Below, piece by piece: positions 1-64,000 of a stretch of 64,000 nucleotides of DNA (position 1 is the stretch's first letter; the number at the start of each line of letters is the position of its first letter). This DNA comes from Tubiluchus corallicola. Its lineage: Eukaryota > Animalia > Priapulida. The translations under genes and the position numbers were made by a program. The DNA lies in contig JAQGDQ010000183.1 of assembly GCA_030141605.1 (NCBI GenBank), positions 362,241 through 426,240 of the forward strand. Reading direction: 5' to 3'. The notes beneath the pieces are model-generated. The model was not told where the DNA came from, searched no databases, and saw only the letters and a program-made list of their open reading frames with translations.

Positions 1-115
1 TAGATTGGCAAGATAAGATATGATGATATAATAAACTTTATCCTACTTTGCGGTAATCATACGTAATTAATTTCATAAGCTGAACATTAAAATAATCACT
101 ACTATAAACATACGA

Positions 116-393
116 AATAAAAACATGTGAAACAACAACATGTGAAACAATGACATGTGAAACAATGACATGTGAAACAAAGACATGTGAAACACAACAT
201 GTAAAACAATATGTGAAACAATGATATGTGAAACAATGATATGTGAAACAATGATATGTGAAACAATGACATGTGAAACAATGATATGTGAAACAACAAC
301 ATGTGAAACAATATGTGAAACAATGACATGTGAAACGATATGTGAAACAACGTGAAAGAACGATATGTGAAACAACAACCTCTGAAACAACAA
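116..393. repeat. Minisatellite, about 15-bp unit ATGTGAAACAATGAC
   Basis: Degenerate tandem copies visible. Confidence 0.9.
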
Positions 394-916
394 CAGAATC
401 TATTGGTCCAATTTATTTAGCGTTTGTTTTTATATAAAAAAATTTGACGCTTGACAAAATTTTTGATGCATTGACGCATCATAACGTAGTTTTAACTACG
501 CCGACTTATGAACGGTTTTGGTTTGCAAGCTCACAAATATCAATAAGTATGTGAAATATGCAACTTACACAAAAACATTTTGGGCCTTCTTAAGGTAGCT
601 GGTTGTTGTGTTGATTATAATTATTATCGAATGTAATTCTCTAAAATGAGACGCTTATTGAACAGTGGCATATTATTTACACCTGGATGTGCATTGTGCA
701 TTCCTCCTTAACATAATATGGTGTAATGTGACATTTGAAACTGCTAAAAAGCAGTCATCTATTTACAGATCAGGCTCACTATTGCTTAATTTCATTTGCC
801 AAGCACACACCCTGGTCTCTTAGCAACCACAAGTCGCCAGGTTTCTCTCCCGTTTTGCAACTGTTACTTTGACGATGCATCTTTTCTCACTTCTGAGTTA
901 AACTTCCTACATTTAG

Positions 917-1096
917 GAACGGAGTTTAACTGCTGTGAAGATGCAGAGGCTGCGATTACGGAAATCGGTGTTTGCTGGACATTAGGGGTCAATGGAGCTG
1001 AGGACAGCAGTCGTCACAGCAGGTTTGAGCAAACGTTTCCCTCTACCGGTGCAGGAATGACTGTCTTACTTAATCTACAGTTATACGAATATACCG
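917..1096 (+). CDS. DEG/ENaC exon (GTEFNCC...GVCWTL...LNLQLYEYT)
   Basis: tttag acceptor, G|gtaag donor, ENaC extracellular motifs; acceptor less certain. Confidence 0.75.
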
Positions 1097-3228
1097 GTAA
1101 GCTTCGATACTTTCTGTAGCATTCTTCTTGTAAATGCTTTTAGTTTATTCACAGAAGATCATATTAACTCCCTCGGGTAGCTGCCTTAGGAACTAATGAT
1201 CTTGTTGAAGTTGTTATTTTTCGGAAAGGATGAATTTAACTATGTTGCTAACTGTAAAATATTCCAATGCATAGATGACTTTATATTACGTACTAAACGC
1301 TTCCAGTAGTTTCTATCTGATATGAAATGTGTCAGTCTTAAATATTTGTATATTAATATTTTCTAACCGTCATTTTCTACTAATGTCTAATGTAATCTTG
1401 TAGTAAAACTTGTTAGCTTGTGTAGTTATAGTCTATTCTTACTGTGAATGTTACTAATGTCTACTGTAATCTTGTAGTAAAACTTGTCAGCTTATGTAGT
1501 TATAGTCAATTCTTACTGTAAATGTTACTAATGTCTAATGTAATCCTGTAGTAAAACTTGTCAGCTTGTTTAGTTATAGTCTATTCTTACTGTAAATGTT
1601 TTTGTAAATAGTGTATAAAGTCTGTTGTGGTGAGGATCCTAAATCATGTTGTTCAAACTGTCTGATCCAATCCTATCATAAATTATGTTTGAATTAACTC
1701 CATCGGGACTGCATTATTCAAAATAGATCTTATAAGACCCATGACTTTTCTGCTACTGTATGAGCACAGACATAACTAAATGGTACTGTTTGATTCAGGA
1801 GAATCTCCGCTATCCAATCATGTTATTTGTTTAAACATCCATAAGCCACTTATTCTGGTTGATCTAAATAACTCTCATTATTTCTCATTGTAGATTTCTA
1901 CATTCCCGGAGCCTCGATGGACTTGGGGGCGAAAGTAAACCTGCATGAGCCGAACGCCCCGACCAGCGTCGACTCTCAAGGCGTGGCTCTTCTACCCGGA
2001 ATGCACGCATACGTTGAACTCGTCACCGAAAAGGTACAAGCTGTCTTGGATATAAGCACGTGGTGCCTCCTGGTGCCATTGGCCTCATTTTGCAGACTGG
2101 ATAGGAAAGAAGTGATTCTTGTTCAGTACGTCGTGTCTTTTTATAACAAAATTTTGTCAGTCGAGTTCTCTTTAGCAAGTTAGTAAGATGCGGCAAAGAT
2201 GTAAGTTTGATTTCTTCATATTTCATAATATTATCACGCATTTTCGTTATAGCAGTTAATTATCTTTTTGAAATTGGGTTAGCGGAAAATGTTTTTATTT
2301 GCTTCAGATAAAACGAAGTCGAGTCGCACATAATATGTCAGTCAGTCAGTCAGTCAGTCAAATATGTCATGATGTGATAGTGATTTTGGAATGAGACGAT
2401 GATTGCCCATTTTGGACAATAAAAAATCACGTAGCTTAAATGTGGAAATGAATACTCAATTAATACATTAAAAGAAACAAAAAGTTATCAATAATTCAAT
2501 GAATAACAAACAGTAAGATACATAATAGGAAGCAAATTTTGGAAAAAATGATTCAAACTGTTTTTAGACGTAGGTCAACATATGTTAAACAAAGATAGTG
2601 ATATCGCTACTTCGTTTAATACTGGCGTTTAAACAACGTTATGTACAACATCATTACAAATATACTAACCTGACTCTCAAAACACTGTGGGGTTGAAAGA
2701 TAAACAAGAGAATTATCGCTGTTGTATGTTGCTTAGTAAATTCGTATGCAGTTTACTTTGAGCGCATAATTAGTTTAGATATACCATAGTTTAGGTTTGC
2801 TATATATACAAATGTAAATGTGTTGCGGGCAATCAAAAAGCAGGGCTTGTTAGATTGTCCTACACTGCTTGTAGTACAGCCTGTGTGTGCAGAAAGCTAG
2901 CATATCTGTGGTTTGGGGGTGACGATGCTTCACAAAAATTTCTCTAGGACAACGCCCTTTTTGTGTTTCAGTTGGAATTTCTCCACGTGGATAACTGGGG
3001 CAAATGTGCGGAGCATCCGGTCAAATACGACAAAAAATATTCGTTCGAAGCTTGCATTAACGAAGCCATTAACGAGATTATAGAACACGAGTGCGGATGT
3101 ACAATGGTCATGTATCCTGGTTAGTAATTACTGAAAATGTAATTTTATGCATAGCTTTGTTGAAGTAAAGAATTTCAGGGAAAGTGAGAATTTCAGGGAA
3201 ATGTTTGCTTCAAAAGTTTTATTAAATG

Positions 3229-3268
<40 letters not shown>

Positions 3269-3310
3269 TAATAATATTAATAATGATTATTATTATTATT
3301 AATATTATTA

Positions 3311-3390
<80 letters not shown>

Positions 3391-6300
3391 GTGACTTTTG
3401 AAGAAACTCTCACTATTAGATGGAGTAGTTGAAATATGAAGTTATTTGTACTGTGTTAAGCTGTACTATCATTGAATTATAATGCAGTAGTACTCTCATG
3501 CTTGAATTTTTTGAAGTTTTCATAATTTGCATTTGTGTAATAAAATAAAAATTCGTCAAGTCGATCATCTTCCTATTTCCAATTTAATATTGTTGTAGTA
3601 ATAATAATAATAATAATAATCTTTATTTAAAGTCGGCTTTTGGGTCAACAATTAACATTAGCTCAAAGAGCTATTATCGCCGACTGTAAATAACAACCTA
3701 CAACTACATAACAGAGACTATTATTACCCCACTTTTACCCTAAATACCACGCGTCAGGCAGGACAACAGCAGGTACCATTTTTAAAGTCTTTGGTATGAC
3801 CCGGCCGCTGGTTCGAACTCACGACCTCCCAGACGGAAAGCAGACGCATTACCACTAGACTAAACCTTCTGGTCGAGTGTAACGGTTTGACTGTGATATA
3901 CTATTGTTGCAACTTTTGACAATGGATGAATCGTAGCAGTGATGTAGTGCAGTAGTTATGATGGTAAGCGGTTGTGGCCGTGGCGATGACTACGGCAAGA
4001 ATGGCTACAGTATCTACTTTGACAAATAATGTGCAACATTAATATCTATGAATGAACTAAACAGTAAATAGTTTTAACGTCGGTCAACAAATCAAAATAA
4101 TTTAAAAATTGGTTTACAGATTTCGGTTAAAGGAAGACAGGATGATTTTTCATATAATGCTCCATTTTCAAATCGTATACATTTTAACACAATTAAAAAC
4201 TGTTTCTGATAATTAAATTATGGATTAAAAACTTTATTAACGGTAGGCAAGCCCAAATGTTGATGACATCACAAACTAACATAATTTTCAGCAGTAAAAA
4301 TGTTGCATAAGCGTGTTGCACGTATTTGCAAAAGCGAAAATTGACGTACGGCGCTACTGTAAGATATTCAATGTGTTGTACTAAAACTAGGCAAGTTTTA
4401 AGATAAAAATCCAAATTTACCTCTTCTGTGCTCATGCATGAGTTGTCGAATGTGTGTAGTTCGTAAGAAATGAACACATCTGAACTGAGAGGTACAGCAC
4501 CTGTTTTTGCCCAATTCATTTCCGAAATGCAGTGCTCGTCTAACTAGCGAATAGCAAAATGCATGTAACAGTGGAGAACTAGTGACGCGAACATGGAATT
4601 GTGTTTGTGTGGTAATAATTTTTTCATTTTTTTTAAAAAAATAGTATGTTTCCTTTCAGTATTTTAAAGAGTAGATTGTTTTAACCAAGAGTTTAAGATT
4701 GGATCCGGTTTTGCTTTAACGTTTTGGAACGGACTGTAAGATAATGTCAGAAATATATTATAACCAAGGACTACTATACACAGGACGTGCAGGGCCAGAT
4801 CTCTGACTCCGCTAGCGGAGGTGATCAATACTCGTAATGAACGTAATCTAGAAATAGTGCGCTTTAGAGAGTATAGTAGTCCTTGATTATAACGTAACCA
4901 AGACCAAAGGCTGGAGAAGGTCTTGGAAAGGGTATGTGCAGAATGGTATGAGGTTCACAGGATTTGAACATGGTGCATGACAGTACTCCGAATTTGATAT
5001 TTTCTGTGCTTTGCAGAAATAACAAAGATGTTTTTGTTTCAATAAAGTGCGTTTTTTTTTCCAGGTAACCTGCGTACCTGTTTGCCTAATGATACGATTC
5101 AATGCGTTCAAGTCAAAGTGGCATCCACTGCATGTAAGTCTTATGTGATATAGCATTATTGATTTTTTCTGGACAGTTCCTGAATGTTTTAGTTGCATAT
5201 TTAAATTCCAGAGATGAGAATTTTCCGCGGATACGCGGAATTCCGAGTTTTTGGAAGACCTGTAGTGCCATTTTTGTAAATCGCGTAAATTCGAACCAGC
5301 CAACCATCCATTCACTGATCAGGTTTAGTGCTGTTCTTGACTTCAGTGCAGCACAGTGAAAATTCAGGCTGTACACCTCGTCTCCGTTATTACCATAAGA
5401 CTTCGTTCACACCACTTTTGCAAAGTGATAGAAATTTTGAAAGTCAAAATTCGTGACACGTAAACGCAGGCAGTTTTGATTAGCTAAACTATGCATCATG
5501 TCACATGACCCCCACGTTAACTCACCGATGCACTTGTGCTCTTTCAGTGCTGCATATTGGTAAACTAGCCGATGATTACAGTTGCACTAGTGCATGCAAC
5601 GTGCTCTATTACACATCGTCCGTGTCGTACGCCATGCTACCGAAGCGTAACGTTTTCGCAGACATTGTCAATGCCTGGGATGTCAACGTGTCCGCCTCCT
5701 ACTTAAAGTAAGTGTAAATAATGTTGATTTCGTTGTTTTTTCAGGAAAAATCCAGTAATTTTAAAACAAACGATTGAGTTAACACGTTTCTTGTCTGCCT
5801 TGTACATTGTTGTGTTAAAGCAGAGAGAAAGTTTTATTTTGCCATGTGAAAGCAATGCTTCTGTGAGTTTTTCGCCTTGTTTGACTTGTTCAAACATGTT
5901 CTCTCTGAGAGCAAACTCGCTTTACGCCTTGTTTGACATGTTCAAACATGTTCTCTCTGAGAGCAAACTCGCTTTACGCCTTGTTTGACATGTTCAAACA
6001 TGTTCTCTCTGCAGTAAACTCGCTAGTGTGAACTGCTTGGCGAGTTACTGTTGGCAAGTTATTGCAAACTCTCATACAGTTGCCGTGAGTTGAATTTGTG
6101 AGAGTTACTGTTGGCAAGTTATTGCAAACTCTCAGACGGTTGCCGTGAGTTGAATTTGTGAGAGTTACTGTTGGCAAGTTATTGCAAACTCTCAGACGGT
6201 TGCCGTGAGTTGAATTTGTGAGAGTTACTGTTGGCAAGTTATTGCAAACTCTCAGACGGTGCCGCGAGTTGAATTTGTGAAAGTTACTGTTGGCAAGTTA

Positions 6301-9300
6301 TTGCAAACTCTCAGACGGTGCTGTGAGTTGAATTTGTGAGAGTTACTGTTGGCAAGTTATTGCAAACTCTCAGACGGTTGCTGTGAGTTGAATTTGTGAG
6401 AGTTACTGTTGGCAAGTTATTGCAAACTCTCAGACGGTTGCTGTGAGTTGAATTTGTGAGAGTTACTGTTGGCAAGTTATTGCAAACTCTCAGACGGTTG
6501 CTGTGAGTTGAATTTGTGAGAGTTACTGTTGGCAAGTTATTGCAAACTCTCAGACGGTTGCTGTGAGTTGAATTTGTGAGAGTTACTGTTGGCAAATTAT
6601 TGCAAACTCTCAGACGGTTGCCGTGAGTTGAATTTGTGAGAGTTACTGTCAAGTGTGAACGCCTCGGCAAGTTAACACCGATACTCGGAGTAAATGGAGA
6701 AGTGTGTGTCGGCAGAAGCGCTTACTGTCTGAGAGTAACTCGCAACAATTTTTGCTCTATAAAGCGAATGAATGTGACAAAGATCGCTATTATTCTGTCG
6801 TTAAATTATTGCCGTCGTAGCAGCCGTAACTTCTTCTTCTCTTTTTCTCAATCTTTGTCTATTATTTTATCTTAACTATCTATCTATCTTTTATATCATC
6901 TCATATATGACCTTCATTCATTACATCATTCCATTCTGTAGCACTAAATGTTTTCTTTATCACACGATTCACTTCAAATTTCCAGTTTATTTCCATTACT
7001 TTTTTTCTTTCACTGTGAGGGACAATCTAACAAGCCCTGCTTTTTGATTGCCCGCAACACATTTACATTTGTATATATAGTAAACCTAAACTATGGTATA
7101 TCGAAACTAGTTACGTGCTCAAAGTAAACTGTATACGAATTTACTAAGCAACATACATTAGCGATAATTCTCTTGTTTATCTTTCAATCCTGCAGTGTTT
7201 TGAGAGTCAAGTTAGTATATTTGTAATGATGCTGTACACAACGTTGTTTAGACATCAGTATTAAAGGAAGTAGCGATATCACTATCTTTGTTTACCATAG
7301 GTTGAACTATGTCTAAAGACAGTTTAAATCATTTTTTCCAAAATTTGCTTCCTATAATGTATCTTACTGTTTCTTATTCATTGAATTATTGATAACTTTT
7401 TCTTTCTTTTAATGTATTAATTGTGTATTTGTGTTGATGTGAAATAAATAAACTTATTCACGGCTTTGTGAAACCGGTATGATAAAATTTCCAAGGTCGC
7501 CTCATGCAGCGCTTGGCTTTCACTCTGCAGTGTTTATTGTATAAGGGCTGTCTAAACCTCAATGAAAGAAAAGCACCTAGCTACATATTGGTAAGAAAGA
7601 TAAGTGGTTTCAAGCAAGTAGAAAGAAATTAATTACCAGAAACCATAAAGAAACTCACACAATGTTTAATTTATATGATTTAAGCAGCATTGATTTTTGC
7701 CTTTGTAACGTCTCTCAATTCTTTTACATTAATTTCTGTGGAAATCTTGGCTTCGTTTAACGATGTTTTGCCTAATGTCACATTTTGCTGGAACGCATTA
7801 GCGTCGTTAATCGAGGAGACTTGCCGTATATGAAAGAAACTGTTCACCTCTTAACCCGCTTGTTTTTCTGTTTCGTTTCATCACATTTTTTCAAATGTTT
7901 CTGCTAATTTTAGAGAAAATCTCGTGATGGTCGACTTGTATTTCAACAGCCTGGACTACGTCCAGTTGGAAGAACGAAGAGCTACAACGGGTGTCCAGAC
8001 TCTCAGTGAGTGTTTTTACTTTTTTCCCCAAACAGTATTGTGACTAAATTACAAGCAGTATTGTGACTAAATTACAAGCAGTATTGTGACTAAATTACAA
8101 GCAGTATTGTGACTAAATTACAAGCAGTATTGTGACTAAATTACAAGCAGTATTGTGACTAAATTACAAACAGTATTGTGACTAAATTACAAGCAGTATT
8201 GTGACTAAATTACAAACAGTATTGTGACTAAATTACACGCAGTATTGTGACTAAATTACAAACAGTATTGTGACTAAATTACACGCAGTATTGTGACTAA
8301 ATTACAAACAATATTGTGACTAAATTACAAGCAATATTGTGACTAAATTACAAGCAGTATTGTGACTAAATTACACGCAGTATTGTGACTAAATTACAAG
8401 CAGTATTGTGACTAAATTACAAGCAATATTGTGACTAAATTACAAGCAGTATTGTGACTAAATTACAAGCAATATTGTGACTAAATTACAAGCAGTATTG
8501 TGACTAAATTACAAGCAGTATTGTGACTAAATTACAAGCAATATTGTGACTAAATTACAAGCAGTATTGTGACTAAATTACAAGCAATATTGTGACTAAA
8601 TTACAAGCAGTATTGTGACTAAATTACAAGCAGTATTGTGACTAAATTACAAGCAGTATTGTGACTAAATTACAAGCAGTATTGTGACTAAATTACAAGC
8701 AGTATTGTGACTAAATTACAAGCAGTATTGTGACTAAATTACAAGCAGTATTGTGACTAAATTACAAGCAGTATTGTGACTAAATTACAAGCAGTATTGT
8801 GACTAAATTACAAGCAGTATTGTGACTAAATTACAAAGCACTGTACATATTCTGTTTACTGACGCATCAAAAGCGTTCGATAGAATAAACTATCTCAAAC
8901 TGTTCCTAAACCTTGTCAATACTAACCTACCAAATGTAGTAATTAGACTTTTGCTTTTTTATTACACGGAACAACGTATGTTGGTTAGATGGGGTAAATT
9001 TAACTCTGATAGTTTTGCAGTAGGTAACGGAATTTGTCAAGGTGGAAAAATGTCTCCACTGTTATTTAACTTCTATTTTAAAAATCTTACTGCTGAACTT
9101 ACTAACTCTGGTGTGGGTTGTCATATTGCAGAAGCCTGCATTAATCACTTGATGTATGCTGATGACATATGTCTTTTAGCAACAACGTCGACGCTTTGCA
9201 GAGACTGCTAGATATTTTTAATAAATTTGCTAAAGAATATCATATCCTTGTAAATGTGAATAAGACTAAACTTGTCACGTTTCGCTCCGCCCACATGCAG

Positions 9301-11273
9301 CAGTTTACTTCTGTTGTTTTGCAGTGTAAAAGTTTTGTACCTAGTAAAAAGGAAAAATATCTGAGTCATATTTTATCAGATGACAATAGAGATGATTTAG
9401 ATATATTACGACAATGTTCAATTTACTATGGTAGAGCAAATAAATTACACATGAAATTTACTCACTGTTCAGTTAACGTGAAGAGACAATTGTTTAATGC
9501 TTACTGCACTACTTTTTATTGTATGTCCACTTGGAGACATTTTTATTCTTACAATCTTAGCAAACTCAAGGTTGCATATAATGTATCAACACGGAAGCTG
9601 TTTAACTTTGCATATGATACGAGCGCTAGATATATTTCTACTAGACTTAATCCTATTTATTTTGATGTGATTCACAGAAAATGTGCATACAGTTTACACG
9701 TCAGGCTGAATAAGAGTGAAAATTTTATATGCAAGAACATTTTAAACAGTGATGTAAACTTTACTTCTGTAATTAGACGTCATTAGCGTAATTTGTTATA
9801 TCGTTAATTGTTATTTGTGTTATTGTTGTGTGTCATGATTTATTGTATTATTTGTATTAATTTGTAATTGTGTATGTGAACTTTGTAAAGTTTGAAATAA
9901 AATATTAAATCAAAATCTAAGAGGTGATACAGATATGATGCAGAAAAGAAAAGTGTTTTAACTTGACTTTAATACAGAGTTAAAGAAATTTGTTGTTCTG
10001 AAATAGACATTAGTTGTGAATTTACAAAACAAGCTACAAGCTGTACTCTTGTTTTTGCTTATATGAATTTGCCCCCCCCCCCGATTTCTCTCGTTTAAAC
10101 CCAGGCGGTTTGTCAAATTTTCTGTCTGTTTGGCAGTATGGCAGTTGAAAATGCTGAGATGCTGTTTGCTAGGTGGTCACCTATCCATTTACTGACAACT
10201 GTTACTTGAGTTTAGTTTGCTTAGAGCAAACAGTAAGCACCCAGCTACTAAAAACCACTACATTCACAGGTTATATATAAAGATATGAAAGCCACCATGA
10301 CAGAAAAGAAATGCACGTCCAAGTCTGGAAAAAATTTGCATACGAATTTGTGAAATATGTGTCATTAACATTTTGATGAAGCCAGAGCGTACTAAACTAA
10401 ACACACTGAACTGAAACCACACACAAGTATAGTACACTAGGGTTTAGCATTCTCTACAACAAAACAAATTTGAATCGAATCGAATTTTCGCGCTTTCGAA
10501 TCCGAATCGAATTCGAATTTGGTTCCAAAGATTTTCGAATAGATTTGTAATAGAAAGCTGTCTCGGAAAGATTGTGCATATTGCTTGATTTTGTTCCTCA
10601 GCAAAAACACTAATAGTAGTTAAAATAGTATGTCATAAGTCATAAGTCATTTATTTCACCTTACACATTTACAATAGTTTCATGTACAATATCTAGTGAA
10701 AGGGCCTACAATGAAAGTAATGCAAATAAGTTTTTATTCTTTCTGCACAGGAAAAGCCTCAAACACTGTTCACCTATATACGAAGGTAAATGTGTTGCGG
10801 GCAATCAAAAAGCAGGGCTTGTTAGATTGTCCCACACAGTGAAAGAAAAAAAGTAATGGACATAATCTGAAAATTTAAAGTGAATCGTGATAAAAAAAAC
10901 ATTAGTGCTTAAAATGGAATGATGTAATGAATGAAGCTCAAATATGAGAGAACAGAAACTCATATATGTAAAACAGAAACTACAAATAAATTCTGCTGAT
11001 TGCAGGATGTTTTATTTATTTGAATCGAATTTGAAAGTTAAAGTACACCTTTAATGTAATTAGGTTTTTCTTGCAGGTGACATTGGTGGTCAGCTGGGTT
11101 TGTTCATCGGAGCTAGCATCATCACATTGTTTGAAGCGCTAGCTTTTCTACTGGCTATGCTCTACTACAACTTTGTCTGGCCGTTCAGACAGCAGGCTAA
11201 ACAGAGGGCGCTGGCTTCGGATGCCAGAACTGCTGAGACCGAACTGAACTCACCATCCCCAATAAGTCTCTGA
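917..11273 (+). CDS. DEG/ENaC (ASIC-like) sodium channel, 3' part; join(917..1096,1894..2033,2972..3119,5065..5133,5548..5707,7914..8005,11077..11273); 5' exons outside the window
   Basis: Seven GT-AG exons with matching phases give GVCWT, LNLQLYEY, GAKVNLH..P...G..LLPG, WGKC, YSFEAC..CGC, NLVMVDLYFNSLDY and TM2 DIGGQLGLFIGASIITLFE (GAS selectivity filter). Confidence 0.92.
1378..1600. repeat. 74-bp tandem repeat x3
   Basis: TACTAATGTCTA... recurs at about 1378, 1452 and 1526. Confidence 0.85.
1894..2033 (+). CDS. DEG/ENaC exon (DFYIPGASMDLGAKVNLHEP...VTEK)
   Basis: ttgtag acceptor, AAG|gtac donor, beta-ball motif. Confidence 0.85.
2455..2860 (-). mobile_element. Interspersed repeat, probable LINE 3' end; other copies at about 6900-7456 (+) and 10785-10950 (-)
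   Basis: Shared GTTGCGGGCAATCAAAAAGCAGGGCTTGTTAGATTGTCC and about 400 bp of homology; the plus copy ends in GAAATAAATAAA. Confidence 0.7.
2972..3119 (+). CDS. DEG/ENaC thumb exon (LEFLHVDNWGKC...YSFEAC...CGCTMVMYP)
   Basis: tttcag acceptor, G|gttagt donor, Cys-rich thumb. Confidence 0.88.
3226..3390. repeat. (AAT)n followed by (ATT)n microsatellite
   Basis: Read directly. Confidence 0.95.
3598..3873 (-). mobile_element. tRNA-derived SINE, copy 1
   Basis: Minus strand: A box TAGTCTAGTGG, B box GAGTTCGAACC, core GGTCATACCAAAGACTTTAAAAATGGTACC, AATAAA plus (ATT)n tail; near-identical copy at 52591-52869. Confidence 0.85.
5065..5133 (+). CDS. DEG/ENaC thumb exon (GNLRTCLPNDTIQCV...)
   Basis: T-run ccag acceptor, gtaagt donor, two expected Cys. 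Confidence 0.85.
5548..5707 (+). CDS. DEG/ENaC exon (...YSCTSACNVLYYTSSVSYAMLP...)
   Basis: tttcag acceptor, gtaagt donor, C-x3-C...Y...S motif. Confidence 0.88.
5872..6650. repeat. Compound array: 52-bp unit x about 3, then 60-bp unit x about 10
   Basis: GAGTTACTGTTGGCAAGTTATTGCAAACTCTCAGACGGTTG... repeats. Confidence 0.92.
6900..7456 (+). mobile_element. Probable LINE 3' end, inverted relative to the 2455-2860 copy
   Basis: Reverse complement of 2455-2860, ends GAAATAAATAAA. Confidence 0.7.
7914..8005 (+). CDS. DEG/ENaC exon (ENLVMVDLYFNSLDYVQLEE...)
   Basis: ttttag acceptor, gtgagt donor, conserved palm motif. Confidence 0.9.
8033..8836. repeat. 23-bp minisatellite CAGTATTGTGACTAAATTACAAG x about 35
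   Basis: Read directly. Confidence 0.97.
8837..9915 (+). mobile_element. 5'-truncated, frameshifted LINE (RT domain plus C-terminus, RTE-X-like)
   Basis: DASKAFDRI, GICQGGKMSPLLFN, LMYADD, VNVNKTK; frameshift near 9190; AATAAA-containing tail. Confidence 0.9.
11077..11273 (+). CDS. DEG/ENaC last coding exon (TM2 and C-tail ending PISL*)
   Basis: ttgcag acceptor; DIGGQLGLFIGASIITLFE; TGA at 11271-11273; AATAAA at 11846-11851. Confidence 0.93.
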
Positions 11274-11891
11274 TGTCTGTCGGGCTCAGTTTGTCTGTCC
11301 CAGTAATCTTATTTCCCCCTCACAAGTTCTACACAATTTTTACTTGTGTGCTTGCGTAGCAAAATCGTCCATAAGTCGGCAAGGTTTTCCAGTTAGTCAC
11401 ACATCCTGAATCTCCATTTCATGAGGATCATTTTGATTCCAAGTTCATCGCTCTATGTTATTTCTAAGTTGAGATAATCCACGTTGAAGTTGAGGTGCAG
11501 GCTACATAATCTTGAGAAAATAACTGTTAAAGTCAGCCATTGTTTTTTGTCGCGTTTCTGCAAAACACTTTGCAACTGCACAAATCTTGGTTGCTACGGA
11601 CTTTGCAAAAGCATTCGGTCGTGCCTCCTTGCTTGTTCCTGCTGCCACAATCTTATCCGGGAAATGTGTAACGTATAAGCCATTTTATTGTGATATTTTA
11701 AATCTGGAATTCCCGTGTGAATAGTAGTTTTATAAACACCAAAGTGTTTCCTAGTTATCTTGTATTTAGCTGTATAGATTTATATTTGATGAAAAGTTGT
11801 TATATTTATCATTGAAAATTTGCATTTATTATGACTGAGGAACAAAATAAATTTGGTATTGTAATTTGATGTAACACTTAATAGTGTAATA

Positions 11892-12299
11892 CAGGGGTGT
11901 GCAAATTATCTGACTAGCCGGGCCACATTAAACTTTCCCGCAATTCCTGTGGGCCACAGGCAGTTTGGTCAAGCAGCCAAGTACAGTAGGACCTAATAAC
12001 GATTTTTTTTTTGCATCCGACCTGCGTACATCATTACTACTACACTCAAGAAAGTATTTTAGAAGTTATTAAAATTTATATTAAAAACCATATATTTCGT
12101 CATGTCCTACAGTGACATTAAGTGACAACGGTCTTGTAAGGGTTAATGCCATCCGATCTAGAGGAAAAAACTACCCGCACTATCTTTGCGATATTGGCGC
12201 AGACTTCAGCTGGATCGCGTGGGCCGCACTTTCATTACGTTGACAAACCTCTGCGGGCCGCACAAGATCTCTCGGCGGGCTGCAGTTTGCACATCCCTG
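11892..12299 (+). mobile_element. hAT MITE family A (short form), TSD GTGTAATA
   Basis: TIR CAGGGGTGTGCAAA, 8-bp TSD. Confidence 0.92.
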
Positions 12300-13261
12300 G
12301 TGTAATACTTCATATTTCAAGGCCTTGTAATTGTGTAATAAGTAATAATTCAAGACGCTGTTATCTCTCGGGTGCTGACGTATTGTCGACTGGTACGGTC
12401 CAGCTTTTGTCTGTCCAACTTGGGTCGTCCGGTATTAATTGTGCATCGTGTCAGTTGAGCATCGAATTCTTTTCTTAGCTATTCTTGCAAACTTTAGCGA
12501 TTATGAGAGTGCTTAAAACTGAAGTTTCTAACAGTGTAAATGGTTGAAACCTTGCAAAGCCATTTTCATCTGCGATTACAACGGTTGTGAAGCCGGTGAA
12601 TTGAGAATCGCAAGCCGACGTCATTGCGGCAGGACCGGAACGCAGTTAATTACCGATGATAACTGTCTAAGATGAGGCACGGCATATCCGCATTCGTTAC
12701 TAAATGTGATGCGTAACTAGAGGCAGCATAGCAAATGAAACTGCCCAACTGTGATTTTCCCGTCGCACATCTATTGGCTAAACAAGCCCAGTGCTGCTTG
12801 ACTTTTGTTGTCCAGCAAATGGCATGAGTCATGGTTTATTGAGAAAGCTGGCAGTCTCAGTCTGTGCGTATCATTTGTACGGGGCTGTAAATTTGCTCTA
12901 ATGATAATGTACAGTAGCATCACTTACACAATGAACATCATTTTGTCGTGAGCAATAGCTGTTGTTTTTATAGTGCTGCTGTGATTAAATCCCCCCTCCC
13001 CCAACGAGTTGCTGTCGAGAATTTTTGTCAACAGTTGGGCCTACAAGAGTCGCTAGTGTGTCAGCATCCTTTGCAGCAAAACAGAAAGAAAATTTAATGT
13101 ATCAACTTAATCGTGTCATGTGAACAGTAAATGGGAATAACTGATTATGAAAGTTATGAAAGATGCCGATAGAAAGATTATGTTGTTATTGAAATTTGTT
13201 GGATAAAATTTTTATATGAAACTATTTATGTACGTGTTACACATACGAAAGATAAGTAGAG

Positions 13262-13668
13262 TGTACTTTACAAAATGGAATTTACTGCCATCTGGCTTCA
13301 AACAAACTGTTCAATATCAAGGCATCTAAAACAAAGAAATTTACCAGAATTTAGAAACAACATTGAAGTGCAATTCAGTATTTAGATAGCCAAAAGATAT
13401 ATGATATCTTTTATATAGATAATTTATCAATTTACCTTACAGATTACATTAATTGGTTAAATTATCTATGTCATATTATATAGATAATTTAACAATTTAC
13501 CAAATTATCTATATAATGTTTATCATATATCTTTTGGCTATCTAACTACTGAATTGCATTTCAATGTTGTTTCTAAATTCTGGTAAATTTCTTTGTTTTT
13601 AGATGCCTTGATAATGAACAGTTTGTTCGAAACCAGTCGGCAATGAATTCAATTTTAATGTAGTTACA
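13262..13668. repeat. Foldback / long imperfect palindrome
   Basis: About 13275-13405 is the reverse complement of about 13522-13655. Confidence 0.85.
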
Positions 13669-13855
13669 TCTATTTGCCAAATATGGATAATTCAAACTGT
13701 ACTTATATTTCTGTTGCAAAATATACATAATTTTAACATAGTACCACTGTTGTTGTGTTTGTTAGTGTGAGCATATGAATAAACATGTAGTTTGGTTTAG
13801 TACTGTAAAATGTGTACAAACTAACTCTGTCCTTTCAACCCAGAATAATGTAAGG

Positions 13856-14343
13856 CAGAGGTGTGCAAATTATCTGACTAGCTGGGCCACATTAAACATT
13901 CCCACAATTCCTGCGGGCCACAGGCAGTTTGATCAAGGAGCCAAGTACAGAAAGGCCTAATAACGATTTTTTGCATCCGACCTGCGTACATCATTACTAT
14001 TACACTCAAGAAACTATTTTAGAAGTTATTAAAATTTATATTACAAACCATATATTTCTACTTTCAGGACAAATAGTGGTAATTTCATTACAATGCATAT
14101 TAGTAATGTGTATCACACAGTCTGTGTAGTACAGTGACATTAAACTACAACCGTCTTGTAAGGGTTAATGGCATCCGATCTAGTAGAAAAAACTACCCGC
14201 ACTATCTTTGGGATCGTGGCACGGACTTCAGCTGGATACACTCAATTAATCGCCCGGGCCGCACTTTCATTATGTTGACAAATCTCTTCACGGGCCGCAC
14301 AAATTCTCTCGGCGGGCCGCGGGCCGCAATTTGCACACCGCTG
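13856..14343 (+). mobile_element. hAT MITE family A (long form), TSD ATGTAAGG
   Basis: TIRs plus 8-bp TSD. Confidence 0.92.
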
Positions 14344-14504
14344 ATGTAAGGGCTGCAGTCTTCTGAGTTGAAATTACAAAAAACGAGTCACCCAGGATAT
14401 CCACCCACTCAAGCAATATTTTGAATACGGTCATATGTCAATGCATTATAACTACAACCTGTAAATTGTAAAGGTAATACTTGTGCAAACAAACTAACAA
14501 ATAA

Positions 14505-14550
14505 ATCAACACAACAACAACAAAGGCGTTTACGAATTCAAATGTTTAAT
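14505..14550 (-). terminator. Candidate Scm polyadenylation region (implies a 3' UTR of about 3.2 kb)
   Basis: ATTAAA (14545-14550, minus) followed by a GT-rich tract (TTTGTTGTTGTTGTG). Confidence 0.35.
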
Positions 14551-15560
14551 GAAAGTTCGCATAAATAAATCACTGGTAAAAACACGTTTATCAACAGTAC
14601 ACTAGTAAATGCCACGTAAACAATGTAAACAACTATGTAAACAATAGGCCCGTGAACTAGCTAGAAAAAATGACTAATTATTGACAGTATATCACTAGGT
14701 AACGTGACATGTTTTGGCAAGGAATGGAATGTTATTTTGCGTCAAAAACAAATTTTGGTCTAGTTTTTGTAGACGTTTTAGAAACTTCAACAATAACTGT
14801 GGGGATTTGCCGGATTTATGTCACCCACATACTTCTGGGAAGGTCCAATGTCTTATAATTAATATTGCTATAGATGTATATAACTGTTTAATGTGTAGCA
14901 GAAGATACATTGACTGATATGCAAGATTGTTTACACAAACAATTAATTCACATCAAAACTAACATTAAGGCTCTACGAAGAAATGCTCCGCGATATGGAC
15001 ACTATCATACAATGTGAAACCATTGCCTTACTGACACTGCAACCATCAATCCAAAAATCCTACCAATTGCAGCTTAACCATTTCAAAAGAAGGACACGTA
15101 CAACTGCTAGACAATAAAGCATGTTTTCAAAAGGTTTAGGAAACGCCGCAAGACTCCTAACGGGTTCATGCGATTTTTGTGAGTTTACTTGGCTTCAAAC
15201 TAATCGGAATACGTTCATATGTAAATGTTCAACTGTGGGTTTCCTGGAAAAAATATGAGTAACCACGCGCAAACATGTTTAGACAAACATAGAAACACAG
15301 ACAATGCCAAATTGTAAAATTACAGTCATCCGGTCATTGTCTTGAATTTTGAGTACTTTCAAAATCTTGAGTACTTTGAGTACACTCCCTTGCTGACAAA
15401 AGGCCCCATCTTCCACTTACGAAACTGAATTGCGGACAAAAATGATAATTCGCAAATTGTCAAACTGAAAACAAAAACATGAAATAAACACTCTGTTTTC
15501 TGACATTCCTAACACGAAGGCTATGTACACAGACCATTCGGCACCTTGCTGCCTTTTGAC

Positions 15561-15967
15561 TAGGGGTGAGCATTCTCTGCCAGAAAGCGAATTCGAATCG
15601 AACCGAATTTGTGACTTTCGAATTCGAATCGAACCGAACTTCAGTGTTTCGAATTCGAACCGAATTCGAATTGAGATCGAAAGATTTTCGAACAAGTTTT
15701 CGAACCACCAGTAAAAATTAGTCTTACAAAGATCATGCATATCACTAGATTTTGTTCTGCAATAAAACGACTAGTAATTTGTTTAAAATTGTGCACAGAA
15801 ATCACAGCTAAATTATTCTAATTGCACGATGTTTCAATCGTTTTAGTGATAAAGAACATGTGTGATTGAAGTGCTGAATTATTCGAATCTATAGTTTGGG
15901 ATTCGAATCGAGTTCGAACTAAAAAAACTCGTTCGAATCGAATTCGAACGTTCGATGCTCACCCCTA
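15561..15967. mobile_element. hAT MITE with TTCGAA-rich subterminal repeats, TSD CTTTTGAC
   Basis: TIR TAGGGGTGAGCAT/ATGCTCACCCCTA; related remnant at about 10438-10620. Confidence 0.9.
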
Positions 15968-17734
15968 CTTTTGACACACAAGAAATTATTGCAGGCCAAC
16001 ATGGCAATAAAGTTGGTCATTACTAATGTTTCATATTTTCAAAGTTATTCATTAAAGAAGTCAAGACTGCTGTCTCGACCGGATTACGAACTGCACAAAT
16101 GACTATTTTAACCGTTTGCCGATTACGATAAACTTGGATACAAAGAAAATATTGATCAAACGAGAACCAAACAAACGTCACTAGTTAACCGAAGCTCAAA
16201 TTCTGAGGTTTGAAAATGCAAACAATTTAGAAGGAATAATTTATTCAAATAAGAAAGCTTAAATAATAGGTAAAACAAAAGCCAAAACTGCTCAAAAATC
16301 AACACGAAAAGCCAGAGAAATTTACAAACGCAACGATAATACTAAATTTATGTTTACTCGCAAGGAAAATTCTACAGTAATCTAATTAGCAACGTTGAGT
16401 TCGTGAAGAGGATCTCGAAGATTTCAGCATATGAAGAGCACCCGTATTGCTGTTTGCCAGGAGGCAATTCTTAACACATTTAACAATAAGAACTCCATGC
16501 AGTGTCAAGCAGATGTTTAACATTTAGAACGGTTATTATTTGCAGTTTTACTTTTGTGATTAAAGGAACAATCCTTAAATTAGGATAATTCGAAACATTT
16601 ATATTTGTACTTACGCTCTATGCGGTATGGCAGTATCATATGTAATTATTTTGTTGTTGTTATTTCAGCCTGATCATTGCTGCAATATCATAAATAAACC
16701 ACTTTGATTGATTCAGCAAAAACTTCCATAGTTATTTATCGTGAGCAGAAAACATTACTGCATACAAAAAACATGCTCTGTCTATAAATATCTCAAGAGC
16801 TGCTAACAACTGTAATGATTTCAGACAAGCTGTAAATTGTCCCGCTTTAATGCATTTAGAAACAGCGACTCAATGAGGTTAAACAATTTTCTCCAAATTA
16901 TTTTCACGTCTGATCGTAGTCAATCAAGCATGTTATTTGTGGCAGCAAACAGGTGGTAGCATTTTTGTCAACTTTGATTGTGGCACATTTAAAACATTAA
17001 TTCTCTACTTTCACCATACAGTACATAAATATGAATGTTTGTACACATGCATGAAAGTATGAATATACAAAGTACAGGTGCCCGGAAAGTTTTGAAAAGT
17101 AATTAATGTTAATTTGTTTTGGTGAGCCAATACCTCGAAATTTTCACAACAGACGTGAGAATAGTTTATGATGTAGATAGTTAAAGCTCAAAGATGGTAC
17201 GGAAAGTGTTCAGATAACGTTGTCTGTTTCAAATACCCATTCAGCTTAATCTGTGTAGATCAGCGAGTCCACAGTGTGTTTAAGCAAGCAAAGAAGTATA
17301 TAGAAGGGCAGTCTGACTCAGATGACGAGAAACCTTCTCAGCAAACAGACAGCCTTTAATAATTGAAAGTGATTTCAGCGAGTTTTAAGTAAATATAATG
17401 GAGATTCGAGTTTGATGTTTCCGATCACGTGCGGCTAAAAACTTAGTGTCTGAACACATTTCAAGAGAAATTCTCGTGCTGCTTATGTTTAAATTTTAGT
17501 GTGCGAAACGATGCATCATGCAGGTCAGTTGAAGCAGTTTCATTCATTTTCTCTCGGACAAATTAATCGTGTTTGAACTGTAAAACAGGTGTGATAGTTT
17601 TTAGCTACGAATAATCATTTGCTCAGACAAATACCGCGCATTTGAACCAAGCTTTACACTTGCGAGTAAACATAAATTTGTCAGTCTTATCACTGCAATC
17701 TTTGTACAACGACGATGAAGCAGCGCAGATGTTA

Positions 17735-41884
<24,150 letters not shown>

Positions 41885-43467
41885 TATAGGAGACTAGACA
41901 GTTTTAGGCAGAGCTATGAACTCATCAAACCATCTTTAAATTCCTGTAAGAGACAAATACGTAAAATTCCCACATACCGATCATTTTCATCTGACTCGAA
42001 GTAACATTGTGTAAAAATATCAAACACAATTAAAAAAACAAAGAAAATTTTTTAAATAAACAAACGACAATTGAATGAAAACTTCTTACTTTAGCGGTTT
42101 TTCCGCTTACAGCTGTTGGCGGGGTAAAAACGCCCATGCTAATCGTGGGGTGAGTTCAACACAGCCTAGTAATTTTATAATTTAACATATACATAACCCC
42201 AACCTAGTAATTAACCCTCAAATGTCCAGCTGGGGTCAAAAACAGAAAAACAAATTCTCACAACCCGCTTCATCATGCTTTATTTTTGTCTTAGTAAATT
42301 AATCGTTGGAATCGGTTTAATAAGAAAAGGGTCAAATAATTTAACTAATGAAAGCTCTCGAGGCATTCAAAGCAAACCATCCACCAGGTAAATTGCACAC
42401 ATTTCAGGGGTTTATTGTTAGAATAGCCAGGCGAGTGATAGTTATTACGCATGCAAGTGTACACACAGGGTGAATGACACACATAAAGGCTAGTGCACAC
42501 TGGTAAACTCGTTCCAGTATTTCAAATATTACAGGCAGTATAAAATCTGCGAACGGTGTGCCGTAACTACGTAACGTGAAACTATAACAAACAAGCGATG
42601 TAATGAATACAGTAAAAAGCTGGCAATAATGCACATATGCTACTGTTACATGAATTATTTGCCTTACTGATTTGTATTGCATTGTATAACTCAAAGAGAA
42701 AAATAAATTATTTATCTGTTACAGGTACATAAACTGTTTAGTGTTTAAAGTACATCGCAAAAAACTTTCCACAGAAAATTATGTTACTTAACATTACACT
42801 TAGCCGTTTGAAAGACCCACGTAACCAGAAAAGAAAATTCTTAGTAACGTAGAATGCTAGCGCTAACTGGTAAAACATTACTGACTCATCTTCCCAGTAT
42901 GCACCACTGGCTCACCAAAAAACACATTATTAATTTTATTGAAAATATACGGTAATATTTTTGCTTAGTTGTTGAATATGATGCTATGAATGCTCTGATT
43001 ATTTTCTCAAATTTTACACAGATCTATACAAATTTGTTTCAAACGACCTACCATTAAAATGGCTGCGTCTAGCGGTGATCGGGAAGTTTAAATTTACAAG
43101 TTTTATACAGGTTACTGCTACTGCAAGCTCTGTGTGCAATGAGACAGCGTGTAAGTGATATAAAATTTCAAGACGCATTTCGTAAGTTTTATTTATGAAG
43201 AGTGTTTTCTTGTGCTTTAAATTTTTAGTTGCTTCACTTTTCTGTGATGCACGGAGCAAGAACTATGAAGTATGAACTATGAATTTTATTTTCACACATC
43301 GAATACAATATTGTACACATAAATAAACAATAAATAAAATGATTTGAGTAGTGCGAGGTGAGTGTACGACCATACGGTCATTAACACACTCACCTTACTT
43401 AAATGAAAATGAAAAAATTATTAAAGTTATGCGTGCTTTTGTAGATGACTTAATGAAATTGATGTAA

Positions 43468-43900
43468 TAAAGTAAATGATGTAATAATAGCAAGGAAACA
43501 TAAGGAAAACATAATATGTAATTACGATTTTGATATAAATATTGAAATAATTTTGAAATAAAGTAAATGATGTAATAATAGCAAGGAAACATAAGGAAAA
43601 CATAATATGTAATTACGATTTTGATATAAATATTGAAATAATTTTGAAATAAAGTAAATGATGTAATAATAGCAAGGAAACATAAGGAAAACATAATATG
43701 TAATTACGATTTTGATATAAATATTGAAATAATTTTGAAATAAAGTAAATGATGTAATAATAGCAAGGAAACATAAGGAAAACATAATATGTAATTACGA
43801 TTTTGATATAAATATTGAAATAATTTTGAAACAAAGTAAATGATGTAATAATAGCAAGGAAACATAAGGAAAACATAATATGTAATTACGATTTTGATAT
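43468..43900. repeat. 91-bp tandem array x about 5, adjoining a hairpin-bearing retroelement 3' end (43262-43480, minus)
   Basis: Period seen in the repeated ORF starts at 43694, 43785 and 43876. Confidence 0.9.
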
Positions 43901-44897
43901 AGGCTGCGATGAATGAATAATTTCATTTAAATTGATTTATACCTTTTACTAATAAAGTAACAAAGGTCGTAATGGTACCTATTAGTAAAAGAAAAACATT
44001 AGTGCTAAGAAGCTAAGTGCTAAGAAGAACCTTTACAGATGGCAAATTTAGTTAAACTGGATTTGATCGAATCCTTATTTCCATTTGAAATGTAGGAAAA
44101 TTAACACCTTCTAACAGTATCATATGTGCTGCTTGCAAACCAAAGACGTCCACAAGTCGGCATAGTTAAAACTACGTTATGATGCTTCAAAGTAGAATGC
44201 ACCAAAAATTTGGTAAAAACGTCAATTTTTTTGTTTTTTTTTATAAAAACAAATGCTAAATATATTGGACTTTCATATTCTAGCACCAAATTGTCAAGAA
44301 AATGTTAAAAAATACTAGAAATCTAATTTTATAACCCTGTACTCACTTTTCTGTCTAGAAAGAAGTACTACAATTGAGAAAAACTTGGAAGCAATCTTTT
44401 GCTTTGGGTTTTTTCTATTGCCAAGCCCAGCTCTTAGTGAGTAAGAGCCATCTACTGGATTTAAACATAACTTAAATGTGTTTTTGCAAAGTCTGTAGCA
44501 ACTAACATTTGTGTGGTTACTACGTATTTTGTAGAAATATGACAAAAAAACAACTGGCTAACTTTAACAGCGATTTTCTCTAGATCATGTTTTCCAGTGC
44601 AGTTTCAATTTCAATTCGGTCACAAATTGCCACAACAAACACCACGATAATGCAAAAATCTGCATCTGAATATCCTCCTGGCATCTTATAAACTAAACTC
44701 ATCAGCATCACAGACAGATGCAATCAATATCGATGATAAGGATAAGTCCCAGTTTTTCCTACAATTTTCATAGCTGCATTTGTATCGCAATTTTCACAGT
44801 ATAGTCTCAACACCTTGCAAAGATTTACTTGAAATGTTGTGGAAGCCTGAAGCGCCACAAATAATCTTAGACATCAGAAAATGCATAAATATTACAT

Positions 44898-45395
44898 CAG
44901 GGGTGTGCAAATTATCTGACTAGCCGGGCCACATTAAACTTTCCCGCAATTCCTGCGGGCCACAGGCAGTTTGATCAAGGAGCCAAGTACAGAAAGGCCT
45001 AATAACGATTTTTTTGCATCCGACCTGCGTACATCATTACTACTACATTCAAGAAACTATTTTAGAAGTTATTAAAATTTATATTACAAACCATATATTT
45101 CTACTTTCAGGACAGATAGTGGTAATTTAATTACAATGCATATTAGTAATGTGTATCACACAGTCTGTGTAGTACAGTGACATTAACCTACAACCGTCTT
45201 GTAAGGGTAATGGCATCCGATCTAGTAGAAAAAACTACATGCACCAACTTTGGGATCGTGGCACGGACTTCAGCTGGATACACTCAATTAATTGGCTGGG
45301 CCGCACTTCCATTAGGTTGACAAATCTCTTCGCGGGCCGCACAAATTCTCTCGGTGGGCTGCAAGTGGCCAGCGGGCCGCAATTTGCACACCCTG
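44898..45395 (+). mobile_element. hAT MITE family A, TSD TATTACAT
   Basis: TIRs plus TSD. Confidence 0.92.
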
Positions 45396-45714
45396 TATTA
45401 CATAATGACATAAAACATATTTATCTCTTTGCATCAGTAAAAGAAAACGACAATCTATTGTTCTATAAAACCTATCCACGTGAAATTTTAAAGATTTCTG
45501 CCAATACCTTACTCAATTTCTTACTTCAAAACAACCTACTGGCTTACTAATTGCTAAAACATTACAAACAATGGTGTAGTCATTGCAGTGAGACGACAAT
45601 TTTCAACAAGACTCGCATAAGCACTTTTCGTGAAACACAACATTGTATTTTTGCCTGTTGAATATCAGTCGAAGCAAATGTGGCACAGACAATCAAATGC
45701 CAGACCATTTAGTG

Positions 45715-46176
45715 CAGGGATGAGAATGACAAATTGCAAAAAACTCTGAAACAAGCCGGGGGTTTTGGTGCAATTTTGTGACCATAGAGAGCCTCTAAGT
45801 GGACTTAAAATATCAATTACCTTGTTTCATGCATAACTTAAAATACCCAACTATCAAGGATACATGATACCTAATTGTCTCAAAAACGCCTAAGTACTGG
45901 CCGCTCCTATGCAAAAGTATATAAAAACTGCCTGCTTTGACTCAAATAACTCCACACAATTGATTCTATATTTTTATACATAGAGATGTACACGTGGTTA
46001 CACTGATGTACGTGATGTAAACAAAGTGACGGCCTGCCAACTAGCAGTCAGCTTGTGAAATAATGTACTGGGTAAGTAAAAATTTTCTCAACGAACTTAC
46101 GCGATTTACAAAAATGGCACTACTGATCTTCCAAAAACTCGGAATTCCGCGTATCCGTGGAAAATTCTCATCCCTG
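45715..46176 (+). mobile_element. MITE family B, flanked by a CATTTAGTG direct repeat
   Basis: TIR CAGGGATGAGAAT/ATTCTCATCCCTG. Confidence 0.88.
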
Positions 46177-46408
46177 CATTTAGTGTTCAGTTACCCTCTT
46201 GTGCATAATGATCCTTTAGTAAGCATGCAGGCTGCAATTGTAAGTGCGTACTTAAAGGACATTTATCATTTATTTGTCCACTAATGATACCCTGATCCTA
46301 ATCTTGTCACTATAACATTGAGTGTATAGTCAATATAGTCAGAATAATAGTGTGCTTTGTACAGTAAAGCAATCAACAGTAATTTGAATTTAAATTATAT
46401 GCATAACC

Positions 46409-46961
46409 TATGGGTTGCCGACCTTGGGGTCAAGACCCCAGTTGGGGTCGTGAAGAACTTTTCGTGGGGTCACTGGCTAGTCCTTAAAACCTTTTTAAAA
46501 ATGCTGTTTTCACGAAAAGTGCGTAAGTGGGTCTTGTTACCTCAGTCTCTCATTTTGTTCTGGAAAGTGAAACACGTTTTTCCCTCTCTAAATGCGGTAT
46601 GTCAGTGCTTGATTTACCGGGAAAATGAAAATGCACGTTGTTGTATGCTGTACATTTGTGTACTGTGTACACCGCCTGTCGGGTTGAAATAGAATTGGAC
46701 ATGACTGTCGCACCGAATGGACTTGAGCCACACAATGCAAAACTGGTCGCCGAGAAACAGGCGCAACCATCACATTAATTAATTAATGAAGCAGACAATC
46801 TCTCACTGTTCAATAATTTGTTGAATAGTAAATTAAAATTAATAAAAATGAACGATAATGATATTCAACAGTATGACATGTGATTATGTTCTTTGTGGGG
46901 TCGCGATATGATGCAGGGTTCTGGAAAAGAGTCACCATCAACAAAAGGTTGGGAACCACAG
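46409..46961. mobile_element. Degenerate hAT (Charlie-like) MITE, TSD GCATAACC
   Basis: 8-bp TSD; AGGTTGGGAACCAC end. Confidence 0.65.
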
Positions 46962-49879
46962 GCATAACCATTTTAAAGGTTGTTCAGAAAATTACCAACC
47001 CTCTTGTACATGTATACTCCCTCATACTCCTAACTAACTGGTACATGAACTATAATTTCACCAATAATTTTCCTAACTCACACATTTATGCCAGTTATCA
47101 CTTATAATTCACTTATCATTACATCACGATTTTGGGAGCGATAAATTTTGAGATATGTTTGCAAAGTTTTTACACTGTTGTGATTTAATTTTGATCAGAT
47201 TACCCTGCAATTAGAAGTATTTACAATGAACCGAACCACTGGCGGCTCGTGTATACGTACTGTGGTACTGCAGCACCCCCTGTTTTCACTCATTATTATC
47301 GATAATATTCTATATAACAAGTCTTTTTTCTTTAGTTATTTTTAGACTTGTGTGGAACATGAGGGAAGTACAATTTGCTTCACAGCCCAAGCAACATGGT
47401 GTTTGGCTGTTATGCGCACACGGCCAAGCGCATGTGTCTGAGATAACACGCTGTATGCTATCGTCTGCTGCTAGGTAGAAGAGTACTGTGTCTATCACAG
47501 TAACAATTGCCATGTGCTCACAGTGTACCATCATATTCTTGGATGTAAAACTGTGTAATAGTCAATTCTGAAATATCTTATTAATTACTTTGTTAAAATC
47601 AGAAAGCCCCAATAACGATGTGATGTGTACCCAAATTATAGTAAATTTTTCAAATGGACATTATTAATTAAGCTATACATACGCTGGCAGTCCCAGCACT
47701 TGTATTGTAAATAAATTTGTGTTATTACAAAGTGCAAACAAACTTAAACTCAATGTAATTACAATTTTCAAAATGATGCCAAAAACCGTTATTATGGCGT
47801 TAAGTACTTTTTCAAAATGATGCCAAAAATAGTTAAGTACTCACAAAACCGCTTTGCTATTTGCATAGAAACATAAACTGCTAACGGCTGCAGGTTTTCT
47901 CTGTTAATTTTCATTTATAAACAAACATTCCTATTTTAAATATAGTAAAAAGTACTATAACATAATTATACTGGTCTACCGATTTTTTTCAACAACGTTT
48001 ATCGGCAAGATCAGAAATCTTTTTCAATGTTATGCGTTCAAATGCAAGGTCCCCGGCCAGTCCACCACAGAATTTATGAAATTCCTCACTTCACTTTGGC
48101 CGGCTGGTGAAACGCTGAAAACCTAAGAACCAGTCACGCACTATATTTTTTAATTATGCGTAAAAATGCAAGTAAGTAAGTATCTTTATTTATCACCATT
48201 TTTACAAGAAAAACACAGAGCATGAAACGATAATATGATACAAAGTGACAAGATTATTAAATGAATAAATTATCTGAGTTAATGATATTCAAGTGATTGG
48301 TGAAAGGCTGGCGAAAAACTAAAAGTTACCAAGGTCAACCACCCTGGAAGCACAAAGCTAATCCAAATGGCACTCTACTGTTCTGTGCTAACATAATATT
48401 TATGCACTTAAGATTATTCTTGTTAAAGTAGCTGCTAGTAAAGGTATTATAGCCAGTAAACAAAGCACTACGTGGAACAAACGGCTCGCTTCACATGGTG
48501 CATAAAATGCAGCACATAGTGAGGCATGTTACCTAAACATACTGTAAAATAAAAAAATATTCATGTATTTTAGCCAGTCCCATACTTGCATACCTGCAAA
48601 TCAACGTTAAGTACTTATTCATGGCCTGCCTTTACAAAGACCGATTTGCTCTTTGCATAGAAGCAGGAACTGCTAATGGTTGCAGGTTTTCTTAGTTAAT
48701 TATCATTTAGAAACAAACATTCCTATTTTACTATCTCATTATTATCACTAATGTCACTATCTCTGACAAGCCACTTGGCACTTGACCAGAAGGGCAACTT
48801 TTCATGCCATTGGAAGCCTGCTTGCCAACACGTGCACTTCCTCATATAATGCTATATACTTGAAACCTAAAGTTGCTAGTATCATGTTGCAGTCCAATTC
48901 AAATGGTACCCTGCTCAAACAGTTTATTGTCCAAATTATATATGTTTCTAAATAACCCATGTGTCCTATCTACCTCTTGTCCAGATGAGTTATATACTTA
49001 AATCACTTATTGTCCAAATGGGTTATGTGTGTATGCGCTGAACATGCCCAAAACACCAAACGTCCAAATGTCTTACGTGTCCAAAATATCTAGCATGTCA
49101 ATGGCCCATGTGATCAAATAGTTCACTTGTCCAAATAACTTACGTAGCAAACTGCTTTGAGTCGAAATGACCTGTGTCCGAATGCATCTGCATAAAAAGA
49201 TCAGTTATTGTCATTTAAAACTCCCAAAGTTGATAACTATTATTTTCAAATTTAGACACTTTCGATAATAATGACCGTGAAATGCTTTACTCAATTACAT
49301 TGTATTTAAGTGATCAGATGACTTCCAAACTTATTATTGTTGTTTTGTTATTATTATTATTAATTTATTAGCATTATTAATTTTTGTTATTATTATTATT
49401 GTTTTTTGTTTTTATTAATGACGAAAATTGGCTGCGGATAACGTGCTTCGTTCATGATGCTCTTTACTATTGCTTAATCATACATTGCCCTCACACGTTT
49501 TCTTCCATAAAAATAGTTTCATTAATGGCTAATTTGTATTCTATTACACGTGTGAAATAAATACGTCTTATATTTTATATTGCGAAATTCGGACAAACCC
49601 GAACAAACACTCTGATATATGTCAACAATATGGATGTCAACATCATAATTTCTTTCTTTGAAAAGATTTCTTCTATTGTACTGAAGAATTCTGTGCTATT
49701 CGAGTTATTTCACGTGCTACAATAGTTATGTATGACAATTTCGGTTAATTGTTTAAACACACAGTTAAAAGTCCATGATCTTGTAATTAATTTAATATTG
49801 CGAAGTGCAGGTATTTAAGCAAATTACGGCTATAGGGCGCACAGTACGCCATTAGCCGAAGTAGAATTTTGCGGAAAAC

Positions 49880-50600
49880 CAGTGTTGTACATGGGCAGCC
49901 CAAGTAAGGCACTGGCGATTTCTCTCACTCTCTTAACTTTACCTTGAAAATTCTGTGAATTCCTCATTTTATGACAAATTGTGCTTGTTGGCTGAGTTGC
50001 CGTCATGAAAACTTGCTTGACCAGGTGTTTGATTCAGGCCAGCATGCTGTACGTTGGCATTGTAGGGCACATAGCTCGCTAGCCCGTTTACTTGGGAGAA
50101 AACAATTATTTGATAAAGAAGTAGTGAAATGGATCACCTGTCTGTGAAGCGAGGCAAAATAAAAAATGATATACCTTAAAACCAACTGTTGGAATCGCCT
50201 AAAAAGCAGCCTTATTGCAAAAAGATTAATCAGATTTAATATTGCTTGTTCGATTAGGTCAGAATGAATAAGATTCTTTTATCTTACCAGATGTATAATA
50301 AATAATTTGGAGCGACATTTTCAATTATTGTTATTATTGGCTTGAATAAACAAGGACAACGGATGCTGCCACTACGGTTAACAACTCATTTCGTGAACTG
50401 TCTCTCCTGTACTACTTGGGTAGTCCGTGTACGACACGTCCTACTTGGGCTAGCCCATGTACGGCAAATGTCCTATTTCGGCTAGTGTCATTCTCTGCTC
50501 TTGACAAAGGCAGCATATCACATAATTAAGATTTTTATTTGGGAACCTCCTCGTTGTTGTTCAACATGCCGGCTGCATTAAGGCTCCACAAGGTCTAATT
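49880..50600. promoter_or_regulatory. Probable bidirectional promoter and 5' UTR exons of Scm (-) and LSm6/EXOSC7 (+)
   Basis: Unique sequence between divergent genes; minus-strand donors AAG|gtaaag (49943) and CTG|gtaag (50288); possible plus-strand donor AAG|gt (50592). Inference only. Confidence 0.35.
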
Positions 50601-50602
50601 TC

Positions 50603-51580
50603 TAATCATTTTTTCATTTCAGTAAGGTGAGCGTGTTAATGATCGTACGGTCGTATGGTCGTACACTCACCTTGCACTAGTCAAATTATTACATCATTTA
50701 CTTCATCCTTATTTACATTAAGTTATCTACAGAAGCATGCATAACTATAATCATTTTTTCATTTAAGTAAGGCGAGTGTGTTAATGACCGTATGGTCGTA
50801 CACTCACCTCACACTACTCAAATTATTACATCATTTACTTCATCCTTATTTACATTAAGTTATCTACAGAAGCATGCATAACTATAATCATTTTTTCATT
50901 TAAGTAAGGTGAGTGTGTTGATGACCGTATGGTCATACACTCACCTCGCACTACTCAAATTATTACATCATTTACTTCATCCTTATTTACATTAAGTTAT
51001 CTACAGAAGCATGCATAACTATAATCATTTTTTCATTTAAGTAAGGTGAGTGTGTTAATGACCGTATGGTCGTACACTCACCTCACACTACTCAAATTAT
51101 TACATCATTTACTTCATCCTTATTTACATTAAGTTATCTACAGAAGCATGCATAACTATAATCATTTTTTCATTTAAGTAAGGCGAGTGTGTTAATGACC
51201 GTATGGTCATACACTCACCTCGCACTACTCAAATTATTACATCATTTACTTCATCCTTATTTACATTAAGTTATCTACAGAAGCATGCATAATTATAATC
51301 ACTTTTTCATTTAAGTAAGGTGAGTGTGTTAATGACCGTATGGTCGTACACTCACCTCGCACTACTCAAATCATTACATCATTTACTTCATCCTTATTTA
51401 CATTAAGTTACTACAGAAGCATGCATAACTATAATCATTTTTTCATTTAAATAAGCTGAGTGTGTTAATGACCGTATGGCCGTACACTCACCTCGCACTA
51501 CTCAAATTATTTTATTTAAAGTTTATTAATGTGTATGATATTGTATTTTGATGTGTGAAATAAAATTCATAGTTTATAGT
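50603..51580 (+). repeat. 137-bp tandem array x7 built from a hairpin-bearing retroelement 3' end
   Basis: AGGTGAGTGTGTTAATGACCGTATGGTCGTACACTCACCT every 137 bp; last copy runs into AATAAAATTC(ATAGTT)n. Confidence 0.9.
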
Positions 51581-52590
51581 AAAAGTACATTGTGCATAGG
51601 AACTGCGTACTGCCTACAAGAGGCGGCATACTAATCAATCGCGTAACGTATATGCGACTCACTGTATATTGGCAATAGTGTCGTCTACAACTAATATTAG
51701 GAAAAAATAAACTATAATAATTATAAATTATCTGGTAAATAATAACTAATTAATTACATTATTATTACAATCTCATTCCACATTTGTAGTCATTGAGGTG
51801 TCAACATTTATCAGAGTATTCCACCCACTTCAATCTGCAGCTAACAGCGTAAGTTCTTCTATTCTTAAACATAGGTTTGGTTGAAATTGTTGAACATCGT
51901 TATTTACCTTAGCTTTCCAAGTTGTTTTAGGTTTGCCAGGTGGTTTTTTTGCAAGATTTAAACGCTTCCTTCAAGGCGATTCTTACTGGTACTTTACTTG
52001 GTAATCTTAGAAGGTGTCCTAGCTTTCTTAATCTTTGGACCTTGACTTTTGAACTTCAAGGATTTTCTGTTATTCTAGTGTATCTATTTATTATTAAATA
52101 TCTTTTTTTTATTTATTATTTTTTCTTTTATTATTTTTAATTATTTAAAAAATAATAATTTAATTATTTAATTTTTTTGAATTTATTTCTCTTTTATTAG
52201 TGTGAATGACAAGCAGAGCTTTTGAATTCTTCCTCAGTTTAGCTCTTCCACTTCTGTGTCTTTCAAATGTACAACTCCCTGTTGTGCGAGAGAAACGAAT
52301 CGCTTTCTGACTCTCCTCTTTATGCTATTTGGAAACTGTCAGCTTGTGATGTCTTGCACCGTTCTCTATAAGACTGGGTACATACCCACAGTAATGCTTA
52401 TGACATGTTGGCAATAGTAATTTAACATGTTCTTCCGACTCTTTTTGCGGCTGCATCCATAGTAATGCGGCGATGCTATTTTTTGGTACGCATTCAAAAT
52501 GAAGCCCATTTTCTAGTGCCTTACATCCGTGGATACCACTGTATGTATAAAGCACAAATGAAAGCCGTAGAGCTGTACAATGCTAACCTT

Positions 52591-52869
52591 ATAATAATAA
52601 TAATAATAATAATTATCTTTATTTAAAGTCGGCTTTTGGGTCAACAATTAACATTAGCTCAAAGAACTATTATCGCCGACTGTAAATAACAGCCTACAAC
52701 TACATAACGGAGACTATTATTACCCCATTTTTATCCTAAATACCACGCGTCAGGCAGGGCAACAGCAGGTACCATTTTTAAAGTCTTTGGTATGACCCGG
52801 CTGCTGGTTCGAACTCACGACCTCCCAGACGGAAAGCAGACGCATTGCCACTAGACTAAACCGTCTGGT
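52591..52869 (-). mobile_element. tRNA-derived SINE, copy 2
   Basis: Near-identical to 3598-3873. Confidence 0.85.
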
Positions 52870-53019
52870 TAAAGTGGGTGGTATAAAGGGGTGTGTCTGT
52901 ATTCGAGATTCACTGATGCTGTACTACAATATGCCAGCAGCATGATATAGATTGGCACTTGCCCACACTTGAAAATATAAAAATTTATGGTATCATATTT
53001 TCGTGCCAAATTTACGTGG

Positions 53020-53445
53020 CAGAGTTCTCACGGTCAGGGAAAATCCTTGAAAATACAGGCTATCCCGGAAAGTCATGCACAAGTCAGGGGAAAAGATAGT
53101 TTGGTAAAAAGTCAGGAAAAATGATGAAAATGGGGCGAAAAGTCGGGGTAATTGGAAAGGTTTGCAAAAATAACCACCGTGAACTGATATTTTTCCAAAC
53201 ACATTTTTTAGCGATTCGTGTTCAAATAAAATTTTTGCTTTGACAGGTTCCCAGTTGTGATTTCTGTTCCAAAAATAATGTTTGGCCGACGCATTATATA
53301 TCAGTATATCTATGAATATCCATACACAAAAATGTTTGAATATGTATACTGGTAATGCAATTTCTGTTTATCTTGGTCATGGAAAATCAATATTTGGTCA
53401 GGGAAAAGTCATGGAAATTTATTTTAAGATTCTGTGGGAACCCTG
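53020..53445. mobile_element. Probable hAT-like MITE just upstream of the LSm6 acceptor
   Basis: CAGAGTTCTCAC.../...GTGGGAACCCTG ends and GTCAGGGAAA subterminal repeats; TSD not clear. Confidence 0.5.
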
Positions 53446-53493
53446 ATATGGTTAAACGATTCCGCTGAAAAATCATTTTTTTCAGACTGAGAC

Positions 53494-53739
53494 ATGTCTA
53501 TGAGCAGGAAGCAAACACCCAGCGAGTTTTTGAAGCAGATCATTGGTCGACCCGTTGTGGTCAAACTGAATTCCGGAGTGGATTATCGAGGGGTGTTGGC
53601 CTGCTTGGATGGGTACATGAACATTGCATTAGAACAGACGGAAGAGTACGTCAATGGTCAACTTAAGAACAAGTACGGCGATGCTTTCATTCGTGGCAAC
53701 AACGTGTTGTACATTAGCACTCAGAAACGCCGCATCTAG
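53494..53739 (+). CDS. LSM6: U6 snRNA-associated Sm-like protein LSm6, intronless CDS
   Basis: MSMSRKQTPSEFLKQIIGRPVVVKLNSGVDYRGVLACLDGYMNIALEQTEEYVNGQLKNKYGDAFIRGNNVLYISTQKRRI; acceptor tttttttcag ending 53485. Confidence 0.97.
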   Translation: MSMSRKQTPSEFLKQIIGRPVVVKLNSGVDYRGVLACLDGYMNIALEQTEEYVNGQLKNKYGDAFIRGNNVLYISTQKRRI

Positions 53740-54830
53740 TTCACATTGCATTCTTGCTGCAGATCAGTTTAATAGATCAGTAGCAACAACGTGTTGTACA
53801 TTAGCACTCAGAAACGCCGCATCTAGTGCGTATTGCGTTCTTGCTGAAGATCAGTTTAATAGATCAGTAGCAACAACGTGTTGTACATTAGCACTCAGAA
53901 ACGCCGCATCTAGTGCGTATTGCGTTCTTGCTGAAGATCAGTTTAATAGATCAGTAGCAACAACGTGTTGTACATCAGCACTCAGAAACGCCGCATCTAG
54001 TTCACATTGCATTCTTGCTGCAGATCAGTTTAATAGATCAGTAGCAACAACGTGTTGTACATCAGCACTCAGAAACGCCGCATCTAGTGCACATTGCATT
54101 CTTGCTGCAGATCAGTTTAATAGATCAGTAGCAACAACGTGTTGTACATCAGCACTCAGAAACGCCGCATCTAGTTCACATTGCATTCTTGCTGCAGATC
54201 AGTTTAATAGATCAGTAGCAACAACGTGTTGTACATCAGCACTCAGAAACGCCGCATCTAGTGCACATTGCATTCTTGCTGCAGACTAGTTTAATAGATC
54301 AGTGGCAACAACGTGTTGTTCATTAGCACTCAGAAACGCCGCATCTAGTTCACGTTGCGTTCTTGCTGAAGATCAGTTTAATAGTTCAGTGGCAACAACG
54401 TGTTGTACATTAGCACTCAGAAACGCCGCATCTAGTGCGTATTGCATTCTTGCTGAAGATCAGTTTAATAGATCAGTAGCAACAACGTGTTGTACATCAG
54501 CACTCAGAAACGCCGCATCTAGTGCACATTGCATTCTTGCTGCAGACTAGTTTAATAGATCAGTGGCAACAACGTGTTGTACATTAGCACTCAGAAACGC
54601 CGCATCTAGTGCGTATTGCGTTCTTGCTGAAGATCAGTTTAATAGATCAGTAGCAACAACGTGTTGTACATCAGCACTCAGAAACGCCGCATCTAGTGCA
54701 CATTGCATTCTTGCTGCAGACTAGTTTAATAGTTCAGTAGCAACAACGTGTTGTACATTAGCACTCAGAAACGCCGCATCTAGTGCACATTGCATTCTTG
54801 CTGAAGACCAGTTTAATAGTTCAGTGGCAA
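53693..54830 (+). repeat. 87-bp tandem array x13 derived from the LSm6 C-terminal codons, stop and 3' UTR start
   Basis: Unit begins inside the LSm6 CDS (GGCAACAACGTGTTGTAC...CGCATCTAG). Confidence 0.97.
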
Positions 54831-54918
54831 AATCAAGTGATTTTTTTTTGTGCATAAAAAGTGCCTTGCTCAACATTTTTTTTAATATTACATTCCTGTA
54901 TCTTATTTCATGTTCAGT

Positions 54919-55809
54919 ATGTCGGGCACTTTATTACTAAGCGAAGCAGAAAAAACATTTATTGTGCACGGTGTACAGGAGAATCTGCGGATTGATGGTA
55001 GACAATGCAGTGATTACAGACATATTGACATAGAGACAGACGTGATTTCTAGCGCTAACGGTTCTGCTAGATTGCGACTTGGTAAAACTGACATCCTGGT
55101 CGGCGTTAAAGCAGACTTGGTCGACACGCAGCCGGAAAGCCCGAACAAAGGGAGGCTGGAGTTTTTTGTCGACTTTTCTGCGAATGCCGCGCCAGAATTT
55201 GAAGGTAGAGGCGGAAATGAGCTTGCGTCTGATATTAGTAGCACACTGGCAAGGTCCTACAGCTCTCCTAGTTGTAAAAAAGTCCTGGAAACGCTGTGCG
55301 TAATCCCTAGGGAAAAGTCCTGGGTTCTTTACGTCGACATCCTGATCCTAGAGTGCGGAGGCAGTTTGTACGATGCCGCATCTGTTGCCGTGAAGGCTGC
55401 GCTGCACTCCGTAAAGATTCCCGCGATAAACGTCGTAAGCAAGGACGGCGGAAGACCGGAATTGGAGCTCTCGGATGATCCGCACGACTGCAGGAGAATC
55501 GAAACTTCCCACTTTCCGTTGATTGTCAGTTTGAGCAAGATTGGAGACAGTCACGTCGTCGATGCCTGTATGGAGGAGGAGACGTGTGCGTTTGCATCTC
55601 TGATGGTAGCCGTGACGACGTCGGGTACGATCACCACGATAAAAAAGTCCCATCATGGCAGCCTTCATCCGGAAAGCGTCTTCGAGATGATGGAAACGGG
55701 AAAGCAGGTCGGCGTGAAGCTGAACAAGGCACTGCTGAAGATTTTGCAAAAAGAGGAAAAACAACGAAAAGAGCCAGGCGTGGAAGGAACAGCAAGAGGA
55801 TTCTTATAG
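54919..55809 (+). CDS. EXOSC7: Exosome complex component RRP42 (RNase PH-like), intronless CDS
   Basis: LSEAEKTFIVHGVQENLRIDGR, NGSARLRLGKTDILVGVK, SANAAPEFEGRGG, WVLYVDILILECGG. ATG 54919 matches the family N-terminus (in-frame ATG also at 54910); ATTAAA at 56010. Confidence 0.96.
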   Translation: MSGTLLLSEAEKTFIVHGVQENLRIDGRQCSDYRHIDIETDVISSANGSARLRLGKTDILVGVKADLVDTQPESPNKGRLEFFVDFSANAAPEFEGRGGNELASDISSTLARSYSSPSCKKVLETLCVIPREKSWVLYVDILILECGGSLYDAASVAVKAALHSVKIPAINVVSKDGGRPELELSDDPHDCRRIETSHFPLIVSLSKIGDSHVVDACMEEETCAFASLMVAVTTSGTITTIKKSHHGSLHPESVFEMMETGKQVGVKLNKALLKILQKEEKQRKEPGVEGTARGFL

Positions 55810-56866
55810 ATTTGCCGCATCTTTGAAAGACTTTAAAATTGTGAAATGTATCAAGTGTCGACTACTTAGTAAATATGTTATCAAATGTTGCATTAACACT
55901 GATATCTTTTTCCCGTGAGTGATGTAAATATTGTGAAAAGTAGAGATGGTTCAGTTTTATCAGCTGCTTTTCGTAAAATAGTAATTTTTATCCATTTTCA
56001 TTTAAAAACATTAAATTTCTACTTTATTTTAAAATACCCATTGCCCACACAGTAATGCACTCACATCTCGGTTTGCCGGACAAAAGCGGGGAGACGTTGG
56101 TCCGAATTTGACGATTGTCCATATTTTCTGATACTCGGCTGTCTGTTAGACTCGTGGTAATGTGCAATTAATCGCTTAGTTGTCTGAAAAACATCTAGTA
56201 CAGGCCATTCCTGACGTACAAACAACACACGCATAGTTACTCCCGGCTTTGTTGTGCAGATGTAAGTAATGGCCTGCCAGCTAACGGTCAGCTCGCGAAA
56301 CAACGGATTGTGTCCGTAGTATGCAGGACTTTTAACGGTCCAGATTTATTCAGACTTTTCCGATATCCGTAAAAGGGAAGTCTGGCAAGCCGAGATGTGA
56401 ACGTACATCGATTGCATTTAGATCTTATATAACTAACGATCATCCATGAGTATGCATAGCTCCATCTATTGGGAAGAATGTGAAATTAGGGTTTTGCCCT
56501 AAATAATGTTGTGTGCACACGTGATTATGTACATCAAAACGAGAAATCAAGAAATGAAGTTCTTTTGTAAATTCCACCATATTTTGTTATTTTGAGAACA
56601 AAATGTGCTAAAATAGTATCATAAAGTAGCCAAGACTTGAAATTTTATTTGTTCACAGCAGAGCGGCAGTATTAAGGGTGCATCCACAAATTTCAATTTC
56701 GACTTAATTGCAGTAATGTGCTTCAGTTGAAGTTCCAGTATCATTTGACATTTTCTTTCAGATTAAGTCAATAGCGCTGTAGTAATTCAGTGTAGAACTC
56801 ATTTAAGGTGTGACGATTAACGTCAGATTTCCGGATTTACTTGGGAAATTACTTGATTGTTTAGAG

Positions 56867-57268
56867 CAGGGGTGTGCAAATTATCTGACTAGCCGGGCCA
56901 CATTAAACTTTCCTGCAATTCCTGTGGGCCACATGCAGTTTGGTCGAGGAGCCAAGTACAGTAGGACCTAATAACGATTTTTTTTGCATCCGATTTGCGT
57001 ACATCATTACTACTGCACTACTACACTCAAGAAACTATTTTAGAAGTTATTGAAATTTATATTAAAAATCATATTTCGTCATGTCCGACAGTGACATTAA
57101 GTGACAACGGTCTTGTAAGGGTTAATGCCATCCGATCTAGAGGAAAAAACTACCCGCACTATGGTGCAGATTTCAGCTGGATCGCATGGGCCGCACTTTC
57201 ATTATGTTGACAAACCTCTTCGCGGGCCACACAAGATCTCTCGGCGGGCCGCAGTTTGCACACCCCTG
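56867..57268 (+). mobile_element. hAT MITE family A (short form), TSD GTTTAGAG
   Basis: TIRs plus TSD. Confidence 0.92.
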
Positions 57269-57386
57269 GTTTAGAGTGACTTCATATAGTTCTGTCATCA
57301 AACAAGTTTTTTGATTGCTGAATGTGACGAAGCTGTAAACATTGTAGTTCATTTTGTTTTGGTGATTAGTTTTGTTAGTTTAATTT

Positions 57387-57934
57387 GTTAGACTCACATG
57401 AGTAGTTTGGCCACAGCTTCACCATTGTAGACCTTGTTAGACTTACATGTGTAGTTTGGCAACAGCTTCACTGTTAGACTTACATGTGCAGTTTGGTGAC
57501 AGCTTCACTGTTAGACTTACATGTGCAGTTTGGCGACAGCTTCACTGTTAGACTTACATGTGCAGTTTGGTGACAGCTTCACTGTTAGACTTACATGTGC
57601 AGTTTGGTGACAGCTTCACTGTTAGACTTACATGTGCAGTTTGGTGACAGCTTCACTGTTAGACTTACATGTGCAGTTTGGTGACAGCTTCACTGTTAGA
57701 CTTACATGTGCAGTTTGGTGACAGCTTCACTGTTAGACTTACATGTGCAGTTTGGCGACAGCTTCACTGTTAGACTTACATGTGCAGTTTGGCGACAGCT
57801 TCACTGTTAGACTTACATGTGCAGTTTGGCGACAGCTTCACTGTTAGACTTACATGTGCAGTTTGGTGACAGCTTCACTGTTAGACTTACATGTGCAGTT
57901 TGGTGACAGCTTCACCATTGTAGACCTTGTTAGA
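57387..57934. repeat. 37-bp tandem array x about 14
   Basis: GTTAGACTTACATGTGCAGTTTGGTGACAGCTTCACT repeats. Confidence 0.95.
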
Positions 57935-59033
57935 TTGTTGTAAGTTGATTATCAAAATACAGAATCTACATTATCTGCATTTCTTTAAATAATTCTTACC
58001 ATGGAAACTCAGTTTATTCACATCAAGAACACAATTACACAAGTCTAACTCAACAATTTAAACCAAAGACACTACATCAAACCTTGATGTATAAACCATA
58101 TAATATATATATAGTATTTGGGGAAAATACTTTGTAGTAATATGTAAACGAAGTGTATAGCATCGGTGACAGGACACAGCCTTGAGGAGCTCCTGTATTG
58201 ATTTATTGATAATCGTTTCATAAAATCAGATAAGATGTATTACTAAATCTGTGTGTTACTCCAGATGAAATTAGCATTAATTTCAATTTAGGCTCCACAA
58301 AGTAAGTAAAATGAAAAATAACAGTATTTTATTTACGCATTGTTAAACAAGTACTCCGGTTTTATAGGCTTTTCATAATAGTAAGCCCATTACATTGTAC
58401 AACAATTTTCGAGGCTATACAATGCAATATATTTCATGTTTTAAGCTTTAATAGACAAATCCTAGTGAAATATGCAAACAGAATGTTAACAGAACGTTTG
58501 CAATTTGCATCTTGTTTAATATGTATATATATATATATTTGCTGTAAAATAGATGTAATATTTGATAAAAACGTTACAACAGACATCAGTCAGTGTTAGT
58601 AGCTAAATTTTCCTGTTGAAGGCAAATGCGTCCGGTTAGTAATCTAAGAAAAATAATGTAGTTAGTTGCTACTTCTAAAATTTACAAATTACATTTACAC
58701 ACACAATTTTATTCAAATTATGTTACAAACGGTTAACGAGTCACAGAATGTACAATTTTAACTGGATACTTTTAACGCGAGAACTAATTGTACGTACCAA
58801 GAACTACACAACTCACACTATACAACAATAGGAAATTTTAAAGTACATACTTTACACAACACAAGAAATCACAGTATAAACATTATAACGCATTGAAACA
58901 TCATGTATACATAAATTTAGGACTGAGAGTCGATAACAGCACTGTGTGTTCATACTAAAGTAGTTGCTGATTACAGACTACGTATATAGTGAATTTAGAT
59001 GTATTAAAATTTACCATCTTGCATATACGTGAG

Positions 59034-59346
59034 TGATGTACCTGGATTTCTATCTAGTAGAAATAACGAAATACAGTACACCATTATGCGTGTCGCCGAA
59101 CTACTTTATTTACAATCCCACTTCTGACACCATGTTTTATGTTGATGTACCTGGATTTCTATCTAGTAGAAATAACGAAATACAGTACACCATTATGCGT
59201 GTTGCCGAACTACTTTATTTACAATCCCACTTCTGACACCATGTTTTATGTTGATGTACCTGGATTTCTATCTAGTAGAAATAACGAAATACAGTACACC
59301 ATTATGCGTGTTGCCGAACTACTTTATTTACAATCCCACTTCTGAC
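59034..59346. repeat. 109-bp tandem repeat x about 3
   Basis: TGATGTACCTGGATTTCTATCTAG... repeats. Confidence 0.9.
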
Positions 59347-59747
59347 GCATTAATACATTTACAACGTACAAGCAGTGTGTTCATCTATTTCTTGTAAACA
59401 GGTTTCATCGACGCAAGCAGGGGGGATACGTGTCGATAGCAGGTGCATCGTGTACCGTTTATCAAACGCGCATACCTGTCAAAAACTTAGTCGTAAAAAT
59501 TATTAATTATTTTCGATCGATAAAATTTTGCACGCGAAAATAGTTGCGACGTCACGAAGCTGCGTGAAGTACCCGTATTAAACAAGTTGCAAACGTTCTG
59601 TTAACATTCTGTTTGCATATTTCACTAGGATTTGTCTATTAAAGCTCAAAGCATGAAATATACTGCATTGTATAGCCTCGAAAATTGTTGTACAATGTAA
59701 TGGGCTTACTATTATGAAAAGCCTATAAAACCGGAGCATTTATTTAA

Positions 59748-60203
59748 CCCTTTCATACCCGTTGTATCCCATGGGATACGAGAATATTTTCTGCCCTTAA
59801 AATTAACAAAATTTTAAAACTGACAGTTATTTGATCTGTTAATAGTTATTTTGATTTAAGCCAATAACAATAGACTAAAAATGGTAATAAAATGGCAAAC
59901 TAGAAAATCTACATAGCATAAAAAACTGCGCAAGGTACAGTACTTTAGAGACGACTTTGTACAGATCAGCACAGCATGCATACTAAATGTCTTAAATACT
60001 TTAAAAAATTATCAGCAGTTGCAAAATGAAGCACATTTTATGCTTCCATTGAATCCCAATGTATCCCGTGGGATACAGGCTATATTTAGCACGCGGGCAC
60101 AGGTAGAAAAAAATAATTATGTGTAAACAAGATGGACATACTGAACAAAAGTACCAAGCCAAAAATTTTTTCTTATTAAAAAAATAATTTGGGACTGAAA
60201 GGG
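59748..60203. mobile_element. piggyBac-type MITE nested in the right TIR
   Basis: TTAA-CCCTTTCA...TGAAAGGG-TTAA. Confidence 0.88.
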
Positions 60204-60459
60204 TTAACAATGAGTAAATGAAATACTGTTATTTTTCATTTTACTTACTTTGTGGAGCCTAAAGTGAAAAATTATTGCTAATTTCATGTGGAGTAACACA
60301 CTTATTTAGTAATACATCTAATCTGTATTCTATCTGATTCTATGAAACGATTATCAATAAATCAGTACAGGAGCTCCTCAAGGCTGTGTCCTGTTACCGA
60401 TGCTATACACTTCGTTTACATATTACTACGAAGTATTTTCCCCAAATACTGTACTATGA

Positions 60460-61390
60460 TGGTAAAATTTAGCTGATGAAACAATGCTTACTGGCTTCAT
60501 TTGCAGTAACAACGAGAACAATTATTTTTGTGGAGGTTCAAAATTATGATGGTGCGAACTGAATAATTTAGAACTCAATGTTTCAAAAACAAAAGAGATG
60601 ATCGTAGATTTTAGAAAAAAGTCCGATGGAAAAACACCTTTACTTGTAAATAACGCAGACGTAGAAGTTGTTGAAGATTTCAAATTTCTACGAATAAAAT
60701 TTTCAGGTGATCTAAAATGGCCCGCCAGCGACCTTTTAAGACAGGGGTGTGCAAATTATCTGACTAGCCGGGCCACATTAAACATTCCCGCAATTCCTGC
60801 GGGCCACAGGCAGTTTGATCAAGGAGCCAAGTACAGAAAGGCCTAATAACGATTTTTTTGCATCCGACCTGCGTACATCATTACTATTACACTCAAGAAA
60901 CTATTTTAAAATTTATATTACAAACCATATATTTCTACTTTCAGGACAGATAGTGGTAATTTCATTACAATGCATATTAGTAATGTGTATCACACAGTCT
61001 GTGTAGTACAGTGACATTAAGCTACAACCATCATGTAAGGGTTAATGGCATCCGATCTAGTAGAAAAAACTACCCGCACTATCTTTGGGATCGTGGCACG
61101 GACTTCAGCTGGATACACTCAATTAATCGCCCAGGCCGCACTTTCATTAGGTTGACAAATCTCTTCGCGGGCCGCACAAATTCTCTCGGTGGGCCGCAAT
61201 TTGCACACCCCTGATTTAAGACAAGTTAAATCATTTAACATTGCCCTGCTGTGATGAAGAGATTTTTCAGGCAGTGATTAACAGTGACTTAACGACATAC
61301 GTCGCTCTCTGGTATGACGCTACAACGCAGGAAGCTCGCAAGGTTGTTAAATCCGCTTCAAAAATTGTAGGATACGAACAACAACCTATA
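60460..61390 (+). mobile_element. Degraded LINE RT C-terminal fragment (Rex1/Babar-like), interrupted by a MITE
   Basis: LELNVSKTKEMIVDFRK...VEVVEDFKFL...W; VVKSASKIVG. Confidence 0.7.
60742..61213 (+). mobile_element. hAT MITE family A, TSD (T/A)TTTAAGA
   Basis: TIRs plus TSD. Confidence 0.9.
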
Positions 61391-62114
61391 TATATATATA
61401 TAATAATCTTTATTTGCCATTAAAATACATTGATAATCACTGATAAAAACTTTACAGAGATGATCAATCAGTGTTAGTTAATAAAAACTTACACTGCTAA
61501 AGGCAAATGCATCAGTGCAATCTAAACTACTGTGCAGTAATGGAAAGTAACGACGAATAAAATCAAACGTATTTACAACTATGCACAAAAAAACTGAAAA
61601 AAAACTATGATTTAATTAATATGGCCATGAATATATGAATTCTGAATTAGTGTGTATGTTGTCGTACTGGTGTGATGGTATTTCATATCTGCTTAATATT
61701 AGTGATATATATATATATAATAGTAAATTTGATCACTGTGTATGACTTATTAGCACTTATGCAGCGTCTGATGGAATTTATTTTGTTCTAGCATATTTGT
61801 TGTAGAAACTACAAACTCTACAAACGTTTAGGCGTTAAAAAATCACACTAACGTTAACACGCCGCAAACAGTTGTGGAGCCGTCTGCTATAAGTAAGTTA
61901 TTGTTGTTTCACAGTGCACTTGACTCTTGAATGTTTGATAGGAGCGGCGACGGCGATTACCAACTTTAAGTTGGGACGACGACGACGATTTTTTAGCAGT
62001 CAGTGTTAATATCGCTGACTCTGTGAAAATAAAAAGTAAAATGAGAAAACTTATTATAATTTGAATAGGGCATTTCTTCCAACATTACTTTTAGGGACAT
62101 ATCTATGTAAAAGT

Positions 62115-62234
62115 AACTACGGCCAAATCACGCTGAAAACACCGGTTCTCGTCTGATCACCTAAGTTAAGCAACGTAGAGCCTGGTTAGTACTTGGGTGG
62201 GTGACCGCTTAGGAAGACCAGGTGCTGTAGGCTT
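62115..62234 (+). pseudogene. 5S rRNA-like sequence (SINE head)
   Basis: About 120-nt match to the 5S consensus with substitutions; no Pol III terminator. Confidence 0.8.
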
Positions 62235-62636
62235 GCGGGATGCCCACACTGCATCTCGACACTAGGTGGAGGAGCTGCACAAGGCAGCCAACGGCTAGAG
62301 AGCGGAGGAGGTCAAGTGACCCTTCCAAATCAGGAGTGGAGCCCCGAAGGCGGGCCAGTGCAGCATGCTCACTGACTCCGGCAGCTCCTGCAGCCAACCT
62401 GGTGCCAAATGTATCGCTCCGCTTTCCTTTGGACTACACCAGGGAGGAAGAGAGGGGGTTCCTGTTGTCTGCATCTCCATACATCTTGCCCAGGTGTGCA
62501 CCCTGGAGAGGCCACTCCAGTGGTTCAAGGATCGGATTGCTCAGCCACCGTCGACGCTGCAGCTCCATCAATGTGATCAATAACTGACTCTCTTGGCGCA
62601 CACTCCATTGTCTTCCGACACAGAAGGATGCCAACA
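62115..62636 (+). mobile_element. 5S rRNA-derived SINE (SINE3-like), full-length head
   Basis: 62115-62234 is a 5S sequence (CTACGGCC...GATC...AGTTAAGC...GGTTAGTACTTGG...GGTGCTGTAGGCTT) running without a T4+ terminator into a body of about 400 bp shared with 28899-29337. Confidence 0.85.
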
Positions 62637-62712
62637 ATTTTATTTGATTATCAGAAACACTTTGGCGTTATTGTAGGTATGCCTCGGTTGTCTAATATTG
62701 ATGTGGCTTCCA

Positions 62713-62952
<240 letters not shown>

Positions 62953-63327
62953 ACGAAGAAGATGTTTCCTGCAAACTGTGTGAACACTAACCCGGTCAAA
63001 CAAATACCACGATTCTCTAATATTGATGTGGCTTCCATCAGCTCTATATTCAGCCGTAATGATACCAAACTGTTGTGGACTATATTCACCAGTGCCTGAA
63101 ATGTTTTGCACAATAATCACTGCTTCTTGTAGGACTGATAACATAATGCAAAATGTGTTAATTATACTGCTAGCCTCTGTTTATAAGACTTTTACGATCG
63201 TCAGTGTATTAATGTTTTGGAGAAAATTTTGGACCAACTTACAATGTTATTTTCCGTGCAGCTACGCTGATCATAATGTAATCATAGTCCTTGCTTACTT
63301 GCCGATTTAGGCTGTATTATATTTGTG

Positions 63328-64000
63328 CAAAATAAGTATATCTTGTGTACTTTATTCTGATTATGAGCTAGAAAGTACCGTGCAATGCTACAAATACGTG
63401 TATCTTGTGTACTTTATTCTGATTATGAGCTAGAAAGTACCTTGCAATGCTACAAATACGTGTATCTTGTGTACTTTAATTCTGATTATGAGCTAGAAAG
63501 TACCGCGCAATGCTACAAATAAGTGTATCTTGTGTACTTAATTCTGATTATGAACTACAAAGTACCGTGCAATGCTACAAATAAGTGCATCTTGTGTACT
63601 TTAATTCTGATTATGAGCTAGAAAGTACCGTGCAATGCTACAAATAAGTGTATCTTGTGTACTTTAATTCTGATTATGAGCTAGAAAGTACCGTGCAATG
63701 CTACAAATAAGTGTATATTGTGTACTTTAACTATAATTATGAGCTAGAAAGTGCCGTGCAATGCTACAAATACGTGCATCTTGTGTACTTTAATTCTGAT
63801 TATGAGCTACAAAGTACCGTGCAATGCTACAAATAAGTGTATCTTGTGTACTTTAATTATAATTATGAGCTAGAAAGTACCGTGCAATGCTACAAATAAG
63901 TGTATCTTGTGTACTTTAATTATGATTATGAGCTACAAAGTACCGTGCAATGCTACAAATAAGTGTATCTTGTGTACTTTAATTCTGATTATGAGCTACA
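63328..64000. repeat. About 63-bp tandem array, runs off the window
   Basis: GTATCTTGTGTACTTTAATTCTGATTATGAGCTAGAAAGTACCGTGCAATGCTACAAATAAGT repeats. Confidence 0.96.

What the first reader, a model, noticed from the sequence alone, without database searches (positions are those of the whole stretch)
53470..56015. LSm6-EXOSC7: candidate operon or shared-leader unit coupling two RNA-decay machines
Seen: two co-oriented intact ORFs, each with a polypyrimidine-CAG acceptor just before its ATG (tttttttcag|actgagacATG at 53485; tcttatttcatgttcag|tATG at 54917). Between them is only the 87-bp array plus about 90 nt. Collapsing the array to one copy leaves about 135 nt from stop to ATG, with no obvious room for a promoter and first exon. 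That spacer has a weak CATAAA (54853) and T-runs, but I saw no AATAAA or ATTAAA; ATTAAA follows EXOSC7 (56010). Known: LSm6 belongs to LSm1-7 (5'-3' decay) and LSm2-8 (U6), and Rrp42 is an exosome core subunit. A short U-rich spacer with a poly(A) site followed by an acceptor is the architecture of SL-trans-spliced operons in nematodes. Inference: either a polycistronic pre-mRNA resolved by trans-splicing, or one leader exon cis-spliced alternatively to two unrelated ORFs.
Basis: partly seen in the sequence, partly recalled or inferred. Interest (0 to 1): 0.85.

Follow-up and report, generated by a model that had tools for sequence, protein, structure and literature searches.

The report
LSm6 and EXOSC7 share one leader
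In an animal genome, likely a priapulid worm's, two unrelated RNA-processing genes lie in tandem; a relative's likely-RNA contig joins the first gene to a leader that matches an exon 3.7 kb upstream, and the second gene likely borrows the same promoter and leader, a known kind of gene pair that makes a nematode-style trans-spliced operon unlikely.

Summary
In detail: intact, intronless LSm6 (53494-53739) and EXOSC7 (54919-55809), an acceptor before each ATG, a 13-copy 87-bp array, and a 135-nt collapsed spacer. The host is likely a priapulid. A likely-RNA run of a relative carries LSm6 joined at 53486 to letters that match window 49792-49810, followed by a GT donor (expected by chance 2.6e-4). 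So the LSm6 leader is most simply cis-spliced from 3.7 kb upstream, not a foreign spliced leader and not from the 50.5-kb array. EXOSC7's route is open: its acceptor is strong and unchanged in the relative, but the only contig over it is unspliced, and the spacer has no ATG before 54910. Best reading: one promoter, and poly(A) choice plus alternative acceptors give either mRNA (0.5). Rivals: dicistronic mRNA (0.22), own promoter (0.15), SL operon (0.06). Acceptors just before the EXOSC7 ATG also occur in other animals, so they do not diagnose trans-splicing. This is a new pair of a known kind (cholinergic locus, CPNE1/RBM12). The scan noted similar layouts with other genes in three other genomes.

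The parts
49792..49810 (+). 3' end of the likely non-coding leader exon (its 5' start is unknown)
   Evidence: Loose end of the X2 LSm6 contig matches here with 3 mismatches, only hit at that level in the window; GT follows at 49811; match followed by AGGT expected 2.6e-4 times in 53.5 kb
49547..49716 (.). Two CACGTG E-boxes (49547, 49711): weak hint of the promoter region
   Evidence: 18 such sites in 64 kb, none in the array or spacer; E-boxes in ribosome-biogenesis promoters per PMC2570694 (passages); picked after the fact
49811..53485 (+). GT-AG intron from the leader to LSm6, 3,675 nt
   Evidence: branch-like CTGAT at 53443
49866..49871 (+). Sm-site-like ATTTTG 55 nt after the donor (caveat in favour of the SL reading)
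   Evidence: 4-5% of donor-like sites in the window have one
53494..53739 (+). LSm6 coding sequence, no intron (81 aa; 79 aa from the second ATG at 53500)
53696..54830 (+). 13 x 87-bp array: tandem copies of the last 44 nt of LSm6 with its stop plus 43 nt of 3' UTR; adds about 1,044 nt between the genes
   Evidence: units present in run X1
54784..54918 (+). Spacer: T9 run, CATAAA (54853), T8 run (54876-54883) overlapping a branch-like TTAAT (54882), pyrimidine tract, in-frame ATG (54910), acceptor AG (54916-54917)
   Evidence: X2 contig aligns unspliced from 54877
54919..55809 (+). EXOSC7/Rrp42 coding sequence, no intron, 296 aa
   Evidence: one X1 contig covers 55146-56094
56010..56015 (+). 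ATTAAA, predicted EXOSC7 poly(A) signal
   Evidence: use not tested

Best explanation
A leader matching 49792-49810 is joined to LSm6 in a relative's likely-RNA contig, which points to a cis-spliced leader exon and a likely promoter just upstream of it, and EXOSC7 is likely made from the same promoter by splicing that leader to the second acceptor at 54917. Inferred mechanism: most transcripts splice 49810 to 53486 and are cut at a weak poly(A) site in the spacer (CATAAA 54853, predicted cut near 54872, T8 run downstream), giving LSm6 mRNA. Transcripts that escape the cut run on to ATTAAA 56010, and the leader donor can then use the 54917 acceptor, removing LSm6 inside a 5,107-nt intron. The T8 run overlaps the predicted branch point, so cleavage and splicing would compete for the same few bases. 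Read-through RNA that keeps both ORFs would be an intermediate or by-product. Shown: the ORFs, the signals as sequence, the leader-LSm6 join in one contig, and an unspliced contig across the EXOSC7 acceptor. Inferred: the promoter, the poly(A) site, the leader-EXOSC7 join and the competition.
For: Leader-LSm6 join and its unique cis match with a GT donor. EXOSC7 acceptor scores like the Scm acceptors and has a branch-like motif 32 nt upstream. The X2 contig lists no difference in 54907-54923, while 20 of its 23 listed coding differences are at third codon positions (table 3 hides 40 rows, so this is read from what is shown). That contig has 79 letters upstream of 54918, which would leave about 56 nt after a single-copy LSm6 stop for a separate promoter. 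Acceptors within 30 nt of the EXOSC7 ATG in 5 of 10 likely genomic loci and 0 of 12 transcript-like loci suggest an old 5' UTR intron into which LSm6 could have moved. Precedent: 24 human promoter-sharing pairs (PMC2568002) and unc-17/cha-1 (PMC3875643).
Against: No contig shows the leader joined to 54918; the only contig over the EXOSC7 start (X2 record 9) is unspliced. The spacer has no ATG before 54910 (200 of 5,000 shuffles of the collapsed spacer, 45 of 5,000 with one array unit), which this model does not need. Conservation of 54907-54917 could come from the in-frame ATG at 54910 instead. X2 is one run, only guessed to be RNA, about 10% diverged in EXOSC7, and only 17 loose letters were shown. 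X1 shows no joined form at 53486. No transcription start was mapped.
Confidence: 0.5

Rival explanations
1. Dicistronic mRNA. The leader splices only to LSm6; transcripts that escape the spacer poly(A) site carry both ORFs, and EXOSC7 would be translated by reinitiation at 54910 or 54919. With no intron after the LSm6 stop, the mRNA would avoid junction-dependent nonsense-mediated decay.
For: X2 contig runs unspliced through the acceptor. No ATG in 1,170 nt between the genes. First ATG (54910) is in frame with EXOSC7. Both coding regions lack introns, while the neighbouring Scm gene has at least 12 coding exons. Precedent: stoned and Adh-Adhr (PMC2776167, passages).
Against: Strong acceptor with branch-like motif right at the start codon. 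No contig bridges both ORFs (neither call covered the array). A 1,044-nt array was tolerated between the ORFs. Contigs can drop a short spliced branch, and read-through RNA is expected under the best explanation too.
Confidence: 0.22
2. Independent genes. EXOSC7 has its own promoter inside the LSm6 3' region, array or first intron; its 5' UTR is unspliced or uses a local donor.
For: Unspliced X2 contig and ATG-free upstream sequence fit a plain 5' UTR. The two genes are unlinked in other animals checked.
Against: The promoter would have to overlap the LSm6 end or the array; no CACGTG or DRE-like site there. I saw no strong donor between 53486 and 54900 in the consensus scan.
Confidence: 0.15
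3. SL-trans-spliced operon. A spliced leader from an SL RNA is added at one or both acceptors; 49792-49900 would itself be an SL RNA-like gene.
For: Short collapsed spacer with poly(A)-like signal, U-rich run and acceptor. 49811-49871 meets SLIDR's default sequence rule, GT donor with AT4-6G 20-60 nt downstream (PMC7986045, passages), with a hairpin between.
Against: The leader's source is in cis, on the same strand, 3.7 kb upstream. It differs at 3 of 19 letters between relatives, whereas SL exons are usually near-invariant (recalled). 4-5% of donor-like sites carry such a motif; fold z-score -1.56; no SL or snRNA family in Rfam for 48500-57500. No SL on the EXOSC7 contig. Listings showed no report of SL trans-splicing in priapulids.
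Confidence: 0.06

Closest known systems
Cholinergic gene locus (C. elegans unc-17/cha-1; PMC3875643 passages; PMC2776167 Fig. 11b legend)
   Same: Shared non-coding first exon; first gene lies inside the first intron of the second; choice by splicing and poly(A).
   Different: There both joins are known and the products act in one pathway. Here the second join is not shown, both coding regions are single exons only 135 nt apart when collapsed, and the products belong to different RNA machines.
Human promoter-sharing pairs such as CPNE1/RBM12, ITGA1/PELO, FASTKD5/UBOX5 (PMC2568002 abstract and sections 5, 12)
   Same: Same strand, unrelated coding sequences, shared 5' exon, predicted decision by poly(A) use of the shorter gene versus read-through.
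   Different: LSm6/EXOSC7 is not among the 24 pairs of that table; the poly(A) elements of gene 1 are predicted to overlap the branch point of gene 2.
Drosophila dicistronic mRNAs (stoned, Adh-Adhr; PMC2776167 passages)
   Same: Tandem ORFs, no trans-splicing needed, read-through RNA seen.
   Different: A strong acceptor precedes the second ORF here; translation from a two-ORF mRNA is untested.
SL-resolved operons of nematodes and tunicates (PMC7986045, PMC3342872 passages)
   Same: Short collapsed spacer with poly(A)-like signal, U-rich run and acceptor.
   Different: The leader seen maps in cis; no leader on the downstream gene; real spacer 1,179 nt.

Membership tests
Shared-first-exon gene pair (cholinergic-locus type) | Non-coding upstream exon cis-spliced to gene 1 | tested here: met
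   One X2 contig; match at 49792-49810 plus GT. X2 is only guessed to be RNA.
Shared-first-exon gene pair (cholinergic-locus type) | The same exon spliced to gene 2 | tested here: inconclusive
   Only contig over 54917 is unspliced; contigs show presence, not absence.
Shared-first-exon gene pair (cholinergic-locus type) | Unrelated coding sequences, same strand, gene 2 with its own acceptor | tested here: met
Shared-first-exon gene pair (cholinergic-locus type) | Gene 1 ends at its own poly(A) site ahead of gene 2 | not testable with these tools
   CATAAA 54853 and T8 run seen as sequence only; no raw reads offered.
SL-trans-spliced operon | Leader comes from a separate locus, not from upstream in cis | tested here: not met
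   LSm6 leader has a unique cis match with donor 3.7 kb upstream.
SL-trans-spliced operon | Downstream gene receives a spliced leader at its acceptor | tested here: inconclusive
   No leader on X2 record 9; a short branch may have been dropped.
SL-trans-spliced operon | SL RNA gene: donor, Sm site 20-60 nt downstream, stem loops | tested here: inconclusive
   Rule met at 49811/49866, as by 4-5% of donor-like sites; z -1.56; no fitting Rfam family.
SL-trans-spliced operon | Same leader on many unlinked mRNAs | not testable with these tools
   No genome held and no way to search the run for the leader.
Dicistronic mRNA (stoned, Adh-Adhr type) | One mature mRNA holds both ORFs | tested here: inconclusive
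   Contig spans spacer and EXOSC7 start only; no call covered the array.
Dicistronic mRNA (stoned, Adh-Adhr type) | Second ORF translated from that mRNA | not testable with these tools
   ATG-free spacer is compatible; needs ribosome data.

The most novel reading that the evidence does not exclude
Priapulids trans-splice: 49792-49900 is an SL-RNA-like unit (donor, hairpin, Sm-like site) sitting at the head of its own operon, cis-spliced to LSm6 and also donated in trans to the EXOSC7 acceptor after cleavage in the spacer. It would show a shared leader exon in the act of becoming a spliced leader.
Probability: 0.05. Interest if true: 0.8.

Novelty: new member of a known kind. Interest (0 to 1): 0.32.

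Why it matters
If the best reading holds, two conserved housekeeping genes of RNA turnover depend on one promoter and on a switch where one gene's poly(A) elements overlap the other's branch point. That would be a compact test case for cleavage-versus-splicing competition, and an annotation trap in a slowly evolving ecdysozoan lineage. The kind of arrangement is known, and the pair was not found in other animals checked, so it looks lineage-restricted and not an ancient coupling. It would matter much more if SL trans-splicing were shown in priapulids, which the evidence here makes unlikely.

Tried and rejected
No whole genome is held, so paralogues and other leader copies could not be sought. 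No RNA holder was listed; X2 came in by species label. Depth figures cannot rank genes or parts (tool text): X2 LSm6 136.8 against EXOSC7 23.4-46.1; X1 LSm6 2,309-2,945 against EXOSC7 about 16. My word-depth arithmetic for X2 record 9 gave upstream depth 30, 14 or 4 for coding depth 23, 46 or 60, so it does not decide which form dominates. X1 is of unknown kind and has a hole at 54858-54945, which proves nothing. Leader near 50.5 kb rejected: the loose end does not match there at up to 4 mismatches and the 137-bp unit is a repeat. Conservation of the pair: tblastn found LSm6 in 0 of 80 metagenome loci, but about 55 look archaeal and only L016, L018, L019, L026 and L023 among the eukaryote-like ones hold more than about 1.3 kb upstream without being transcript-like, plus L027. 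No LSM plus RNase PH fusion model among the 120 listed of 182 longer LSm6 hits or the 120 listed of 430 EXOSC7 hits. In 6 of 6 species that I paired by eye (Patella, Mya, Dreissena, Coilia, Cryptotermes, Heterocephalus) the two proteins lie on contigs of different length; the last two may reflect different assemblies. Priapulus caudatus linkage stayed open: its EXOSC7 is XP_014666299.1 on a 543,210-nt contig, but no Priapulus LSm6 or Scm appeared, and the accession search found nothing. Paper searches for this pair gave none: LSm6 + EXOSC7 + bicistronic 0 papers; LSm6 occurred in none of the 6 papers. The one Rfam match (RFPL3-AS1_2, 51997-52063, below its cut-off) is treated as chance. The 211-aa ORF 53654-54289 is a by-product of the array. 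No supplements were read.

Full report
Observation. LSm6 (53494-53739) and EXOSC7 (54919-55809) are intact single-exon coding regions on the + strand. Each has an AG acceptor just before its ATG. On my crude score these sites rank within the range of Scm acceptors in the window; 17 of 2,511 ATGs have such a site within 10 nt. The array is 13 copies of the LSm6 tail with its stop and 43 nt of 3' UTR. Two details were missed: there is no ATG in 53740-54909, and the first one, 54910, is in frame with EXOSC7 and lies upstream of the acceptor.

Organism. The best EXOSC7 hit is Priapulus caudatus at 66%, the next at 58-61%, so the host is likely a priapulid; this is inferred from one protein. The neighbouring Scm gene on the minus strand has at least 12 coding exons, so the lack of introns in both coding regions is not a genome-wide trait. 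That other animals have introns in these genes is shown for EXOSC7 by split hits in several loci and recalled for LSm6.

What is joined to LSm6. Run X2 (guessed RNA, 13 million letters of contigs, about 10% different in EXOSC7) has one contig over LSm6, aligned 53484-53638 with 17 loose letters in front. Those letters match window 49792-49808 with 3 mismatches and are followed there by AG and a GT donor. It is the only match at that level on either strand. A match followed by AGGT is expected 2.6e-4 times in the 53.5 kb upstream. The simplest reading is a cis-spliced leader exon ending at 49810 and a 3,675-nt intron. Run X1 (kind unknown, about 2% different) shows no joined form here; its 5 partial contigs are one upstream flank, three adapter ends (adapter identity recalled) and one array end.

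What is at the EXOSC7 start. The only contig over it, X2 record 9, aligns without gaps from 54877 to 55003 and has 38 more letters in front that the tool did not print. It therefore contains the acceptor unspliced. This is the main result against leader-to-EXOSC7 splicing. It is not decisive: contigs show presence, not absence, and read-through RNA must exist before that splice can happen. The listed differences leave 54907-54923 unchanged while third codon positions differ often; the table was cut, so this is moderate evidence, and the ATG at 54910 could explain it as well. The ATG-free spacer (200 of 5,000 and 45 of 5,000 shuffles) favours a scanned 5' UTR, that is a dicistronic mRNA or a local promoter.

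Control on the acceptor argument. Of 10 likely genomic EXOSC7 loci from metagenome contigs with the start codon held, 5 have an acceptor scoring 13.5 or more within 30 nt of the ATG (L012, L020, L021, L022, L023; the last two are near copies). None of 12 transcript-like loci has. L014, L015, L017 and L024 were left out because the start was not placed, and the archaeal-like loci were not scored. LSm6 was found in none of the 80 loci. An acceptor before the EXOSC7 ATG is thus common and no sign of an operon, though some of those unidentified animals may trans-splice.

Mechanism. Most likely (0.5) one promoter upstream of 49792 serves both genes. The leader splices to 53486 and the RNA is cut in the spacer, or the RNA reads on and the leader splices to 54918. 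The T8 run after CATAAA overlaps the branch-like TTAAT at 54882, so the two reactions would compete. A dicistronic mRNA (0.22) shares the promoter claim, so a single cis-spliced unit has about 0.7 in all. An own promoter gets 0.15. An SL operon gets 0.06: the donor region does meet SLIDR's default Sm rule, but so do 4-5% of donor-like sites, the fold is unremarkable and Rfam has nothing fitting. How the layout arose is inference: LSm6 may have moved as an intronless copy into the old 5' UTR intron of EXOSC7.

Known systems. The layout matches the cholinergic locus (PMC3875643 and PMC2776167, passages) and the human promoter-sharing pairs (PMC2568002, abstract and sections 5 and 12). It works like them on the best reading; membership is not established because the second join is not shown. 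PMC7986045, PMC3342872 and PMC2570694 were read as passages only. My searches found no paper on an LSm6-EXOSC7 unit and no listing on SL trans-splicing in priapulids; subscription papers are mostly outside that library. The pair is unlinked in 6 of 6 species paired by eye and untested in Priapulus caudatus. Three earlier notes of this scan describe like layouts with other genes; they are leads, not support.

Verdict. A real, tightly packed gene pair with a cis-spliced leader shown for the first gene and a likely shared promoter. New member of a known kind; interest 0.32.

Noticed in passing
window 17741-41947, minus strand: Polycomb Scm gene (zf-FCS, MBT, SAM-region exons). Its likely first coding exon (41839-41943) has an acceptor before the ATG, so its first exon lies further right, possibly head-to-head with the LSm6 leader near 49.5-49.8 kb.
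   Followed up: partly
L010 116-1153 and 1166 onward: An aminotransferase class-V ORF ends 12 nt before an intronless EXOSC7 ATG on one transcript-like contig: an operon-like or dicistronic layout with another partner in another animal.
   Followed up: partly
window 53538-53722: In run X1 the LSm6 contigs have depth 2,309-2,945 against about 16 for EXOSC7, with some array contigs at 206-253. Could be RNA, target capture or many LSm6 copies; unexplained.
   Followed up: no
window 53020-53448: Element with likely terminal inverted ends (read by eye) stops about 37 nt before the LSm6 acceptor; X1's flank differs upstream of 53469.
   Followed up: no
window 50603-51511 and 43338-43488: 137-bp array whose unit holds acceptor-like and donor-like motifs 4 nt apart; related sequence at 43.3-43.5 kb on the other strand feeds a 91-bp array. 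The site at 50622 is the best-scoring acceptor inside the intron.
   Followed up: partly
window 8807-9786 (+) and 24700-25071 (-): Open frames that look like decayed reverse-transcriptase (LINE-type) fragments, by eye; label recalled.
   Followed up: no
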